The notes under the pieces were generated by a model. It was not told the DNA's origin and did no database searches. It saw only the letters and a program-made list of their open reading frames with translations. Positions 1-64,000 of a stretch of DNA of 64,000 nt are shown piece after piece; positions within the stretch are counted from its first letter, which is position 1, and the number at the start of each line of letters is the position of its first letter. This DNA comes from a virus, in the IMG/VR virus record IMGVR_UViG_3300027644_000003, positions 1 through 64,000 of that record; one strand, written 5' to 3'. Made by a program: the position numbers and the translations under genes.

Positions 1-744
1 AGAGACAGCGTCAAAGATATGGCGGATGTAGTTGTGTAGTCGTTCTAGTGGTTCGTGCCCTGCTGCGGTTCCACCAAAGGTTTTGATTGGAGTGCCTGCT
101 GGCCTAACCTCTTTGTAATCAAATACTGGAGCCTTGCTATCTGGCTTGAGGTAAGCATTGATGAGGGCTGTGACTGATTCGACCCATCCTTCTCGGGTAT
201 CGGGTACGACATATATATCTCCTTGAATTGGTTCGTAGATTGTGAAGTCCTTGTCGGCTCCTTTATCGTCGAACCCAACTCCGACACCTAACATTGATGC
301 TTCCATTAAGAAAGAAAATGGTTTTGCTGGATTGAGCTTTGTCATTTCCATTGTAGAAACAAAAGCACAATTCTGTAACGCAGCAGAGTTTCTCTGTTCA
401 TTAATAAGGGGAGTTCCCATCATCCATAGTCCACGGCCCGGTGGAGTCCACTTCAAATTAAACAACCGGTCAAATGCTTCTTTAGCAGAAGCCGCAGCCT
501 TGGAATCTGACCAAGGAAGTCGTTGAGATTTAGCGTGATCTTTTTGTAATGAGTACATGCCATTGATAACACGTTCGCATACTTCAACCCAAGTCTCTTT
601 AGTGCCATCCTCTTTAAGACGAGAGTATGTTCTTAAGAAAGTAATTTCACCTACGCTATTACCTGCAGCATCGGAATATCCCCAAGGAACAGTCTTGTCT
701 TTATATGAGTTGACGAAGTCTTCGGTTAATTTAAAAGAAAACAA
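1..744 (-). CDS. nrdJ: Class II (adenosylcobalamin-dependent) ribonucleotide reductase, N-terminal part; runs off the left edge
   Basis: Absent from the ORF track; translated by hand from TTG at 744 behind AGAAGGG: MFSFKLTEDFVNSY...GEITFLRTYSRLKEDGTKETWVEVCERVING...KWTPPGRGLWMMG...AALQNCAFVS...MLGVGVGFD...PDTREGWVES...RPAGTPIKTFGGTAAG. These are monomeric class II RNR motifs. The frame is open to position 1. Confidence 0.93.
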   Translation of the reverse strand, partial: MFSFKLTEDFVNSYKDKTVPWGYSDAAGNSVGEITFLRTYSRLKEDGTKETWVEVCERVINGMYSLQKDHAKSQRLPWSDSKAAASAKEAFDRLFNLKWTPPGRGLWMMGTPLINEQRNSAALQNCAFVSTMEMTKLNPAKPFSFLMEASMLGVGVGFDDKGADKDFTIYEPIQGDIYVVPDTREGWVESVTALINAYLKPDSKAPVFDYKEVRPAGTPIKTFGGTAAGHEPLERLHNYIRHIFDAVS

Positions 745-783
745 AGTATTACCCTTCTCTAAAATGTTGATGTAGTTACATAA

Positions 784-2292
784 TTAGTCTATGTGATCAG
801 AGATTATTCTAGTGGTATTTTCCTCAGAAATCCCACCGTTCGGTATCTCTCTCAGAGTGTTAGCTTTATCACCAAACAATGCTGACAGTACACCGCCTGA
901 AGTTTGACGTTCTACGGTCATTCTTACAAATTCCTTGTTTTCTTCAAGTTCTTTCAAACTCTTAACAATCTTAAATAGTCTATCAATCTCTTGCCCAGTG
1001 TTAGGATCCGGGTACCCGCCATTTAGTTCTTCAGCAAATCGAGCAAATGCAACACGAGCACCTTGCATCTCAATGATGGCATTTAACAAACCCTTAAGTT
1101 GGTCTTTAGTCTTTACCTCTACTGGCAAATTGAAAGCACAAGTATTCTGTGGCTTAAATGCAGGGCAGTTAGCAGCAACAAAACATGTATCGCATTGTCT
1201 CAAAGATGCAGAGGTAGTTTCAAGCACTGGAACGTCTCTTATCAGGTCTCGTCCATCGTTATCTTTATCAATAACTGTCTTAGTATTTACTGAAAAAACC
1301 GGCAAAGTACGCGTTTCTGATGCATCTCTAACTATAACCTTAGTAGGTTCTAGAGCAGAATCTTTCCGCACCTCGAGTGCACTGTTATCAGGTTCTATGC
1401 CTAGTGTTTCCGCAGAACCTGGGTCATCTATGTGCGTGCTGTTATCAGATAACTTCTCGCCATCTACTACTGTTAGGTGTGGCGGTTTCTTTTTATCCAT
1501 TGATTTCTCCAGCTCCAGGTACGACCATATTGCGAGGCGAGTTACCTCATTACTATCATCATTAATAATCTTATCGAAGTCTAAGCCAGCCTTGTTTATA
1601 ACATTTTTATAACGAGGGCGTGCTTGGTCTTTCTGTTTCTTTTGGTATCGCACCAGTCTAGTGGTATCCCAAACTATTGTCTCACCACGCATCATTGGAG
1701 ATAGCCACGACAAAGTGCTTGCAGTCTCAAAAGGTATCTGACGTAAGTTATCAGGTTTAGCGCAAGCAATGCCGTGGAAATTGGTGCCCAGTTGGCCCTG
1801 TAGGGCCCGTGTGCGCCCTGCTAGGGTCGTATCGCTATCTATGGTGGTTCCTAGTATGGCAACGTTCTCCCAGTTATCACAGAGAGCAAACAAAGCCCTA
1901 TGCCCCATTTCAGGGTTCCATACTGGCCAGTATTTACTTCCTAGTTCCCATCCAATAGTCTTACGCTGTTCTTCAATCCAGCTAGATCCAAGCACTGGGG
2001 AATCAAACTCAACCACTCCCTCAATACGGTCATAGTTAGTTGCAATGAAGTCTTCATAGTCCGCGGCAAACTCTTCAGCTTCCCGGGTGGATAAGGTGGC
2101 GGTGGCGGCGGTTCCTGCAGTAAGGTAAATTTTTACGTCATCTGGGTACTTCTCTGATAATAGATAGGTTTTGCTTTTAGGTAGCCCACGTTTACGCAGG
2201 CCCCAAAAGCTGACACTGACATGCTTGACACCAGCATCAATTAACAATAATCTATGAGACGGTATTTCTCCGCCCATGAAAACTATGCTCAT
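784..2292 (-). CDS. TGT/DpdA-like TIM-barrel protein lacking the catalytic Asp residues, with a C-terminal four-Cys domain
   Basis: Motif order IVFMGG / IYLTAG / YEDFI / EFD / WPVWN / VAILG / FHGIA / PFETASTLSW follows phage TGT-like proteins (FLDSGAF, PVFH, HGFG, PxxSVDSxSW). C-terminal CDTCFVAANCPAFKPQNTC. Confidence 0.55.
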   Translation of the reverse strand: MSIVFMGGEIPSHRLLLIDAGVKHVSVSFWGLRKRGLPKSKTYLLSEKYPDDVKIYLTAGTAATATLSTREAEEFAADYEDFIATNYDRIEGVVEFDSPVLGSSWIEEQRKTIGWELGSKYWPVWNPEMGHRALFALCDNWENVAILGTTIDSDTTLAGRTRALQGQLGTNFHGIACAKPDNLRQIPFETASTLSWLSPMMRGETIVWDTTRLVRYQKKQKDQARPRYKNVINKAGLDFDKIINDDSNEVTRLAIWSYLELEKSMDKKKPPHLTVVDGEKLSDNSTHIDDPGSAETLGIEPDNSALEVRKDSALEPTKVIVRDASETRTLPVFSVNTKTVIDKDNDGRDLIRDVPVLETTSASLRQCDTCFVAANCPAFKPQNTCAFNLPVEVKTKDQLKGLLNAIIEMQGARVAFARFAEELNGGYPDPNTGQEIDRLFKIVKSLKELEENKEFVRMTVERQTSGGVLSALFGDKANTLREIPNGGISEENTTRIISDHID

Positions 2293-2753
2293 TCAAATCT
2301 CTTAACATTACTCCCAAGTTCAGCCGCCATAAGTGCAGCTCGTTGGTTTTCAACCTCATCGGCCAGGTCTTGCCAAGGCCGCACTTCTCTGGAGGTACGT
2401 ACAAATTTAGGTGAAGCAAAGAGCATAGTTGGTATGCCTTTAGACAAAGCGTAAGCACACCGATCCGCATCCGGATCTACAAATAGGTCGACTCGTCCTT
2501 GAGCTTGAGCTATAGCTAGCTGCCGGTTACGTAAGTCTTGCCCCTCAAAGAAGTATCTATCATCATAGATATCTCCGTACCCAACTATCAGGTTAGAGCG
2601 CAGCCAGTGATCTGTCTGCTTAGGGCTTTGATCCGAGGCAATTATGACCCGGTAATGTTGTGCGAGAATACGAAAAAGCTTGACGCCCTCCGCTATTGGA
2701 TCGCCTACTTCTGTTCTTAGTACTCCGTCTAATGCTACGAATGCTGTGGCCAT
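2289..2753 (-). CDS. HAD-superfamily fold protein with degenerate motif I
   Basis: FVALDGVL (DxDGxL with Ala in place of the nucleophile Asp), IIAS (motif II), LFVDPD (motif IV). Confidence 0.6.
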   Translation of the reverse strand: MATAFVALDGVLRTEVGDPIAEGVKLFRILAQHYRVIIASDQSPKQTDHWLRSNLIVGYGDIYDDRYFFEGQDLRNRQLAIAQAQGRVDLFVDPDADRCAYALSKGIPTMLFASPKFVRTSREVRPWQDLADEVENQRAALMAAELGSNVKRFE

Positions 2754-2761
2754 TTAATACT

Positions 2762-3022
2762 CTAACAATCCCACTTTCTAAGTGCTAGTGCCTTGCGAGT
2801 TGGTTTACCGTTTTTATCTTTCATAGGTCCTGGCATACCGCCCATACGTGCGCAAAATGATTTACGACGTGCAGCAGACTTAGGAGACTTTTTTGCTTGT
2901 TCTGATGAAACAGGTGGCTTTAAGTTATGTCCTTGAGCCTTGGCCGAAGCACGACCTTTAGCGTTTAGTCCACCCTCTGGGTTTTTACCTTCTTTGCGTT
3001 GCCATGCTGGTGATTTAGCCAT
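2762..3022 (-). CDS. Small basic phage protein, DUF6321-like
   Basis: AWQRKEGKNPEGGLNAKGRAS...RRKSFCARM...LALRKWDC matches a recurrent phage protein family. Confidence 0.75.
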   Translation of the reverse strand: MAKSPAWQRKEGKNPEGGLNAKGRASAKAQGHNLKPPVSSEQAKKSPKSAARRKSFCARMGGMPGPMKDKNGKPTRKALALRKWDC

Positions 3023-3890
3023 GGATTCTCCTTAGTAGTGTGTTCGTATCGGGTAACTCTATGCCATAAGTCTGAAGTTGTTTCTGTTTCTCTGCTTCTG
3101 TTTTAGAATCTTTTATTGCACGTAAATCTTGAATAATCCCAGAACGTTTACCTGCTTGCCATCTGTAGTTATTAAAATCAGAATACCCGGCGCCTATGCG
3201 GCTGAAGGCAACTTTTCGTCCTGCATGGATATCATCAAAGAATGTAGATACTTGTGACTCAGCTAATTTAAGCCTACGTTCTGCGTTCAATCTATGAGCA
3301 GGGTTAGTTGCTCCACGAACTTCTTGAAGAGCTGAGGCGTGACGAGATAGCATTTCTTTAGCTGTTGACTCATCTCGTTTTGCTTTTTGTTCCCAAGCAC
3401 GGACATAAGGAGCGGTCATGTTTCTTTCAGGTTTTACTTCCCAAGTGTCCGCAATTAAATCATAAGCTGCGTATGGGTTAATATCTCTAATGTCTGACTG
3501 TTCGTTAACGTAGTATGTTAATTCATAGCCTTCCCAATTACGAGTTTTAGGCATAAGGTCTGCATTAAATCCATCGTTTATTGAAGATGCAATCTCTTGA
3601 TTAGAAAAACTTGCGTAATCTGGGTTGGACTGTCTAAAAAGGACATAGTTAATTCCTACTAAACAATCTAAATCTCCAGGAGCTCTAGCTGCTTCCCACT
3701 GATACGAAACTCCGGATCCTGCGATCCAAGCTCTGGTCCAAGTATGCGGCGATACATAATTTGTTGCAAAGTGTTCAAAGAGCATTGATAGAATGCCAGT
3801 ACGTACCCAGGGTTTTAAACCCTCATCATCAAACAGCTTTGGATCAAGCTGCTCTGAAGGCCTACTGAAGTAGGAGGTTGCAAAGGTCAT
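3015..3890 (-). CDS. Pol-beta-superfamily nucleotidyltransferase
   Basis: WIAGSGVSYQW...PGDLDCLV is the hG[GS]...DhD signature; ELTYY supplies a candidate third carboxylate. Confidence 0.7.
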   Translation of the reverse strand: MTFATSYFSRPSEQLDPKLFDDEGLKPWVRTGILSMLFEHFATNYVSPHTWTRAWIAGSGVSYQWEAARAPGDLDCLVGINYVLFRQSNPDYASFSNQEIASSINDGFNADLMPKTRNWEGYELTYYVNEQSDIRDINPYAAYDLIADTWEVKPERNMTAPYVRAWEQKAKRDESTAKEMLSRHASALQEVRGATNPAHRLNAERRLKLAESQVSTFFDDIHAGRKVAFSRIGAGYSDFNNYRWQAGKRSGIIQDLRAIKDSKTEAEKQKQLQTYGIELPDTNTLLRRIHG

Positions 3891-3914
3891 AGTCCTATTC
3901 TTTCATAACAAGAC

Positions 3915-3940
3915 AAAAGGCAGGCCCCTAAAGGCCTGCC
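3915..3940 (-). terminator. Intrinsic terminator
   Basis: Minus strand GGCAGGCC-TTTAGG-GGCCTGCC followed by TTTTGTCTT, just after the 3960 stop codon. Confidence 0.8.
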
Positions 3941-3959
3941 CGTTGTGTAAATTGTTAAA

Positions 3960-4283
3960 CTACGCGTTTTTCTTTTGCGCTTCCAGGGCTTCTAAACGAG
4001 CAACCGTGTATTCGGCAGCGGCTTGAGCCTGAAGGTCTGCAATAATTTCTGAAGCATATCGACGAACCTCTAACAAGGTAATCTCTCGCTCAACTGGCAT
4101 AGAGAATAGAGTGCGGTCACGCTCTACAAATACGTGCCCGTCAACATCGATCAAAACTGCAAAACCTGTTGCAATCTTAGGTGGGATATCTGTTACTTCT
4201 GGTTCTGGATTAAGAGTTTCAAGCAGTTCTGCTGAATCCTCAATCTCTGCGTTTACTGTACGTTCGTTTGACATTGAAGCCAT
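3960..4283 (-). CDS. Hypothetical acidic protein
   Basis: ORF with AAGGAG RBS, in operon context. Confidence 0.75.
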   Translation of the reverse strand: MASMSNERTVNAEIEDSAELLETLNPEPEVTDIPPKIATGFAVLIDVDGHVFVERDRTLFSMPVEREITLLEVRRYASEIIADLQAQAAAEYTVARLEALEAQKKNA

Positions 4284-4295
4284 TAGTTATTCTCC

Positions 4296-4877
4296 TTATT
4301 CATACAATCCAGCGGCCTTGCGCTGCTGGGTTACGTAGTGACTTTTTACTGGACAGAAATCGCACAAAAATACGCTGGTACCTGCTGACTTAGCAGCAGA
4401 CATCAGACCGGCTTCTTTACGAAGTTCAGCGGTGTTCTTTGGAACAAGTCGCTTGTTCTTTGCACGCCAATCAGTACATCCTTCTTTTGGTCGAAGGTGC
4501 TCACTATAGCACTTCATAGCATCGTCATAGAACGTCGCCTTAGTAGTGTAGTAGTCCGGGTCAATATCTGCAAGGCCCCCGCCTACCTTGTTGCGTAGGT
4601 TCTCAATAACCTGCTTCTTAACTTCAGGGCGAGAGTAAAGTTTTACACCAATTTTAGCTAAGAACCCCGTGTGAGGTATACCGGCAGATTGGTGATTTTC
4701 TACAAGAATGCTTAAAGTTACGTCATCATCTGGGTTGCCTTCAAAATCTGGCAACTCTTCTATAGTCTTACAGTTGTAGCAATACAACAAGCGGAGCTTA
4801 GGACCATCGTCCTTGATCTGCGTGTACGTTCCTTCGTCTGCAGGCTTGCCGCCTTGACCTAAAATAGGTATAGTCAT
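4296..4877 (-). CDS. Hypothetical protein with Zn-binding Cys motifs
   Basis: CYNC...H and C...H...C...CDFCP. Start moved to the ATG at 4877, which follows GGAGG. Confidence 0.75.
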   Translation of the reverse strand: MTIPILGQGGKPADEGTYTQIKDDGPKLRLLYCYNCKTIEELPDFEGNPDDDVTLSILVENHQSAGIPHTGFLAKIGVKLYSRPEVKKQVIENLRNKVGGGLADIDPDYYTTKATFYDDAMKCYSEHLRPKEGCTDWRAKNKRLVPKNTAELRKEAGLMSAAKSAGTSVFLCDFCPVKSHYVTQQRKAAGLYE

Positions 4878-4914
4878 ATTATCCTCCGAATTAGTAGCCA
4901 CATACTACTACATA

Positions 4915-6066
4915 TTATTCCGGTCTAGGTACGTCGTTCCAATCAACTTTAAAAGCTTTATTTCTACTCTCAGCCATCTTAGTTTTTTTGGCTTCAATTC
5001 CCCTGAGGCGGTCTGCTTCTGTGTTTAGTGCAATAGTTTTAACTGACCGGTCGGTTGATCTTTTTTTACTTCTTTTAGAAGCAGTAATAGTAGCCTCATC
5101 ATCTGGTGCTCCAGGAGTTTCAGTAGGATACGCAGTTATAGGCATTTGATCCAAAGTAACCTTTAATGCTTTTCTTTGTACCTTTCCAGGTAAAAATCCT
5201 TTATTAGATGGTGCAACATCTGACTCATCTTTTGGAGCTTCTTCTACAACAGGTTTTGGTTTACGCCCACCCCTGGTGTTAGGTACTCCAGCCTTATTAA
5301 AATTATAGGTAGTACTTGACTTAGGTACGCCTTCTACACTTCCGTCAGTGCCTGCTACCTTACGTCGTAAAGAAGCTAGTCTTGAATAAGATTCTCCAAG
5401 AGTTACGTCCTCCCCATCAAAATCTACAGTTGGTGCAACAGAAGCTGGAGGGGTATGACCCCCGTGAGCCCTAACTTTTTCTAGAGCTGTCTCTAAAGCG
5501 TTTGCTCGAGTTTGAGGAGTTGTACGTGCCATAACCTCTTCAAAGTGCGTAGAGGCTTTTCCTCCGCCTTTTCCTAATTCTTCAGTAGACCTTCCCCACA
5601 ATATTTCGTCCCCCGACATGCCTTTTTTATAAAGACCTCTTTCAAGTTCAGTGCGTACTAGTCTATTTTGTTGAGCTCTATGAAAATTGTGTGGCTCTAC
5701 ATCTTCTGGAGTAATGCGACGGCTAGCTACATCATATCCGCCTTTTTCTAAAGCACTATTCATAAGTCTTGTGTGATGCACTGGGCACACGGCCATTACT
5801 TGATCAGATCTTTCTCCGGGCAAACGAATAAGATGTGAAGCAGGGCCTTCGTGACCGTCAGCACTGGAAGTTGCTTCACAGTCAATGTGCTGTTTAACTC
5901 CGTGCATTTTTAAATCTGAACGATAAGAGAGGGGAACCCTTGCCGCCAAATCTGACATATCTGCAGTAGAACTTTCAGGGGTGTGCTGTACAACCTTACG
6001 TGGTTCTTTTTGAGGAACTATTACATTAGCTGGAAGGGATGCACGTTCTTCTGGACTTAATGCCAT
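4915..6066 (-). CDS. Hypothetical protein with possible Zn finger and a basic low-complexity C-terminus
   Basis: 383-aa ORF, C...H...CPVH, tightly packed against neighbours. Confidence 0.75.
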   Translation of the reverse strand: MALSPEERASLPANVIVPQKEPRKVVQHTPESSTADMSDLAARVPLSYRSDLKMHGVKQHIDCEATSSADGHEGPASHLIRLPGERSDQVMAVCPVHHTRLMNSALEKGGYDVASRRITPEDVEPHNFHRAQQNRLVRTELERGLYKKGMSGDEILWGRSTEELGKGGGKASTHFEEVMARTTPQTRANALETALEKVRAHGGHTPPASVAPTVDFDGEDVTLGESYSRLASLRRKVAGTDGSVEGVPKSSTTYNFNKAGVPNTRGGRKPKPVVEEAPKDESDVAPSNKGFLPGKVQRKALKVTLDQMPITAYPTETPGAPDDEATITASKRSKKRSTDRSVKTIALNTEADRLRGIEAKKTKMAESRNKAFKVDWNDVPRPE

Positions 6067-6068
6067 AG

Positions 6069-6287
6069 TTAGTACCCTTCTGGTTTACGTGAAGCTTTCT
6101 TACGAGCAAATGCTGCTAGTGATACTACGTTTTCGCCTAAATGTTCTGATGCTCCGTGCTCAAAGTGAGCGTTGCGAGCTTTGTTATCCATATCAGATAA
6201 GTTTTGATCAAAGAATTTATGGCCAGAGTCCTTAAGCCCGCGATGTGCAGGGTGTTTGTCAGACGGTGTGCCCATATCATCATTCAT
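6069..6287 (-). CDS. Hypothetical protein
   Basis: ORF with 2-nt gaps to both neighbours. Confidence 0.7.
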   Translation of the reverse strand: MNDDMGTPSDKHPAHRGLKDSGHKFFDQNLSDMDNKARNAHFEHGASEHLGENVVSLAAFARKKASRKPEGY

Positions 6288-6289
6288 AG

Positions 6290-6616
6290 TTACTTACCTT
6301 TTTTAAATGGATTCTGTGTCTGTTCTTTACGAGAGCCTTTAGTTAAACCGCCCAAAGATTTGTCATTATCTTTGTTCATTTTATAATCTTTTTTAGGACC
6401 TTTGTCATCTCCGCCTGTAGGACCTTTTTTAGGAGGCTTAGGAGGATTTGCTCCACCACCAGCAGCTGCAGTTTTAGGCTTATCTTTTTTCTTAGTCTCA
6501 ACGTACATTGATTTTTTACGTTCAGGTAAACCTTTTCCTCGGTCGCTATCACTTAGCCCTATTCGACCTATTGGCTTTAATCCTTTACTTGGCTGCTGTT
6601 GTGCGTGTCCGGACAT
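6290..6616 (-). CDS. Lys/Gly/Pro-rich basic protein
   Basis: Start taken as the ATG at 6616 (MSGHAQQQP), 1 nt after the upstream stop. Confidence 0.7.
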   Translation of the reverse strand: MSGHAQQQPSKGLKPIGRIGLSDSDRGKGLPERKKSMYVETKKKDKPKTAAAGGGANPPKPPKKGPTGGDDKGPKKDYKMNKDNDKSLGGLTKGSRKEQTQNPFKKGK

Positions 6617-6617
6617 T

Positions 6618-6902
6618 TTAGTTAGTGGCGCCCATTTGATTGTTGTAAGTATCTGCAACAGGCATTGGTGCACGACGAGAAGCAGCAGTTTTATCTGACA
6701 AAGGATTAACCTTTGTAGTTGCTTCTTGCTCAATAAAGTCGTAGTTCCAATATGGGTTTAGACCGCTGCGGTTTGCACGCATGATGTCGTCGCCAGTAGA
6801 AGGATCGGCTACAGTTGTGTTAGGACGAACCTTGCGGTACTTCCCATCTGTTGCTCCCTCATTCATAGAGGTATTAAGTGAGCGTGATTCGTTAGTTGCC
6901 AT
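6618..6902 (-). CDS. Hypothetical protein
   Basis: TAATG stop/start overlap with the upstream gene. Confidence 0.75.
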   Translation of the reverse strand: MATNESRSLNTSMNEGATDGKYRKVRPNTTVADPSTGDDIMRANRSGLNPYWNYDFIEQEATTKVNPLSDKTAASRRAPMPVADTYNNQMGATN

Positions 6903-7111
6903 TAGTTATCCTTTTTCTTAGGTGAAACTACTTTTACAGAATCCATTGGTTCACGGTATTGATTAGCTTTTGCTCCACCACTTGTCCAAGGATCTGCTGC
7001 ACGAGCATCATTATCTTTTTTAGCGGCGCCGGTGGCTTTAGCTAAAAGAGCAAGGCCATCTGGTGATTTAAATCCTTTACGTACTTTTTCACGACGAGGT
7101 ACAAAACTCAT
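6902..7111 (-). CDS. Small basic hypothetical protein
   Basis: ATGA overlap upstream, TAATG overlap downstream. Confidence 0.7.
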   Translation of the reverse strand: MSFVPRREKVRKGFKSPDGLALLAKATGAAKKDNDARAADPWTSGGAKANQYREPMDSVKVVSPKKKDN

Positions 7112-7233
7112 TTTTTTCCCGCTTTCTTTTTCTTCTTAGATTCTTTCTCCTTGTCAAGGTCAGCCTTGGTCTTTACCTTTAGGGGTACGACCTTGTACTT
7201 AGCGTCCTTGCCGTCTGGAGTCTTGAGAGCCAT
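7108..7233 (-). CDS. 41-aa Lys-rich peptide
   Basis: MALKTPDGKDAKYKVVPLKVKTKADLDKEKESKKKKKAGKK. The longer start in the track overlaps the upstream gene. Confidence 0.6.
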   Translation of the reverse strand: MALKTPDGKDAKYKVVPLKVKTKADLDKEKESKKKKKAGKK

Positions 7234-7264
7234 AATCTCAGTATCTCTCTTTTTTAAGAGGTTG

Positions 7265-7555
7265 TCAGCCTGTTTGCTGTTTACGAACTCTAGGTCTAAT
7301 AACTCTCTTAGTTCTAGCCACATACTTAGCCGTGTTCCTACGACGAGCTGTAGCCTGTTCTGATCCTGGGTTAAGAGTGGTGGACTGCCCCGCTTGCCAT
7401 TTTCCTGCAGACTTGCGGTCCCAAGTCTCAACTGAGCTAAAGTCTCTACGTTTGATAGCAGCTACGGTGTGTACTTTACTTACCCGTGCCTTCTTTGCAC
7501 CGGACGGAGTAGCACGACGGGGAGGTTTTCCTCCGGAGTTTGCTTTAGTTGCCAC
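7265..7555 (-). CDS. Arg/Lys-rich basic protein
   Basis: GTG start after GGGAG; strongly basic composition. Confidence 0.65.
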   Translation of the reverse strand: MATKANSGGKPPRRATPSGAKKARVSKVHTVAAIKRRDFSSVETWDRKSAGKWQAGQSTTLNPGSEQATARRRNTAKYVARTKRVIRPRVRKQQTG

Positions 7556-7718
7556 TCATAGCTCCCTTCATATGCTTTCCATACAAAGCGTTTCTGCAGC
7601 TAGGGCACATCTTGCCATCTGTGTACATTGCTTCAACTGGGGTCATAAATAGGCCGCACTTAGGACACTCGACGCTACCATCATAGATAGTTTCTGTGCT
7701 GTAAATTTCTTTTACCAT
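7545..7718 (-). CDS. 57-aa Zn-ribbon protein
   Basis: Absent from the track: MVKEIYSTETIYDGSVECPKCGLFMTPVEAMYTDGKMCPSCRNALYGKHMKGAMSGN, with two CPxC pairs. It fills the gap between neighbours. Confidence 0.75.
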   Translation of the reverse strand: MVKEIYSTETIYDGSVECPKCGLFMTPVEAMYTDGKMCPSCRNALYGKHMKGAMSGN

Positions 7719-8062
7719 ACTGACTCCGATACGTTTCGGCTAGTGCCTTGGTATGAAGTTGGAGACTGTGAGTAATCTGTTCTTGTTGGTTCGAATTGAG
7801 CGTCGACATCCATTACATCCATAATGCCAATAGCACGAGTACGGTATCCGTATCGTGGGCGGAACAGTTGTATCTGAGGAAGTGGTGGTCGAACAATGTC
7901 TTGGATCATTTCTTTAGGCAAAGTTACTGAACGTACAGCCCTTGTTAAAAGCGCTTCTTGTGTGTCAGCAAATGGTCCCATGTAATCGTAACGGATCTGT
8001 GGATCCTCAGAGAGAATGGGACGACCTTTACTATGATCATAAACTGAATCTTGTGATGCCAT
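7712..8062 (-). CDS. Hypothetical protein
   Basis: TAATG coupling with the upstream gene. Confidence 0.75.
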   Translation of the reverse strand: MASQDSVYDHSKGRPILSEDPQIRYDYMGPFADTQEALLTRAVRSVTLPKEMIQDIVRPPLPQIQLFRPRYGYRTRAIGIMDVMDVDAQFEPTRTDYSQSPTSYQGTSRNVSESVW

Positions 8063-8604
8063 TACTGGAACCTCGGCTTCAAATGCTGGAAATGCTTAGC
8101 TGTTCTAGGGTGGAACTCTGCAGGTACGTTCGCAGATACATTTGCTTTACCATCATTAACTAAGTGTGGTGCCGGAGCAAGGTTTTGATTTGGTGCGTGC
8201 CTACGAACATGCATAAGAAGACTACCGTCTTCGTCAGATACTGTTGGCTTAACTTTTAATCTACGATCTGGTTTAAAATCTTTTGGCCAACCGTACTCGC
8301 CTGGATCAATTCTTTCGCCCTTGTGTACACCACGTTGATAGCCGCGTTGATTCTGTCTTGCTTTAAGAGAATCAAGAACGTTGTCAGCGGTCGCATAAGG
8401 CTTACCCTTATCATCACGACGTGAACGTATTGTTCCTAAGTAACCATCTGGATACTCGGCTTGTGGCGCACGACCAACACCCATACGCATGAAGTCCATA
8501 GAACTTCTAGGTACAACAGGCGTACCTCCACCACCAGTGGTGGTGTAGGCGCCAATGTAACCGCTAGCTCCGAGGTATTGCCAATTTTGATGTGAGGAAG
8601 GCAT
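8062..8604 (-). CDS. Hypothetical protein
   Basis: 180-aa ORF, probably leaderless (TAAACT 6 nt before the ATG). Confidence 0.75.
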   Translation of the reverse strand: MPSSHQNWQYLGASGYIGAYTTTGGGGTPVVPRSSMDFMRMGVGRAPQAEYPDGYLGTIRSRRDDKGKPYATADNVLDSLKARQNQRGYQRGVHKGERIDPGEYGWPKDFKPDRRLKVKPTVSDEDGSLLMHVRRHAPNQNLAPAPHLVNDGKANVSANVPAEFHPRTAKHFQHLKPRFQ

Positions 8605-8613
8605 ACCTAAAGT

Positions 8614-8901
8614 TTACTTCTTTTTAGGGGTTGCGGCTTTCTTAGCTGCTTTCTTATTTGAACTATCTAAGATAGCAGTTAGCTGCTTTGTAATCTCCGG
8701 AAGAGCAATTCTGGTAATTAAACCAAATGCTGGGTCCTTTGGGTTAAGCGCACGAAGCGCTACTGGGATTACCGCTACTAGGCCGGCTGCAATAAGACCC
8801 TTTGGATCTGTGTTGCCTGTTACCCATAGAGCTGCTGCGGCTGAGATAAATGCACGGCCATATGAGGCAAGTGCTGCTGATACTTTTGGATCTAACTTCA
8901 T
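8614..8901 (-). CDS. Holin-like membrane protein
   Basis: Two hydrophobic helices, ALRALNPKDPAFG motif, basic C-terminal tail. Confidence 0.6.
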   Translation of the reverse strand: MKLDPKVSAALASYGRAFISAAAALWVTGNTDPKGLIAAGLVAVIPVALRALNPKDPAFGLITRIALPEITKQLTAILDSSNKKAAKKAATPKKK

Positions 8902-8903
8902 AG

Positions 8904-9110
8904 TTACTCCTTGTTGTTTCGTTCTGCGATCATAACATATAGATCGTCTATTCTTGATTCTAACCTATTGACGGCGTCTTTTAAACTGCTGCCAGAATTA
9001 GGCTTAAGTTCAACTAAATAGTGTTTTACCATCCACCGAATCATTATTGCGAATGCGCCAATTAAAGAAGTTATTGAGAGCGCAAACGCTGCCCAGTCTT
9101 GAGGTGTCAT
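8904..9110 (-). CDS. Small membrane protein, lysis-associated type
   Basis: One TM helix followed by ELKPNSGSSLKDAVNRLE, a pattern common in actinophage membrane proteins. Confidence 0.65.
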   Translation of the reverse strand: MTPQDWAAFALSITSLIGAFAIMIRWMVKHYLVELKPNSGSSLKDAVNRLESRIDDLYVMIAERNNKE

Positions 9111-9204
9111 TAAGTCTCCAAGAAATCAAGTTGTATGCGCAACTATGATACATAAAATACACCGCGTCATGTTAAAGTATGAACATAGTTAAGAAGGAGA
9201 AAAA

Positions 9205-11772
9205 ATAAACCTACTGCGCCTATTCGCAGCACTAATCCTTACACTATTCCTCTTTATATTGGGACAATATTCAGCACACGCCGAAGAACCAACCGTAACT
9301 ACAGTTGTAGTCAGCCCTGCCTCCACAGATTCTTCTCCAAATCCTGTGACTTCTCCTGCTCCCGTAGTAGTTGTTGTGACAACAAGCGATACTTCGACTT
9401 CCACGGTTCAGACCACTGGATCCCCCCAACCAACCACCCAGACGCAAACCCAAACAGTATTAGTAGTTCCAACTGTAACCTCCGTTCAAGAAAAAATTGA
9501 GGTTGCAACTGTAGCACTATCTACTGCGGTAGCCGTAGCTACCCCTGAGCAACAGTCTGCTGCTGCAGCCCCTGTGGTAACAGCTCAAGCAGATATTACA
9601 ACAGCAACGACCGCGGTTGCGGTAGCCGTGACAGCAGTTGCAGCCGTAGATACTCAAACAGCAGTAGTAACGCAAGCCGTTACTAACGTAGATTCAGCTA
9701 CAGCAGTAGTGGCTACAGCCACAGCAGCAGTAGAGTCTCAAACAGCAGTAGTAGCAACTGCCACAACAACTTTGACCACCGCTCAAACAACACTAACTGC
9801 TTTACAAAATACTCCAGCCGATTCTAAAACCTACACAACAGAAGGCTATGTAGCCCCAGTTGCACCAGAGACCCCAACTGTTACTACAACCACTCTTCCT
9901 GTTATGTACGACGCATCAACTAAAATTCAAACCCCGTTTGATATTAAAGTGGGTGATACCGTATACAACGGTCAAGGTGCAGATAGCCAAATTTATGTGA
10001 CCTCAAAAGCAACTATAACCTTTGGTACTGGCGACCATATCTGGTGGGACTTCCCTAATAGACCAAGCATCTCAGTATTTGCCAGCGACTATATGAATGC
10101 TGGTGAAGGCACATCTACTGTAGTAACCACCACAGATACAACTTTACAAGTTGATTGGAACCTTAAGAAGTTTGGTGACAGCAACAGTCCTATAACCAAC
10201 GTTAACTGGAAAATGACAGTAAATCCAACAACTGGTGAATGGACTGGTGTTGGAACTGTTGCTGGAAATACTACTAATCTTTGGTTTCCGCAACGCACAG
10301 GTGTTCGTGAAGTAGCAGGTCAAGCAATTAAGCCAATGACCACTGTAACCAATGAAACTTTAACGGCTCAAATTACTGCACAAACAGCTGTTGTAGCCGA
10401 TAAGACAGAGGTTAAGGCAGTTGAAGTTGCTGTTCTTGCAACTGTTACAGAAGTGAAAACAACAGCAGAGACAGCACTTGCAACAACTCAGACCACACTA
10501 ACAGCAGAAACTCAAACATTAACTACCCTCCAATCAACGGCTAATACAGCAGTTACTACAGCAAATCAATTAGCAGATACTGCAACTGCTAGCGTAGCAG
10601 TAGCGGTTGCTGCTCTTCAAGTTCCAACACCTATAGTTCAACCAGTGGTCCCTGCGCCCACCCCGGCTCCAGAACCTCAACCCGTTCCTCAACCTGAGCC
10701 AACACCTGCTCCCCAGCCAACACCGGTGCCGCAACCTGAGCCAACACCCGTACCTCAGCCAGAGCCGCAACCACAGCCTGAGCCTGTGCCAACGCCAGTC
10801 CCACAACCTGAGCCTGTGCCTGTGCCTGAACCAGTACCCGTTCCTGAACCTGCTCCAGTAGAACCACCTGTGCCCGAGCCTGCTCCAGAGCCCGCTCCAG
10901 AACCTGCGGAGCCACCTGTTGCAATCCCTGACCCTGAGGGAGCGATTGGCGAGCCACCTATTGACCCACCCAAAGAAGAGCCATTACCACCCACAGAAGA
11001 GCCACAACCACCGGTAGAACCCGAAGCACCACCCGTAGCACCCGTGGAGCCTCCTGTGGAAGCCGAGCCACCCGTGGGACCAAAACCAGCACCAGAGTTA
11101 CCAGCGCCAGAGCCACAAAATCCGTTACCAGAATCACAATTACCTCCACCACCACCCGAAGTAGCAAGTGCTACCAAGGATGGAAATATATCAGATAAAG
11201 AGGCTGATGCGGTAGTCGATGCTTTAGGTAAGGACGGCACTATTACAAACGCTGAGGTTGCATCTCTTGTTGCTGCCCTTGCACCTAAAGGTCAAGAGCT
11301 TACTGAGGATCAAAAAGACCTTGTTGCTGATGTAATCGTTGAGCAGTTTAAAGGTGAAGATGCAGTACCAGCTTCGGCTTTAGAGGCTGCCGGCATTGAG
11401 TTTAAAGACTTGCCCGCAGAACAACCTGTAGAGGTTAGGCAGGATGAAAATGGAAATGAAGTTATCATTACAGCAGACGTTGCTGCAGCCCTCGTGTTAC
11501 TAGAGAACCCTGCGGAATTAATTGGCGCAATATTTGATGACCCTGGTCAAGCCCTCCAAGCAATTGGAAGTATCGGTGCAGATATGAGCACAGAAGAACG
11601 TGAAGAAGCAACAGAAATGGTAGTTGCTGCTGTCATTGCATCTGGTGCTGCTTTGAATGCAGTAGCAGCCGCAGGAGGAACTACAACAGGTGGTTCAACC
11701 GGTGGCGGTAGTAAAGGCGGAGGCGGAGGCGCTTCCGGAGAATCTAAAGGCGTTAGGAGACGTAAGCCGTGA
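9205..11772 (+). CDS. Large secreted or surface-anchored Thr/Ala/Val-rich and Pro/Glu-rich protein
   Basis: The track ORF (9259) extends in frame to ATA at 9205 after AAGGAG, which gives a signal peptide ending AHA/EE. It has PEP repeats and a C-terminal hydrophobic segment followed by RRRKP. Confidence 0.8.
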   Translation: MNLLRLFAALILTLFLFILGQYSAHAEEPTVTTVVVSPASTDSSPNPVTSPAPVVVVVTTSDTSTSTVQTTGSPQPTTQTQTQTVLVVPTVTSVQEKIEVATVALSTAVAVATPEQQSAAAAPVVTAQADITTATTAVAVAVTAVAAVDTQTAVVTQAVTNVDSATAVVATATAAVESQTAVVATATTTLTTAQTTLTALQNTPADSKTYTTEGYVAPVAPETPTVTTTTLPVMYDASTKIQTPFDIKVGDTVYNGQGADSQIYVTSKATITFGTGDHIWWDFPNRPSISVFASDYMNAGEGTSTVVTTTDTTLQVDWNLKKFGDSNSPITNVNWKMTVNPTTGEWTGVGTVAGNTTNLWFPQRTGVREVAGQAIKPMTTVTNETLTAQITAQTAVVADKTEVKAVEVAVLATVTEVKTTAETALATTQTTLTAETQTLTTLQSTANTAVTTANQLADTATASVAVAVAALQVPTPIVQPVVPAPTPAPEPQPVPQPEPTPAPQPTPVPQPEPTPVPQPEPQPQPEPVPTPVPQPEPVPVPEPVPVPEPAPVEPPVPEPAPEPAPEPAEPPVAIPDPEGAIGEPPIDPPKEEPLPPTEEPQPPVEPEAPPVAPVEPPVEAEPPVGPKPAPELPAPEPQNPLPESQLPPPPPEVASATKDGNISDKEADAVVDALGKDGTITNAEVASLVAALAPKGQELTEDQKDLVADVIVEQFKGEDAVPASALEAAGIEFKDLPAEQPVEVRQDENGNEVIITADVAAALVLLENPAELIGAIFDDPGQALQAIGSIGADMSTEEREEATEMVVAAVIASGAALNAVAAAGGTTTGGSTGGGSKGGGGGASGESKGVRRRKP
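10640..11160 (+). repeat. Coding low-complexity repeats (PEP, PQP, PTP)
   Basis: Imperfect tandem repeats encoding PQPEPTPV / PEPAPEP inside the 9205 gene. Confidence 0.9.
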
Positions 11773-11939
11773 GAGTTATTAGAGACATGATTGATCAACT
11801 ATGGACATTGTTAGGCATGTTTATTGCCTGGGTTGTTCTTGATGGATCCGCAAAAACAGTAGTTGGTTACGCAATCATTGGAACACTAGTTGCTTGGGCT
11901 GTTACCTACCCCCTTCGTAACCCAAAAGATGAGGAATAA
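11769..11939 (+). CDS. 56-aa two-TM membrane protein
   Basis: Absent from the track: MRVIRDMIDQLWTLLGMFIAWVVLDGSAKTVVGYAIIGTLVAWAVTYPLRNPKDEE. GTGA overlap with the upstream stop; AGGAG RBS. Confidence 0.8.
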   Translation: MRVIRDMIDQLWTLLGMFIAWVVLDGSAKTVVGYAIIGTLVAWAVTYPLRNPKDEE

Positions 11940-11940
11940 T

Positions 11941-12303
11941 ATGAAATCAATCGGAAACATAATTCTGAGAATCGTTGCAACATTCGCTGCTAGCGGTCTA
12001 TCAGTAATAGGTGCCGGAGCAGTAGCAGGCATATCAATAACAAAAGCAGTTTTAGTAGCTGGTCTTACATCAGTTGCCGCAGTCGTAGAGAAGCTAGCAC
12101 GTGGCTTTATGAATGATGGCAAATTAGATCTTGAAGAAATCAACGCCGCATTTGCAGCAGTTGATGTCAATTCAAAGACCGCCGCTGACCTAAAGGTAGA
12201 GGCAAAGCAATCTGGACAAGACATCGTAATATCCGCTGGTAATAAGCCAGATGGTGAGGTTCCAGAAGAACAACCAATTGATGAAGATTGGGATAAGCGA
12301 TAA
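11941..12303 (+). CDS. Holin-like membrane protein
   Basis: ATG at 11941 after GAGGA; two hydrophobic segments and an acidic tail; directly upstream of the endolysin. Confidence 0.65.
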   Translation: MKSIGNIILRIVATFAASGLSVIGAGAVAGISITKAVLVAGLTSVAAVVEKLARGFMNDGKLDLEEINAAFAAVDVNSKTAADLKVEAKQSGQDIVISAGNKPDGEVPEEQPIDEDWDKR

Positions 12304-12851
12304 TGGCAGATAAAGGAACAGTAGCTAAGCTCATTGAAGTAGCTACAGCAGAACTAGGAACTATTGAAGGCCCTAAAGATAATGAAACAAAGTATGGCAA
12401 GTATGCAAAGGCTAACTTCCAACCTTGGTGTGGGTCATTTGTAAACTGGTGCGCTAACGAAGCCGGTGTAAAGGTACCTAATACCGTTTATACACCTGGT
12501 GGAGCAGCAGCATTTAAGAAGGCTAACTCTTGGATTGATGGCGACATCGCAGATCCGGAACCAGGAGATATCGCCTATTTTGATTTCCCATCAGATGGCG
12601 TCGATCGAATTTCTCACGTTGGAATTGTTATCAAAGACAACGGTGATGGAACAGTTTGGTGCATTGAAGGAAACACAAGCCCAGATGAAAAGGGTTCACA
12701 ACGTAATGGTGGTCAAGTTTCTAAGAAGCTTCGTGCTTATAAGAAAAACCCTAAGAAGGTTATGATCTCTATCGTAGGATTTGGCCGCCCTAAGTTTGGC
12801 GGAGCTCCTGCAGCACCTGCAGCTACTAAGTGTTCTTGCTGCGGTAAGTAA
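12303..12851 (+). CDS. CHAP-domain endolysin
   Basis: QPWCGSFVNW...PGDIAYFDF...SHVGIV...IEGNT, the CHAP Cys/His signature. Confidence 0.92.
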   Translation: MADKGTVAKLIEVATAELGTIEGPKDNETKYGKYAKANFQPWCGSFVNWCANEAGVKVPNTVYTPGGAAAFKKANSWIDGDIADPEPGDIAYFDFPSDGVDRISHVGIVIKDNGDGTVWCIEGNTSPDEKGSQRNGGQVSKKLRAYKKNPKKVMISIVGFGRPKFGGAPAAPAATKCSCCGK

Positions 12852-12943
12852 TGTATTACCTCACACACATCACATTCCAAGGAGTATTTTTATTAACTCT
12901 TTTTGCAGTTACTTTCCTTGGAATGTGGTGGGCTGAGCGCTAA
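12851..12943 (+). CDS. 30-aa single-TM micropeptide
   Basis: TAATG-coupled to the endolysin: MYYLTHITFQGVFLLTLFAVTFLGMWWAER. Its stop overlaps the stop of the convergent gene. Confidence 0.55.
   Translation: MYYLTHITFQGVFLLTLFAVTFLGMWWAER
12871..12927. repeat. 13-bp perfect inverted repeat at the convergent junction
   Basis: CACATTCCAAGGA (12871-12883) and TCCTTGGAATGTG (12915-12927). Confidence 0.85.
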
Positions 12944-13689
12944 GATATAAGGTTGTTTTTAATCTCCTGTAAAACAAGATTACTCATGCTAACTGAATCA
13001 AACAACTCATAACGTTTGTCCATAGACTGTTCGTTTGTAAAATAAGTCGCGCATTGAGTAGAATATTCTAAAAGAGTATCGCTAAAAGTAAACCTTTGAA
13101 GATTAATTTTTTTATCGGTATCAAACGTTGCATAAAATAAAGGCTCGTTTTCTTCAAAATAAAGTTTGCCTTTTGGTTCCCAAACTTGCACTTCAAATAT
13201 AAAAGGTCTAAACCACCTGCCAATATCATACTGACCAGGAACAGCTGTGGCGTACCTAGTATATTTAGGGGGATGAAACATTGGAGGAGTAATAGACATG
13301 GTTAATGGCTCATCAGAGAAAAAAATCCACCTAAGTTGAAACTCAATAGTTGGTTTTTTGTTTAAAGCGGGTGGACGCCTAATTGTACAGTTTAAATAAC
13401 GTTCTTCGTTGGGGGTTATTTTTAGATTCTGTGAGTCTGTAAGATCATAAGTATAGCTACAAGCTCTATTGTTTTTAAAGACAACAGTTCTACTAAATGT
13501 AGATGTTGCTGCGGGACAAGATAAAAAAGTACTTGGGCCCCGGTTAGGGTTTTTTTCTTGCATTAACTCAGACTGCAAAGATTTTGGATTTTGATACGGA
13601 AACTGACCGCCTGCAGCTAGCCAAGGCTCATCACTGTTTAAAGAAACAGCTGGAGCCCAATAAACATTTACTTGATCAGATGCGTTCAT
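12940..13689 (-). CDS. Hypothetical protein (DUF6065-like beta fold), paralogue of 16277..17068
   Basis: VYWAPA, CPA, YDIGRWFRPF, EPLFYATFDTDK. Confidence 0.7.
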   Translation of the reverse strand: MNASDQVNVYWAPAVSLNSDEPWLAAGGQFPYQNPKSLQSELMQEKNPNRGPSTFLSCPAATSTFSRTVVFKNNRACSYTYDLTDSQNLKITPNEERYLNCTIRRPPALNKKPTIEFQLRWIFFSDEPLTMSITPPMFHPPKYTRYATAVPGQYDIGRWFRPFIFEVQVWEPKGKLYFEENEPLFYATFDTDKKINLQRFTFSDTLLEYSTQCATYFTNEQSMDKRYELFDSVSMSNLVLQEIKNNLIS

Positions 13690-14857
13690 TAATGCCCCCC
13701 AAAACAACTAATTCACGACGTGGATCAAAACCATCTCCAACAACTAAAGAAATAATTCCTGGTGCGCTTTCAAGCCCAGACTTATCACGGAACCAAGCAG
13801 ATCCGTTATCCATTGCTGGGTTTTGAATAAACAATCGTGGTCCAACATTCTGTGAACGATAGTGGTGATAATGACCTACGTTAAGAATGTCAGCGTGAGC
13901 TACAGAACAACGTCCCATAACTTGACCTTGCCACCACTTAACCATGTCACGTGACTGATGACCGTGAGCCATACCGTACATAACTCCACTTAGATCTATT
14001 GTAAGAGTGCTGTCATCTGCTGCTGGATAGCGGAACTCCACGCGATCACGTAAGAACTCGCTTTCCTTACAGATGTCTTCAACCTGAGCAACTACATCAA
14101 TCTGCCAAGAATCTTCAGGGCGACCTACTAAGAAGCGCTGTACTTCGTCGTGGTTACCTGGCACTACCGGAACAATTATCTTGTCAGTTAAAGGTGCAAG
14201 AGCTTTGATTTGAGCAAGAAGCATTCTGCGTCCAACTCGTACTTGTTCTGAAACACCAATGTCATGTCGTCCCATTACTTTACCTTTTTGACTTGTCATA
14301 CCTTCAATACAATCGCCAAGCTGTGGCAAAGCAATCTGTTTAATTCCATACTTACCGGCTAAATACTTGTGATGTGCAACAGCCTCGTCAATAGAACTAA
14401 GAACTCTGTCAATAATAGCTGGGGTGTCATCCTTACCGTATTGAGTATCTCCAATGCTGTACACAGCAGTTAGATCACCTGATGACTTAAGAACTTCTTT
14501 AGGCTCCCAGTTAACAACTAAAGAAAGAAGTTGTTCTAAATCATAATCTGGTGCAGTTGACTTACCTGATGGAACAACGTTAACTCTAAATGACTCTAGC
14601 CAATCTCCGTTAAATGTTTGCCAACGTGAACGTCGATGAGATACAACAATCCACTCAGCTGGATCTAACTTTGCCTCAATAAGAATTTCTTCTGCGCCAG
14701 GAGTATTGCCATCTGGGCGTGGAGTAGAAACAATAAAGCCACCATCTGTTCCAATTTCAGAACGTGGTCTCCATGCTTCTGGAATATTTTTACTTGTCTT
14801 ATCAGAACCTTGATTACTGGTTTGAATTATTGCGTCATAATCATCTGCTAAAGACAT
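13676..14857 (-). CDS. Calcineurin-like metallophosphoesterase
   Basis: GDTQYG, LGDCIEG, PGNHDE, AHGH, GHYH motifs; AAGGAG RBS before ATG 14857. Confidence 0.88.
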   Translation of the reverse strand: MSLADDYDAIIQTSNQGSDKTSKNIPEAWRPRSEIGTDGGFIVSTPRPDGNTPGAEEILIEAKLDPAEWIVVSHRRSRWQTFNGDWLESFRVNVVPSGKSTAPDYDLEQLLSLVVNWEPKEVLKSSGDLTAVYSIGDTQYGKDDTPAIIDRVLSSIDEAVAHHKYLAGKYGIKQIALPQLGDCIEGMTSQKGKVMGRHDIGVSEQVRVGRRMLLAQIKALAPLTDKIIVPVVPGNHDEVQRFLVGRPEDSWQIDVVAQVEDICKESEFLRDRVEFRYPAADDSTLTIDLSGVMYGMAHGHQSRDMVKWWQGQVMGRCSVAHADILNVGHYHHYRSQNVGPRLFIQNPAMDNGSAWFRDKSGLESAPGIISLVVGDGFDPRRELVVLGGINERI

Positions 14858-15081
14858 ACACAATCTCCTTGTCGGTGGTCACGAACAGCGGTCTTGCCAA
14901 ACGTGCCCCCCGCACGGCGGAGTAACATAAATAAATCTTTTGTACTTAGATCATCATCTTCAATAGCTGTGTCTAAAGCTTTTTTGTCTTCTTCAGAAAG
15001 GGTAGCTGCCCATTGTCCTACGATGCACGCTTTCAAAGTATTCATAGTTTTTACTTCGGTGTACAGATCTTGCAATGACAT
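14848..15081 (-). CDS. Small hypothetical protein with C...H...CxC, possibly Zn/DNA-binding
   Basis: GGAGG RBS; CIVGQW...RDHRQGDCVC. Confidence 0.75.
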   Translation of the reverse strand: MSLQDLYTEVKTMNTLKACIVGQWAATLSEEDKKALDTAIEDDDLSTKDLFMLLRRAGGTFGKTAVRDHRQGDCVCL

Positions 15082-15113
15082 TGGTGCCTCCAAGTTTTAG
15101 TCCAATTGCAGTA

Positions 15114-15144
15114 CTAGGCCTTAGAGATGAACTCTAAGACCTAG
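15114..15144. promoter_or_regulatory. Palindromic element containing TTAGAG-N5-CTCTAA, copy 1
   Basis: CTAGGCCTTAGAG-ATGAA-CTCTAAGACCTAG, just downstream of a minus-strand TATGCT -10-like box. Confidence 0.5.
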
Positions 15145-15162
15145 TTACTAGCATACATCAAA

Positions 15163-15531
15163 TTAGTAAGAAGTGCTATTACCCGAATCAAAGTTTGTAC
15201 GATCACGCTTTGCAGCGGTCGAAATAACTCGTCCGTTAGCCTGTGTTGCACCGGCTGCTGGATCTGTCATCTTTGTATATCGAGGGCCGCCTTTAATTGA
15301 ATAGGCTGCTCCTGCACGATCTTGTCCTGTAGCTGACACGTTTGCACGTGAAGCCTTTGGCTGTGCGTACGGATCGCCAGCCGCTGTGTTCTTCTTTGGT
15401 ACAAGTGTGCCAGCCTTTGGTGATGCAGATGGAGATGAAAACTTAAGTCCATCTCTGTTCATAGGCGTGCGACCTTGCTTTGCCATACCTGCAAGCGCCT
15501 CGTCAGGGCTTGGGTTCGAGCTTTTTGCCAT
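15163..15531 (-). CDS. Hypothetical basic low-complexity protein
   Basis: AGGAA RBS; 122-aa ORF. Confidence 0.75.
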   Translation of the reverse strand: MAKSSNPSPDEALAGMAKQGRTPMNRDGLKFSSPSASPKAGTLVPKKNTAAGDPYAQPKASRANVSATGQDRAGAAYSIKGGPRYTKMTDPAAGATQANGRVISTAAKRDRTNFDSGNSTSY

Positions 15532-15574
15532 GGTGTTCCTAACTGTTAAGAGATCTCTTGTAATAAAGAATATA

Positions 15575-15859
15575 TCAATTTACATTGATAGTAAAGACTA
15601 TTGCTGAAATTTGTCCGTCACGAGAATCTACGGTAGTAAATCCTGGTCGGCAGCTGAGGTCTAGACCTCTAGGTGCGACATAGCCACGAGCAATAGCAAT
15701 TGCTTTTACTGCTTGATTTACTGCGGAAGCTCCAACAGCCCTCAATTTTACTTGTGGACGCTCATATAGAGCGTGGGCTATGGCTGAGCCTACCGATTGA
15801 GCATTAGAACCGGCGCTTACACGCAGGAACTGTTCTTCGGTTGAATCTTTATCTATCAC
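15575..15859 (-). CDS. spoVS: SpoVS-family protein (Alba-like fold)
   Basis: LRVSAGSNAQSVGSAIA...RAVGASAVNQAVKAIAIARGYVAPRGLDL...PGF...ISAIVF is the SpoVS consensus. Confidence 0.93.
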   Translation of the reverse strand: MIDKDSTEEQFLRVSAGSNAQSVGSAIAHALYERPQVKLRAVGASAVNQAVKAIAIARGYVAPRGLDLSCRPGFTTVDSRDGQISAIVFTINVN

Positions 15860-15883
15860 GTTTTGTAGTCCTTAGGTTTCGAT

Positions 15884-15902
15884 TTAGAGTTGCCCTCTAA
15901 GG
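15884..15902. promoter_or_regulatory. Palindromic element TTAGAG-N5-CTCTAA, copy 2
   Basis: TTAGAG-TTGCC-CTCTAAGG upstream of spoVS. Confidence 0.5.
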
Positions 15903-15917
15903 TAAAAGGTACGTGAT

Positions 15918-16268
15918 TTAAGGGGTTAAGTCAGGGTATCCAGCCTCTTTTAACAGCCTGATTAGATCATCTAAACGTAAAACTGCCGGCCAATCCCCGA
16001 TGCTTGCTGGACCTTGACCATTAAGACGAAGTACTGCAATAGGCAAAATTTCCCCATCACCGCGTTCTTTTAGCTGTTTTATAGCAGCGCTAGGGTTAAA
16101 GTCTTTTCTAGCTTTTACTTCCCAATCAATGCCTATAGTTCCGGTAACGTCAGTACCAGTCCTACCTGCGCCGGTAGATTTTGCATAAGGCCAACCCTCG
16201 ATTACTAACTTATCAGCCAGTATGTCCTGAGACTTATACCCACGATGTTTTCTACTTTGAGATGGCAC
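15918..16268 (-). CDS. Holliday junction resolvase-like PD-(D/E)xK nuclease
   Basis: SRKHRG...GRTGTDVTG...WEVKAR. Confidence 0.75.
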   Translation of the reverse strand: MPSQSRKHRGYKSQDILADKLVIEGWPYAKSTGAGRTGTDVTGTIGIDWEVKARKDFNPSAAIKQLKERGDGEILPIAVLRLNGQGPASIGDWPAVLRLDDLIRLLKEAGYPDLTP

Positions 16269-16276
16269 AAGGCACC

Positions 16277-17068
16277 CTACTCTACTAGGTGTTTCTTAAT
16301 TTCAGATATAAATTGTTCTTTAATTTTAGCTTTTTTTGCCATAGCGTATCTTTGAGTTAAAGGTTTAAAAGTTCCGTATCTTCTACCAGCTTCGCTACAC
16401 TCTTGTTGTAACTTAGCAATTGTAGCCGTGTGCATAAACCGTTTAAAAATAATAGGCCTATCTGTGTTAAAGTGTATATAACACAAATCGTCTCCTTCAA
16501 AAAAAGTCATTTTATCTGTAGACATAGGGATGTGGTAGTCCAATACAAAAGGCCTAAACCACTGGCCTATATCGAACTCTCCTATAGAAAGCATTGCCCC
16601 GTTAGCGGGGGATGTCTGGGGATAGTAAGGAGGTGTAATTTTAGCTACAACTGAGTCCTCTGCTATAAAAAGCCAAGACATGTTGTATAAAACGTTAGCG
16701 TGATCTTTTACAGAAGGTTTACGAAGTACGTTTAAAAAAACCCTGGATTCTAAATTTTTTCCAAAAGGAATTAAATTAGTAGAAAAATTAGGGTTAGAAG
16801 CTATCGTATCGTTGGCGTCTTTTAAAAATCCTTCAGGAAAAGATACAACATTTTCTATAACATTTTTTATTACAAAAACATTGTTAGTGCTAGCTTTAAA
16901 AGCAGGGCATGCGTAAATATTATCTGTACCTACATTAGTAGCCCTCATTTTAGTTATTTCCGAGAATAAACTCGTAGGTTCAGTATAAAGAAAAGACCAA
17001 GATTCTTGGTCGCTTTCGTAAGTAGCGGGGGCCCAATAAACAATTAAAGGCTCTCTAGTATCTTTCAT
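16277..17068 (-). CDS. Hypothetical protein (DUF6065-like), AT-rich, paralogue of 12940..13689
   Basis: IVYWAPA, ACPA, FDIGQWFRPF, DDLCYIHFNTDR. Confidence 0.7.
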   Translation of the reverse strand: MKDTREPLIVYWAPATYESDQESWSFLYTEPTSLFSEITKMRATNVGTDNIYACPAFKASTNNVFVIKNVIENVVSFPEGFLKDANDTIASNPNFSTNLIPFGKNLESRVFLNVLRKPSVKDHANVLYNMSWLFIAEDSVVAKITPPYYPQTSPANGAMLSIGEFDIGQWFRPFVLDYHIPMSTDKMTFFEGDDLCYIHFNTDRPIIFKRFMHTATIAKLQQECSEAGRRYGTFKPLTQRYAMAKKAKIKEQFISEIKKHLVE

Positions 17069-17080
17069 GTTTACCCAACC

Positions 17081-17698
17081 CTATTCTGGAAACACATTGC
17101 GCATCCTAGTAGTAATCAATACCTCTAGATCATCTAGAGTACCGTTGTTTACAAAAATTTGATGGACTTTGTATCCGTCTAGTTCAGACTCAGAAACATG
17201 GTCATTAACTGCATCAAATCCTAATCGTTTTATACGCCAAAGTTGACCACCCATATTTTTAACAGCTTCGGCTTCATTTGCAAACCTAACGTCTGTTATA
17301 ACAACACGGTCTCCTGAGGCCACCGTACTCAATACGGGAGTAAGCCAAACGTTTGGATAAAGTAATTTTCTACCGGAAACCCCTAGGTCTTGCAACAACC
17401 TACGAACTTGAGGCTCTTGCTTTGCTTTATCCCAACCAACTAAATTTACTAAATCTTGTAAGTAACCTGTAGGACTACAAGCAACCATAGGATTAACCTC
17501 ATACAAAAACTCTTTAATTTTATCTGCAAATGCAACTCGTCGATAACCATATTTTTCTACTAAAATAGAAGCGACGCTATCTTTTCCAGACTGTGCGTAA
17601 CCCGTAAGACCAATTACGCTGTGCCCTGGCCATCCCGTAGGTCCTTTAGGTAAACTTAGCTCTTCATCAGTAAATAAAGAAAGTTGTTCGTAGGTCAT
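17081..17698 (-). CDS. Deoxynucleoside monophosphate kinase
   Basis: IGLTGYAQSGKD P-loop, FADKIK, RRLLQDLG, ITDVRFANE, HVSE. Confidence 0.9.
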   Translation of the reverse strand: MTYEQLSLFTDEELSLPKGPTGWPGHSVIGLTGYAQSGKDSVASILVEKYGYRRVAFADKIKEFLYEVNPMVACSPTGYLQDLVNLVGWDKAKQEPQVRRLLQDLGVSGRKLLYPNVWLTPVLSTVASGDRVVITDVRFANEAEAVKNMGGQLWRIKRLGFDAVNDHVSESELDGYKVHQIFVNNGTLDDLEVLITTRMRNVFPE

Positions 17699-18192
17699 GG
17701 TGTCATCCAAGTGCTTCTACCAACAGCCTTGTTAATGTTTACTCGTCTAGTGATCTCTCGGTTAATAAGAGAAATGTCTTTAGACAAACGATCAGAAATG
17801 ATGTGAATTAACCCGTGATAGTTAGAAAGTTCTTGAAGAGCGGTCAACTTCTCTTGATAGTCTGGGTCAACTTCTACTTCAGCATCAATCATAGAAACTG
17901 CTATGCCGGAACCTTTCAAAGATAACTTTTTCTTAGCTTTGATTAAAGCTAGGTTCTTATCTGCTTCTGCTTTGTCTACCTCAGCACACCAAAGCTGCAG
18001 ACTTATAAACTCTAGGTAAGCAACGTACTTAGCGTATAGATCCATAACTTCTTCTTCCATCATCCCGGTAATATCTGCAGGAAGAGATGGAGCGTTATAA
18101 ACGTACTCCTCGTTTACTACTAATCCTTGAGACTTTAATGCAGCAATAGTTTTACTGCTAGCTACAGCAGCCCTTAACTCAATTGGACTCAT
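17695..18192 (-). CDS. Helical hypothetical protein, possibly a UvsY-like recombination mediator
   Basis: Coiled-coil character, DAEVEVDPDY motif, close to recA. The function is weakly supported. Confidence 0.5.
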   Translation of the reverse strand: MSPIELRAAVASSKTIAALKSQGLVVNEEYVYNAPSLPADITGMMEEEVMDLYAKYVAYLEFISLQLWCAEVDKAEADKNLALIKAKKKLSLKGSGIAVSMIDAEVEVDPDYQEKLTALQELSNYHGLIHIISDRLSKDISLINREITRRVNINKAVGRSTWMTP

Positions 18193-18346
18193 CTAGGTTC
18201 TCCTTTGCCCAGTCATTCCACTCTTCGTTTAATTCAGCAATATCTATAGTTTCATCAAAACCATTTTCGTACAAATGCTCAATAAAGTCATCATCTGCAA
18301 CTACTACTGGTAATCCTTTGTAAGAATAGTTACTCTTATCAATCAT
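18179..18346 (-). CDS. 55-aa acidic protein
   Basis: Absent from the track: MIDKSNYSYKGLPVVVADDDFIEHLYENGFDETIDIAELNEEWNDWAKENLDESN. ATGA overlap upstream. Confidence 0.7.
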   Translation of the reverse strand: MIDKSNYSYKGLPVVVADDDFIEHLYENGFDETIDIAELNEEWNDWAKENLDESN

Positions 18347-18513
18347 TGACCGCCCCACCCTCCACCTTTAAGTTGAATACCAAATGTTGAATATTGACGA
18401 AACGCCTCTCCACCACACTTACATACTATTGCTGGAGCAGGACCATCTTGAATAGGAAAGAAACTTTCAGTTACTTCTTGACACTTTGAACACTTGTAGT
18501 TGTAATCAGGCAT
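18343..18513 (-). CDS. FmdB-family Zn-ribbon protein
   Basis: MPDYNYKCSKC...CKCGG...LKGGGW. Confidence 0.85.
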   Translation of the reverse strand: MPDYNYKCSKCQEVTESFFPIQDGPAPAIVCKCGGEAFRQYSTFGIQLKGGGWGGQ

Positions 18514-19396
18514 TTTCCCCCCTGTATGGCTCACACCGCTTGCAACCCTTTACGGAGTCAATATTACACATAGGTGGGCGGTTGTTGTCAACTGCCCAAG
18601 CAATGTCCAGGGCCTGATCAAACAGCTCCTTGGTAAACTCTGGGTTGTACTTGACTACGAACTCTTTATAATCTTGGTTTGCTTTAAGCTCATAGATAAA
18701 AACAATCTCATCCGGAGCAGAGGGAAGATCACCACTCTCAACCATAAGATGAGTTAGGTGAAGGTAAACCTGTCCCTGAAGTTGATGCGTACGGAAAGGT
18801 GCTCGGATATTACGCCAAGCTTTCTCTAAGTCTCCATCAGACTGTGCAAGTAAAGCCGGAGCCTCAAAGCGCAGAGTTCCAGCGCCAATAGACTTAATCT
18901 CAATAAGGCAATCTTCACCTAAACCTTTTACCCAACCGTCAGAATGCCCACCAATTTTGTGCTTATTGCTCCACAAAGGAACCTCATCATAGGTAAACAC
19001 TCCGCACTCTGGATCTTCAAAGTTTAGATCAGAAGCTAATTCCCAATCAGATGGACCGCACTCACTGCACTCCCACTTACCGTAAAGAACGCCCATCTCT
19101 GTAAGCCACTTCTGCCACTTAGCGTGGATAGTGTGGCCCTCATCAAAAATAGATTGCAAACGAAGAGTAGGCTTTTCTCTAACTTCTTTGTAGTTGCCAA
19201 GAATAGCGTGGTACTGGGCAAGGTGGCACCACTCAGGCTTAATCATGTCGGATGGGTGAATAATATCCATGCGACGATTATCAAAAGGCTTAGACAATAG
19301 ATGGCGCTCAATTGAGCTCATCAAACGAGTCTCTCGTTTATTTGCGTCTAAGTATGCTTTTAAAGAAACCGTCTTAGGTTTGCCCGTATTTGCCAT
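18506..19396 (-). CDS. Cas4-like PD-(D/E)xK exonuclease
   Basis: HPS...WC, GHTIH, GHSDG, EIKS, QGQVY, C-terminal C...CKRC. Confidence 0.8.
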   Translation of the reverse strand: MANTGKPKTVSLKAYLDANKRETRLMSSIERHLLSKPFDNRRMDIIHPSDMIKPEWCHLAQYHAILGNYKEVREKPTLRLQSIFDEGHTIHAKWQKWLTEMGVLYGKWECSECGPSDWELASDLNFEDPECGVFTYDEVPLWSNKHKIGGHSDGWVKGLGEDCLIEIKSIGAGTLRFEAPALLAQSDGDLEKAWRNIRAPFRTHQLQGQVYLHLTHLMVESGDLPSAPDEIVFIYELKANQDYKEFVVKYNPEFTKELFDQALDIAWAVDNNRPPMCNIDSVKGCKRCEPYRGENA

Positions 19397-19703
19397 CCTG
19401 GTCTATCCAATCGTCTAGTGTTAAACCTTGTTTTTCATACTTACGCTTTGCTGCATTTCTTTCTCTGTGAGACATTCCCCCAAAGATTCCGTGCAACTCG
19501 TCGTTTATGATAGCTTCTTTAAGACATTCTTTGCGAACTGGACAAGCTGGTCGCCCGTCCTTTCCCCAACAAATTGCCTTAGCTTGAGTAGCTATCGGTT
19601 TGTATAAAGCCTTGTCTCGTGGAGGAAAAAAGATTTCTGTATCTTCTCCTCGGCACTTAGCCGAGTATCTCCAAGCCCAAGTAGGCTCGTCATCATGTTC
19701 CAT
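19374..19703 (-). CDS. whiB: WhiB-family transcription factor
   Basis: AKC...FFP...AKAIC...CPVRKECL...GIFGGMSHRER. Confidence 0.92.
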   Translation of the reverse strand: MEHDDEPTWAWRYSAKCRGEDTEIFFPPRDKALYKPIATQAKAICWGKDGRPACPVRKECLKEAIINDELHGIFGGMSHRERNAAKRKYEKQGLTLDDWIDQDGKYGQT

Positions 19704-20021
19704 TTAGTCACTCCTAAGTGCGTTACGAAGTTCAAAGAAATCCTCCTCTCCCAAAACTACGTAGTTCTCACCATCAAGATGAAGACCTAACACCGGTATA
19801 CGACTATCAAGGATAGCTTCGGTAGTAATCTTCTTAAGAACTTCTGATTTAATGGTTACTGATTTCTTTCCAGTCCATTTGTGCTCAATCAAAAGATCAT
19901 CACTCCGTACATCCCCTTTACGTGACCAGAACGCACCCGATGCAGCTGAGCGCTTACCGTCCACCAATTTCTCTAAACGCTTCTCATGCTTTAGAGATTG
20001 CTTCTGTCCCTCACTCTTCAT
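19704..20021 (-). CDS. Small PD-(D/E)xK endonuclease (resolvase-like)
   Basis: HEKRL...ASGA...KGDV...LIEHK. Confidence 0.7.
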   Translation of the reverse strand: MKSEGQKQSLKHEKRLEKLVDGKRSAASGAFWSRKGDVRSDDLLIEHKWTGKKSVTIKSEVLKKITTEAILDSRIPVLGLHLDGENYVVLGEEDFFELRNALRSD

Positions 20022-21060
20022 CGAGAGCCAAAATCGGTTGAGCTTTGATAGTGCTCATTACCGCCTTACTTAACTCTTCTCGCAACTCAATCTCTTCTCT
20101 AAGAGAATCAATAAGAGCCTGAGCTCCTTGCCACTTACGATCACCGTAGTACATCCAACCACCACGTCGTTCTACAATCCCGTTAAGGATAGACAAAGCA
20201 ACAATTTCTTTACCGGTGTCATAGCCACCAGCATCGATTGCACCACCGTCTGCAAAGTAGAAATCTAAGTACGCAGTTTGCTGAGGTGGAAAAGTCTTGT
20301 TCTTAATTGTGCGAACACGAATAGTCTGTCCTACTCGACGCTTGCTTTCACCAGTACCTACCTCTACCCATTCATCCCGTTTTACTTCACACCGCACGCT
20401 GTATGCATAGTCCTTACCTAAACCACCAGGAGTGGTTCTAGGATCTCCGTGCATAACGCCAATCTTCATACGGTACTGATTAATCATAATTCCTAGTACT
20501 GGTCGTTCTGATTCGATAAGGTCTCGTTTGGTAGCTGACGCCACTTTTCTAAAGAACTTATTGGTAATAAGTGCGCCACGACCCACAGTAAATTCTTCCA
20601 TGTGTTTTTGATCTTCTGCGCTAGGAACAAGGGCAGGAAGAGAATCGACAACGACCATGTCCACAGCCTTGCTTTCCATAAATTGAATAACCGAGTCAAA
20701 AGCATCCTCCATACTATTAGTTTCTACAAGTAATACACGACTGTTATCTACTCCGCAAAGTTCTGCGTACTTAGAATCAAAGTCTTCTGCAGCAATCCAT
20801 ACCGCAGTAAAATCTGGATTAAGTTGTTGATTAGCAGCAATTGTTCTTAAAGCAATTGCAGTCTTTCCGTGGGAAGCTTCTCCAACTAACTCAACCCAAC
20901 GATTCATAGGCCACCCACCACCTAGTACAACATCTAGTGTAAGAGAACCAGAGGTAATGCGTTGAGAAAGACGTGCTTCGCCAGCTAAAATAACTGTGTT
21001 TGCACCTAGCTTCTTATTAATACCGGCTGCAATTTTTAAAGCTTCTGCACTTAGTGACAT
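20011..21060 (-). CDS. recA: RecA-like recombinase
   Basis: SGSLTLDVVLGGG, GEASHGKT, VVDS, INQYRMKIGVMHGDP.TTPGG, KNKT.PP. Confidence 0.95.
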   Translation of the reverse strand: MSLSAEALKIAAGINKKLGANTVILAGEARLSQRITSGSLTLDVVLGGGWPMNRWVELVGEASHGKTAIALRTIAANQQLNPDFTAVWIAAEDFDSKYAELCGVDNSRVLLVETNSMEDAFDSVIQFMESKAVDMVVVDSLPALVPSAEDQKHMEEFTVGRGALITNKFFRKVASATKRDLIESERPVLGIMINQYRMKIGVMHGDPRTTPGGLGKDYAYSVRCEVKRDEWVEVGTGESKRRVGQTIRVRTIKNKTFPPQQTAYLDFYFADGGAIDAGGYDTGKEIVALSILNGIVERRGGWMYYGDRKWQGAQALIDSLREEIELREELSKAVMSTIKAQPILALDEE

Positions 21061-21443
21061 TATCCAAGCCTATCTACGATTACGGTTGGGTTAAATCCTC
21101 CGTCTTGTGACGGTTGTTTAGCTGCAATTGGTGTGCCACCTTGTCCGGTGCCACCTACGCCTGTCCCAGCTTGAACAATTGGATACCCGCAATCATAGCA
21201 ACGTTTACGTTGAGTGCCAACGGGGGCCATGTAATTGCCAGACATACATCCTGGACAACGCTCTTGGTCTCTAGCACTTTGAGCACGGGTAACTAATTGA
21301 TCTTGGTTAGGGTCGTACGAAACTTGAACGTTAGGAGTTTGCTGAGGAGCGCGGTACACATTACCGGGCGGTAGTTGCGTAGGTGGCGTAGCCGATGCAG
21401 GCGCCGCAGTACCTAATTTATTTGCCCACCAATTATTACTCAT
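21060..21443 (-). CDS. Hypothetical Zn-ribbon protein
   Basis: CPGC...CYDCG. Confidence 0.75.
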   Translation of the reverse strand: MSNNWWANKLGTAAPASATPPTQLPPGNVYRAPQQTPNVQVSYDPNQDQLVTRAQSARDQERCPGCMSGNYMAPVGTQRKRCYDCGYPIVQAGTGVGGTGQGGTPIAAKQPSQDGGFNPTVIVDRLG

Positions 21444-21855
21444 TGTTCATACCTACTTTCGACTCGATTAGCCCAATATTTTTTAAAGTTGAAACACAAG
21501 AAACAGAAGAAGCTAAGGCAACCATCTTAAATAGATCGCTTAGAACATTTAGTCCGTCTACAGGTAATTCTTCAGGAAGTTCATTGTCTAAAGTATATGC
21601 AGCAGTTGCAATCTTAGCCAAGATCTCAGCGTGAGCATCAATAAAAGGCAACAAGCCAGCAATGTTGCTTAGTCTAAGTTCGTGAGCATCCTCTTCCATA
21701 TCAGCTACTTCGTCTGAGATTGGAGGTAAGCCCATCATCTCTGCAATACCTTCTGTTGGAGTAAGCATTGTGTCGTAAACAATTTGACGCATAAGAACAC
21801 TAAGAGGAACTTGAGTAACACTAACAACTTTCTTCTTACGTTTCCAAAACCTCAT
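21436..21855 (-). CDS. Hypothetical protein
   Basis: Coupled to polA by an ATGA overlap. Confidence 0.75.
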   Translation of the reverse strand: MRFWKRKKKVVSVTQVPLSVLMRQIVYDTMLTPTEGIAEMMGLPPISDEVADMEEDAHELRLSNIAGLLPFIDAHAEILAKIATAAYTLDNELPEELPVDGLNVLSDLFKMVALASSVSCVSTLKNIGLIESKVGMNNE

Positions 21856-23828
21856 TTAGCCTCTCCCCATCGTTTAACAATCGTAATGTCAGCCAACATA
21901 GGTACGTTTAGTGCCTTGATGTCTTCCATAGCTAAACGAATTTGTTCAGCAGTTTCTTCAGCAAGCTCAGTAGGCGTAACCGTAACTAATTCATCGTGAA
22001 CCGTTAAGATTAAAGAAGCCTCGTCTGGGATCATCTTGTTAGCCCTAATCATAGCAAGCTTAATAAGGTCTGCTGCCGACCCCTGAATAACCGTATTAAA
22101 GGCCTGTCGCTCTGCTCTAGAACGTTTCCAGACCTCATTAGACCTTAGGTCGGGTAGGTAGCGACGCCTCTTTAGAAGGGTGCTAGCAAAGGGAATAGGC
22201 GCCTGCCTACGGCTTTCTCCAATCACCTGCTTCTTATACCTAGCAACTGATGGAAACTTACGGATAAACTCGTCAAGCAACTCCCTAGCCTCAGCCAAAG
22301 AACAACCAATTGATTCAGAGATCTTGTCTGGACCTACACCGTATGCAAGGGAAAGCACTAGTACCTTTCCGGCCTTACGATCTACGCCCATAGTATTACC
22401 AATAGTTGTGTAGATATCCTCACCGTTTAAGTAAGCACCGCACATAATTCTATCTTGGCTAAACGAAGCAATAACTCTAGGCTCAATCTGGCTGTAGTCA
22501 GCAACTACTAGCGAGTGACCTTCTGGAGCTACAAAAAGATTACGAATAGCTTTTCCATTAGTTGTGTGTGGAGCTGGAACATTCTGCAAATTAGGGTTAC
22601 GACTAGAGAATCTCCCGGTCTCTGCTCCGTACTGAACAAAGTCAGTATGAATGCGTCCCTTAAACATAATGCTCTTCTTTGCCGTTACCTTTGATTTACC
22701 AAGAAGAGTTCTGGTTATATCCCCGCCTAAATAAGGAATTACATAGGTAGTTAAAAGTTTATTAAGGTCAGAGTATTCAATAAGGGCATCTACCAACATA
22801 TCTTTTCCTGCGTAAGCCTGTAAAGCTGGCTCTGCTACTGAGTAATCAGATACAGAGGGTGCCTGTCCTTCGTCGGCACGCTTTTGTCCAGCGGGAGTAA
22901 GAACCTTAGGGCGTAAGCCACGACCTCCATCTTTCTTTGGAGAGTAAAGCAATCTTTGCTTCTCTGGAACAGAGTTAATGTTAAACGCTTTACCAGAAAG
23001 ACGATAGATAGTTGCCTTGCAAGTCTCTAATTGTACGTCGAGGTTAGCTTTAAGCTTCTCTAACTCTTTAACATCAATGTCTGCGCCACGAAGCTCCATA
23101 CGACAGATAACCTCTAGCACATCCATCTCAAGATTAAAGATCCCCCGAAGACCGTCAGTGTCTAGGTTTGTGGAATAGCGTTGGTACAACTTCCAAGTCC
23201 ACTCAGCATCTAAAGCAGCGTAAGTAGCAACCTCATCAAAGCTGTGTGTCTCTACTGCCTTACCTACGCCCTTAACCATCTCGTACCCAAACTCGCGCTT
23301 TAGACAATCATCAAGACCTAGATCATTGCGGTTCTGATTGTTTAATATAAACGCGGCATTTAGAGTGCAGAAATATTTTGGTAGGGGTAGTTTCCCAATG
23401 TATTTAGTAACGCTTTGTAAATCAAATTTAAGGTTGTGACCAATCTTTACTTGATCACTATGGAGTAAAGTCTTTAAAGATTTAAATACTTCTCCCGCAG
23501 TTAGTTGCTCTGGAGCTGGTCCAAAAACACGTGTAGCTTTACGTTCATCTTTACTGTAGTCAGAGTCGCGTAACTCCATGCCTTTAGAGACGCGGACAAC
23601 TGAAGAAGGAAGCAAAGGATAATCAGTTCTAATGTACTCGCCGTTAGGGTGATCCATAGGTATTACATCTACTCGACCATGAGTTGCTAAAGCAATCCAA
23701 GTAACAGTGTTTTGACGTGGATCTCCGCGATGGTTTCCAACGGTTTCTACGTCAAAGCAAAACGCATCTACTTTGCTGTAGGCGTCAACAAGTTCATCAA
23801 GTTGTTTTTGGGTAGTAACAATATTCAT
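21852..23828 (-). CDS. polA: Family A DNA polymerase with 3'-5' exonuclease and no 5'-3' exonuclease
   Basis: DVET, HNLKFD, YAALD exonuclease motifs; TGRFSSRNPNLQN, DYSQIEPR, KVLVLSLAYG, NTVIQGSAAD, VHDE. ATG 23828 follows AAGGAG. Confidence 0.96.
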   Translation of the reverse strand: MNIVTTQKQLDELVDAYSKVDAFCFDVETVGNHRGDPRQNTVTWIALATHGRVDVIPMDHPNGEYIRTDYPLLPSSVVRVSKGMELRDSDYSKDERKATRVFGPAPEQLTAGEVFKSLKTLLHSDQVKIGHNLKFDLQSVTKYIGKLPLPKYFCTLNAAFILNNQNRNDLGLDDCLKREFGYEMVKGVGKAVETHSFDEVATYAALDAEWTWKLYQRYSTNLDTDGLRGIFNLEMDVLEVICRMELRGADIDVKELEKLKANLDVQLETCKATIYRLSGKAFNINSVPEKQRLLYSPKKDGGRGLRPKVLTPAGQKRADEGQAPSVSDYSVAEPALQAYAGKDMLVDALIEYSDLNKLLTTYVIPYLGGDITRTLLGKSKVTAKKSIMFKGRIHTDFVQYGAETGRFSSRNPNLQNVPAPHTTNGKAIRNLFVAPEGHSLVVADYSQIEPRVIASFSQDRIMCGAYLNGEDIYTTIGNTMGVDRKAGKVLVLSLAYGVGPDKISESIGCSLAEARELLDEFIRKFPSVARYKKQVIGESRRQAPIPFASTLLKRRRYLPDLRSNEVWKRSRAERQAFNTVIQGSAADLIKLAMIRANKMIPDEASLILTVHDELVTVTPTELAEETAEQIRLAMEDIKALNVPMLADITIVKRWGEAK

Positions 23829-23832
23829 AGCG

Positions 23833-23894
23833 CTCCTTGATTGAGTGGGCTGGGGGCTCATTAGAGAAAGGAGACAAGAGACTGAGCCCCCAGC
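23833..23894 (-). promoter_or_regulatory. Stem-loop with an anti-SD sequence in the loop, upstream of polA (candidate pseudoknot)
   Basis: 12-bp perfect stem (23849-23860 with 23883-23894). The loop carries CUCCUU, complementary to the polA SD AAGGAG. Confidence 0.6.
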
Positions 23895-23908
23895 ACGATT
23901 ATTTGAGG

Positions 23909-24610
23909 TTAGTTACCTGATGCAATTTCACGAGCAATTTCAGCAAGTTCAGCTTTGGTAGATGTGTGTAACGCATCTGGTCCAAGTGGCTTCATTGTTT
24001 TGATTAGCTCTGAGGCTGCAACAGGGTCAATACCCCAATCCTCAGCAAGGTCACGCTCTTTTACTGGTGTAACTGAGTATGATGTTTTTGTACCGGTGCC
24101 AGACTTACTGACTGCCCAGTAGATGTCGGGACGATTAAGTGGGCCAGTTTTCTTGTCAGAATCAAGCTTCTCAAGTTGTCCGCATAGACGAACTCCAACA
24201 ACCATTAATTGAAGTTGTGGATCTTCGTCAGAAAGGTTAAGGACAGTAAACGCAAACTTTTGATCTGGCTTACTACCTACAGCAACTAGCGGGTCACCCT
24301 CGCCAATGCTAATAAATGATTTCTTACCAGGACGGTTTACCCAGTGCTGCATAAAGGACATTGGCTCATTACCAATGAACTTAATTAGTTGGACATCTTC
24401 GTCAAATCGGAAATCAGTTGCGAAGGTTTTGTTGGACTTTGCTACAGCTTTCTTTGCTGCTGCCCAACCTGTTTGAATTACTGAAGAACGCTCAGGAACT
24501 TCTGTTTCGTCCTCAGTCTGGAAGATCTCTTCGAGAACTTCAGTTGTTGGTGTATCGACTACATAAGAGTCGACGTTAGGTGTTTCGGTTGTTTCAATAC
24601 GGATACCCAT
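23909..24610 (-). CDS. Single-stranded DNA-binding protein (gp32-like)
   Basis: Next to polA; FMQHWV, FAFTVLNL, WAVSKSGTGTKTSYSVTP resemble large-phage SSBs. Confidence 0.65.
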   Translation of the reverse strand: MGIRIETTETPNVDSYVVDTPTTEVLEEIFQTEDETEVPERSSVIQTGWAAAKKAVAKSNKTFATDFRFDEDVQLIKFIGNEPMSFMQHWVNRPGKKSFISIGEGDPLVAVGSKPDQKFAFTVLNLSDEDPQLQLMVVGVRLCGQLEKLDSDKKTGPLNRPDIYWAVSKSGTGTKTSYSVTPVKERDLAEDWGIDPVAASELIKTMKPLGPDALHTSTKAELAEIAREIASGN

Positions 24611-24655
24611 TTGGGTATCTCCTTTCGGTCAATGGATCATTGGTTGATGGTCATA

Positions 24656-25123
24656 TTAAGTTGTTTCTTGCGTGTGAATCTTAGTCCATTTCTCCATCAA
24701 TTCAATTGATAGATCATGATGTCGATTCCAATCAACCCGAGGTGCTTCAAGAAGTCCTCTAGATTGAAAGCTTTCGATAGTTGCTTCGACAATTGCTTTG
24801 CTGTACATCCGCCATCCGGGCTTCTTTACACCTTTAACAATCATTGACTTCAAGCGATAGGGTGCACGCGGTATATAACCTTTTCGTTCCCAAAGCCTCA
24901 AAGTAACTAACGGTCTGCCTAATGCAATAGCCATAGCTCCTGCACTAAACAATTCTATCACCTTACCGTTTGGTAATGCTTTGACTTGAGGGTCAACATT
25001 CCAAGCGTTTGGTGTAGAAACTTTACGGGGTTTTACATTTGGATCTGGTTTACGACGTTTGCGTTTTGAACCAGGATAGTAATCATCCAGGCTCTTAAAC
25101 AGTTTGTCAACTTCGTCGTTCAT
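24656..25123 (-). CDS. MerR-like HTH DNA-binding protein
   Basis: AMAIALGRPLVTLRLWERKGYIP...WRMYS. Confidence 0.75.
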   Translation of the reverse strand: MNDEVDKLFKSLDDYYPGSKRKRRKPDPNVKPRKVSTPNAWNVDPQVKALPNGKVIELFSAGAMAIALGRPLVTLRLWERKGYIPRAPYRLKSMIVKGVKKPGWRMYSKAIVEATIESFQSRGLLEAPRVDWNRHHDLSIELMEKWTKIHTQETT

Positions 25124-25130
25124 ATCTACC

Positions 25131-25565
25131 CTAAGATTTAGAAGGAATAAAAGCCCAGACAATTTTCTTAGGGAACATTGAATCAATGTCCTCTTCAGTT
25201 AATAGCCCCTCATAAAGACAGGCCATAACTTGATCTTCGTTTAATACTGGTTCCCAAGTATAGCAACGCTCTGCTAAACCTTTTGCGCCAAGGATACGAG
25301 TAGCCTCAGCTGGGGCTAAAGATTGGGATACTTTACGTTGACGCTGTAAAGAACGATAACCGTCTACTTCTTGCTCTAATGGATACCAGAGGTTTCCTTT
25401 ATCGTCCGCTTCTCCTTCTTCATCTACGAGATTAGAAAGAAAAGTTTTAAGTAGGGTTTGTTCTTTAGTAAGATCGTCAACTTGACGCTTAATAGTAATA
25501 AATTGTTGTACTTTGCTTAGTACAGAACTTACCGGTGGTTTATCCGGTGGAATAACGTTTGGCAT
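25131..25565 (-). CDS. Hypothetical protein
   Basis: AAAGGAGG RBS and its own promoter. Confidence 0.8.
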   Translation of the reverse strand: MPNVIPPDKPPVSSVLSKVQQFITIKRQVDDLTKEQTLLKTFLSNLVDEEGEADDKGNLWYPLEQEVDGYRSLQRQRKVSQSLAPAEATRILGAKGLAERCYTWEPVLNEDQVMACLYEGLLTEEDIDSMFPKKIVWAFIPSKS

Positions 25566-25585
25566 GTGGTGCCTCCTTTAGAAGC

Positions 25586-25615
25586 ATCCTATATCACGCC
25601 ACTGACAAAACGCAA
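25586..25615 (-). promoter_or_regulatory. SigA-like promoter
   Basis: TTGCGT-N18-TAGGAT upstream of 25565. Confidence 0.6.
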
Positions 25616-25616
25616 G

Positions 25617-25811
25617 CTACTTCTGGCTATCCCACAGTTCTTGGTCTGGATACCCTGGAGTACGCTGTGAGGGGTTTACATACCGCTTTAAAGCCTCAAC
25701 AATTACGTCTGTGACTGTGCGGCCTTCAATAGCAGCCTTTTCTTTTACAGCACCCCAAAGGTCGCTGGATACACGGATAGTGCGTGTAGGTGTCTTAGGT
25801 GCGTTAGGCAT
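25617..25811 (-). CDS. Ribbon-helix-helix DNA-binding protein
   Basis: TPTRTIRVSSDLWGAVKEKAAIEGRTVTDVIVEALKRY. Confidence 0.85.
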   Translation of the reverse strand: MPNAPKTPTRTIRVSSDLWGAVKEKAAIEGRTVTDVIVEALKRYVNPSQRTPGYPDQELWDSQK

Positions 25812-25820
25812 TGAATAAGT

Positions 25821-27383
25821 CTAAACCGTAATGTTCTGTAGGAAAGCCCTAAGTGAGCCTGCAGTTAAAGCAACCCCGCCTTTATCGTCAATTCCTTCAC
25901 CGTCTACTACGGCGTTTGCAATAGCAATTTTCTGTTGCAACATGGTGTGTTGACGCTCTTCAATAGATCCTTCCATTAAAAAATCTTGAATAACTATCGA
26001 CGTCCAAGTAGAGGACGCCCTACGAATTCGACCATTCCTCTGTACAGCCAACCCAGCATTCCAAGGTAAGTCATAATTGATAAGGAGATTAGCTTGAGGC
26101 AAATCCACACCATAACCACCGGCATCAGAACTAACAAGTATGCGAATACTGGGATCAGTTTGAAAACTAACTTTAGATTCTTCTTTAGCCTTAGCATTCA
26201 TTTCTCCTGTGTAAGGGGTGCTGCCCCAGCTTGAGAGTAAAGTGTCTCTGATGATATCTACCATGTGAACATAGCTAGTAAAGATAACTATCTTGTTACC
26301 CTCGTACTCACCTAAAAAGTTATCCACGTACTCTTTTAAAGCAGATAGCTTTGGAAATTTAGTAACTTTATCTAAACGTCCGGTTTCTTTTAAGTCTGCT
26401 GCATACCCGGATGACTTTGATGAAAACTCTAGCAACTGGGGATGGTCGCAAAGCATGCGTAAAGCAGTTAGCTTAGACATAATCTTTCCTCGCAAAGCGT
26501 CAGCACCCTCCCAAGAGTTTGCTTGCCCATAGTGATTAAACACGTCAAAGCTTGTTCCGTAAGACTCAACAGCTTCATCTAGGTCAGTAAGTATCTCGTT
26601 AGCAATACTTTTGTAAAGCTTAGAACTTACAGAATCAAATTGAATTAAAATTGGCTCAGCAAATATAGTCTCAGGCAAGTAGGGGGCAACATCTGGATCT
26701 GACTGACGTTTGCGAACACAAGCCTTAGATAGGGTGGTGTTTAAAAGAGGTAAGTTGCGGTAACGGTCTACACCCCCAAAACGATTGCGAACAATAAAGG
26801 TTTGGTCAAACAAATCAAACCGACCTAAAAGACTATTGTCTACAAACTGCATAATTGAGTAGAGCTCTTCTGGTTTTCCGTTTTCTACAGGTGTACCAGT
26901 AAGAGCAAACTTATAATCGCTCTTTAATTTCTTTACGTACTTGGAGCGTTTGGATCTAAAACTTTTGATTGCGGTTGCTTCGTCGCAGATAATGAATCCT
27001 GTAGGGAGCTGTCGTACATACTCCCAGTCGTTAACAACTTGCTCGTAGTTAATAATGACGTAATCAACGAGTGTATGCCCCCAGTCAAAGGCCTGTTGGT
27101 ACTGCTCAATGCGTTGTTTCGGCGTTCCATCAATAACCAAAGCTGTTGAAGACTCATCTGTAAACTTCCTAATCTGATCTGCCCATTGGTATTTGAGGCT
27201 AGACAGACAGATAACTATACCTGGCTCCATTATCTTCTGTTCGTCCATAAGACGTTCAATAGCTGCAATAGTAAGCACGGTCTTACCAAGGCCAAGGTCA
27301 TAAGCAACAAGCATCTTGCCGCGTTCGCACATAGCGTCTACAGCTTCTGGTTGGTATGGAAGAAGGGTGCCGGTAAAGGTCAT
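25821..27383 (-). CDS. SNF2-family (SF2) helicase
   Basis: LLPYQ, DLGLGKT, CDEAT, LTGTPVEN, GVDLP, YDLPWN, QRNGRIRR. Confidence 0.92.
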   Translation of the reverse strand: MTFTGTLLPYQPEAVDAMCERGKMLVAYDLGLGKTVLTIAAIERLMDEQKIMEPGIVICLSSLKYQWADQIRKFTDESSTALVIDGTPKQRIEQYQQAFDWGHTLVDYVIINYEQVVNDWEYVRQLPTGFIICDEATAIKSFRSKRSKYVKKLKSDYKFALTGTPVENGKPEELYSIMQFVDNSLLGRFDLFDQTFIVRNRFGGVDRYRNLPLLNTTLSKACVRKRQSDPDVAPYLPETIFAEPILIQFDSVSSKLYKSIANEILTDLDEAVESYGTSFDVFNHYGQANSWEGADALRGKIMSKLTALRMLCDHPQLLEFSSKSSGYAADLKETGRLDKVTKFPKLSALKEYVDNFLGEYEGNKIVIFTSYVHMVDIIRDTLLSSWGSTPYTGEMNAKAKEESKVSFQTDPSIRILVSSDAGGYGVDLPQANLLINYDLPWNAGLAVQRNGRIRRASSTWTSIVIQDFLMEGSIEERQHTMLQQKIAIANAVVDGEGIDDKGGVALTAGSLRAFLQNITV

Positions 27384-27604
27384 ACTTGTTCGTCTCTTCT
27401 CCAATGTAAAAATGATTTAACGTAAACAATTGCATATGCAATAGCGGACACAATAAACCCATACTGCTTGGTAGTAGTTGCGTAGACAATCCAAATAACT
27501 TCGTTACATAAGAGAACTATCCAACCCCATACTGTTTTTCGTCCTACGAAGTAGATTCCGCAAACGCCGATAGCTGCAAGAATCCAGGACCAGTACTGAT
27601 ACAT
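27380..27604 (-). CDS. Small PnuC-like membrane protein
   Basis: Three hydrophobic helices, WGWIV...WIVYA...QYGF...W. Confidence 0.6.
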   Translation of the reverse strand: MYQYWSWILAAIGVCGIYFVGRKTVWGWIVLLCNEVIWIVYATTTKQYGFIVSAIAYAIVYVKSFLHWRRDEQV

Positions 27605-27753
27605 TAATTGCCCCTTATGATCGCCATTACCTCAACAAGTATAGCAGTAGCTGACTTAGGAGAACCTCCCCGGTAATACTCGCTTACGTGGGCAATCTCT
27701 TTAATAATTTTAAGTCTTAAAGCGGCCTCAGTCTCCGTAGATTGCTTGTTCAC
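27604..27753 (-). CDS. Hypothetical protein
   Basis: Probable GTG start at 27753; TAATG-coupled downstream. Confidence 0.55.
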   Translation of the reverse strand: MNKQSTETEAALRLKIIKEIAHVSEYYRGGSPKSATAILVEVMAIIRGN

Positions 27754-28711
27754 CAAATACGAAGTGTTTAGCCTTCTCAATGCCGTACTCGATTTGTTCA
27801 CGAGACATGTCTCCTATATCTTTTATATTAGTACCTGCGTAGTTAAAGAACCAGCACTCCATACCTGCTTCTTTACATTTAGCAAACATTTCTTTAGAAG
27901 CTTTTTCTCCTGCGGCATCAATCCTAGGGTTATCAAAAGCAAAGATCAACTTCTCAGCTTTCCTAAACAAATCAAACTGCGCTTGACTTACAGAAGCGCC
28001 GTAGGTTGCTAGCCCGCCTAATTTCAGCTTAGCTGAGCTAAGCTTTACTACATCTAATGGAGACTCAACTATGAGCACAGATGAGTCAATCAAAACGTCA
28101 AGACCAAAAAGCGTTAGTGACTTCTGGATTCCTGCTGGCCTGTTGCGGAACGTTCTATTTGTCTGTCCCTTTTCTTGCCAGCCCATAAGCTTTGAACTCT
28201 CAGCATTCCTAATTGGAATAATCCAAGCTTCTTGCTTGCGGTCCCATTTAAGTTCGTGGTTAGAAACAGCGCTTCGCGTTAGCTGTCGTGCTTGTAACGC
28301 CCAATCAGGTACCTCATCAAATACTGCAAGGCGGGCGTCGCTCATCTCAATTGGACGGGGAGCAGGACCAACATAAGCGTTGCGCATCTCTTCAAGTTGC
28401 TTAGCAAGTTCTTCAAAGTCAACTTCGATCTCTTGCTGTAGCCATGCTTTTGCAGCCTCATAGTCAGGGCGATCAAACTTAGTTTTAAGTTCAAGCACAT
28501 CTGCTATGAGACCAAGCAAAATACCTTTGTATCCACAGGAGAAGCAATGGTGGACACCGGTCTCAGCATTGATTGACCAAGATGGATTGTTATCTTGACG
28601 ACCAACTCGTTCTAAGTGCATCGGGCATAAACCGATAATCTCTCTGTTGCGTTGAGAGCCATCTACACCCAGACGTAGGAGTACCTTCTCAATATCCCCG
28701 TCGCGGTACAT
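27728..28711 (-). CDS. dnaG: DNA primase (CHC2 Zn finger plus TOPRIM)
   Basis: CPMH...CFSCG, IVESPLD, FDN..D.AG, KDIGD. Confidence 0.9.
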   Translation of the reverse strand: MYRDGDIEKVLLRLGVDGSQRNREIIGLCPMHLERVGRQDNNPSWSINAETGVHHCFSCGYKGILLGLIADVLELKTKFDRPDYEAAKAWLQQEIEVDFEELAKQLEEMRNAYVGPAPRPIEMSDARLAVFDEVPDWALQARQLTRSAVSNHELKWDRKQEAWIIPIRNAESSKLMGWQEKGQTNRTFRNRPAGIQKSLTLFGLDVLIDSSVLIVESPLDVVKLSSAKLKLGGLATYGASVSQAQFDLFRKAEKLIFAFDNPRIDAAGEKASKEMFAKCKEAGMECWFFNYAGTNIKDIGDMSREQIEYGIEKAKHFVFGEQAIYGD

Positions 28712-28942
28712 CTAAGAAAAATCTCCGATTACACGGTACATAATCTCTGTGTACGTGGATGCGTTTGCAGCAAGATCTTCTGGATGATGAAGTTCTTCAG
28801 ACTCGTCTTCTTCTGACCAGTTAGATTTCATATAGTTACGCAAGCCCTCTGAGAGACGATCTACAAATTGATCTACAGTCATGTAACCGCGTTCCATAAG
28901 CTGCTCATCTGTAGGCATCTCATATTTATTCTTTTTACCCAT
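28712..28942 (-). CDS. Hypothetical acidic protein
   Basis: ATG 28942 after GGGAG. Confidence 0.7.
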   Translation of the reverse strand: MGKKNKYEMPTDEQLMERGYMTVDQFVDRLSEGLRNYMKSNWSEEDESEELHHPEDLAANASTYTEIMYRVIGDFS

Positions 28943-29126
28943 TTCGATTCTCCCTGTAATCAATTGGTGTTGGTGCTGTAGCAAGTGCGCCACATAAAAC
29001 GCACTCCATATCTAACATGTACAAAGAGATTTCTCCCTCTTCAAACATTGCTTGAACCTTCCATAAGAAAGAACCACAAATACAAACTTCTATAGGAGCA
29101 TCTTTATCTCTTAAATCTAAACTCAT
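28935..29126 (-). CDS. Small Zn-binding hypothetical protein
   Basis: CICGS...ECVLCG..ATAPTP. Confidence 0.75.
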   Translation of the reverse strand: MSLDLRDKDAPIEVCICGSFLWKVQAMFEEGEISLYMLDMECVLCGALATAPTPIDYRENRNG

Positions 29127-29377
29127 AGTAATGCTCGTTTCCGTCGTCTTAAGTTCTTCCGGTCTTGAGGAGTTGTACCGCCCCAAACACCGTCCAAACT
29201 ACTGTCCGACATAGCATACTCTAGGCAAGCAGTAGTCAGCGGACAGCTCTGGCATACAGCCTTTGCCTTGTTCACGCTCAAACGGTGGTTGTAGTCCTCA
29301 GGAAAGAACAACTCTGGATCCTCTGACTTACATAATTGAGAGCCATTAAATGGTGCTGATCCCAAATAAAGATCCAT
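29123..29377 (-). CDS. whiB: WhiB-family transcription factor, second copy
   Basis: LCKSEDPELFFP...AKAVCQSCPLTTACLEYA...GVWGGTT..DR. Confidence 0.93.
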   Translation of the reverse strand: MDLYLGSAPFNGSQLCKSEDPELFFPEDYNHRLSVNKAKAVCQSCPLTTACLEYAMSDSSLDGVWGGTTPQDRKNLRRRKRALL

Positions 29378-30587
29378 ACTCTTCAAACTTCCCTTCTTCC
29401 CAGTCCCATAAGAGATCACTTGATGCCGGCCCACAGTTACGACTTGCAACGATACGTAGTTCACGGGAAGTATCATCTTCTTCATCTTGCTTTTGTAATC
29501 CTAAAATAACATCTGAGTCTTGATAGAAAGATGATGAGTAACCAATTGCATCTGCTGATACTTGGCGCTTCTTCATCTTCCATAACAAAACCTGAGTTGA
29601 AATAACAATAGGAATTTTCTTAGACATAGCAAGTTGCTTAAGACCACGAGTTATATTTGTAAGAGCTTGAGGACTGTTCTGCTCCCCAGTGATCTCATCT
29701 ACCATCAAATACACACCGTCCACAAACACAATGTCTGGACGAAGCTTGTCAATCTTTGCAGCAAGTCCAGTAACAGTCATTGCAGATACTGCGTCTGTTA
29801 AGTAGAACTTGTGCATGCCTTCCATATCTTCAAGAACTTTTTGATACCGAGCCTCTTCTTCTTTAGTCAGGGCCCCGCGAATCAGCCGGGAGTGGGCAAT
29901 GTGGGAACGCATTGCATCGTGTCGATGTTGCTGCTCAATGTTGTTCATCTCAAAAGATTGGAACAAAGGAACGAAGCCATCGTTGTGCACGTTGACTGCA
30001 ACCTGCAAAGCAAGAACTGACTTACCTGTTTTAGGTGGAGCAATAATTGTAATTAGCTGACCAGGTTGCAAACCAGCGGTTGCTTGATCAATAGTTCTAA
30101 AGCCGGTAGCAATACCTAACAAACCGTTTGGACGAGTCTTTACATTTAGATACTCATCAAAGCGTTGAATAGCATTAAGAGTTAGGTCGATGTCGGTTGA
30201 CTCACGAGAACCTTCATCAAGAAGTTTTGCTACTCCCTGATTCAATACCGCAATAGCAGTGTTGTGATCTCCCGAAGCAATTGCTTCTGACGCATCTTGT
30301 ACAACCGTAATTGTGCTTTGACGTTTACGGTATTCAATAAGCTGATCTAATAAATAATCAATGTTGTCTTCTACTGCTAACAAACGATATGTAGGAAAAT
30401 TATCTAGAACAGTAACGCCAGTAGGAACTTCTTGATACTTAGTCCAATGCTGACGGATAAAGCGCCACACTGCTTTGTTCTCATCTACAAAGAACCAGTC
30501 GTCGTTAACACCGGCCTCTAGAAGAATAGAGATATCTCGAGTTCGTACAGCGCGGGAGAGGAGCCTTACTTCGTTATCTGCTGCCAC
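29346..30587 (-). CDS. dnaB: DnaB-like replicative helicase
   Basis: ATGFRTID..TAGLQPGQL, APPKTGKS, SFEM, FVDGVYLM, STQ, QDSD, SRN. Confidence 0.93.
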   Translation of the reverse strand: MAADNEVRLLSRAVRTRDISILLEAGVNDDWFFVDENKAVWRFIRQHWTKYQEVPTGVTVLDNFPTYRLLAVEDNIDYLLDQLIEYRKRQSTITVVQDASEAIASGDHNTAIAVLNQGVAKLLDEGSRESTDIDLTLNAIQRFDEYLNVKTRPNGLLGIATGFRTIDQATAGLQPGQLITIIAPPKTGKSVLALQVAVNVHNDGFVPLFQSFEMNNIEQQHRHDAMRSHIAHSRLIRGALTKEEEARYQKVLEDMEGMHKFYLTDAVSAMTVTGLAAKIDKLRPDIVFVDGVYLMVDEITGEQNSPQALTNITRGLKQLAMSKKIPIVISTQVLLWKMKKRQVSADAIGYSSSFYQDSDVILGLQKQDEEDDTSRELRIVASRNCGPASSDLLWDWEEGKFEEYGSLFGISTI

Positions 30588-30991
30588 TACAAACTCCCTA
30601 TCGCTAAATACTTACTGCCGTACCTTAGACCCCTAGAGGGTATATCCACAACCCCTTTGAGTTCTGGACGATAGGGAAGTTCTCCCACTAAATCTGCTAC
30701 TGAGTTATATCTGTTTACGTAATTAAACGGATTGGTACCAAGGTTGTTTAAATCCTCAAGAACTTCTTCCATCTCTTTCTTTGAATAACCAAAGCCAACT
30801 AACTCTAATGTGTATCCGTACTTTTCGCCAAAGCGCCAGAACAAAGAAAGAGACTGACGGTTGTAACTGCTCTCTTCTCCAAAGACAGGTATCCCCAGAA
30901 CTTTCTTGAGAGTGGGGGACCTGTCAAGAATGCAATCTAAAGTTACTACTACTCGGAGAGGAACCTCGTTTGAGATATCCCCACCCTTCAT
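30587..30991 (-). CDS. Hypothetical protein, possible degenerate HAD fold
   Basis: VVVTLDCIL near the N-terminus, GVVD near the C-terminus. Confidence 0.65.
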   Translation of the reverse strand: MKGGDISNEVPLRVVVTLDCILDRSPTLKKVLGIPVFGEESSYNRQSLSLFWRFGEKYGYTLELVGFGYSKKEMEEVLEDLNNLGTNPFNYVNRYNSVADLVGELPYRPELKGVVDIPSRGLRYGSKYLAIGSL

Positions 30992-31290
30992 TAGACTACT
31001 TCGATTTTTCCGTAGTTGATTAACAGGTTTCTAAAAGCCTCTGGTGATTGAACAGCCAGGTTAGCTTCTAGGACTGGAGCTTTTGTAGAAATGTGTGTTG
31101 GGTAGACGCCGTTGTTGTCTGACATCCGCTCACGGACAAAACGAGTGTGCTTGCAAGAACTTCTGTTCTTGAACCCCGAGCAGTTGCAACGAACTTTTAG
31201 AGAGTTAGCCTCAATCTCAACTTCGTGCACGCCAGTGTCCGATAAGAACAACTGCGACACTTGCCAACTCTTCACTGAAAACCTCATCAT
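30991..31290 (-). CDS. SWIM Zn-finger protein
   Basis: CNCSGFKNRSSCKH, the CxCx(n)CxH pattern. Confidence 0.85.
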   Translation of the reverse strand: MMRFSVKSWQVSQLFLSDTGVHEVEIEANSLKVRCNCSGFKNRSSCKHTRFVRERMSDNNGVYPTHISTKAPVLEANLAVQSPEAFRNLLINYGKIEVV

Positions 31291-31961
31291 CTTCTTAGAT
31301 CCTTCCCCGAGTTTACATCAATTGCTATGAAAGCTTCATAGGCAAAGCTAGCCATTGGTGCGCCGTATTGCTCTTCCCACCTAGTAAGAGGTGTATTACT
31401 TGTAACAATAGTTGGTAATCCCGAATTAAAACGGGAACGAAGCAGTTCGTCAAACGTGTCTTCTGCCCAACGAGATGAAGCCTTGTGTTCTTTTCCTAAA
31501 TCGTCTAGAACAAATGTTCGAATGACATTTTCCTTGGGACCGTCTCCATAAATCCCATTGATCATAGTTTCAGTGGCATCGTCAAACTCATCCCACTGAG
31601 ATTTCTGAATCCGAAGAAACCGTGGATAGTCCATAAACATGGCTGGTCGTCTCAAAGTCAAATCTGGGGAGCCCCAAGTCTCCGCTGACATACCCCTCAT
31701 AAGCTCCTGGAGGGCCACAGAGGCGAGAGTAGTCTTGCCGTGACCAGGTTTACCTAGGAGCAGTAGACCCTTGCCGCAATTAGGGCTTCCAGCCGCTTGT
31801 ACAACCTTGCCTGCCTTGACAGATTTAATCCAAGACTGGATCTTGTCAAAGGAAGAATTAGGTGTTAAATCGGAAAACTCCATCCCAATGGTTTTCATCG
31901 GGAGATTAGCTGCTCTAATTTGGGCACGGACACTTGGAGTTACATCTTCGAGTTTATACAT
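31287..31961 (-). CDS. DnaC/IstB-like helicase loader ATPase
   Basis: GLLLLGKPGHGKT, VLDDLGKE, R.R..GLPTIVTSN. Confidence 0.88.
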   Translation of the reverse strand: MYKLEDVTPSVRAQIRAANLPMKTIGMEFSDLTPNSSFDKIQSWIKSVKAGKVVQAAGSPNCGKGLLLLGKPGHGKTTLASVALQELMRGMSAETWGSPDLTLRRPAMFMDYPRFLRIQKSQWDEFDDATETMINGIYGDGPKENVIRTFVLDDLGKEHKASSRWAEDTFDELLRSRFNSGLPTIVTSNTPLTRWEEQYGAPMASFAYEAFIAIDVNSGKDLRR

Positions 31962-32863
31962 TAGCTCTCCAATAGTTTCAGCATCTTTTCCTGATGCGCT
32001 AGCATATCTTCGTCTAAACCAATCGGTTCGTCAACTCGACTTACCATTCCGTGGATCATTCCGTAATACTTCATAAATCTTTGATACATAGGAAGTCCAA
32101 AACCAGGGTCTGAAATAACTCTTGTATCACCAAAGAACATACGCATGCCCTTGAGAATGTGAATACGTTCAACACCCTCACCAACTCGTTTGTTAATCCA
32201 AGTAGCAAGCTGTTTTCCAGAAATTTGATTTACTGCGCCACTACCGCCACAGGTAGCAATGTACAAATCGTAGAACTCTGCAACAAGATCTCCAGTAACC
32301 CAGTCTTCTTCTGGGACATTGATCCTATTACGGGCTTCTACTTCAACCTTAGTCTTTTTACGTCGAGCTCCCCCGACCTTCAAGGTATTTACTTTCCCAA
32401 TAGCACCTGAGTCATCCTCGGTGTCCAAAACCTTCTTCTTAGATTTTGGGGGTGTGCTGTCTTCAAACATGTCCCAACCCATTTTAATTCCTTTCTCGGT
32501 TTGAGGCGCAGCCTCTATAGATACAGTTACGTTAGTAACTGTATCTATACTCTTAACTCTAGTAGACATATCACTAGTATTAGTATTAGTGACTATACCT
32601 CTGTCCATGTATAGAACGCCTGATAATCCGTTGTCGGTGAATTTCAAGTTTGTACGCCATTGACCAGAGTTATCTTGATGCCTTACGGCTTTTATATAAC
32701 CTTGCAGCTTTAATTCTGCCATAGCATTTCTAATTGCGTCTCGGCCTTCTGGGACAGATGCGGACATTTCTTCCGCAGATAACACACGTCCAACTTCAAC
32801 GTAATAGGCAAATAAACCTCTAGCACGTAGCGAAAGGTTTGGGTCTGAATATGGTGACTTCAT
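31961..32863 (-). CDS. Replication initiator (N-terminal winged HTH)
   Basis: DPNLSLRARGLFAY...EGRDAIRNAMAELKLQGYI; directly upstream of the DnaC-like loader. Confidence 0.75.
   Translation of the reverse strand: MKSPYSDPNLSLRARGLFAYYVEVGRVLSAEEMSASVPEGRDAIRNAMAELKLQGYIKAVRHQDNSGQWRTNLKFTDNGLSGVLYMDRGIVTNTNTSDMSTRVKSIDTVTNVTVSIEAAPQTEKGIKMGWDMFEDSTPPKSKKKVLDTEDDSGAIGKVNTLKVGGARRKKTKVEVEARNRINVPEEDWVTGDLVAEFYDLYIATCGGSGAVNQISGKQLATWINKRVGEGVERIHILKGMRMFFGDTRVISDPGFGLPMYQRFMKYYGMIHGMVSRVDEPIGLDEDMLAHQEKMLKLLES
32516..32592. other. Candidate replication origin inside the initiator gene
   Basis: 15-bp perfect inverted repeat TATAGATACAGTTAC-GTTA-GTAACTGTATCTATA (32516-32549), then TCACTAGTATTAGTATTAGTGA (32571-32592); AT-rich. 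Confidence 0.6.
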
Positions 32864-32885
32864 AGTCTCCTCCTTGTCGGAGCAG

Positions 32886-32915
32886 ACTCTATAGCGGAGG
32901 TACCCTTCTTGGCAA
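32886..32915 (-). promoter_or_regulatory. SigA-like promoter of the replication operon
   Basis: TTGCCA-N18-TAGAGT upstream of the AAGGAGGAG RBS. Confidence 0.55.
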
Positions 32916-33164
32916 GCCGCGTTGAATTCTGTCTGGGGTACCTGTTAAAAGGTTCTCAACAACAACTGAGGAGGTTAGTCCTACAAAAGCTGAAGCAAGG
33001 ACGTAAAAGATTAAATTCCAACCTATAGGCATAAGAACAAAACAAGCCACTGTGCTCATAGAGAGGGCGAGTAAGCCTCTCCATTTGCCTAAGGATATTA
33101 ATAGTTCTTCTATGGCCGTTAATAGACAGGCCGTGGCCCAAGCTGCTACTAATAGTTCGGTCAT
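32889..33164 (-). CDS. Small membrane protein
   Basis: Three hydrophobic segments; probable leaderless ATG at 33164. Confidence 0.7.
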   Translation of the reverse strand: MTELLVAAWATACLLTAIEELLISLGKWRGLLALSMSTVACFVLMPIGWNLIFYVLASAFVGLTSSVVVENLLTGTPDRIQRGLPRRVPPL

Positions 33165-33174
33165 GGGCAGAAAC

Positions 33175-36100
33175 CTATCGCCTAAACAAAACCTTGTCAA
33201 GATGGAAGACTCGACCAGTTCCAGAAACGGAAGGGGTGCAAGTCACTTGAATTTTTGCAAAACCAATGCTGGTGTTAGCAAAACTAGCTCTTCCAATTAT
33301 TGCTGTATTTGCTGTATTAGCAAATGTCTGTCCATATGAGAATGTGTTAGGGGTTGCAGCGGTAATAATAATGCTTCCGTTAATAGCGTTATAAGCTGAG
33401 TCTCCAATACCTACGTATAGTTCTTCACCAACTGAGAATCCGTGATTTCCTTGAGTAGTTATAGTAACTACGTTAGAGGCTACAGATACGTTAGTTAAGT
33501 TAACTGTTTTAGATCCAGGGGCAACTATGTTTAAGTATGCCCAACGATCTCCGCGGTTTAGTACTACGGTGTCTGTTTTTTCTCGTAAGAAGTTGTAAGC
33601 TAAGTCGTACCATTTAAGGGTTAACACGTAGGTTCCGTATGCGTCTTCGTTTTCTGGACGAATAGCTACTGAGCTGTAGTATCCCTTTCCAGGTATTACT
33701 GACATAAACTCTGTAATAGCCCCAAAAGTTCCTGAACCAGACGCTTTTACTTTTGCGTAGGCGGCGCCTTGGACAAGTGTCTCATCAAAGATGCTTCCTC
33801 TAGCAGCAGTTCTAACAAGAGTTGCTGAAACTCCAGACCAGCCGTACGTACTGTTTTCAAACGAACCTGAAGGAACAAGATTATCTTCAACGTCTGGAAA
33901 ACCAATCAATAATGAGAATGGTTGAACAGACCAAGTAGATCCAGAGGGCATAAAGCTGTTTAGTGTTGAGGTTAATCGTGCTCTTTTTTGTAGGTAACGA
34001 TTTGCGTAATAACTTTTACCGCTACTCACCATAAGATTATTAGCAACAGATACGGTTTCTGCTGCGTCTGATGGGTTTGTAAATATGGATGTTTGAGCAT
34101 TTGCTGGATCAATATAGGGAGTTGAAAGTCTTCCGTATTCTGCTTGAATACCGTCTAAGAAAAATACTTTAGTGCCTGAACCCGCGTCAGACAAAGAAAC
34201 TGTAATAGTAAACTGCGTTTCTGCCGCTACTGCAACTCTTTGAGTTTCAATACGAGTCCAAACGTTTGGAACAGTAATTTTAAAATTACCAGACGTTTGC
34301 CCGTTTGTGCTAATTGAGTAAAGGCCTACTGGTCCTTTTATGTAAGTAGATATTACTAAATCTTCTCCACCTAACGCTGCTCCCATAGGTAGTTTTACTA
34401 CGGTAGACGCGGATCCACCTCCAGAAGCAGAAAGACTTAAAGAGGTAGTTCCGTATTTAAACTCTGAAGTGCTTATAGATAAGGTTGTTCCAGATGTCGC
34501 TGTCCACTTATTTGCATTTTCTAAAGTAGAAAGAGAAACTAAATTTACTTGATTTCTACGCTCCCAAAAACAATCACTAGACTTGTAGTACGTGTTAACG
34601 TTTGGATCGTTGGGTACTGGAGCACCATTACCCTGGAAGTAATCAATAACCTCTGTTGATTCAGCTAAAATTGCTCCATCAAAATAAAATACATCTCCAG
34701 CTACAACGTTGTCTACATAAATAGATACTTTACACAGGGGGTTTCCATAATCTGGAGTAGACACTGCAGATACCGCAGACACTGATACTCGAGTTGCGCT
34801 ACTAGTTAGTGTCAAAGGTTCGCTGTCTGCGTAATAAGGCTCGGACTTAAAATATCTTCCGTCTACATCAGAAAGTACGTTAGTTTGCTCTTCTTCTGTT
34901 TGTGGTGAAGAAAATTCAATTCTTGCTTTAGCTACTTTTGCAACCCCACTTGCGTATATAGCAAAGTTATGTGGGGCTCCCGGAGTTACAGGAATCCAAT
35001 CAGATATAAGAGCCACTCGTCCGTTAGATAAGGCAGTAAGTTTTGCTACAGTGTTGCCAAAAATAGCTGAGTTTGTAGGTGCTGGGGTTACTTGGATTAA
35101 CTCGGCGTTAAACGGTTCCCACCCAGTAGTATTTACATCAAAACCTGGATTTGGTATTAAGTTTTCAAGGTCTGTTCTAATGTTTAGTTTAACAAGTCTT
35201 GGGTCTTCATATACAAGGGCGGGTAATTTACCACTAACGGTAATTTCACTAACAGGTAGCTCTCTAAATTGAAGCATATCTATTACGTACTTATCTGCTC
35301 CAGCAGTAGGGGTAATAATTAGTGTTGGTTTAGCGTATACAGCGTTGCTTGGAGCAACTAATCCGTCCTCTACTCCAGAAGAAGCAGATTTAAATTCTGA
35401 CCAGTAACCGGTAGTAGCAGTTAAAGTTGGTCCAGAAACGCTTGTAGAAATAGAAACGCCCGCAGCATCAAACCATTGAATTTTTGCTACTGCACTAAAC
35501 GTAGTTGTTATAGCTCTGATAAATCCTTTAAACATATACCTAGAGTTAGCTTTTACTGGAATCCCATACAGTACTGCGCTAGAGGTAGCTGAAGGACAGC
35601 GCAAAGTAATATCGCTGGTGCTTGTAGCGGTTACTACCCCTAAAGAAATTTGACGTAGCGGGTAGTCTCTATTAAATAGAACAGGTGTTGGAGGAGTTAA
35701 CCCAACTCCCAAAGTAGATAGGGTGTTTGCGTAGGTACATACTGCAACAGTTCCGTTAGTTGCTGCCCAACGCCCAACAGATTCTTCAAATGAAGAATCG
35801 TTATAGTCTAAAAATAAGTTGTTTCCATATGAAATTCCGCTATCCCAGTGGGTTAAGGCGGTGGTGTAAGTTGTTATACCTGCACTAGTTCCTTTAGCAG
35901 AGTTTACAAAGTTTCCAGTTTTATACAAAGATCTGTGGTAAGTGTCGCCAAGAGCAGGCTCATAAATAAACCCTAGATCAGTAATTTTATTCTTTAATAG
36001 ATTAGAGGGAATTTTATACGCGTCAAAAGAGTTATATAAGAGCTCAGCTTGAGCTTTTATCTTGTCATACTCGAAACCGTAAGCATCAAGAACTTCGGTT

Positions 36101-36603
36101 AATTCATTTTCGTCGTACTCACCAGTTGCATCTCCAATGCCTGCAACTTGATTTAGCCAAGCTGCTGGAAGCCAATTTTTAAAGTATCTTTGAGTTCTGT
36201 TTTGAATAATTGTGTTTACTTTAGAGGTTCCACAATTAATCCAACCACTTAAAGTACTAAAAATCCAAAGAGTGTAGGTAACTTCTCTATTTGCTTGAGA
36301 AAGATCAGAGGCAGTATCTATGTAACTTGTTAAGTAAGCTCCAGTACTGCCTGATTCAATGACTTCTCCTGAATAAGCCCCATCTGGAGTACCAGTAAAA
36401 GTTTTTGTTAGGCGCCAATGAGTAAGGGTTTCTCCTAAAGCAATAGATGCAGGGTTTGCGGTAACTGCTTTCCAACGAAGAGAGATTACGCCATAATCGT
36501 ACGCCCAAGCAGTAATTTGGGAAGAGTAATAGAGACGATCAGCATCGCTCTGTCCGTATTTAAAACTGGGATCGCCATAAATCCCAAATGCATATTTTGC
36601 CAT
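33175..36603 (-). CDS. Large baseplate wedge / minor tail protein with carbohydrate-binding-module-like repeats
   Basis: AKGTSAGI (tail protein I-like) and repeated NLxxNxxFE...W...Y(F)DG beta-sandwich modules. Confidence 0.8.
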   Translation of the reverse strand: MAKYAFGIYGDPSFKYGQSDADRLYYSSQITAWAYDYGVISLRWKAVTANPASIALGETLTHWRLTKTFTGTPDGAYSGEVIESGSTGAYLTSYIDTASDLSQANREVTYTLWIFSTLSGWINCGTSKVNTIIQNRTQRYFKNWLPAAWLNQVAGIGDATGEYDENELTEVLDAYGFEYDKIKAQAELLYNSFDAYKIPSNLLKNKITDLGFIYEPALGDTYHRSLYKTGNFVNSAKGTSAGITTYTTALTHWDSGISYGNNLFLDYNDSSFEESVGRWAATNGTVAVCTYANTLSTLGVGLTPPTPVLFNRDYPLRQISLGVVTATSTSDITLRCPSATSSAVLYGIPVKANSRYMFKGFIRAITTTFSAVAKIQWFDAAGVSISTSVSGPTLTATTGYWSEFKSASSGVEDGLVAPSNAVYAKPTLIITPTAGADKYVIDMLQFRELPVSEITVSGKLPALVYEDPRLVKLNIRTDLENLIPNPGFDVNTTGWEPFNAELIQVTPAPTNSAIFGNTVAKLTALSNGRVALISDWIPVTPGAPHNFAIYASGVAKVAKARIEFSSPQTEEEQTNVLSDVDGRYFKSEPYYADSEPLTLTSSATRVSVSAVSAVSTPDYGNPLCKVSIYVDNVVAGDVFYFDGAILAESTEVIDYFQGNGAPVPNDPNVNTYYKSSDCFWERRNQVNLVSLSTLENANKWTATSGTTLSISTSEFKYGTTSLSLSASGGGSASTVVKLPMGAALGGEDLVISTYIKGPVGLYSISTNGQTSGNFKITVPNVWTRIETQRVAVAAETQFTITVSLSDAGSGTKVFFLDGIQAEYGRLSTPYIDPANAQTSIFTNPSDAAETVSVANNLMVSSGKSYYANRYLQKRARLTSTLNSFMPSGSTWSVQPFSLLIGFPDVEDNLVPSGSFENSTYGWSGVSATLVRTAARGSIFDETLVQGAAYAKVKASGSGTFGAITEFMSVIPGKGYYSSVAIRPENEDAYGTYVLTLKWYDLAYNFLREKTDTVVLNRGDRWAYLNIVAPGSKTVNLTNVSVASNVVTITTQGNHGFSVGEELYVGIGDSAYNAINGSIIITAATPNTFSYGQTFANTANTAIIGRASFANTSIGFAKIQVTCTPSVSGTGRVFHLDKVLFRR

Positions 36604-36620
36604 ATTTTGCCCCTGTTAAG

Positions 36621-37142
36621 TTACATGCCAGCTAGTAAGAATGGATTAAATCTGTTTCCTTTTGCGATTGTTTCAATAGCTGTTAAAACTGTGGTTAAAG
36701 AAGTGTAGGCGGCGCCCCCAACGTATAGGACTTCTGAGGTACCTACTTTTGGTAGTCCATCAAAATCTACATTAAATCGAAGAGTGTTTGCGGCATTTCT
36801 TGTTTCTACAAGGTTTGTTGTTCCGGCAGTTGTTTTAGCAGTAAGGCCAACTATGCCAGAAGCAGGAGAAATAACATCTCCAGATTTTTTAAAATAAGGC
36901 GCAGCAGCTACTCCAGTAACTAGGCCAGCTTCAATGTTAGCTAGTCGAAGAGACAGAGATGCCCAAGTACCTGTTTGAACAAAAGTACCTAAATAGCTAG
37001 AAGATAGAAGAGTGGTACCTAGAGAGACTTCTAGAGCACGTGTTTCGTCTTGAAGGACGTTTACGTGGTCAGCAAATACTGTATCTACAAGGTCTACCTT
37101 TGGGGTAAAAGACCGAATCGACGAAGGATACTGTGCAGCCAT
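36621..37142 (-). CDS. Putative baseplate or tail structural protein
   Basis: YPSSI..F..KVDLVDTVFADHVN.LQDE..A.E, a fibre-like N-terminus; baseplate context. Confidence 0.6.
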   Translation of the reverse strand: MAAQYPSSIRSFTPKVDLVDTVFADHVNVLQDETRALEVSLGTTLLSSSYLGTFVQTGTWASLSLRLANIEAGLVTGVAAAPYFKKSGDVISPASGIVGLTAKTTAGTTNLVETRNAANTLRFNVDFDGLPKVGTSEVLYVGGAAYTSLTTVLTAIETIAKGNRFNPFLLAGM

Positions 37143-37194
37143 TTCTCACCTATTCTATTCTCTTGGGTTATTCTCTAAGACTTTAGATCTGCTG

Positions 37195-38751
37195 TCATGA
37201 CAAACCGCCAGTTACGTTAATAATTAAGTTTGCAGTCTGCAATACTGGTATTTGACCACTAGTTAATTGGACACCTGCTGTAGAAGCTGAGCTTGAGTTG
37301 TCAGTGTTTAACTTAGCAATTACTAAAGATGCAACACCTTCTACACCCGCAGCTTTAGCCATAACTGCTGAATAAGCAACAAGTTGTCCAAATCCAACAC
37401 TTTCGTAAGCAAACAAACCACCTGGGTTTAAAAACACGTCTCTAATGTCTTGTTCAATGTCTACGTTGTTATACGATGGGTTTGCGGTAACTGTTAAAGT
37501 TACGTAAAAATCTACATATGAAGGTGGTTGAACCGTGACAGTAGTTCCTACAGGTATTTTGTCAACTAAGTACGTTGATACGGCAGTTGATACGTCAGTC
37601 CAATTTAATGTAGGAGAGCCGCTAACAATTCCAGGAGTTACTGAGTCATCATTCTGACTTTGTAAATAAAGGGTTACGGCGCTATACACCGCGGCCACAG
37701 CTTTTGTTCTTCCAACTCCAGGCACTTGCGAAGCTAGTGCAGAGTAGTCAGCAGTAGTTACAGCCCTACGACGAGTAGTAATGGCGTTTTTAACTTTTGA
37801 ACGTATTTGGTCATTGTCGTCTCCGTCTGCTCCACCAAAAGCAGCTGAAGGGTTAGAAACAGCTAAGTACCCAATTGCTTCGGGAACAATGTTTCCAGGA
37901 ATAAAAGTAACTTCTTCAACAGTTCCTGAGTTTAGGTTTCCAGCTGCGCCAGCACTAATTCTATACAAAGCACTAATTACTTGGTTTGCTGGTGGTATAG
38001 CTCCATTAATCCCATCACCAAACTCTAAAGAAACATTTCCGTCTTCATCTACGTTTGTTGTAAAAACTAGTTGATTTGGTCCAGCTTCAGTCAAAGAGTC
38101 CACATAATTCCATGGAGTAAACGCAACCCCTTGTCCAACATAAACAACGACTGATTTATCAACAATGTTAACATCAATTAAATCTATAATTTGTTGAGCT
38201 GTTCCATCAGAAACGCCTAGGTTTACAGGCAACGGCTTATTTGTAGTTGGGCTAATTAAGTCAGGACGATCTGTGTTAACTGTTTTTCCTTCTTGACAGG
38301 CTAGAGTTACAGTATCTCCGGCAGCTAACTGTGTAGCACTTTGAGTAGTTTCAAAGTAAACTTCTGTAAAATCTCCGTAAAGCAAGGTTGCAAGCACTTG
38401 TGTTCCTACAGGAATATCAATTGCTTCATCACTAATATTTTCAAATACTACGTTTAGGCGAGCAGGGGTAGGTCCAGAAACCCTGTACCCATACAATTTA
38501 CCAAGATCAATTAGGGTTTTTCTACGGGCAGCGGTATCTACGGTAAGCTCATTTGCTACTCGATCGATGTAATAAGACATGATGTCGCCCATATAAGCAA
38601 AAGACTCTAGAAGAGTTGTACCTAGGTCGCTTGGGTCATCAGCAGCCCAAGCGTAGTTCGTTCTAACATTTACTAGGCTTGTTAGGTCTTCTAACAGAGC
38701 TTGATAGTCTCTAGACGTATAGTCTATTTGTGAGGGTACTTCATTAGCCAT
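37195..38751 (-). CDS. Baseplate J-like wedge protein
   Basis: IDYTSRDY, FGDGING.IP, GGADGD, RRAVTTADY. Confidence 0.93.
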   Translation of the reverse strand: MANEVPSQIDYTSRDYQALLEDLTSLVNVRTNYAWAADDPSDLGTTLLESFAYMGDIMSYYIDRVANELTVDTAARRKTLIDLGKLYGYRVSGPTPARLNVVFENISDEAIDIPVGTQVLATLLYGDFTEVYFETTQSATQLAAGDTVTLACQEGKTVNTDRPDLISPTTNKPLPVNLGVSDGTAQQIIDLIDVNIVDKSVVVYVGQGVAFTPWNYVDSLTEAGPNQLVFTTNVDEDGNVSLEFGDGINGAIPPANQVISALYRISAGAAGNLNSGTVEEVTFIPGNIVPEAIGYLAVSNPSAAFGGADGDDNDQIRSKVKNAITTRRRAVTTADYSALASQVPGVGRTKAVAAVYSAVTLYLQSQNDDSVTPGIVSGSPTLNWTDVSTAVSTYLVDKIPVGTTVTVQPPSYVDFYVTLTVTANPSYNNVDIEQDIRDVFLNPGGLFAYESVGFGQLVAYSAVMAKAAGVEGVASLVIAKLNTDNSSSASTAGVQLTSGQIPVLQTANLIINVTGGLS

Positions 38752-38757
38752 TTTTCA

Positions 38758-39144
38758 TCACCTCGTGGTAGTCGCGTCTGGATTTAAAGTAGTGCTTACA
38801 ATAGTAATACTGTCTTCAATAAAGTCAGGTAAAGTTACGTTAAGTTCTACTGTAACTGCACCGGTATCTAAAAACCCAATTATGTTAATATTATTAACAG
38901 TTAGGTTTGGGATCCATTTAGAAATTGCTGAACGAATTGCATCATTAATTGCTTTTTCAACATTTCCTTGGTTTTCAAACATAGCTATTGCAACATTTGT
39001 GCCATAACTAGGGCGCATAGGTCGTTCACCTACAGCGGTAGACAGTAAGGTTAGAACTTTATCTTGATAAATTTTTCTTTGATCAGTTGTACTGGTTGTT
39101 TTACCAAATGGATCTAAGGTAAAAGGAAAAGAGATTGCTTTCAT
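38758..39144 (-). CDS. Baseplate wedge protein, gp25/GPW family
   Basis: ISFPF...LLSTAVGERPMRPSYGT...AISKWIP. Confidence 0.92.
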   Translation of the reverse strand: MKAISFPFTLDPFGKTTSTTDQRKIYQDKVLTLLSTAVGERPMRPSYGTNVAIAMFENQGNVEKAINDAIRSAISKWIPNLTVNNINIIGFLDTGAVTVELNVTLPDFIEDSITIVSTTLNPDATTTR

Positions 39145-39668
39145 CCTTGTACTCCTATCCATACTGGCTCTTCAAGTAATCCCGCAACAAACATAATCCA
39201 CACGCGTTGGCCTTTATTTGGCACATACCGGTGTGGCGTGTGTTCGTCCGTGTCGGTCGCGTCGTTAAACATTGCTGTTTTAGCGTCTGAACCATTCCAC
39301 TTTTTTATGGCGTTTACCACAATTTTATGGGGGTGTTTAAGGGTACCAGCACCCCCTTTTGCCACAACGGTTAACGCCGGAATAGTCTCAGTATCGCCTC
39401 TAGAGTCAGTTACCGAGATAGAGGTAGTAGTTAAGAGTGCAGCAATTTGAGCAGCCGTATGCTCTTGATGGTCAGGGTGGTTTGCGTTATAGGTAATAGG
39501 CAAGACGGCTCTAGCCCAATCAGTAACCTCTTGACCGGTAACTGTAACTTGAACTTTGATTCTTCCCTTTTTTAGTGGGTCGTTAATTTCTTTAACTGTG
39601 CCCTCGTAGATCCCAAAAAATCTTGTTCTTCCTTGAGGATCCTGCATGTAGTCAGCGTCGGTAATCAT
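39141..39668 (-). CDS. Baseplate spike, gpV/gp5 OB-fold
   Basis: FFGIYEGTV...DPLKKGRIKVQV...W...VPNKGQRVWIMF.AG..EEPVWIG. Confidence 0.88.
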   Translation of the reverse strand: MITDADYMQDPQGRTRFFGIYEGTVKEINDPLKKGRIKVQVTVTGQEVTDWARAVLPITYNANHPDHQEHTAAQIAALLTTTSISVTDSRGDTETIPALTVVAKGGAGTLKHPHKIVVNAIKKWNGSDAKTAMFNDATDTDEHTPHRYVPNKGQRVWIMFVAGLLEEPVWIGVQG

Positions 39669-40255
39669 TTAGCCTTCCAAGTCACTTGTCTAGTTACTTG
39701 TGAAAAATCGGGTACTTCATTTTTGTATATATTAGGGGAATAGGAGGTAGCAAGAGTTCTGGCATTAGCGCCTGGAATATTCTTAACTGACTTGGTTTTT
39801 TTTACCCCAAGGCTAGTCTTTCCATTGTTTACCCCAATAGGGTAGCTGTTTAATTTAGATCCTTTTGGCTTCAAAGACTGCTTTGATAACTCAGCTTCAA
39901 AATCTCTTTTTCCTGGTTTTTTTCCAACAGAAGGGTCAGCTCCACCCAAGGAGTCAGTTCCAACTAATACTTCCATTTGATAAGTATAGCTTCCTCCGCC
40001 AAATAAATGAGTCACTGCCAGTACGGTCCAATACCCAGACATATTTTGATCTAGGTTGTCTAAGTAAATAGACTCCCCAACGTTTACGTTGGCATCTCCC
40101 ATCAAAATGGCAACGCCTCGGTAGTTATATCTATTGGCTTCTGCCAAGTCCTGAGCAATAAATTTTGCGTCTGATACGGTCTTAGCTACTTCAAAAGGCA
40201 AATGCTTTACAAATTTTGCTTTTTGTGAGGTTTTACTGTGAGGGCTATTTGTCAT
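39665..40255 (-). CDS. Baseplate hub (gpD/gp27-like), C-terminal part
   Basis: GVAILMGDANVNVGESIYL...SGYWTVLAVTH.F...YTYQM is the hub C-terminal barrel. Confidence 0.7.
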   Translation of the reverse strand: MTNSPHSKTSQKAKFVKHLPFEVAKTVSDAKFIAQDLAEANRYNYRGVAILMGDANVNVGESIYLDNLDQNMSGYWTVLAVTHLFGGGSYTYQMEVLVGTDSLGGADPSVGKKPGKRDFEAELSKQSLKPKGSKLNSYPIGVNNGKTSLGVKKTKSVKNIPGANARTLATSYSPNIYKNEVPDFSQVTRQVTWKAK

Positions 40256-41085
40256 TTCTTTAAAAATTTCTTATTAGGGGTTACAACGCCTTTAGTCTTC
40301 TTTTTAGCAGGTTGAATTTTATGCTTAGTTGCAATAGTCTTATTGTTAGTTGAGTGTAAGCCGCCCACTACCCTATCTACAGTAGCTCCAGCCATATCTG
40401 GGGCTTCATCAGATATTTCAGGAGTAAACTCTACAATCGTTCCCATAGAGGCAATAGTACGAACATTAGCTGCGTTTTCTTTAAAAAAGTAAGGTGCTCT
40501 AGCAGCACTAGCTGAGCTTAGTTTGTCTTTTGACATAAAATAGACAGTAGTACCAGTAATTTTTAATCCAAAGCCAGTTTGTTTAGCTAATCTTCTTAAT
40601 AATTGCCAATCACTTTGCCCAGCTTGAGAAATACTTGCAAATACTCTTGGATGACGTTGAGTAACTGCTTTTAGTCCGTATTGCTTACAGACTTTTTCAA
40701 CAATTTGATCTGCAGTTACTTTTTTGTAGATCTTTTGACGAGTTGTTTTTAAAAGATAAGTTGCAGAAATACATACGATTGTCGTGGTATTTTCAGCTAC
40801 AGTAGAGGGAATTATTTTGTGTACGTAACCTACCCAAGTTTTTGTAGACCCTGCCCCAGAGTAATCAAACTTGACTGGATCTCCTGAACCAACAAAATTT
40901 AAAGTTTCTTCTATTTTTCCGGCGTATTTTATAGTAAGAACGTCATGAGAGTTAAATTGTTGGTCTAATCTAGCTGTTAAAAAAACTAAACCAAAAGAAG
41001 GGCTTAAAGGAAAAGTCACGTTTCTAGTAGGAAAACGCTCTAAAGGCGTTTTAACTAAGTTTTTTTTAGACAGAGCTGTAGCCAC
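40252..41085 (-). CDS. Baseplate hub (gpD/gp27-like), N-terminal part
   Basis: WVGYVH...TADQIVEKVCKQYGL...QAGQSDWQLLRRLAKQTGF. Confidence 0.8.
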   Translation of the reverse strand: MATALSKKNLVKTPLERFPTRNVTFPLSPSFGLVFLTARLDQQFNSHDVLTIKYAGKIEETLNFVGSGDPVKFDYSGAGSTKTWVGYVHKIIPSTVAENTTTIVCISATYLLKTTRQKIYKKVTADQIVEKVCKQYGLKAVTQRHPRVFASISQAGQSDWQLLRRLAKQTGFGLKITGTTVYFMSKDKLSSASAARAPYFFKENAANVRTIASMGTIVEFTPEISDEAPDMAGATVDRVVGGLHSTNNKTIATKHKIQPAKKKTKGVVTPNKKFLKK

Positions 41086-41086
41086 G

Positions 41087-41368
41087 TTATCCCCTAGGAA
41101 CTCTAATAATAGTTCCAGGCTCTATTTCTAAAGCATCTGGAAGACCTGGATTTATGTCTAGTATCTGCCACCACAGAGTAGAGTCTCTTAAGTAAACTGC
41201 AGCTAAATAATCTAACCTATCTCCATCTACCCAAGTGTAATCAATATATGTAATTACTCTAGATTCTGGAAATGCTCTATATACCGTCCAAGCGTAAGCC
41301 CCGGTGGTTTTGTTCTTTATTTGCTGGGCATCCCCATCGTCGTAACGAGAGTCTCTATATACGGCCAT
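41087..41368 (-). CDS. LysM-like tail X protein
   Basis: DGDRLDYLAAVYL.DSTLWWQILDINP...PGTIIRVP. Confidence 0.88.
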   Translation of the reverse strand: MAVYRDSRYDDGDAQQIKNKTTGAYAWTVYRAFPESRVITYIDYTWVDGDRLDYLAAVYLRDSTLWWQILDINPGLPDALEIEPGTIIRVPRG

Positions 41369-43092
41369 TACCTATCCCTCCCAGCCATTCCAAAATTAGT
41401 TAAAACCCCTTGGCTAGTAAGAACAGTACTAATTTTATTAATGCTTTCAGCTTGCTTAAATTTGCTGAATTGTCCACTTACAAGATCTGGAAGACGTTGT
41501 AACCCTATTTGAACTACCGTTCTGATAGGAATCATATCTCTAGTAAACATACTATGTTCTATATTAATGCTTTCTAGGATTACCTTATATCGTTGTCTTT
41601 CAGAAATTTTAAATATAAATGGTATCTGAGTCATGTAGCCCATGTTTGCACTGAGTAGTTCTAACCCATCTTTAGGAGATTCACCCATTAAAATTACTTT
41701 TTGAGGGTTTCCGTTTACTACTCTGTATAGGTATTCAAGATCATATTCAGTTCCACGGTGTAATATGCCCGCGCATTGCTCGGCATCCATTGTAACTGGG
41801 TAGGCTGCTTGCGTTAGTGAGCCTCCGCCGTTTTTCTTCCACTGTTTCATAGTAGCCATATCAGCTACCCTATCTAATAGGATATTTACGCTAATAGTTC
41901 CACCAATACCGTCAGCTACTAGTACAGCTCCGTTTTCATTTGGACGCGTCCAATCAACTTTGTTGTTTGAACTCATGTTAATGCTTATGTAACTTGGGTT
42001 GAACAAAAATCTAAATCCCCAAAGTTTGTCTAAATTAGCTGCATTACTAGTAGCAAACTCAGCTTGTTTTTTATCTGGCAAATCAAGTATTTCTGGGTCT
42101 ACGTAAAAAGATGCTAGTTGATCGTATTTATTTGCATTTTCGTACTCAATAAAATCGTCTCTACTATCTACTCTTGCAGAAAAATGTCGAGTAGATAGGT
42201 GTGGGTAGGGGTTAAAGTTTTGAGCTTTTTTTACAGAAGGTGGTGTAGGTCCAGGACCAGGACCAGGGTTATTTCCTCCCCCACCGCTATTACCAAGGGC
42301 ACAGTTTTTAGCTGCGGATAGCAAAGCTTTAGCTTTTTGCCAACCGCTTCCTTTTTTAGTAAAGTCGTAATTAAATTCTCTTTTATTATTTAATTTATCT
42401 TCTCGTATAAAGTTACCAAGTTCATTGTAGTACTTAACAGTAACTGTTACTTCCCACTTAGGGCCTAAATTCTTTTTTGTTTCGTCTGCATTTCGGTTTA
42501 CTTGTACGGCGTTGTGCAACCACATACGGGCCCACTCTCGTTTACAAGAATTCCACTCATACTGAGGTTCTTGACCAAAACTAAGTCCGCCGTCTGTACG
42601 GCTTACGCTATCAGGTACTCCTGGAGGAGTAGCTTTTTTGCTAAAAATAGCTGAGGGAATAGTTGAACTTGTTTGAATTTTTACATCTGCCCATATACCG
42701 TTAACTTGAACTTGAGCGGTAAATTTAGGTGAGGCAGTTCCATTTGTACCTTTAGGGGTTAAAGTAAAATCGTAGTACTTATCTTGAATTGTTCTAATGC
42801 CGTCTACATCAGCAAATGCTTTTACTGTTTCTTTAAAAGTAGCAAACGGCCCTGTTCCAAGAACCCTAGATTTTACAGTGCCGTCACCAGATATGGCTAC
42901 TCCACCATCTGGGATAACAGTAGTGTTTTTATATATAGTTATTCTGTAAATAACTCTAGAGTCAATCATTACTGTTTTACTTTTGGTAAACCTTACCCCA
43001 TAAATGGATGGAGCAGTATCTTGATCGGTGCTGTACTTATTAATTTCGTAAGCTTCGACGGTGTAAAAATACCCGGAAGGTGCGTCTGGCAT
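41368..43092 (-). CDS. Tail tube initiator / baseplate protein with a long N-terminal extension
   Basis: C-terminal GFRFLFNP...LLDR...SINIEHSMFTRDMIPIR; located between tape measure and LysM genes. Confidence 0.65.
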   Translation of the reverse strand: MPDAPSGYFYTVEAYEINKYSTDQDTAPSIYGVRFTKSKTVMIDSRVIYRITIYKNTTVIPDGGVAISGDGTVKSRVLGTGPFATFKETVKAFADVDGIRTIQDKYYDFTLTPKGTNGTASPKFTAQVQVNGIWADVKIQTSSTIPSAIFSKKATPPGVPDSVSRTDGGLSFGQEPQYEWNSCKREWARMWLHNAVQVNRNADETKKNLGPKWEVTVTVKYYNELGNFIREDKLNNKREFNYDFTKKGSGWQKAKALLSAAKNCALGNSGGGGNNPGPGPGPTPPSVKKAQNFNPYPHLSTRHFSARVDSRDDFIEYENANKYDQLASFYVDPEILDLPDKKQAEFATSNAANLDKLWGFRFLFNPSYISINMSSNNKVDWTRPNENGAVLVADGIGGTISVNILLDRVADMATMKQWKKNGGGSLTQAAYPVTMDAEQCAGILHRGTEYDLEYLYRVVNGNPQKVILMGESPKDGLELLSANMGYMTQIPFIFKISERQRYKVILESINIEHSMFTRDMIPIRTVVQIGLQRLPDLVSGQFSKFKQAESINKISTVLTSQGVLTNFGMAGRDR

Positions 43093-46067
43093 TAGTTACT
43101 CCCTATCGCTGCAATGTCTTTGTCTGCGGCTATTGCCTTTTTAAACTTATCAAGCATTACAAGAACTTCATTATCTCCTGCTTTAGCAATGTTAACAGTC
43201 ATACTTACGTTAATAGAGCTAGCTGATCCCCCGCTACTGTTGTTTCTAATACGGTCTGCTTGACCCTTATTAAGAACCATTTCACCGTCGTGCAAATAAG
43301 CAAGTCCTTCTTTAGTTGAGTCAGCACCATAAAAGTGTCCTGGAATACCTGCTGCTTTAGAAGCTGCTTCAGCATCATCTAAGAACTGTGAGAAAGCGCC
43401 GTTACTATACGCAGACCAAGCTTTCCAATTTTTACCTTCGTTAGAAATATTCCACGCTGCTTTAACGTTAAAGGATGGATCAAACAAACGCTTGCCATCT
43501 CTCCACTGCCCGGACTCACCAAACTTTTTAGGGTCTTTAAGACTTCTAATTTGAAAGACACCCATACTTGGACCGTAGGTTTTGTTAGTAATTTTTTCAT
43601 CGCCAACAGCCTTACTACGACCACCGGATTCAGCTAACGCTACTGCAAAAGCTGTTTGAAGAGCCTTTCCTCTAAAACCTTGAGCATGAAGAGCCTTTAG
43701 CAATCCCTTACGAGAACCAAAAGCCATTCCGCCAGTGTCTCCAGAAGCAGAGGTCATTTGATTGTCGCCCATTAAACCATCTAATACAGACGAGCCTTGT
43801 CCTTTACTTTTAGCCCAGTCTACGGCGCCAGAATCAGAGACATCTCCGTATGAAAGTGGTCCGCCCTGTTGAATCATTGCTAAAAGTTGACCGCCCGCGT
43901 ACATAGTTCCTTTAGGAGTATCCCCTCCCAACACAAACTGTGACAAGTCACCAGCATCAGGAGCATTGCTTGCTTTGTCGTTTTTAAATAACCCAGAAAC
44001 GCTTGACTTAATTTTTCCAAAAATACTCTTAGGATCTACTGATTGCTTGCTTGTTTTATCTTTACGTACTTCAAAGTGAAGGTGGGGTCCGGTAGAAGAA
44101 CCTGAGCCTGGAGCGCCCTTCTTACCGCCAGAGTAAGCAATAAGACTTCCTTGGGTAACTTTTTGTCCAACCTTTACTACCGCACGACTTAAGTGTGCGT
44201 AGTAGGTATAAAAACCTTCATGCTTAATTACAATGTACAGACCAAAACTTCTTGAAGAATTTGGTTGAGTTGTTACTTGATCTACAACACCATCTGCTGC
44301 TGCAAGTACAGGGCTACCAACTGGCATGGCATAGTCAATGCCTCCGTGGTGATGTCTTTCCTTAGGATTATTTGGGTTGCTTCTCCAACCAAAAGCAGAA
44401 GAAATATGCTTTGAATTTGGAGCGGGGTTAATACCTACAGTTTGTGATCCCCCAGCACTTGCGGGACCAGAGCTTTCTCCTCCACCCTTACCTAAAAGTT
44501 GACCAATTGCGTTTGAACCGCCACCAACTAACGCACCAATTAAACCTGTTACTAATGCTCCAGGGCCGGTTCCAGCTCCCAGAAGGGCTCCAGCACCTCC
44601 ACCTACAGCAGCACTTGAAAACATTGACTTAAAATCAAATCCTTTTTTAGCTTTTGCAGTTTGATATCCGCCGTAAGCAGAAAGAGCAGCTCCTAAAATA
44701 GGCACTGGTTTTGCTAATGAAGCAAACTTACCAAATTTACTTGCAACTCCTGCAGCACCTGCTGCTGTTCCGGCTGCACCTGCAGCGCCTGCTGCACCAG
44801 CTGTTGCTGCCGTGCCTGCTGCGCCTGCTGCTCCTAGAGCGGGAGCAATAAGTTTTCCTCCGCCACCAAGTGCCATACGCATCATAAGCATGTTTGAAAG
44901 TGCACCTGCGGCACCAGACATAGTTGCTCCTGCGCCACCTGCTTGCGGAAGAGTCTGTAATATTCCTTTGAGAGATGCTAGGCCGTTTACTACGCCAGGC
45001 AAGGTTTCAGCTATAGCAGCAAAACCGTTATTAACTGCAGCGGCTGCTCCAAGGGCTCCTTGATATCCGCCAACTAATCCTTTTTCTGTTCCTTCTAAAA
45101 GACGATTCTGTGAGCTTTGGAAATTAAAGTTACTCTCTTGAACTCCACCTTTAACGCCCATAGTTCCAAGCATGCCTTTAGCACTGCCCATTTGCTTTGC
45201 AGTAAGTGGCTTGTTGTTTTTAAATCTAGCCATAAGTCCGCTGGCATATAAATTAAATAGGCTGGGGTCTCCGCCAGCAATAGTCATAATTGTCTGGTAC
45301 TCAACGCTGTTTGGGCTAAACATTACCTCAGGATTTTTAGGTGTCTTTCCTCGGTATATTTTTGAATACAGCTCGTTAATAATTTCGTTAGGGGGTCTTA
45401 GGTTTCCTTCGCGGTCACGCAGTCTAATTCCTAGGCGCAACATGTTCATTCCGTTTTGGCTAGCGTAAGATCCCGCTGCTTGTTCGTTGCTCATACCACT
45501 GACGGCACTCATGCCACCAAGCTGGCTCATAATTCTTTGTGTGCTTACTGATTGTGCACCGTAACCACCTTGAGACAATACCTGTCCCATAGCCATAGTT
45601 GGACCCATAGAGCTAGTTGCGTTTCCACGACCAACCATAGAGTTTGCGGAGCTAATTACTCCTCGAGCACCCATGCGGCCAGAACTGTACATGGCAACGC
45701 CTTCAGCGCTAAGTCTTTGTGTTACAGCTGTCATGGTGTTAGGCATAATGCCCATAGCACCTGCACCTATTGCTGCTACTCCTAAGCCAACCTTTGAAGC
45801 GGTTGACATTCCGCCGCCGCCTCTATCAGGCAGTTGAGCAAGGCTGGAGCCCATGGTGCTAGTAGGTTTTCCACTAGCCGACGCTTGAGCTTCAGCAGTT
45901 GCTTCAGCATGTTTTTTTATCTTTTCGTAACTTTTTTCTATATTAGTTACGGTTTTAAGCATGTTAAGCAGACCTTTATTACCGGTCTCAGTTAACTTTT
46001 CGACACTCTTTTGACCGGTGAAAGCTTCATCTCCACCGGTGCCTAAGTTTCCTCTTGCCTCTGCCAA
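43092..46067 (-). CDS. Tape measure protein with M23 peptidase and lytic transglycosylase domains
   Basis: Gly/Ala-rich N-terminal half; HGGIDY...YAHL...GPHLHFE (M23); AVALAESGG...GVFQI...WSAY (SLT-like); LHDGEMVL. Confidence 0.92.
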   Translation of the reverse strand: MAEARGNLGTGGDEAFTGQKSVEKLTETGNKGLLNMLKTVTNIEKSYEKIKKHAEATAEAQASASGKPTSTMGSSLAQLPDRGGGGMSTASKVGLGVAAIGAGAMGIMPNTMTAVTQRLSAEGVAMYSSGRMGARGVISSANSMVGRGNATSSMGPTMAMGQVLSQGGYGAQSVSTQRIMSQLGGMSAVSGMSNEQAAGSYASQNGMNMLRLGIRLRDREGNLRPPNEIINELYSKIYRGKTPKNPEVMFSPNSVEYQTIMTIAGGDPSLFNLYASGLMARFKNNKPLTAKQMGSAKGMLGTMGVKGGVQESNFNFQSSQNRLLEGTEKGLVGGYQGALGAAAAVNNGFAAIAETLPGVVNGLASLKGILQTLPQAGGAGATMSGAAGALSNMLMMRMALGGGGKLIAPALGAAGAAGTAATAGAAGAAGAAGTAAGAAGVASKFGKFASLAKPVPILGAALSAYGGYQTAKAKKGFDFKSMFSSAAVGGGAGALLGAGTGPGALVTGLIGALVGGGSNAIGQLLGKGGGESSGPASAGGSQTVGINPAPNSKHISSAFGWRSNPNNPKERHHHGGIDYAMPVGSPVLAAADGVVDQVTTQPNSSRSFGLYIVIKHEGFYTYYAHLSRAVVKVGQKVTQGSLIAYSGGKKGAPGSGSSTGPHLHFEVRKDKTSKQSVDPKSIFGKIKSSVSGLFKNDKASNAPDAGDLSQFVLGGDTPKGTMYAGGQLLAMIQQGGPLSYGDVSDSGAVDWAKSKGQGSSVLDGLMGDNQMTSASGDTGGMAFGSRKGLLKALHAQGFRGKALQTAFAVALAESGGRSKAVGDEKITNKTYGPSMGVFQIRSLKDPKKFGESGQWRDGKRLFDPSFNVKAAWNISNEGKNWKAWSAYSNGAFSQFLDDAEAASKAAGIPGHFYGADSTKEGLAYLHDGEMVLNKGQADRIRNNSSGGSASSINVSMTVNIAKAGDNEVLVMLDKFKKAIAADKDIAAIGSN

Positions 46068-46068
46068 G

Positions 46069-46227
46069 TTATCTCACCGCCTTAGGTCTTGTTATAGCTT
46101 TAGATAAAAATATTAATCGTTCTCGTACGGTAAGACTTCTTAAATCTTGTAACGACCAACCCGGGTAATACTGAGCTAGAAGATCATAAGAATCAATTAC
46201 GTCTTGGTATGTTATTTCATTGACGAA
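46069..46227 (-). CDS. Tail chaperone C-terminal extension (gpT/gp51-like), probably reached by a +1 frameshift
   Basis: FVNEITYQDVIDSYDLLAQYYPGWSLQDLRSLTVRERLIFLSKAITRPKAVR. There is no usable ATG/GTG/TTG start; the frame is entered at TTT-CGT. Confidence 0.75.
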   Translation of the reverse strand, partial: FVNEITYQDVIDSYDLLAQYYPGWSLQDLRSLTVRERLIFLSKAITRPKAVR

Positions 46228-47044
46228 ACAACTCTGCCAGTGTTAGTGGCAGGCTTACCTCCTGGCCGCAATTTTTGCAAGCCTTTTTAATTTCGCTTAG
46301 TTGTGGTCCAGGATTACGCTTTGCAATCTCTTCTAGCAGGGTCCTACGATCAGTAATTCCCAGATTTCTAATCCGACTAGCGTCTAGAACTGGCTGATCA
46401 CCAATCTCTACTACACAAGAAGTCAATAGCAAAGTATCAAGCTCTGCAGAGTTCTTATCGGTAGCATTAATGATCTTTGTTTGAACTTCCCCGCTAGGTA
46501 GGTTTACCTTTGCAAGGCCTGCTTTAAGCTCTACTGTAAATCTACGATCATTAATAGGATCATCTAGTTCTTTGGTCTCTACATCTTCATCTAGATCAAC
46601 TTTAAAGACTTGAAGTTCAGGGCATTTGTCGCATACAGTAGATAGCTCTACTTCTGATCCAAATGTTGCTTTTCTAATTGCTAGTAACAGAGCTTCTCTG
46701 TCTCCGGCAAGTAAAACTCCTAAGATAGCCTTAGTAATTGGTTGTCCCCCAACGGAGACTGTTCCTCGTTCTAAGATAGATAAAAGAGCTTTGCCTGGAT
46801 CAGAGATCTTTGCAATGGCTTCCTCATCGGCGCCAGTGAGTTCTCTAACTTCAGCGGTTCTGTGCACAGTTCCTTCAAACGGTTCAATAAAACCCGCCGG
46901 AAGCTTAACCTCTGCCTCAGGTAGTGATGGGATGTTAACTACTGGTATAGATCCCATCACTTCCTGATTGACAAGGTTGTTTACATCTTCTAACAGTTTG
47001 TTAGCCATAGCCGGACTTTCTGCGGCTTTAATAGTTGTAGACAT
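46217..47044 (-). CDS. Tail assembly chaperone / T4 gp26-like hub assembly protein
   Basis: VRELTGADEE...GDREALLLAIRKATFG...CDKC...CKNCG...LF; located between tube and tape measure genes. Confidence 0.8.
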   Translation of the reverse strand: MSTTIKAAESPAMANKLLEDVNNLVNQEVMGSIPVVNIPSLPEAEVKLPAGFIEPFEGTVHRTAEVRELTGADEEAIAKISDPGKALLSILERGTVSVGGQPITKAILGVLLAGDREALLLAIRKATFGSEVELSTVCDKCPELQVFKVDLDEDVETKELDDPINDRRFTVELKAGLAKVNLPSGEVQTKIINATDKNSAELDTLLLTSCVVEIGDQPVLDASRIRNLGITDRRTLLEEIAKRNPGPQLSEIKKACKNCGQEVSLPLTLAELFRQ

Positions 47045-47067
47045 GTTATATTCCTTTTCTTAGATTA

Positions 47068-47694
47068 TTAGAACTCTTTTGCTGATCCTGCAGTTGTCAA
47101 TGCTTGAGCGTACTTAGCATCCCAACCTTCGTGAACAAGAGTCATTTCTTCGACCATCAAGCTATTTCCACCAGCATCTAGGTTGCTGTATGAAAGGTTT
47201 GTAATCCAAGCATTGTATACCCGGAAACGAATAGCTACGTGAGGTGATGCTGAGTTTACTCCAGAAAGAGTTGCACTCTCACCAGGTAAGCCAGCAGGGT
47301 TTGGATGACTTAGAACTTGTAGTTCCAAATCGCAACGGAAATCCGCTCCAATACCCGCTTTAGCTCCTGAGCTAATTAGTGAGAATAGGCGCTTCATCCA
47401 ATCAAGTTGTGAAGAATCTCCCAACATTACGCCTTTGCTAAGGGTAATTGGACTAAACGAAGTTTGTCCGGGTAGCTGGTGAACAGTGGTGTTGTATCCA
47501 CCTTCACGGTATTGGATTGCTTCAGTAGAGACGGTTAGGCCTGATACTGAGGTAAATCCCATTTGAGCATTAAACGCAAACTTTGGGGTTGCGGTATCAG
47601 CTGTTGGTAAAAAGTTTACTAAGAACCGAAAGTTACGAACTGGATCGGTTGTTAAAGAACTTAGTACGTTAGTAAAAGCTAGTCTATCTGCCAT
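47068..47694 (-). CDS. Tail tube protein (T4 gp19-like)
   Basis: DPVRNFRFLV...GFTSVSGL...YREGG...PGQTSFSPITLSKG...YNAW...LDA...EEMTLVHEG. Confidence 0.95.
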   Translation of the reverse strand: MADRLAFTNVLSSLTTDPVRNFRFLVNFLPTADTATPKFAFNAQMGFTSVSGLTVSTEAIQYREGGYNTTVHQLPGQTSFSPITLSKGVMLGDSSQLDWMKRLFSLISSGAKAGIGADFRCDLELQVLSHPNPAGLPGESATLSGVNSASPHVAIRFRVYNAWITNLSYSNLDAGGNSLMVEEMTLVHEGWDAKYAQALTTAGSAKEF

Positions 47695-47713
47695 GATTTA
47701 TCCCTTGTCCTTA

Positions 47714-49240
47714 CTACGCCGAAGCGCTTCCGGTGATCTGCCCAATGCTGATCACTACGAATTCTGCAGGATATTCAACAGCCACACCAACTTCGATGTT
47801 TACTCGACCATTTAAAATATCTGTAGGTGTATTGTTTGTAGCGTCACATCTTACGTAGTACGCCTGCTCTGGAGATGCACCGCGTAGGCCACCCTGTGAC
47901 CAGTAATTACGAAGGAAGTTTCCAATCGCAGTACGAAGTTGATTCCAAAGAATTTCGCTGTTGTTCTCAAATACCGCAAAACTGCTACGGTCGGTGATTT
48001 CTTTCTTCAAGAAAATCATTGAACGACGTACGTTGATGTAGCGTTCTCCGGTTGAGTTGTTGAGTGTGCGACCACCCATGATTACAATACCGCCACCAGG
48101 AACGTTACGAATAGCGTTTACTGGCTTTGATGCTGCATTGAGGTTATCTAGTTCTGTATTTGTTAGGCTGCGCTCTAGAGCAACTGCGCTGTTAATTTTT
48201 GTACCAAAACCTGCTGGGGTCTTGAATACTCCACGTGAAGCGTCTGTTTCTAGATACTTACCTGCTGCAATTGCTGCTGGTCCAACTACGCGAGTAGCAC
48301 CTGGTGCTGACTTTAGTAGATCTGGGATTACTACCCATGGGAAGTAGATTGCTGCGTTTCCGCCATCTACCGCTCCGCAACCATCGATTGCGTAAGTAAT
48401 AGCTTCTGCTGATGTACTTCCTGCTGGTGGATCGATTAGCGCAAATACATCGCCACGAGCATCTGCATAAGCAGTAACATCGTTATCCAAAAGAACCTTA
48501 GCTGCACGAGCTCCAGTTTCACCGCCTGATGCAAAAGCATAAGATGCGTCTGCGTTAATCATAATCATTGGGTTAGTAATTGGATCAAATGTTGCTAGAG
48601 CAGTTTGGTAGCTAGCACGTGTAGGTGCTGATCCGTCTGCTCCTGAGGCAAATGTCTTGACTCCGGCAACTTCTGGCATGTTAGCTGGGGCTGCTGTACC
48701 TGAGGTTAGGTTAGTAAGTGTTACGTAATATGAAGCTGAGTTTACGTAAGCCACGCAATAGCGGCTGTTTGTTGTAGACATGCTTAGATCAGTAAACTGT
48801 TCTAGGATGCCATTTGCATCTGAAATAATCAGATTAAATGTAGTTGTAGAAGCGGCTGTAACTTCTGCTGTTAATGCGTTGCCCCAAGCACCAGCACTCT
48901 TTGCTGTTACTCGAAGTGTACTAAGTGGGGTACCTGCACGGTCACGAAGAGTTACTGATGCTGCTGTAGCACCTGAACCTACTACGCGCTTAATGTAAGC
49001 ACTACGTCCGCCATTTGCAAAAAACGAATAGATCGACCAGGTAGCTGGGTAGCTATCTGAAAGGCTTCCAAAAGTTTTTCCAAAGTCGTACCAGCTTTGA
49101 ATTAGAACTGGTTCTGCTGTAGGTCCTTGTGCAAATGCACCGAGGAACGCTCCACGAGCCTGTCCGTTATCTGCTAGCGCAACTAGTTGTGGCAGAGGTA
49201 CTTCATTGATGAAGACTCCTGGTCTGCTGTAACTTGCCAT
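47714..49240 (-). CDS. Contractile tail sheath protein
   Basis: YSRPGVFINE, FFANGG, GVFKTPAG, RYINVRR, FENN, PAEFVVI. Confidence 0.96.
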   Translation of the reverse strand: MASYSRPGVFINEVPLPQLVALADNGQARGAFLGAFAQGPTAEPVLIQSWYDFGKTFGSLSDSYPATWSIYSFFANGGRSAYIKRVVGSGATAASVTLRDRAGTPLSTLRVTAKSAGAWGNALTAEVTAASTTTFNLIISDANGILEQFTDLSMSTTNSRYCVAYVNSASYYVTLTNLTSGTAAPANMPEVAGVKTFASGADGSAPTRASYQTALATFDPITNPMIMINADASYAFASGGETGARAAKVLLDNDVTAYADARGDVFALIDPPAGSTSAEAITYAIDGCGAVDGGNAAIYFPWVVIPDLLKSAPGATRVVGPAAIAAGKYLETDASRGVFKTPAGFGTKINSAVALERSLTNTELDNLNAASKPVNAIRNVPGGGIVIMGGRTLNNSTGERYINVRRSMIFLKKEITDRSSFAVFENNSEILWNQLRTAIGNFLRNYWSQGGLRGASPEQAYYVRCDATNNTPTDILNGRVNIEVGVAVEYPAEFVVISIGQITGSASA

Positions 49241-49282
49241 TCTTTACTCCTTAGGGTTGATTTGTTTTCTCGGGGTGCCTAT

Positions 49283-49912
49283 TTATATGTTTATTGTTTC
49301 AAACGGGATGTCTTGGCTTGTGAGCGATATTAGAGGAGGTGTTTGTACTGGATACTTCTGAGAAATAGCGCTAGGCAAAATTTCAGCACTAATGCGTATG
49401 TTGTACACATTAGAGAAAAGTCGCTTACCGTTTTGATCAGTAGTATCTTTTTTTGACATTCCTAAAAATTCAACACGTCTAAGAGTGTTGTCTTCTGGAA
49501 CACTAAGGCGGCCAGATCGCATTGGTATGCGTTGACCAGACAGCATCGCTGCCATAATTGCACGATCATGTCTAGGCTGACGTGCATAAGTAGTAATCTG
49601 ATAATCAAGATTTACTGGAATAGGGAATTCTGTTGTGTACTGTTTTGATCCTGCACCGCTTGAAAGCGTTGTACCTTTATCTACACCTTCTGGGTAGTAA
49701 GGCATACTTATAATGCCGCGGTGAGCTCGTTCAAAGTCTTCAGAGTAACCAATGAAGTCAAGAGTGATGTATGGATACACTTGATCTCTAATTTCCATAT
49801 CAGGTTGTCCATACCAAACGCCTACGGGACGTTGAGCATTTGCACTGTCAGATACAACAATTCCTTGTAGAGCCGCTTTTAAGGCTTTATCTTCATTAAG
49901 AATAATAGGCAT
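49283..49912 (-). CDS. Tail completion / terminator protein
   Basis: YPYITL...PVNLDYQITTYAR; immediately upstream of the sheath gene. Confidence 0.7.
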   Translation of the reverse strand: MPIILNEDKALKAALQGIVVSDSANAQRPVGVWYGQPDMEIRDQVYPYITLDFIGYSEDFERAHRGIISMPYYPEGVDKGTTLSSGAGSKQYTTEFPIPVNLDYQITTYARQPRHDRAIMAAMLSGQRIPMRSGRLSVPEDNTLRRVEFLGMSKKDTTDQNGKRLFSNVYNIRISAEILPSAISQKYPVQTPPLISLTSQDIPFETINI

Positions 49913-50235
49913 TAGATCAACCCCTGCACTCTAAGGCTTTTTGACAAGCCTGTAGCAAAGCTATCTTGATCAATAAAGTTAGTTAGAAAGTTCCTAAGCA
50001 CAGCGGATGGAGGGGTATCTTGATCCCCATACTCTAGAAAATTGATTTTGGCTGAAAGATGTGGTGGGTAATAGACGACGTACTCACCGTCTTTGTGAAC
50101 AACAGACATCTGACTTACTACATCATCAGGCCACTTGTTTAGAAGGCACCAAGTTTTAAGGCGCTGTGTAGTGATACGAGAGTCTTCTATTTCTGCCGCA
50201 GAGACCGAGCTAGTTATAAGGTCTGATAGCTTCAC
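49912..50235 (-). CDS. Hypothetical neck/tail protein
   Basis: LEYG...PP..VLR motif; structural context. Confidence 0.6.
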   Translation of the reverse strand: MKLSDLITSSVSAAEIEDSRITTQRLKTWCLLNKWPDDVVSQMSVVHKDGEYVVYYPPHLSAKINFLEYGDQDTPPSAVLRNFLTNFIDQDSFATGLSKSLRVQGLI

Positions 50236-50393
50236 TTACGGCCCGCGATTACTTTAGCAGTTAGACTTCCTGCAATCCATCCGGCTACCATCGAGCCAGC
50301 ATGAAATTTGTCTAAGCCAAGTACACCGCGTACGAATTGCTCTCGGTCGGCATCGCTCTCTTCGCGTGCCAAACGGTCAAGTAAGTAAATCAT
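50232..50393 (-). CDS. 53-aa hypothetical protein
   Basis: Absent from the track: MIYLLDRLAREESDADREQFVRGVLGLDKFHAGSMVAGWIAGSLTAKVIAGRK. GGAGG RBS; GTGA overlap downstream. Confidence 0.75.
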   Translation of the reverse strand: MIYLLDRLAREESDADREQFVRGVLGLDKFHAGSMVAGWIAGSLTAKVIAGRK

Positions 50394-50470
50394 CAGAATC
50401 CTCCAAAAGAAGATGCGGGGTCAAGCTGCAGGGTTCCGGATTACTCCGGCGTCAAGAACAAGAGTAAATG

Positions 50471-50492
50471 AAAAAGCCCCCTTTCGGGGGCT
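50471..50492 (-). terminator. Intrinsic terminator
   Basis: AGCCCCC-GAAA-GGGGGCT followed by TTTT. Confidence 0.88.
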
Positions 50493-50517
50493 AATCATTT
50501 ATTTCTTTTTAAGAGTA

Positions 50518-50679
50518 TTACATACCCTTTTTGCGGACCATTGACTTCTTCTTAGTCATTGGGCGGGCATTTGGGTCTGCCTTCTTCTTGTTACGGAGCA
50601 TCTTAAAGTCTGCCCCATCGATCTTCTTAGGATTGCCAGCTGTAGCAGCTAGCTTCTTTTGCTTATCTGACATTGCCAT
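50518..50679 (-). CDS. 53-aa Lys-rich peptide
   Basis: MAMSDKQKKLAATAGNPKKIDGADFKMLRNKKKADPNARPMTKKKSMVRKKGM; AAGGA RBS. Confidence 0.8.
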   Translation of the reverse strand: MAMSDKQKKLAATAGNPKKIDGADFKMLRNKKKADPNARPMTKKKSMVRKKGM

Positions 50680-50688
50680 TAGGTTTCC

Positions 50689-50829
50689 TTAGTTAAAGTG
50701 TTCTGGGCGGGAAGGGGTTACTTCTTCAGGTACGTTGTCACAAAGACAGGCATACCTATTAATTTCCGGTATACGATTGGTGTTTTCGCACTTATCACAC
50801 GGTTCGTCTCTAAAAATAGTCTTGTGCAC
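50689..50829 (-). CDS. 46-aa peptide with CxxC and CxC
   Basis: MHKTIFRDEPCDKCENTNRIPEINRYACLCDNVPEEVTPSRPEHFN; TAGTG overlap, AAGGAG RBS. Confidence 0.65.
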   Translation of the reverse strand: MHKTIFRDEPCDKCENTNRIPEINRYACLCDNVPEEVTPSRPEHFN

Positions 50830-50948
50830 TATTTTTTCTCCTTTTTTTTCTTAGGGGCTTTTTTCTTATCAAACTTCTTATTTGCAGCGGTCAAAGTCTT
50901 CATGCCGTGCTTGTTCTTAGGCATGCCGCAGCCACAGGTAGCGCACAT
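50829..50948 (-). CDS. 39-aa Cys/Lys-rich peptide
   Basis: MCATCGCGMPKNKHGMKTLTAANKKFDKKKAPKKKKEKK; TAATG overlap. Confidence 0.8.
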   Translation of the reverse strand: MCATCGCGMPKNKHGMKTLTAANKKFDKKKAPKKKKEKK

Positions 50949-51067
50949 TACTTCTTTTTTGCCTTACATGATTTACAGGTACCACAAGTACAGGCCTTAG
51001 CCTTAGGCTTGCCCTTACCAAATCCTGGCTGACCTTTTTTCTTACCACATCCACATGCTGCGCACAT
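50948..51067 (-). CDS. 39-aa metallothionein-like Cys/Lys-rich peptide
   Basis: MCAACGCGKKKGQPGFGKGKPKAKACTCGTCKSCKAKKK; TAATG overlap. Confidence 0.8.
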   Translation of the reverse strand: MCAACGCGKKKGQPGFGKGKPKAKACTCGTCKSCKAKKK

Positions 51068-51198
51068 TATTTCTTACCTTTCTTAGGTTTAGCTACTTTG
51101 TCTTTTCCTTTACCTTCAGGTACACAGTTTGGCACCTTCTGGCCATTCTTGGTCTTCATACCTACTTGAACGTAACCTTTCCAACAAGGATCAGCCAT
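51067..51198 (-). CDS. 43-aa peptide with the CWxGY...VPNCV motif
   Basis: MADPCWKGYVQVGMKTKNGQKVPNCVPEGKGKDKVAKPKKGKK; TAATG overlap. Confidence 0.85.
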   Translation of the reverse strand: MADPCWKGYVQVGMKTKNGQKVPNCVPEGKGKDKVAKPKKGKK

Positions 51199-51407
51199 TA
51201 TTTTCCTCCTTCATGAGGGTTCTTTCGGTGCCAAGCACGGGTTGCTCGTTCCCCCGCTTTGATTGTCTTAGCACCTGCTTTTTTAGTAAGGTTAATCTTA
51301 TCGTACTTTCCAGCTTTGGCTTTAGCCTCATGGTCAACAATTACGTCTCCCTTTTTATTCTTCTTTACGGTGTGCTTGGCCCCACCGACTTTAATTGTTC
51401 TAGCCAT
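51198..51407 (-). CDS. 69-aa basic protein
   Basis: Lys-rich ORF with GGAGG RBS. Confidence 0.8.
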   Translation of the reverse strand: MARTIKVGGAKHTVKKNKKGDVIVDHEAKAKAGKYDKINLTKKAGAKTIKAGERATRAWHRKNPHEGGK

Positions 51408-51408
51408 C

Positions 51409-51987
51409 CTAGCCTCCGTTGTTAAATGGGTTGTAGTTTGAGTACTCTAAGAATTGAGGGTCGTTGACCAACTCTTCCGGATTTACCTGGTTTAAGTCCA
51501 TACTGATGAAAGTGAAGTCCTCTCCCATTAACCCTCTAGGGAGGAATTTAGCTGGGGACCAAACGGTGTTTCTAAATACTATGCGATCTCTTAAAAATCT
51601 ATCTGGGTCGCTGCTAAAGTAGTCATCATCAGTTGTGGTGCTACCAAAATATGAGTTTCTCTTTTTAGATACGTCTCCCCGAATAACATCTATGTTAAAG
51701 GTAAGGCGTAGCTGATCTACGGTGTAAAGACCTCTGTCATTGCGTTGCATAACGCCTTGCTCAAGCTTGGCAGAGATAACCGGAAGGGTAGATTCTTTCT
51801 TCCATCTACGACCTACAGTAGAGGAACCCACATCGTAAATAGGGTCCACTTGACTAGCCACGGAATCCCAAGCCCACCAGTCTACGGACATACCAACGGT
51901 ACGCACCATATCTTTGGTTACGCCTAATTTAATAGACTCTTTTTCAGAGGCTATAGTGAATCTGCCTTGTACTTGGTCTCCACGCAT
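51409..51987 (-). CDS. Putative head closure / neck protein
   Basis: VDWW...DPIYD.G...DRIVFRN...QVNPEELVND.QF; structural context. Confidence 0.55.
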   Translation of the reverse strand: MRGDQVQGRFTIASEKESIKLGVTKDMVRTVGMSVDWWAWDSVASQVDPIYDVGSSTVGRRWKKESTLPVISAKLEQGVMQRNDRGLYTVDQLRLTFNIDVIRGDVSKKRNSYFGSTTTDDDYFSSDPDRFLRDRIVFRNTVWSPAKFLPRGLMGEDFTFISMDLNQVNPEELVNDPQFLEYSNYNPFNNGG

Positions 51988-51996
51988 TCTTACATT

Positions 51997-52473
51997 TTAA
52001 GGCTGAATGAAGAAAAAGAAAGCGTTAGCCAGTACGTTATTAAATGGGTCTGGGAACTCTGAGCGTACAAACTCTTGGTCAGCCGCAAAGAATAGACCTT
52101 CGTTCTCTACCCCCTCAAAGGATTCCCCACCTACTGTGGTTTCCCAACCCAGGTGTTGATATGCAACTAGGCTTATTACGTAGTCTGCGTCATCTGTAAA
52201 TTTTTTAGGGGTTTGTGTTGGTTGAGGACCAGCATAGATATCTAAGTGCTGCCAGTTAGGGATTAACGCAGGGTTATTAAACATTTGCCTAGCTACGGGC
52301 AAAAGCTTTTCGTGAAGCATGCGAAGCTCAGGTGTATCTTTTAGTTGCAAGACTCCGTAGCCAGACTCATGAGGCGGTCTAGCTTTCTTTAAAGCTTCGT
52401 GGTGCTCTAAGGCGTATTTTTGCAGGTACTCAAAGTCTCGTTCTGAAAAAAGGTCTTGTATAACCTTATTCAC
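51997..52473 (-). CDS. 2OG-Fe(II) oxygenase-like fold lacking the HxD motif
   Basis: LLPVARQMF...LIPNW..LDIY.G...YVISLVAYQ..GW...VGG...ENEGLFF...R.EFP...FFFF matches phage 2OG oxygenases, but the iron-binding His residues are absent. Confidence 0.55.
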   Translation of the reverse strand: MNKVIQDLFSERDFEYLQKYALEHHEALKKARPPHESGYGVLQLKDTPELRMLHEKLLPVARQMFNNPALIPNWQHLDIYAGPQPTQTPKKFTDDADYVISLVAYQHLGWETTVGGESFEGVENEGLFFAADQEFVRSEFPDPFNNVLANAFFFFIQP

Positions 52474-52744
52474 TTTCAGGCCCCTTAATTTCTTCTACCT
52501 TACTCCATTTACCAATAGGGCATTCAGCAGGTGCAATCTTAACTTTAAGGTGCATAAAACATCCACACTTTTTACAGTTCTGAGTTAGTTTAATTAAGTG
52601 GGCACATCCGTTGCAAATCTCAAGGCGTTTCTTAGCAACTTCATCGGTAGTGCGAGGAACGTTTTTATCTAAAAGATCCCAAGGCCTAGTGTCCCCTAAG
52701 TTCTTTTTATACTTTTGCCACAGGGATAAGTTCTCTTCAGACAT
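52466..52744 (-). CDS. DUF6171-like Cys-cluster protein
   Basis: RLEICNGC...CKKCGCFM..K......CPIGKW. Confidence 0.8.
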   Translation of the reverse strand: MSEENLSLWQKYKKNLGDTRPWDLLDKNVPRTTDEVAKKRLEICNGCAHLIKLTQNCKKCGCFMHLKVKIAPAECPIGKWSKVEEIKGPESE

Positions 52745-52753
52745 ATTGTTCTC

Positions 52754-53239
52754 CTAGATTTCTGACCACATATTTAGGTCTTGGTTCTTAAGCATCGATT
52801 TTGGGGCGATATTGAATCCTATCATAAAGGTATTTTCATGACTATAAGTAATCTTTTTTCCTGCTTCCCAAAGGTAGATGTCTCCCGCAGCCAACAGATT
52901 AGATACCCCACCCACAGTTATAAAGCTGCCCTCTTCGGCGGTTAGTATAAATACGCCAGAGAAACAAGGGATCCTAACTCCTCCGGTGTCGTACCAAACG
53001 TCTGTTCGAACCTCGCTTATTAACTCGGATGATAGATAGAAAGTTGAGTGGGTCCGACTCAATTCATAGTAGCTGCAGGAATCTTCTAGTAACTTTTTGA
53101 TTTCTCTATGAGCATAGTTAATTGACATATCTTCAGCAATAGGTACATTTGAAGAAAATACTTTTACCGGCTTAGTCAATAAGCTTAAGAGCACCTGCTC
53201 CTCTCCCTTACTCATTAAATCCCCCAATTCTTTGACCAA
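52754..53239 (-). CDS. Cupin / 2OG oxygenase-like protein, degenerate
   Basis: WYDTGG...CFSGVFIL...GDIYLWEAG...IGFNIAP; no HxD. Confidence 0.45.
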   Translation of the reverse strand: MVKELGDLMSKGEEQVLLSLLTKPVKVFSSNVPIAEDMSINYAHREIKKLLEDSCSYYELSRTHSTFYLSSELISEVRTDVWYDTGGVRIPCFSGVFILTAEEGSFITVGGVSNLLAAGDIYLWEAGKKITYSHENTFMIGFNIAPKSMLKNQDLNMWSEI

Positions 53240-53717
53240 ACCATATTAACGGAAAAGCTGGGTCTCTGGGAGGCTCTGCCTCGTCGTAGTCAATTCTTCC
53301 GCCCTTGATTGCAGGGACGTAGGAAGATTCTCCTAGTTCAGCCCTAGTTTTGTCATAGATCCTATCGGTCTGCTTACTTCGATCCCCAGTCCCATCTATA
53401 TTGATGTCGAACTTAGAAGCAAAAAAGTGTTTTAAAAGTATGCCAAAAGGTACCCAATAGCCGTTACGTCTATGTATAGGGTTCGTGTACATTCTTTGAA
53501 CTTGGTAGCCATTATCAAAACAGGCATACATATCGGGGTAGGCATAGGGCATGTACTCAGAAAGTATTACTGTGCCGGTAGGGTGCTCATCGTTCTTATA
53601 TATTGAGACAATATAGGTAAACAAAGTACTTTCTGGCTCAACACAAACATGGACCCAGAAGCCAGTCAGCTTCTCTGGAAAATCAAAGTTTAGGATTTGT
53701 GCGCCGTTTAAGTTCAT
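53208..53717 (-). CDS. GNAT-like protein
   Basis: RMYTNPIHRRNGY resembles acetyl-CoA-binding motif A. Confidence 0.45.
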   Translation of the reverse strand: MNLNGAQILNFDFPEKLTGFWVHVCVEPESTLFTYIVSIYKNDEHPTGTVILSEYMPYAYPDMYACFDNGYQVQRMYTNPIHRRNGYWVPFGILLKHFFASKFDINIDGTGDRSKQTDRIYDKTRAELGESSYVPAIKGGRIDYDEAEPPRDPAFPLIWFGQRIGGFNE

Positions 53718-53719
53718 AG

Positions 53720-56074
53720 TTAGTCAACCGTATTGGAGTCGTGAGTCAACATCCTTTCGGTAAAGAATATATCATAAGGTTCACAGTCGATAGAAACCAC
53801 TTCGTGATTCACATCTACTTTTTTAAGGATGCTAATTGAGATCCAGTTGCGCTCAGCATATGACCATATGAGGTCTGTATCTTCAAGATCAAGTGCTTTA
53901 ACAAACGAGGTTACGTCTCCACGCTTGACCATAATGTAGTGAGTGTCTGAGAATATGTCTGAATCTACAATGACTGCCCACTTAGATATACGAGTACGGA
54001 TGTTTACAATCTCAGTTTCTACAAGGTTAACTTGTGGGTTTTGAGCAATCCATTCAATAAGGTCTATATCTGTTACAAGTAAGTTGTCGTACGGGAAGGT
54101 AGCGATGTCTGCAGAAAGCAGCTTATCTCCAACTTTAAGATCATGAGCAGCAACTAGCCCATCTTTTGTACGAACTAAAGTATTAATGTTAATACTTTTT
54201 AGTCCACTTTCGCCAAAGCCAGGGCCAAAGAAATCAAGATCAAGAGGTGGAAGTACCGTCTCTGTAGTACCTCCAGTTGAAGTGTCTGTTTCTACAAAAG
54301 TAGTACTTCCATCAGGGTTGTTAGTAAAGGTAATTTGTGTTCCAGTCTCTGGATTTACAGGCAACGTTGTGGTTTCAGGTTGCGTTGGAAGTGTGGTGCC
54401 GTTAGAAGCTGCTGGACCTGTAGGGCTTGTAACAGTCGGCTCAACACAAGGACCATAAATATCTGCGCAACCGCCTCTAGTAATGCAGTATGTTTGCGTA
54501 CCGTTGTTTCCGCAATTTTGTGTTCCAGAACCATAGATGCACTCGGTACAGTTAATTACAGGTTCAACTACCGTTGGCACACCGCAAAAATTTCTACCCG
54601 CACTACGTGGGGCACAGTTAGAGTAGGAACAAGGGTCATATTGGTTAACCATTAGAGTTCCATAACCATCTGCACCAACGTTTATACAATAGCTTGCATC
54701 ATCATCTATACAACAAGGTGTCCCAATAGCTGGAGCTACACAAGCCGTGTATCTGTCTGGACAGTTTGCTGGGGTCCTAAGAATTGTTCTAGTACCAGCT
54801 CTACCATCTGAAGTTGTGCATGGATCATCAGGTATTTCTCTAACAACTGGACAACTTGGTGTTCCCGGGTCAACCCAAATCTCTGGACACACAGCATATT
54901 GACCATTAGTTGTTATGCTGTTAGTACAATTTGTATTTGTAGGTGGGTCTACTAAATTAGTTGTTGAGTATTTATTACAACTAGTTACATTTCCGTTAGT
55001 CCTACATACTTCTGTTACATAGTAAGTAGTGGTTACTGGCCCACCGCCTGTTGGTCCGGTTACTCCTGTTGGTCCAGTTGGTCCAGTTGGAGCTTGAACA
55101 GTACACTGTACAAAGTTGTATATATTGTTGCAGCCTTCAGGAGTTACACATTTGTATCTAATTGCTTTACCTGAAGGACAGCCCGCTTCAGCGTATTCTT
55201 CTTCTCCACTACCAACTCCACAGTATGCGCCACCACATTTAGGAATTTCTCCAACACAGTCACCAATAACGGTGTCTTGAACTGGAGTACACCAACTTTG
55301 GAAAGTTCTAGAAGTTACTAATCTTTGTCCAGTACTTAAGTATCCACAACCCTCATAAGTAGCAGAGGTTGATTTTGGAATACTGCAATTTTCTGTAGTA
55401 GAGCAAGAAGGAAACGAAATTATTCCTGCAGCTTCACAAACCCACTCACCAACTCCAGCAACAACGGTGCCAGTAAAATCGGTATCTTTGAGTTCATTTA
55501 TACACGCTCCAGTAGAGAATGGGCGAAGAGTACAGTAGTACTTGACGTTAGGCTGTAAAGGGTTGCAGCATGAGTACGAAACTTTAACGGAACTATCACT
55601 ATAGCGCTTTGTTACACGTTTTGCGTAACCACTAGTACATCCAGAAATTCCACCCCAAAGTTCGCAGTCTCCTATTTGTTCACTAACTACTTGAATAATT
55701 GCATCTTCTTTAGTACACACTCCTGCTGGAGCTGTATAGGTAATGCATCCCGGATCTGTTTGACAGGTGTAGGGCGCAGTTCTAGTTCCTAAAGTAACGC
55801 CATCTGCTAAATAGCAAGGCTCTGTTGTAGGAAGAATAATGCCGTTAGTGCCGTTTAAACAATAGTTAGGCCGGTAACAAATAGTCTCTGGAATAGCTGC
55901 GGGCTGTTGTCCTGGAGCAGTACAGGTAGATCTCCATGTTCCGCTTATTCGAACATAAGATTGGTTTACTGTACGCCAAGTTCCGTTTACTTTTACATAT
56001 CCGCAAACACCATTAGAAGGAGAGTCTGTGGTGACTACCTTCCAAGCACCGGCAACTTTAGCGTATGTTGCCAT
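53720..56074 (-). CDS. Cys-rich tail-fibre adhesin-like protein with a C-terminal Hint domain
   Basis: N-terminal Y(A/V)KVxGxW repeats; about 46 Cys; short GPT run; C-terminal SININTLVRTKDG...DLKVGD...FSDTH...VVSIDCE...THD. Confidence 0.8.
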   Translation of the reverse strand: MATYAKVAGAWKVVTTDSPSNGVCGYVKVNGTWRTVNQSYVRISGTWRSTCTAPGQQPAAIPETICYRPNYCLNGTNGIILPTTEPCYLADGVTLGTRTAPYTCQTDPGCITYTAPAGVCTKEDAIIQVVSEQIGDCELWGGISGCTSGYAKRVTKRYSDSSVKVSYSCCNPLQPNVKYYCTLRPFSTGACINELKDTDFTGTVVAGVGEWVCEAAGIISFPSCSTTENCSIPKSTSATYEGCGYLSTGQRLVTSRTFQSWCTPVQDTVIGDCVGEIPKCGGAYCGVGSGEEEYAEAGCPSGKAIRYKCVTPEGCNNIYNFVQCTVQAPTGPTGPTGVTGPTGGGPVTTTYYVTEVCRTNGNVTSCNKYSTTNLVDPPTNTNCTNSITTNGQYAVCPEIWVDPGTPSCPVVREIPDDPCTTSDGRAGTRTILRTPANCPDRYTACVAPAIGTPCCIDDDASYCINVGADGYGTLMVNQYDPCSYSNCAPRSAGRNFCGVPTVVEPVINCTECIYGSGTQNCGNNGTQTYCITRGGCADIYGPCVEPTVTSPTGPAASNGTTLPTQPETTTLPVNPETGTQITFTNNPDGSTTFVETDTSTGGTTETVLPPLDLDFFGPGFGESGLKSININTLVRTKDGLVAAHDLKVGDKLLSADIATFPYDNLLVTDIDLIEWIAQNPQVNLVETEIVNIRTRISKWAVIVDSDIFSDTHYIMVKRGDVTSFVKALDLEDTDLIWSYAERNWISISILKKVDVNHEVVSIDCEPYDIFFTERMLTHDSNTVD

Positions 56075-56077
56075 GGC

Positions 56078-56359
56078 TTAAACGTACTTCAGCCAGACAT
56101 CCCCATCAGAACCACCAGTAGGTGTTCCAGTAGATGTAAATATATTTCGTACAACTCCAGAGCTAGTACTTGCAGTTGTAACTGCGCCGTTAGTTGCGCT
56201 TACTGCACCAATAGCTAAAGGTAGAACGGGGTCTAATCCGCCCTGAGCATGCTGGGTAGCGTGAAGAGATGCAGCAGCACCAATAGATGCAGGATCAGCT
56301 TGAGCTGTTCCAAAAGACTCCCAAGTGTTTGCTTGTTGATTCCATCTGCGTAAACCCAT
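56078..56359 (-). CDS. Short tail-fibre subunit
   Basis: HATQHAQGGLDP and VRNIFTSTGTPTGGSDGDVWLKY are fibre-type motifs. Confidence 0.7.
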   Translation of the reverse strand: MGLRRWNQQANTWESFGTAQADPASIGAAASLHATQHAQGGLDPVLPLAIGAVSATNGAVTTASTSSGVVRNIFTSTGTPTGGSDGDVWLKYV

Positions 56360-56952
56360 TAGTTAACTCCAAACACTAGTACGGTGCCGGCTGTAAAACC
56401 ACCGGCATCAATAATTAACTGAACAGAACTAATTGGCTGTACCTGTAACCAGGTTCCAACTTTAAGAACAGGGGTTATGTTATTGTTAACGAGTCTGTAC
56501 ACGCCGTTTGCTACGCATGTAGAGTATCCTTGCGTATCTTGAGTGTCTTCAAAGGTAAAAGAAAATTTATTTGTGGATATTCCAGATTTAATAAGTGGTA
56601 GTTCTATAATTTCTGTAGCCACTAGTCCAGCAGAATCAATATAACTAACGTTATCATTATTACAAGTTACTCTAAGAGTTGCATTTGCAGAAAGTACTAG
56701 TCCCCGTATTAAAATGTAAAGGTCTTTGTAGTCTGAGTTTACAGATAGGTTAACTGATCTTCCAACAATTGTTGCTAAGTTTAAAGTTTGTAACAGGTTT
56801 TTACCCGCGTTATTTTGAGTATCGGAGTCAATCCAAACATCTCCGTCAGTAGCATATGTTGGTAGAAACGGACCAATATGAATAGTTTTACCGGGACGAT
56901 TGTCCGTAAACTGAATTGCTCCTACGTCTACTCCGTTAAGTTTAACTGCCAT
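56359..56952 (-). CDS. Putative tail-fibre-associated protein
   Basis: P...DGDVWID; YKDLYILI...FTAGTVLVFGVN. Confidence 0.65.
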   Translation of the reverse strand: MAVKLNGVDVGAIQFTDNRPGKTIHIGPFLPTYATDGDVWIDSDTQNNAGKNLLQTLNLATIVGRSVNLSVNSDYKDLYILIRGLVLSANATLRVTCNNDNVSYIDSAGLVATEIIELPLIKSGISTNKFSFTFEDTQDTQGYSTCVANGVYRLVNNNITPVLKVGTWLQVQPISSVQLIIDAGGFTAGTVLVFGVN

Positions 56953-57287
56953 TAGTCGGTAATCTCCGATCCAAAGGCGTTAAATGATAGGTTATTGGTA
57001 GACGCAAAAATGTAAATAGCGTCACCAGTTCTTAAAGTAATTCCTAAAGTGTAGGTAATTGTAGATGTGGCGGGTATAGTGCTATCAAAAACAATATACT
57101 GCTTAGCGCTGTCTACGGCGCCATTTTCACGAACAGAAATTCTGTATGTGGATGAGCTACTTCCTCGGTTACAAATAGAGATAGTAGACACTACTGTTTG
57201 AATGCCTGTTCCAACAGGGCCGTAAAGCGGGGTAATTGTCGTGGTAACTGGCGCTGATTGAGCTAGGATCTTATACGTTGTTGCCAT
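56952..57287 (-). CDS. Small virion beta-sandwich protein homologous to the N-domains of the collagen fibres
   Basis: YKILAQSAP...VVSTISICN...YIVFD...LGITL..GD. Confidence 0.7.
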   Translation of the reverse strand: MATTYKILAQSAPVTTTITPLYGPVGTGIQTVVSTISICNRGSSSSTYRISVRENGAVDSAKQYIVFDSTIPATSTITYTLGITLRTGDAIYIFASTNNLSFNAFGSEITD

Positions 57288-58347
57288 CTAGGGTCTCCCG
57301 TGAATAAAAGGCTAAATTAGACTGAAGCCTAAGTTCGTCTGGATTTAATTCTACAGCTTTAGTGCCGTAAGTCAGGGCTTTCTCAAAGTTTCCTAGATTG
57401 TAGGCCGATATAGCAGCGTAGTCATAGGGCATATATCCCCAAGCAAACTCTTCACATAGATACTCTAAAGGTTTGTCTGTAATAGATAGGGCATTTTCTG
57501 CCATAACTAGACACTCTTCCCACCTGTTTTGTTGGTAGTAGAACTCCGCCAACTCTACATAGGCCTCTCTACGAGTAGGAGCTTCCTTAACTGCTTTCTT
57601 AAACCACTCTTCTTTTTCCCTAGGGTCAATCTCGAGTTTGGCTATGTAACGCATAGATGCGGCACGCTCTGGGGGCCAAACCGCTTTTGGTAAAGATAAG
57701 TGACGTTTGAACTCTTCTGTTGCTAATGAAGCTTGGCCATGAAAAAACAACTCTCGGGCGTAATAAAAAGCATTACGATCATCTGAAAGATCCTCTAGCA
57801 CAGCTTGTTGCAAAAGAGGCATATATTGAGAACGAGACTTTGAATCATCTGCATGGTGATGGATCTCTAATTTAACCCAACCTTGACGCTCTTCACTTTG
57901 ATTAGTTACTAGAACTTCGTGTACTGGATGCTTCCAACGATACCCTTTTCGTGTGTGGATTTTATCCCCACCATATTGAAGCCCTGGAGTACCATCTGCT
58001 TTCCAATTCCAAGTGTATTGGTAACGAGGGCGAGTCCAACCTTCTTGATGAGCTTTTTCTAATTCTGGGCGCCAACCCTCAATAAGGACTTCATCTAAGT
58101 CTAATGCAATGCAATAATCTATGTCTAAGGGTATAGCGGCTAAAGACGCATTACGAGCATCATCAAATCTCCAAGGTTTTACGCCAATATTTACTACGTT
58201 TATACCCAAAGACTTGGCAAGTTCAACAGTACTGTCGTTAGAACCAGTATCAGCAATAAGCAAGTAGTCAGCGTCTTTTGCCGATTCATACCAAGTTTTA
58301 ACAAACTTAACTTCGTTTAGAGCAATCGAATAGACTGCAACTTTCAT
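57271..58347 (-). CDS. GT2 glycosyltransferase with C-terminal TPR repeats
   Basis: VYSIALNE...DTGSND.T...PWRFDDARN...LDLDE...VHE, followed by TPR-like helices. Confidence 0.92.
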   Translation of the reverse strand: MKVAVYSIALNEVKFVKTWYESAKDADYLLIADTGSNDSTVELAKSLGINVVNIGVKPWRFDDARNASLAAIPLDIDYCIALDLDEVLIEGWRPELEKAHQEGWTRPRYQYTWNWKADGTPGLQYGGDKIHTRKGYRWKHPVHEVLVTNQSEERQGWVKLEIHHHADDSKSRSQYMPLLQQAVLEDLSDDRNAFYYARELFFHGQASLATEEFKRHLSLPKAVWPPERAASMRYIAKLEIDPREKEEWFKKAVKEAPTRREAYVELAEFYYQQNRWEECLVMAENALSITDKPLEYLCEEFAWGYMPYDYAAISAYNLGNFEKALTYGTKAVELNPDELRLQSNLAFYSRETLDGNNV

Positions 58348-58370
58348 ATTATGCTCCGATTTTGTAGGAA

Positions 58371-58544
58371 TTACTTAGTGGCTGCTACTTTTCTTTTTAG
58401 GTCGTCTAATGCATCTTGTATACGATCTTGTGTTCTAGTATCTAAAGATTTAATTTCTTCTAGACGAACAAGCTCTGCTTCTAGAAGTACTATGCCTTTT
58501 TCGTAGTCTGCAACGCTTGCCGCAGGGGTTGTTTCTTCAGTCAT
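58371..58544 (-). CDS. 57-aa coiled-coil protein
   Basis: Absent from the track: MTEETTPAASVADYEKGIVLLEAELVRLEEIKSLDTRTQDRIQDALDDLKRKVAATK; GAGGAG RBS. Confidence 0.75.
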   Translation of the reverse strand: MTEETTPAASVADYEKGIVLLEAELVRLEEIKSLDTRTQDRIQDALDDLKRKVAATK

Positions 58545-58547
58545 TTA

Positions 58548-58667
58548 TTACTCCTCTGTTGGGTAGACAAGATCGTAGCCAATTACAGCCCCAGTCTCAT
58601 CCTTTACTTCGAATTTTTCTGCCCCAGTTTCTGGGTCAAGTCCTAAACTTACTTTAGTTACGGTCAT
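58548..58667 (-). CDS. 39-aa acidic peptide
   Basis: Absent from the track: [39 protein letters not shown]; ATGA overlap with the fibre gene. Confidence 0.7.
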
Positions 58668-60139
58668 ACTAATCTTCCCCAAATTCCTACTGTGCTAGTT
58701 GAATAGGCAGTAGCGCTGGCTGGTAGGTCTGCAGTTGCTGCTACTAAACCTGTCATTCTTGGAGCTAATGTGCTCAAAGTTGCTGGAATAGAGTTAAAGG
58801 CTGTGTACACAGTACCTACTGTAGCAGCCACAATTACTACGCCTATTGCATAACGTGTTCCAGCGGTAAGCGTATAGCTTGCTGCGTATCCACCAGTAGT
58901 ATTAAATGATCGTGTATAAACAGTATTAACTGCGCTAAAGATTGTGGTGTCTGAGGCTGTTCTAGCAACAAGAGTTGCATTACCTGAACCGTCTACCGTG
59001 TATAGACCAAATCTAACTAAGCTCTGACCAGTTGTTTGTGTTGAGGCAGAAGCAATAGTAATAGAGCTAACTGAGGTAGTTGTTCGTGGAGTAAAGAAAG
59101 TAAAGTAAGTAGATCCACTAGAAGGTGTTCCCGTAAAGTTTCCAATACGTGGGTACACATCAACAGCAGTTGCTGATTGATTTACTGAGCCAATAAGAGG
59201 AATTTCATACGCAGAGGTATCAAATGAAACCGTAGAAGTTCCGACATCGTAAAGTACTGGAGAGGTTGCTGCCACTAGTCCTTTTGGACCTGTTGGACCT
59301 GTTCCACCAGTTGGACCTGTTACGGTCGATGGAGGTCCAGTTGGACCTGTTGGGCCCGTAACAGTGGACTGTGGACCAGTTGGACCGGTAGGCCCCGTAA
59401 CTGTAGATGGAACAGTAGAGGTTGGCCCGGTAGGACCTGTTGGTCCAAGAATGTTTCCAGTGTTAAGCCATTGAGTTCCAGACCATACCCAAAGATCTCC
59501 ACCAATTAGGTAAGCATCTCCAATAGATCCTGTTGGATACGCAGCAACAAGGGCCGCGTAAGTTGCAAAAGAACCAAGAATGTTAAGTCCAGCACCAATA
59601 GCTCCGGTAGGTCCTGTGGGACCTGTAGGTCCTATAAAACCAGTATTTCCAGTTTGACCGGTTGCACCTTGTGAACCTGTTGGTCCAGTAGCTCCAACAG
59701 AAATAGAAATTTTCCAGGTAGATCCATCCCAAAAAGCAATTGACTGGGTTACAGCATTAATCCAAATATCACCAATAGACGGAAATGCCGGAGGTCCAGC
59801 GTTATAAGTTACATACTGATTACCGTTGTTTTCGTACGCACCGTTTACGTAATAAGAAAGGTTATCACTACTACCAAGTACAGTTACAATATCGCCAATA
59901 TTAATAGCAAATCTAAATGTTTCAAAAGATTGACCCGCACCAACAGATATGTTTTTAACAATGTAAATTCCTGCGGAGGCAAGAGTTGCTCCATTAGGGA
60001 TTACAGCAACGCTAGAGGTTGCGTTAACTTCTCCTTTATTGGCAACAATAACGGATACAACATAACCACGTGCGGCAGTAACAAGATTTGTTTGTACATC
60101 CTTTAAAGGATTGGCGTTTCCTACGCGGACTACTGGCAT
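58664..60139 (-). CDS. Collagen-like (GPT repeat) tail fibre protein
   Basis: Interrupted (G-P-T)n runs, [13 protein letters not shown] knob, beta-rich C-terminal domain. Confidence 0.88.
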
Positions 60140-60149
60140 TTATTTACCC

Positions 60150-61769
60150 CTAACCAATAACCGTAATTGTGCCATTCATTGATGAATGGAGTGAACATAT
60201 ATAGTATAAAGTATTCGGGGCACCGGCCGGCACCGTAAATGTAATTATGCCCGCTCCTGTTCCCCCATTTGTTACTCCTGTTGAGTAAGTAAGGTTTGAG
60301 TTGTAAGCGCCTGGAGTTGTTTGAAAGTAGAATGGGTGGCTAGGAGCGTTTATAGTAAAGTAATACGTGTAACCCCGTACAAGGGTTATTGCTGGATTAT
60401 TACTAGTTCCATCAATTGTGTAAGTACCGCCTGATGGACTAGTTACTAAAAAGTTTTTTGCTACGGTCATGCCTGTTGCACCCGTTGCCCCCGTTGCCCC
60501 CGTTGGACCTGCAACAGTTGAGGCTGCTCCTGTAGGGCCAGTTGGTCCGGTAACAGTACTTGCGGCACCAGTTGCTCCGGTTGGTCCGGTTGGACCACCT
60601 GACGGACCTGTTGGGCCGGTAGGACCTGTTGCGCCAATAGCTGCGGCTTCACCAGGAATACCTTGAGAACCCGTAGGACCAGTAGGACCTGTTGGTCCCG
60701 CTACTGTGCTTGCCGCACCTGTAGGGCCAGTAGGACCCGGTATAACACTCGCAGCTCCTGTAGGACCAGTTGGCCCCGTAGGTCCTCCTGAAGGACCTGT
60801 AGGTCCGGTAGGACCATCAATACCTGCAGTACCTGTTGGACCAGTTGGACCAACACATCTAACTCCAGCAGGCCAAGCCCCACTTGTTTTTGGTCCATAA
60901 ATAGTGCTACTAGCAGTGTCTATGTAAAATTGTCCGTCAACGCCAATAATATTTGTTGGGGGTAGAAGGCCGGAAAGTATTCCAGAACCAGCTGGACCCG
61001 TTACACCTTGTGCACCAGTTGGGCCTGTAGGGCCACCTGAAGGACCTGTAGGTCCAGTAGGACCAACTAGGGGTCCAGCATTTTGCCAAACAGTGTTTGA
61101 CCAAACATATAATTCAGTTCCTACTACATAACCGTCACCGTTAGTACCACCTGTTCCATGTGCGGCTATAAATAGTGCGTATGTTGAGTAATAACCTTTT
61201 ATTACTAAACCGCTTCCAGTATTACCTGGAGCACCAGTTGGTCCAGTTGCACCTGAAGCTGCAGCCCAACCTGTTGGAGTTTTAAACTCAATATAGTTTA
61301 AGTCTGTGTTGTATCTCCAGTAACCTGTTTCTGCAGCAGCTGGGCGTTCTGCCGTAGTTCCAACTGCAGGATAAATAACATTATCGTTACCCCTAATAAT
61401 TTTATTAGTAAAGGTAATAGGTACATTGTTAATACTGTATTCGTTATTTTGATCCATACCTTGAATAACAAAAGAAGTGCCTGCGGTTGTTGATCTAACT
61501 AGTACGGTGTCTCCCGCATTTACGCCAAATTTAAAAGTTTCAAATGCCTGCCCTAAGCCTACCTCTAGGTTAGAGGTAATGTAGGCGTATCCACTTGGTT
61601 GAGATACTCCTTGAGGGACAACCCAAATATCTACTTTAGTTGCACTAGTAGTAGCAGCAGTTAAAGTATTTGAAGCAATAACGGATGCAAGGTATGACGT
61701 AGTTACGTTATACAAAACATACGAAGTATTAGCCGCAGGTGTGAAAGCACCAAGTCGAACAATCGCCAT
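60150..61769 (-). CDS. Collagen-like (GPT repeat) tail fibre protein with a cupredoxin-like C-terminus
   Basis: Extensive GPT/GAT triplets; C-terminal HPFYFQ...[11 protein letters not shown]. Confidence 0.88.
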
Positions 61770-61779
61770 GGTCTCCCCC

Positions 61780-64000
61780 TTACGCCTGTGCTTCAGTCCA
61801 CGTTAACTTAGCGGATGTCTGGGTATTGTTACCTGTTAAACGAGATACAGCAACGGTTAGAATATCTGGACCGTCTGGGAACACCGAGTCTCCACCAAGG
61901 ATAGAGTTTGAGAGCTCGAACAGTTCATCAATGTTTACGTTAGTAGCTGAGTCAGTACCGGCTGCACCTGCTGCACGGAAGTTGTAGATCTGAGTTCCAC
62001 CAGAAACAGTATCGTTACCAGTGTGAGAAATGATCTGAGTTAGAGATGGTGCAACAACTCCAGTAAAGTTAAGGTTGTTTAGACGCGGGTTAATAAGAAG
62101 TTTTACGTCTACAAGTTGAGTAGTAGATACCGCAATTTCCTTCATACGTAGCTGCATTCGGTTAATAACATCTCGATCTCCCAGCTTACCTGTCAAACCG
62201 CTAGACACCGATGGTGATAGACGAATTGATAGTAGTGGCTGGTAAGCAGCTCCAGAAGCATTGTTATACGCACCTGCTGGATAGATGTAATAGGTGAACT
62301 GGCTGTTACCTTGAGTCTGTATGTCAATTGGGAATTGACCGGCACCAGAGCCAAACAAAGCGTCTGCTTGGGTAGCGTGCAAGATCATGTTGTTTGCATC
62401 AACTGTACGTACAAAGTAAGTAAGTGCATTTTGCAAGTTTGCATAAGGATGGGCTGGATTTGAGGCTGTATTGGCCGTAGCTGGGTTGTTACTAGCAGCA
62501 CCAATTAGACCTGTACGAGTACGTCCTTCAAATACAACTGGATCTCCGGTAGCAAAACCGTGAGCAGGAATGTTGATTTGGTTAGTAGTAGTATTTATCG
62601 CTGTAGAACCAAAGGTCTTAGTGGTTGTTCCTGCAATAGCAAGAGTGTTACTATTTTGAGAGAACAGGTAAGCCTTATCATCATCAAACTTACCGTCCAT
62701 CATAACTGAGGTACCCCAGTGGAATAGGAACGGAATGTAAGTAGGTTCTGAGAAAGTTACAACTTCGTAGCGACCAGGTAAGTTACCTGAACGGAAGTAA
62801 GACTCGAGCAACTTGTTATTGTGGACATACTCGTGAACGTACTTAACTTCACCGTGGGTGTCTTTAAATCCGTAACGAATCTTTCCAGCACCGTACCAAG
62901 AGTAGTCAATGTAGGCCATCTGGATCGTACCAAGGTTAAGGTTGTAACCTGTAACTCCAGTACCATCACAAACATCGATGCTCCACTCTTCTTGAGGAGT
63001 ACGAGTGTCTACTGTCTTAGTAACAATAATACCTGATTTAGCTGGAGTAAATGAGTGAGGAGTACCTGCACCAACATCTGCAATAGCTACATTTGATACT
63101 GAATCTGGGCTCGCTGTTAGAGCAAAGTTATTATTATCAACTAAGTTAATGTAGTAGGTACGTCCATTAATAAGACCTCCAATAGGAGTTCCGTCAATAG
63201 AGTTATAAACAACTGGCAACAAGTCACTAAAACCATGGCCTACGATAGTAAAGGTATCGTTAGCAACGTTTACTACGCCAGTAGTTCCGTTACCAGGGTT
63301 AAACTCTTTTTCAGTTCCAGTAGAACCCTTATATTCTGGCTTAATAGTTAAGCGAGTATCACTGTCAATAGATGAAATTTTGTAAGATTGGCCACGTAGA
63401 ACAATGTAGTCTCCAACATCTAGTTGCGTAGTAAAGGTAGTTCCACTACCAAATACAAACTCGCTACCTTGTAGGGCGGCCACTGTTCCAGCAATCTGTT
63501 GAGTAGAAGATCTACGAACTGCCCAGATCTTTTGACCATCATATTCAAAGAACAAGCCGTTCTGGAAATCAAACATACCTGCACGTACAGCTCCGTTTGT
63601 CCAGTTTTTTACATAGAACTGTGGGAAACCGTAAGCTTGAGCCTCAACGTTTCCGGCAGCTGGCAAAGTTGTTGTTGCAAGGCAGGTAAAAATAGTAGGG
63701 CTAGTAACAGTTACTTGGAAGATACCGTTATAGAGTGTGCTTACAGCACCTGTTGAAGTTTCAGCTTGTGAAATTTCAATGTATAGGCCGTTAATCAAAC
63801 CGTGAGGTCTACGAGTAGTAGCTTCAAAGGTAGTAGAGCTAATACGCTTTAAATCTTCAAGGTCAATTGTTGGCTTAAAGTTAATACCAAACGATGTCTG
63901 CAAACCCTTACCTGACTGGTAACGGAAGTACTTACGTGTTTGACGAATAATTTGAGCAAATGAACTTCCAATACCCACAGACATTTCAACTCCACCATCA
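61780..64000 (-). CDS. Large virion structural protein (tail/baseplate); 5' end lies beyond the window
   Basis: The frame stays open past the track's Met to the window edge (DGGVEMS). [23 protein letters not shown], repeated HG..TGD.V modules. Confidence 0.8.

Follow-up and report, generated by a model that had tools for sequence, protein, structure and literature searches.

A lake phage of actinobacteria encodes a predicted protein O-glycosyltransferase of the SgtA/SunS/GmaR type, GT358, which probably glycosylates the phage's own collagen-like fibres. As a soluble enzyme of this class it would modify the Thr residues of their Gly-Pro-Thr (GPT) repeats, and the genes downstream of it would be separate from this activity. 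The window analysed here comprises positions 1 to 64,000 of the IMG/VR record IMGVR_UViG_3300027644_000003, a complete 99-kb myovirus genome. The record contains two WhiB genes, and the host is therefore probably an actinobacterium. GT358 and the fibres belong to a gene run at 51997-61769 that lies on the minus strand throughout, to which all coordinates below refer.

GT358 and its collagen-like neighbours

GT358 (57271..58347, 358 aa) matches the Pfam GT2 and TPR families and phrog_13126 (E 1e-117), which bears out the earlier description of a GT2-TPR enzyme, and no other GT2 match was obtained in the 99-kb genome. Its GT-A (GT2) catalytic domain occupies residues 1 to ~170 and a helical/TPR domain residues 175-357. 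The catalytic motifs are intact: DTGSxD, D62, D83-x-D85, H131, H143-E144 and H164 are invariant in the family, and the nucleotide-binding and DxD residues are among the invariant positions. When the AF2 model (pLDDT 96.8) was searched with Foldseek, the best matches were SunS and ThuS, aligned over the full length including both domains (E 1e-16). A profile of 66 sequences had its best catalytic-domain matches, among those listed, in the flagellin O-GlcNAc transferase domain of GmaR (E 7.6e-14) and in SunS (E 6e-12); the hits ranked above them were TPR proteins.

The two fibre genes precede the enzyme in the order of transcription. The product of col539 (60150..61769) consists of an N-terminal domain that it has in common with col491, GPT-rich G-X-Y runs within residues 173-435, and a distinct C-terminal head. 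It matches tail-fibre PHROGs at E 7e-27 to 2e-18, the C-terminus matching phrog_677. The second fibre, col491 (58664..60139), matches phrog_3904 (tail fibre, E 1e-25) and is a paralogue of col539 across the first ~260 residues (36% identity, E 9e-37). Counting only runs of at least three triplets, col539 has 48 G-X-Y triplets, 33 of them with Thr at Y and 28 with Pro at X; in col491 the count is 23, and 16 of these have Thr at Y. The earlier note had proposed two GPT-collagen fibres, and the Thr-rich triplets agree with this, though the runs are short (3-11 triplets) and the Pfam Collagen scores of the two proteins, 24.5 and 21.3, fall below the gathering score of 27.2.

A comparable pair is known from Clostridioides difficile, in which SgtA, a protein of 358 aa with a GT-A domain and four TPRs, is encoded by a gene adjoining bclA3; in vitro it transfers beta-O-GlcNAc onto Thr of GPT repeats, and BclA3 is its exosporium substrate (PMC7157674). 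GT358 resembles SgtA, as described in that publication, in its length, in its N-terminal GT-A domain and C-terminal TPRs, and in the position of its gene beside a Gly-Pro-Thr-rich collagen-like gene. The two systems differ in that one belongs to a phage tail-fibre cassette and the other to a spore coat, in that the order here is collagen and then enzyme, and in that the collagen runs of the window are much shorter and interrupted. In Listeria GmaR, a flagellin O-GlcNAc transferase, TPRs likewise follow a GT2 catalytic domain, and the sugar is added to Ser/Thr of a protein that forms a surface filament. The substrate is flagellin, however, and at 637 aa GmaR carries additional linker and antirepressor domains (PMC9638930). 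The glycocin S-glycosyltransferases SunS and ThuS (PDB 7msn, 7msk), the best whole-chain structural matches, combine a GT-A domain with a helical, TPR-like substrate-binding domain, but the sequence identity is only 14-16%, and their targets are Cys/Ser residues in small disulfide-stapled peptides, of a kind that is not encoded here.

Linkage of the enzyme to collagen genes

We compared gene neighbourhoods in an enzyme-selected set of 59 viral loci with enough flank, an enzyme-independent set of 34 loci picked through the unrelated gene p192, and a set of 80 bacterial loci, mostly from Clostridia, that hold a GT358 homologue with 41-60% identity. In 44 of the 59 loci of the first set, a collagen ORF on the same strand precedes the enzyme by no more than 6 kb, usually by 120-520 bp; nearby collagen is missing from 15. 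Homologues of col491 lie directly 5' of the enzyme in most related loci and are almost always the preceding gene. Among the p192-selected loci, a GPT collagen is found in 16 of 20 with the enzyme and in 0 of 14 without it, counts that are inflated by co-inheritance of neighbouring genes and require 2-3 independent changes on the tree. In the other 4 loci with the enzyme, the upstream position is taken by Thr/Gly-rich fibres that are not collagens.

The sister phages L105 and L111 are ~83% identical in their downstream DNA, and divergence begins exactly at the junction between the enzyme and p111. The collagen, m44 and the enzyme therefore move together, and in this one pair collagen and enzyme have been swapped as a single cassette. 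In the bacterial set, 53 of the 80 loci have a collagen-like ORF within 6 kb of the homologue, and 39 of these ORFs end at most 600 bp upstream on the same strand. Thr occupies 69% of their Y positions, equal to the value in the window. Clostridial homologues with 41-47% identity sit directly after GPT-rich collagen genes.

It is conceivable, though unlikely, that the target of GT358 is something else, namely another virion protein, a host surface protein or polymer (in superinfection exclusion), or phage DNA, and that its position beside the fibres reflects regional plasticity. Many fibres with GPT repeats have no such enzyme. About a quarter of the related loci place the enzyme at a distance from collagen genes, beside replication genes or a halogenase. 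In one lineage its neighbours are an exonuclease, a kinase and a primase, or it follows the halogenase; the two large records of this lineage have GPT collagens elsewhere. For the homologues in jumbo phages (27-35% identity), no fibre gene is an obvious neighbour. The literature on freshwater actinophages and pelagiphages takes such enzymes as modifiers of DNA or the host surface (PMC10202952; PMC7029224), and glycosylation of virion capsid and tail-tube proteins is known from mycobacteriophages (Freeman et al. 2023, as cited in PMC12619734). Against this reading, the fold and profile indicate peptide or protein glycosyltransferases and not DNA or wall enzymes, the adjacency to collagen recurs in distant bacteria and phages, and the cassette swap kept the enzyme with the collagens. 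We thus favour the fibres as substrate. The earlier proposal that the enzyme would act on them as SgtA does on BclA3 finds strong support in the predicted fold, the profile and the gene neighbourhood.

The remaining genes of the run

A broader proposal held that all 14 genes form one fibre-maturation system, in which the Hint domain would add autoprocessing to glycosylation, cysteines would stabilise the fibre, and GNAT, cupin, DUF6171 and 2OG proteins would tailor it. The layout of the run is in its favour: every ORF is present as described, the genes share one orientation and follow each other closely, with no gap or overlap longer than ~30 nt, and a scan for promoter and terminator signals gave none above chance. 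We nevertheless consider the proposal very unlikely on the evidence of the genes themselves, whose presence was counted over 81 related loci.

The three small proteins that follow the enzyme had been described as fibre subunits. Faint tail-fibre matches were obtained for p111 (56952..57287; phrog_11338, E 8e-5), from which a structural role is inferred, and for p93 (56078..56359; phrog_14064, a tail-fibre C-terminus, E 1e-3). However, p111 has no similarity to the fibres by BLAST, and p197 (56359..56952) has no family match in Pfam, PHROG or NCBIfam. They occur in 39 (p111), 36 (p197) and 35 (p93) of the 81 loci, and all three persist in phages that have neither the enzyme nor collagens.

The next gene, cys784 (53720..56074), encodes a variable, Cys-rich fibre protein (47 Cys in 784 aa), which is likely the receptor binder. 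A conserved N-terminal anchor of 51 aa is followed by a short GPT run at 331-342, a Thr/Pro-rich linker and a C-terminal Hint/BIL-like domain at ~615-784; in more distant relatives conservation is confined to the N-terminus. The Hint domain that the earlier note had recognised is real but non-canonical. Its profile matches a solved bacterial intein-like domain (E 1.3e-5), and 8 of 9 family members match Pfam Hint_2, every one below threshold. While the domain starts with Cys and ends with His-Asn in homologues L021 and L015, the window copy has Ser1 and a terminal His-Asp.

Two orphans follow, both confined to the closest relatives and without a match in Pfam, PHROG or NCBIfam. The GNAT label given to p169 (53208..53717) is a lead only, drawn from language-model neighbours (nearest clusters GNAT, with a very high score), and the cupin label of p161 (52754..53239, likely starting at the ATG at residue 9) is not borne out by the Atlas, where its neighbours are viral clusters without a name and a single, weak cluster of 2OG type. 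The small Cys-cluster protein DUF6171 (52466..52744) was correctly named (PF19668, 30.0 bits against a cut-off of 27, E 7e-7; phrog_13558, E 4e-17). It is represented by 83 ORFs in related loci and is found upstream of p192 in phages lacking both enzyme and collagens; its linkage is to this conserved downstream gene and not to the glycosyltransferase. Finally, p158 (51997..52473) has the 2OG-Fe(II)-oxygenase fold suggested for it: its AF2 model (pLDDT 92) matches 2OG oxygenases including the PBCV-1 collagen prolyl hydroxylase and bacterial P4H, and 5 of 14 family members match 2OG-FeII_Oxy_2 weakly. However, the H-x-D and distal His retained in homologues are replaced by K/F and F in the window copy, which is probably catalytically dead.

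Thus the Hint domain and the prolyl-hydroxylase-like fold lend the broader proposal some substance, but the restricted range of p169 and p161, the persistence of DUF6171, p111, p197 and p93 where enzyme and collagens are lacking, the unverified GNAT and cupin labels, the lost iron ligands and the cassette breakpoint after the enzyme argue against it, as does a phage subgroup in which p192 comes straight after the enzyme. The neighbourhood comparison upheld the collagen-enzyme pair and not the accessory genes; p111, p197, p93, cys784, p169, p161, DUF6171 and p158 are ordinary, variable members of a fibre/neck module and not one maturation machine.

The two micro-ORFs between col491 and the enzyme both exist. 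One of them, m57 (58371..58544), predicted to be helical, had no match in family searches and occurs in 8 of the 81 loci, all in close relatives. The other, m44 (58548..58664), is acidic and comprises 39 aa from its true ATG, which overlaps the col491 stop (ATGA) and couples its translation to that of the fibre. It is retained at this position between fibre and enzyme in 49 of the 81 loci; our guess is that it is a fibre assembly factor. That m44 is itself the substrate, as sublancin is of SunS, is suggested by its position and by the small, nearby-encoded peptides that SunS and ThuS glycosylate, but is extremely improbable given its lack of Cys and leader-like features, its coupling to col491, its absence wherever the enzyme does not adjoin a col491-type fibre, and the failure of tblastn to detect it in phage DSL-LC01, whose collagen genes sit upstream of the enzyme.

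A proposed model for fibre glycosylation

Glycosylation of the fibres by GT358 would proceed during late gene expression. The GT-A domain, with its DxD metal site, would catalyse the reaction while the TPR domain holds the protein substrate, and sugar would be moved from a host UDP-sugar onto Thr, perhaps Ser. We infer that the acceptor sites are the Y positions of the Gly-Pro-Thr repeats in col539 and col491; further GPT or Thr-rich stretches of the genome may be additional targets. Mycobacteriophages, as cited in PMC12619734, offer a precedent for this role: in actinobacterial hosts they encode glycosyltransferases that act on their own virion proteins, although the sites modified there lie at the C-termini of the capsid and tail-tube subunits and not in collagen-like fibres. 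The earlier note had regarded the system as a candidate for an undescribed one. The enzyme-substrate pair is, however, known from C. difficile spores (PMC7157674), and what is new here is only its phage tail-fibre setting. The outcome would be a virion with sugar-coated fibres, and the sugars may benefit the phage through fibre stability, solubility, protease resistance or contact with the host surface.

The fibre genes and the enzyme GT358

The virus record is 99,469 bp long and rated complete, the window being its first 64 kb. Two WhiB-family genes (window 19452-19673 and 29150-29338), both scoring above the Pfam cut-off, point to an actinobacterial host, and the T4-type tail tube, tail sheath and baseplate protein, whose genes lie a short way downstream on the strand of the region, indicate a myovirus. 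Among named phages the nearest is DSL-LC01, a freshwater phage of Actinomycetia; its glycosyltransferase shares 65% identity with that of the window. A megablast search of GenBank phages with the region, at the DNA level, gave no match. Every ORF listed in the earlier note was found on the minus strand between 51997 and 61769, tightly packed as described. Promoter and terminator scans of the region gave no signal above chance.

The run opens with two collagen-like tail fibres, col539 (60150-61769) and col491 (58664-60139), which are paralogous across their first ~260 residues. They contain 48 and 23 G-X-Y triplets, respectively, with Pro at X and Thr in ~70% of the Y positions. Both fibres match tail-fibre PHROGs strongly, and the C-terminal ~100 residues of col539 (window 60150-60450) match phrog_677, "baseplate wedge tail fiber protein connector" (E 9e-20). 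The scores against Pfam Collagen (PF01391) were 24.5 and 21.3 bits, just below the cut-off of 27.2, with G-X-Y runs only 3-11 triplets long, and NCBIfam Scl2/Lcl matches fell far under their cut-offs. Two micro-ORFs follow. The start ATG of m44 (58548-58664) overlaps the col491 stop, and its 39-aa product is kept in 49 related loci; m57 (58371-58544) was found in only 8. We considered m44 as a glycocin-like substrate of the enzyme and rejected it, because it lacks Cys, because its translation is coupled to that of the fibre, and because it went undetected at the enzyme-collagen locus of DSL-LC01.

The enzyme itself, GT358 (57271-58347), is a protein of 358 aa with GT2 and TPR matches, as had been proposed, and matches phrog_13126 end to end. 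Its Pfam GT2 score is 21.1 bits, slightly under the cut-off of 23.3, and its TPR_2 score of 40.1 bits is over the cut-off. The AF2 model (pLDDT 96.8) has a GT-A fold with a DxGSxD-like nucleotide-binding motif and a DxD metal site, fused to a C-terminal TPR/helical-repeat domain, residues 175-357 being helical. Among 66 homologues of GT358, D33-T-G-S-x-D38, D62, D83-x-D85 and several His are invariant. In the PDB its fold is best matched, over both domains, by SunS and ThuS (E 1e-16), which are S-glycosyltransferases of glycocins. The profile built from the 66 homologues detected the catalytic domain of GmaR (E 7.6e-14) and SunS (E 6e-12), the best catalytic-domain matches among the matches listed for it, TPR proteins ranking higher; homology to characterised enzymes is therefore detectable by profile. 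A weak TPR_P4H match of the TPR domain (22.2 bits, under the cut-off) was set aside as a sign of collagen binding, since TPR families cross-match.

Two characterised enzymes are instructive here. SgtA of C. difficile has 358 aa, a GT-A domain followed by four TPRs, and a gene beside bclA3; in vitro it puts beta-O-GlcNAc on Thr of the BclA3 GPT repeats (PMC7157674). It fits GT358 closely in size and architecture, the comparison resting on the published description of SgtA and not on an alignment. GmaR, the O-GlcNAc transferase of Listeria flagellin, has a GT domain and then TPRs (PMC9638930), the same order as in GT358. Profile matches and the predicted model place GT358 in the class of SgtA/SunS/GmaR-type GT2-TPR enzymes, as a predicted protein glycosyltransferase with its active-site motifs intact.

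Linkage of the enzyme to collagen genes

To follow the gene neighbourhood, we used the enzyme to retrieve 80 viral loci (65-90% identity), 59 of which have at least 2.5 kb of upstream sequence. In 44 of these 59 enzyme-selected loci, the 6 kb upstream of the enzyme hold a collagen ORF on the same strand; most of these ORFs stop 120-520 bp short of the enzyme, m44 lying in between. The window conforms to this pattern, as col491, a Gly-X-Thr collagen gene, ends 317 nt upstream of GT358. Independently of the enzyme, we fetched loci through p192, a conserved downstream gene, and kept the 34 with at least 7 kb of upstream sequence. The enzyme was present in 20 of them, with a GPT collagen directly before it in 16, while none of the 14 p192-selected loci lacking the enzyme had a GPT collagen. 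For the enzyme and the collagens, the co-occurrence check that the earlier note had called for comes out in favour of linkage in both sets of loci, and this linkage is at the level of a cassette. On the p192 tree, the presence and absence of the enzyme requires 2-3 changes, so that these counts reflect few independent events. In the four enzyme-positive loci lacking a collagen, large Gly/Thr-rich fibre proteins precede the enzyme.

One exchange of the cassette can be followed at the DNA level. The related loci L105 and L111 are ~83% identical from p111 onward, and the similarity vanishes exactly at the enzyme/p111 junction. At this site L105 carries collagen, m44 and enzyme; L111 (343-6581) carries a row of 220-250-aa paralogues and a short-chain-dehydrogenase-like gene. 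Several of these paralogues have recurring H-x-D motifs, recognised by eye, and are apparently 2OG-Fe(II)-oxygenase-like.

The pair is also found in bacteria. When one genome of each species was scanned with a 12-sequence alignment as query, at least 560 GT358 homologues came up. The best 80 of them are 41-60% identical over the full length and come mostly from Clostridia and other Bacillota, plus Nanopelagicales and a few others. A collagen-like ORF lies within 6 kb of the enzyme in 53 of these 80 loci; in 39 loci a collagen ORF on the same strand ends no more than 600 bp upstream of it. The bacterial collagen ORFs have Thr at 69% of Y and Pro at 51% of X, a make-up equal to that of the window. 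The arrangement is that of SgtA and BclA, and it shows the enzyme-collagen pair to be old and mobile.

Members of the family are met very often in aquatic phages and in giant viruses; there are 878 clusters at E below 1e-30, and some members are fused to methyltransferases or to extra glycosyltransferase domains. Among metagenomic relatives (P0121, P0128, P0131, P0153, P0249) we saw tandem duplications or triplications, and in others methyltransferase or glycosyltransferase fusions. Such duplicated and fused forms suggest that other viruses or bacteria make glycans that are longer or methylated. In the phage genome GT358 is the sole GT2 match, and an examination of that genome for glycan-extending genes found no further glycosyltransferase or sugar-synthesis gene.

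The downstream genes of the fibre module

The earlier note had read the whole run as a candidate fibre-maturation system, which the distribution of the downstream genes does not support. The genes p169 and p161 are restricted to the closest relatives; DUF6171, p111, p197 and p93 are also retained in phages that have neither the enzyme nor collagens; and in one phage subgroup p192 directly follows the enzyme. Given this patchy distribution, we read the run as a fibre module whose tail is variable, and not as one conserved system. The DUF6171-like gene (52466-52744) is a true Pfam match (PF19668, 30.0 bits against a gathering cut-off of 27), as suggested; it was discarded as a partner of the enzyme because it is also present in phages lacking the enzyme. 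The idea that p111 is a copy of the N-terminal domain of the fibres was likewise dropped, as the two have no BLAST similarity and only a weak PHROG in common.

The Cys-rich protein cys784 (53720-56074) has 784 aa and 47 Cys. Its N-terminal 51 residues are conserved in many relatives and its body is variable, as expected of a putative receptor binder on a common adaptor. Canonical Hint and BIL domains have an N-terminal Cys or Ser nucleophile and a C-terminal His-Asn. The C-terminal domain of cys784 is homologous to domains in loci L021 and L015 that start with Gly-Gly-Gly-Gly-Cys and end in Thr-His-Asn, but in the clade of the window position 1 is Ser and His-Asp stands in place of the terminal His-Asn, the window copy itself ending in His-Asp-Ser-Asn-Thr-Val-Asp. 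A profile of this region matched the solved bacterial intein-like (BIL) domain 2lwy (E 1.3e-5) over its first ~43 positions only, and 8 of 9 members matched Pfam Hint_2, the best at E 5.6e-4 and all under the cut-off. On the strength of the homologous domain ends and these matches the proposed Hint assignment is kept, in an amended form: the tail is a putative Hint-like domain that appears to have lost the terminal Asn chemistry. With Ser at position 1 and a terminal His-Asp, splicing-type chemistry at the C-terminus is unlikely in the window copy; N-terminal cleavage is possible.

The 2OG-oxygenase proposed for p158 (51997-52473) fared similarly. The fold, which had no initial profile support, is borne out by prediction: the AF2 model (pLDDT 92) is a double-stranded beta-helix, and Foldseek aligned it at TM 0.6-0.72 to EctD, prolyl hydroxylases and vCPH of PBCV-1, a chlorovirus collagen P4H. 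The H-x-D...H iron triad, on the other hand, is absent. At the alignment positions taken by HKD and a distal His in its homologues, the window copy has K/F and F, and it lacks the C-terminal ~25 residues. With the ligands lost and the protein shortened in the window clade, this copy is probably inactive. Homologues in three related loci (L013:6510-7094, L015:5367-5900, L021:8368-8901) keep the triad and share the fibre module with the collagens and the enzyme, which makes collagen hydroxylation a possibility in those phages. A jackhmmer search from p158 made no connection to the oxygenase-like paralogues of L111.

Two further assignments were not supported. The GNAT-like p169 has no Acetyltransf profile match and gave no match in Pfam, PHROG or NCBIfam at E 0.1 or better; GNAT clusters turn up only as its language-model neighbours, which keeps this identity as a lead. 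For p161, described as cupin-like, no match was found in Pfam, PHROG or NCBIfam, and its Atlas neighbours are unnamed clusters plus one weak 2OG cluster.

Proposed reaction and its implications

From these observations we infer the substrate of GT358, its sugar and its benefit. Freshly synthesised col491 and col539 would be held by the TPR domain along their extended Gly-Pro-Thr stretches, and the catalytic domain would move a single sugar from a host UDP-sugar to Thr, as SgtA does on BclA3. We consider it reasonably probable that GT358 glycosylates Thr in the GPT repeats of the two fibres in this SgtA-like manner. More Gly-Pro-Thr repeat genes occur in the same genome, at 70885-72439 of the virus record (outside the window) and at window 1788-1807, so the substrates of GT358 could extend beyond the two adjacent fibres.

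The main alternative is that the target lies elsewhere, in other virion proteins, on the host surface or in DNA. Glycosyltransferases of freshwater actinophages have been read as DNA or wall modifiers (PMC10202952), and modification of DNA or of the wall and host surface is the usual reading of such enzymes in the literature (PMC10202952, PMC7029224). This reading and the loci with the enzyme among replication genes speak for the alternative. In the 15 of 59 enzyme-selected loci without a nearby collagen, the enzyme follows a halogenase or lies beside an exonuclease, a kinase and a primase. The two large records of this non-collagen lineage contain many GPT repeats elsewhere. With the cassette-level linkage to GPT collagens set beside these loci, we regard a target other than the fibres as unlikely.

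In DSL-LC01-like phages the collagen block closes with a "tryptophan halogenase" of 520 aa (L048:5680-7242 and L001:8433-10004; phrog_2928, E 2e-106), and the glycosyltransferase comes immediately after it. This halogenase may be a second tailoring enzyme.

A wider scheme, in which phages of freshwater actinobacteria would mature their fibres like an extracellular matrix, by GPT O-glycosylation through the SgtA-like enzyme, by prolyl hydroxylation through the intact P4H-like 2OG oxygenases of the relatives, and by a Hint domain through which the Cys-rich receptor binder cleaves itself or is attached, with a partly degenerate version in the window phage, strikes us as quite improbable.

The view of the run as an undescribed system needs qualification. 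The enzyme-substrate pair is already known from C. difficile spores; virion glycosylation is known as well, from mycobacteriophage capsids and tail tubes (Freeman et al. 2023, as cited in PMC12619734). Among the papers we found, none proposes that collagen-like fibres of phages are glycosylated by a phage SgtA-like enzyme. If the SgtA-like glycosylation of col491 and col539 is true, virion glycosylation would reach beyond mycobacteriophage capsids and tail tubes to the fibres of host recognition, and the GT358 family, usually annotated as DNA or cell-wall modifiers, would gain a concrete function. It would also tie phage fibres to the glycosylation of spore-coat collagens in Firmicutes.

Follow-up and report, generated by a model that had tools for sequence, protein, structure and literature searches.

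A bacterial-intein-like Hint domain at the end of a likely phage tail protein may remove itself after translation

Introduction

Hint chemistry has been described in inteins, Hedgehog proteins, bacterial-intein-like (BIL) domains and toxin release. Among inteins, Ser is an ordinary alternative to Cys at position 1; Ser as the nucleophile usually reacts more slowly than Cys, and a terminal Asp more slowly than Asn. Hedgehog has no C-terminal cyclising residue and requires a sterol-recognition region that follows its Hint domain.

Inteins with Asp, Gln or Glu as their last residue follow the usual four-step mechanism, in which that residue cyclises (PMC4031507). BIL domains by definition have no nucleophile at position +1 (PMC4031507), and those of type A are expected to yield mainly cleavage products, together with some splicing (Amitai 2003 and Dassa 2004, as given in PMC4031507). 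BUBL moves a ubiquitin-like domain onto Lys residues (PMC8616854), and the PT-HINT domain of polymorphic toxins is a releasing peptidase within long filamentous proteins (PMC3482391). In phage fibres, the Peptidase S74 intramolecular chaperone domains provide a conserved C-terminal module for variable proteins and cut themselves off after assembly (PMC7824862). Our literature searches returned only the ordinary terminase, RNR and helicase inteins: none of the papers dealt with Hint domains that end phage fibres, described a phage-only Hint family or presented Hint as a standard end-module of tail proteins or adhesins.

Here we describe such a domain in a window of 64,000 nucleotides, the whole stretch of DNA analysed, which comes from an uncultured actinobacterial phage, a myovirus. 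The domain belongs to a large, phage-only family: a search of 185,579 species genomes gave 1 match, on a probable phage contig.

Results and discussion

The Hint domain closes a variable protein in a tail gene neighbourhood

As translated from the window, the gene is a 784-aa ORF at 53720-56074 on the minus strand, with its stop codon at 53720-53722, and the interval that was singled out initially, 53720-54196 on the same strand, corresponds to residues 627-784 plus that stop codon. Tail fibre, sheath and tube genes make up its neighbourhood. A megablast search with the 12 kb around the gene gave zero matches in 50,697 phage records, the tblastn matches were confined to Erwinia jumbo-phage proteins (24% identity), an atlas search with residues 1-600 returned nothing usable (best score 0.75), and PHROG matches, to residues 1-50, were weak.

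The protein starts with a conserved body (residues 1-330; 55085..56074, minus strand) that opens with three Y-x-K/R-V/I-x-G-x-W-K/R-x-V repeats, shows an identity of ~0.8 among 43 close relatives and is the probable virion-attachment part. The Cys-rich segment that follows (residues 331-606; 54257..55084, minus strand) is hypervariable, with an identity to the query of 0.13-0.40 in the same relatives, and is the probable receptor-binding part; 46 Cys lie within the pre-Hint body as a whole, residues 1-606. This segment sits directly N-terminal to the Hint end, in which identity is 0.82 for the domain and 0.93 for the tail, no lower than in the N-terminal body. Leading up to the Hint domain is a Thr/Pro-rich linker (~561-606) with a Gly/Phe/Pro junction segment (LPPLDLDFFGPGFGESGLK), together residues ~561-626 (54197..54394, minus strand), and the flexible linker and LDLDFFGPGFG stretch noted earlier are indeed found there. 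Across the family the sequence of this region varies while its composition is kept. The junction, residues ~607-626, is the only linker part included in the structural model, where it has low AF2 confidence (below 50 for model residues 6-14). The Hint domain proper, Ser627-Asp779, occupies 53738..54196 and the five-residue tail SNTVD, a "mini C-extein" kept among relatives, 53723..53737, both on the minus strand.

Relatives bear PASTA, FN3, PKD, CBM and Ig binding domains, and the protein is most likely of the minor-tail or receptor-binding type, with its hypervariable part just ahead of the Hint domain. That it is an adhesin is plausible, given the tail module, the hypervariable segment and the PASTA/FN3 relatives. 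A conserved Hint domain and tail behind a hypervariable segment is how fibres are built in which removal of a C-terminal module exposes the tip.

The fold is that of BIL domains and inteins

An AF2 model of the Hint region (pLDDT 88.9, pTM 0.83) is predicted to adopt the fold of the Hint superfamily, a pseudo-two-fold beta horseshoe with adjacent termini. Foldseek searches of the PDB with this model returned BIL and intein structures at E values of 1.7e-7 to 1e-4 (prob 1.00). The top matches were the Clostridium thermocellum BIL domain 2lwy (E=1.7e-7, TM 0.82 on the target), BIL2 of Tetrahymena BUBL (6y75) and the gp41-1 intein (6riz); DnaB inteins were found as well, and Hedgehog further down. 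There were 45 PDB matches at E<=1e-3, and among the matches listed (ranks 1-50) all were BIL, intein or Hedgehog structures.

A family profile searched against PDB sequences matched the gp41-1 intein (E=2.2e-8) and 2lwy (E=2e-7), as well as the KlbA, DnaX and PolB inteins, with blocks A, B, F and G alignable, Ser627 placed over the intein Cys1 and Asp779 over the terminal Asn. The C-terminal domain is a genuine Hint domain, matched far above chance, and its fold bears out the original prediction. Against Pfam, the query alone falls under the thresholds of all Hint families (PT-HINT, E=0.005; Hint_2, E=0.05), and 18 of 72 family members reach Intein_splicing. PT-HINT (PF07591), the weak best Pfam match at E=0.005-0.007, scores 17 bits against a 27.7-bit cut-off; a PT-HINT domain precedes the C-terminal toxin that it releases, whereas the query Hint domain is followed by just 5 residues, with no downstream domain.

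The closest described system is the type A BIL domain, and we regard the query as probably BIL-type. Its architecture, its size and its closest structure fit: both are small and endonuclease-free, both occur in proteins that are variable or of surface or adhesion type and not in conserved enzymes, and both combine an N-terminal nucleophile with a block-B His and a C-terminal residue able to cyclise. The query differs in having Ser1 for Cys1, SxxH for TxxH and His-Asp for His-Asn. Distant members of its family have the canonical Cys...His-Asn; gp111 of Erwinia Alexandravirus, a family member from a cultured phage, ends C...AHN/T. It also keeps a conserved Ser at +1, where a BIL domain has no nucleophile, and by itself scores below Pfam thresholds; in its family, which is essentially phage-only, the domain invariably forms the very C-terminus, followed by a tail of 4-5 residues.

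A putative class 1 toolkit without the marks of a mobile intein

The predicted cleavage junction is TETVLPPLDLDFFGPGFGESGLK/SININTLVRTKDG, that is K/SININTLV, with Ser627 (54196-54194) at position 1 as the candidate nucleophile. Block B reads DIFSDTHYIMV and contributes Ser709-x-x-His712 (His712 codon, 53941-53939). The domain ends MLTHD/SNTVD followed by the stop codon, with the penultimate His778 and the terminal Asp779 at 53743-53738 and Ser780 directly after Asp779 as a possible +1 nucleophile. The Ser start, the FSDTH block and the THD plus SNTVD end reported earlier are all present in the translation. The N-terminal side conforms to class 1 through Ser627 and an SxxH variant of the block-B (T)xxH, and the C-terminal side through His778-Asp779/Ser780, with Asp counted as cyclisable. 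In terms of residues, the domain carries the full class 1 splicing toolkit, along with a 5-residue "C-extein", and retains every residue required for self-cutting or even splicing.

The description of these residues as non-canonical holds for SxxH in place of TxxH and for His-Asp in place of His-Asn; Ser1 itself is normal in inteins. The Ser after the Asp had been listed without being weighed, and it is present as a possible +1 nucleophile. The claim that a missing terminal Asn excludes splicing-type chemistry has to be given up, since inteins ending in Asp, Gln or Glu splice by cyclisation (PMC4031507).

With four class 1 positions filled (Ser1, SxxH, His-Asp, Ser+1) and a phage mini-intein, gp41-1, as the top sequence-profile match, one might take the domain for a genuine mobile mini-intein that happens to lie near the C-terminus of its host gene. 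It shares its fold with gp41-1 (6qaz/6riz) and has the complete set of the Asp-ending class 1 mini-inteins, Ser1, block-B His, penultimate His, Asp and Ser+1 (PMC4031507). This reading is nevertheless hardly tenable. The domain has only 153 aa and no homing endonuclease; its "C-extein" has 4-5 residues, 5 in the query; it does not lie within a conserved host protein and shows no sign of mobility; the same domain occurs on unrelated proteins, always at the extreme end; and most family members have no +1 nucleophile. A search for Hint-less alleles among 47 homologues of residues 1-330 found none, all 47 having the Hint end. The domain is not a homing intein.

Catalytic positions are kept across a divergent family

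Family-wide counts were made over 89 cluster representatives with a complete domain. Ser stands at position 1 in 65/89 and Cys in 21/89 (Ser or Cys in 86/89); block B has S/T in 88/89 and His in 85/89; and the last residue is Asp in 55/89 and Asn in 27/89 (82/89 together). These positions co-vary, in that Cys1 comes with His-Asn in 19 of the 21 Cys1 cases and Ser1 with x-Asp or Tyr-Asn, and in a tree the Cys/HN and Ser clades are separated with support 100/90. The catalytic residues are under selection. Their strong conservation over ~89 divergent clusters, at the nucleophile, block-B His and terminal Asp/Asn alike, argues for real autoprocessing and favours the autoproteolysis that had been proposed from the query alone.

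The C-terminal half of the reaction is distributed differently. In one third of the family Tyr, Phe or Leu stands in for the penultimate His, and the +1 nucleophile is absent in 48/89 representatives and from most of the wider family, so the C-terminal reaction cannot be family-wide. In the 31-row subclade of the query, Ser1 and (His/Tyr)-Asp are invariant and the +1 residue is Ser/Thr in 31/31 rows, despite branches of up to ~1 change per site. Likewise, MLTHDS is invariant over three unrelated N-terminal architectures.

This breadth of conservation bears on a different explanation, namely that the Hint domain is catalytically silent and stays on the mature virion protein as a C-terminal knob, docking or assembly domain. 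Conservation spans the whole domain, beyond the catalytic positions (0.82 identity); the domain is the sole part common to the three different N-terminal architectures, as might be expected of a contact with conserved phage machinery; and the homologue in an Erwinia jumbo phage carries the annotation "virion structural protein". That label, however, covers the whole protein and is uninformative on its C-terminal end, and neither the retention of Ser/Cys, block-B His and Asp/Asn nor the covariation of Cys-HN with Ser-xD is expected of a non-catalytic fold. We consider a silent module unlikely. Conservation of the whole domain above the needs of catalysis still counts against self-removal, and could reflect a lasting structural or partner-binding role. 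Further points against self-removal are the restriction of the C-terminal reaction to part of the family and the usually slower chemistry of Ser nucleophiles and a terminal Asp.

Proposed self-removal of the Hint domain

Our preferred reading is that, after translation, the Hint domain probably removes itself from the tail protein by cleavage or mini-splicing. The steps are drawn from residue conservation and from known Hint chemistry. Ser627, aided by Ser709 and His712 of block B, would undergo an N-to-O acyl shift that converts the Lys626-Ser627 peptide bond into an ester. This ester could be transesterified to Ser780 while Asp779 cyclises with the help of His778, as in class 1 splicing, to leave the pentapeptide SNTVD on Lys626 and a free Hint domain of 153 aa. 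Alternatively, hydrolysis could resolve the ester, whether or not the C-terminal side is cleaved too, as is mostly the case in BIL domains, and Lys626 is the predicted new C-terminus upon N-terminal cleavage. By either route the mature protein would end right behind the hypervariable Cys-rich segment and its linker. The Hint domain would then have a role akin to that of the C-terminal chaperone domains that cut themselves off other phage fibres, serving folding, assembly or timing before being discarded. The likeness to Peptidase S74 is functional only: we saw no sequence or structural match, the folds are unrelated, and S74 uses a Ser-Lys dyad where the query would use a Hint acyl shift.

If these caps do excise themselves, they would constitute a second route of fibre maturation, chemically distinct from that of the S74 chaperone domains, and would show where many receptor-binding proteins really end, a point relevant to host-range prediction and engineering. 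Judged by its residues, the Ser1/SxxH/His-Asp/Ser+1 set, fixed over deep divergence, would be a natural all-oxygen, Asp-cyclising toolkit in a cysteine-poor domain of 153 aa, of possible interest for thiol-independent self-cleaving or ligating tags.

Internal resolution versus transfer to an outside nucleophile

The ester could also be attacked from outside, as in Hedgehog or BUBL, so that the C-terminus of the fibre becomes covalently attached to a Lys or N-terminal amine of a virion protein, to a cell-wall component or to a small molecule. Both systems share the Hint fold with the query (BUBL BIL2, 6y75/6tmm, Foldseek rank 2, E=2.6e-7; Hedgehog/Hog, 1at0 and 6tyy, ranks 20-24, E ~4e-5), and in both the Hint domain is C-terminal to the functional part, which is set free by way of an ester or thioester. 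BUBL BIL2, structurally close to the query, conjugates its ubiquitin-like domain to a substrate Lys by splicing chemistry (PMC8616854). Beyond the query's clade, most family members have no +1 nucleophile and must rely on water or an external nucleophile. The query itself, however, owns an internal resolving set, Asp779 and Ser780, that is invariant in its clade, and ends His-Asp-Ser with only 5 residues behind the Hint domain and no sterol-recognition-like or other adaptor region; these features do not support the Hedgehog-like processing put forward in the original prediction. As the query has His-Asp followed by Ser, and as +1 is always Ser/Thr in its subclade, internal resolution, whether as mini-splicing onto the 5-aa tail or as coupled N- and C-cleavage, would be no less likely than Hedgehog-like transfer. 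Such transfer is improbable overall, and its remaining evidence comes from the adjacent gene.

A putative GNAT-fold gene follows the Hint gene

Just 2 nt past the stop codon of the Hint gene begins a gene for a 169-aa protein of putative GNAT fold (53208..53717, minus strand). Its atlas features are those of GNAT, and in a VIA comparison of its AF2 model (pLDDT 80.7) nearly all of the best 50 matches were GNAT acetyltransferases, at Z 5.3-7.3, where the caution line is 8. An aminoacyl-tRNA-dependent peptide synthase was among the structural matches. Foldseek gave a weak match only, to AAC(6') (E=0.05), and a profile search against PDB sequences came back empty; the GNAT assignment draws on the VIA comparison and the atlas features. 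Read-through of the stop codon into this downstream gene, which would make the latter the true C-extein, was considered and rejected: 2 nt separate TAA from an ATG in a different frame, and all relatives keep the short tail and the stop codon.

The order of Hint gene and GNAT-fold gene recurs at L003-L006, L009-L020 and L026, and weakly at L028, and every Hint gene of the Ser1/His-Asp type that we examined is followed by a GNAT-fold gene, even at 30-37% identity. When a GNAT-like profile was compared by hhalign with the genes after Tyr-Asn-type (L029) and Erwinia His-Asn-type Hint genes, these were unrelated, and the pairing is therefore not family-wide.

Certain GNAT-fold enzymes take ester acyl donors, and with such enzymes in existence the constant neighbour speaks for transfer, in which it might guide the attachment. 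One step further, the Hint domain could be an ATP-free protein-ligation device that passes the Lys626 ester to an amine or hydroxyl on a virion protein or the host cell wall, with the always-adjacent GNAT-fold protein possibly as acyl-transfer catalyst or adaptor; we give this little credence. Were it true, the result would be a covalently anchored phage fibre, with BUBL- or Hedgehog-like Hint chemistry at work in assembly or adsorption. Against transfer stand the absence of a GNAT partner beside relatives of the Tyr-Asn and His-Asn types, the degenerate acetyl-CoA motif of distant GNAT-fold copies and the prospect that the synteny may be mere inheritance within one phage lineage. The fixed pairing in any case offers a lead towards a possible new partner in maturation or ligation, and the GNAT-fold protein has a conserved tail, E146-PPRDPAFPLIWF.

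A Hint domain at the end of a phage tail protein

The single Hint domain of this phage, a 99,469-bp IMG/VR virus genome rated complete by CheckV, is encoded by a gene of the tail module, together with collagen-like tail fibres (window 58664-63984), a GT2-TPR glycosyltransferase (57271-58347), sheath (47714-49240), tube (47068-47694) and, further along, a hub and tape measure. Three small genes (111, 197 and 93 aa; 56078-57287, minus strand), in an order kept in all close relatives, separate the glycosyltransferase from the Hint-capped gene; the first of them has weak matches to a tail-fibre PHROG and to DUF7617. Because the genome has two WhiB-family genes (29150-29338 and 19452-19673, both minus strand; 70 and 65 bits, both above the Pfam cut-off), a GC content of 41-45% and a sheath whose closest relative is that of Streptomyces phage BRock (37%), an actinobacterial host is suggested.

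Translation gives a single 784-aa ORF (53720-56074, minus strand), of which the last 158 residues and the stop (53720-54196, minus strand) make up the Hint domain and its tail; the sequence quoted for the Hint end in the original prediction matches this translation exactly. A Thr/Pro-rich linker and then LPPLDLDFFGPGFGESGLK precede the start of the domain at K626|S627-ININTLVRTKDG, block B reads DIFS709-D-T-H712-YIMV, and the protein ends in MLT-H778-D779|S780-NTVD-stop. Only 2 nt separate the TAA stop from the start codon, ATG, of the downstream gene, which is read in a different frame, so the short tail SNTVD is real.

The C-terminal domain is a Hint domain. Searched alone, the query sequence gave sub-threshold Pfam matches (PT-HINT, E=0.005; Hint_2, E=0.05) and a weak match to the bacterial intein-like (BIL) structure 2lwy. 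When 1.84 billion cluster representatives were searched exhaustively, 119 clusters proved to be related (79 with E<=1e-10), and a family profile built from 72 of the 119 matched, among PDB sequences, the gp41-1 intein (2.2e-8), a PolB split intein (9e-8) and the C. thermocellum BIL domain (2e-7), as well as the KlbA, DnaX, RadA and CDC21 inteins, aligning Ser627 with Cys1 of the inteins and Asp779 with their terminal Asn. The AlphaFold2 model from the family alignment (pLDDT 88.9, pTM 0.83), in which disorder is confined to a Gly/Phe/Pro junction, retrieved Hint proteins only with Foldseek: 2lwy was best (E=1.7e-7, TM 0.82 on the target), followed by Tetrahymena BUBL BIL2, gp41-1 and the DnaB, VMA and Prp8 inteins, with Hedgehog lower down. 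Profile and model thus bear out the fold originally proposed, and the domain may be classed as a variant among the BIL-type Hint domains.

Catalytic residues are retained across the family

The domain was excised from 89 representatives that span it in full, and aligned. Position 1 is Ser in 65 and Cys in 21; the first block B residue is Ser in 66 and Thr in 22, and the block B His is present in 85. The last residue is Asp in 55 and Asn in 27, the penultimate one is His in 55, Tyr in 15 and Phe in 12, and Ser or Thr occupies +1 in 41. These positions covary, with a His-Asn end in 19/21 Cys1 members and Ser1 paired with (His/Phe/Tyr)-Asp or Tyr-Asn. In a maximum-likelihood tree, 21 rows form a Cys/His-Asn clade and the other 68 a Ser clade, a split with support of 100/90; within the Ser clade, all 31 rows of the query's subclade combine (His/Tyr)-Asp with Ser/Thr at +1, deep branches notwithstanding. 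The relative from the cultured Erwinia jumbo phage pEa_SNUABM_33 (gp111; L001:3014-4453), a collagen-like protein annotated 'virion structural protein', is canonical throughout (...SGC|IVFGS..., FTHEH, ...LAHN|TDIVAKAEKK), giving the pattern Cys...TxxH...His-Asn|Thr with a 10-aa tail.

In the query, Ser627, Ser709/His712, His778, Asp779 and Ser780 make up a complete class-1 set, with oxygen nucleophiles throughout and a five-residue 'C-extein'. A catalytically silent module with a structural or docking role seems unlikely, as the retention of nucleophile, general base, cyclisable end residue and, locally, a +1 nucleophile is hard to explain without chemistry. The original prediction took the His-Asp end as a sign of Hedgehog-like transfer, a premise that does not hold: inteins whose last residue is Asp, Gln or Glu follow the standard four-step mechanism, in which that residue cyclises (PMC4031507), so His-Asp alone gives no push in that direction. 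Transfer to an external nucleophile has a precedent in the isopeptide bonds that BUBL BIL2 makes with substrates (PMC8616854); for the present domain we consider it decidedly improbable.

We lean towards reading the domain as a BIL-like cap, active in autoprocessing, that would excise itself from its host, a minor-tail or receptor-binding protein. Judging from conservation and known Hint chemistry, N-terminal cleavage would occur at Lys626|Ser627, with either mini-splicing onto SNTVD or hydrolysis as the resolving step. Type A BILs combine an N-terminal thioester with C-terminal cleavage via Asn cyclisation, and yield mostly cleavage products and some splicing (PMC4031507). Functionally, such a cap would resemble the unrelated S74 chaperone domains that other phage fibres carry (PMC7824862). 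Our literature searches found no paper in which Hint domains are described as the terminal module of phage fibres; the one PHROGs family with a match, a weak one, is labelled just 'virion structural protein'.

In some subclade members HD|S is followed by an extension of 30-40 residues that contains a common L..LYQQWK motif; P0142 has 94 residues there, and P0111 has two tandem Hint domains, the second without an N-terminal nucleophile (tandem domains or extensions were noted in the family proteins P0111, P0103, P0105, P0141, P0151, P0118 and P0142).

Host proteins of the Hint domain

Among 43 close relatives, identity to the query is about 0.8 in the N-terminal body (residues 1-330), 0.13-0.40 in a hypervariable segment (residues 331-606; 54257-55084, minus strand), 0.82 in the Hint domain (residues 627-779) and 0.93 in the tail (residues 780-784). 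The hypervariable segment, directly in front of the Hint domain, is presumably the receptor-binding part; residues 1-606 contain 46 Cys. At least three unrelated bodies (the Cys-rich one of the query, one of FN3 type and one of PASTA type) end in this same Hint domain, in which MLTHDS does not vary, and family members carry the binding modules PASTA (20/72), FN3 (13/72), PKD, CBM96 and Ig. In almost all members the domain ends 0-12 residues from the protein C-terminus. No Hint-less allele was found, as 47/47 homologues of residues 1-330 (431-1372 aa) end in a Hint domain; a mobile mini-intein hardly comes into consideration. Across 185,579 species genomes of prokaryotes there was one close match; it lies on a 9.6-kb contig of a Saccharimonadales MAG (L033, JBBRXZ010000043.1), most likely a phage fragment that was binned with it.

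A GNAT-fold gene accompanies Ser1/His-Asp-type Hint domains

The gene starting 2 nt past the Hint gene stop (53208-53717, minus strand) encodes a 169-aa protein with no Pfam match and no PDB sequence match. Language-model features point to GNAT acetyltransferases, and in an exhaustive structural search with its AF2 model (pLDDT 80.7) nearly all of the best 50 matches were GNAT-fold (Z 5.3-7.3); Foldseek gave weak matches only. Wherever a Ser1/His-Asp-type locus extends downstream of the Hint gene, the gene that follows is a copy of this one (L003-L006, L009, L010, L011-L020, L026 and, weakly, L028), recognised down to 29-37% identity; it is absent beside the Tyr-Asn-type and His-Asn-type relatives examined. 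Its acetyl-CoA loop, HRRNGYW, is degenerate in distant copies; strikingly conserved is a disordered C-terminal peptide, E-PPRDPAFPLIWFGQR (E-PPRDPAFP-IW), which resembles a docking motif. Either a functional link or common descent alone could account for the pairing. In distant phages without the GNAT-fold gene (L024, L029-L031), what recurs downstream of Hint-capped genes instead is a DUF6171 Cys-cluster protein (in the window at 52466-52744, minus strand) and a relative of the unannotated 158-aa ORF at 51997-52473 (minus strand).
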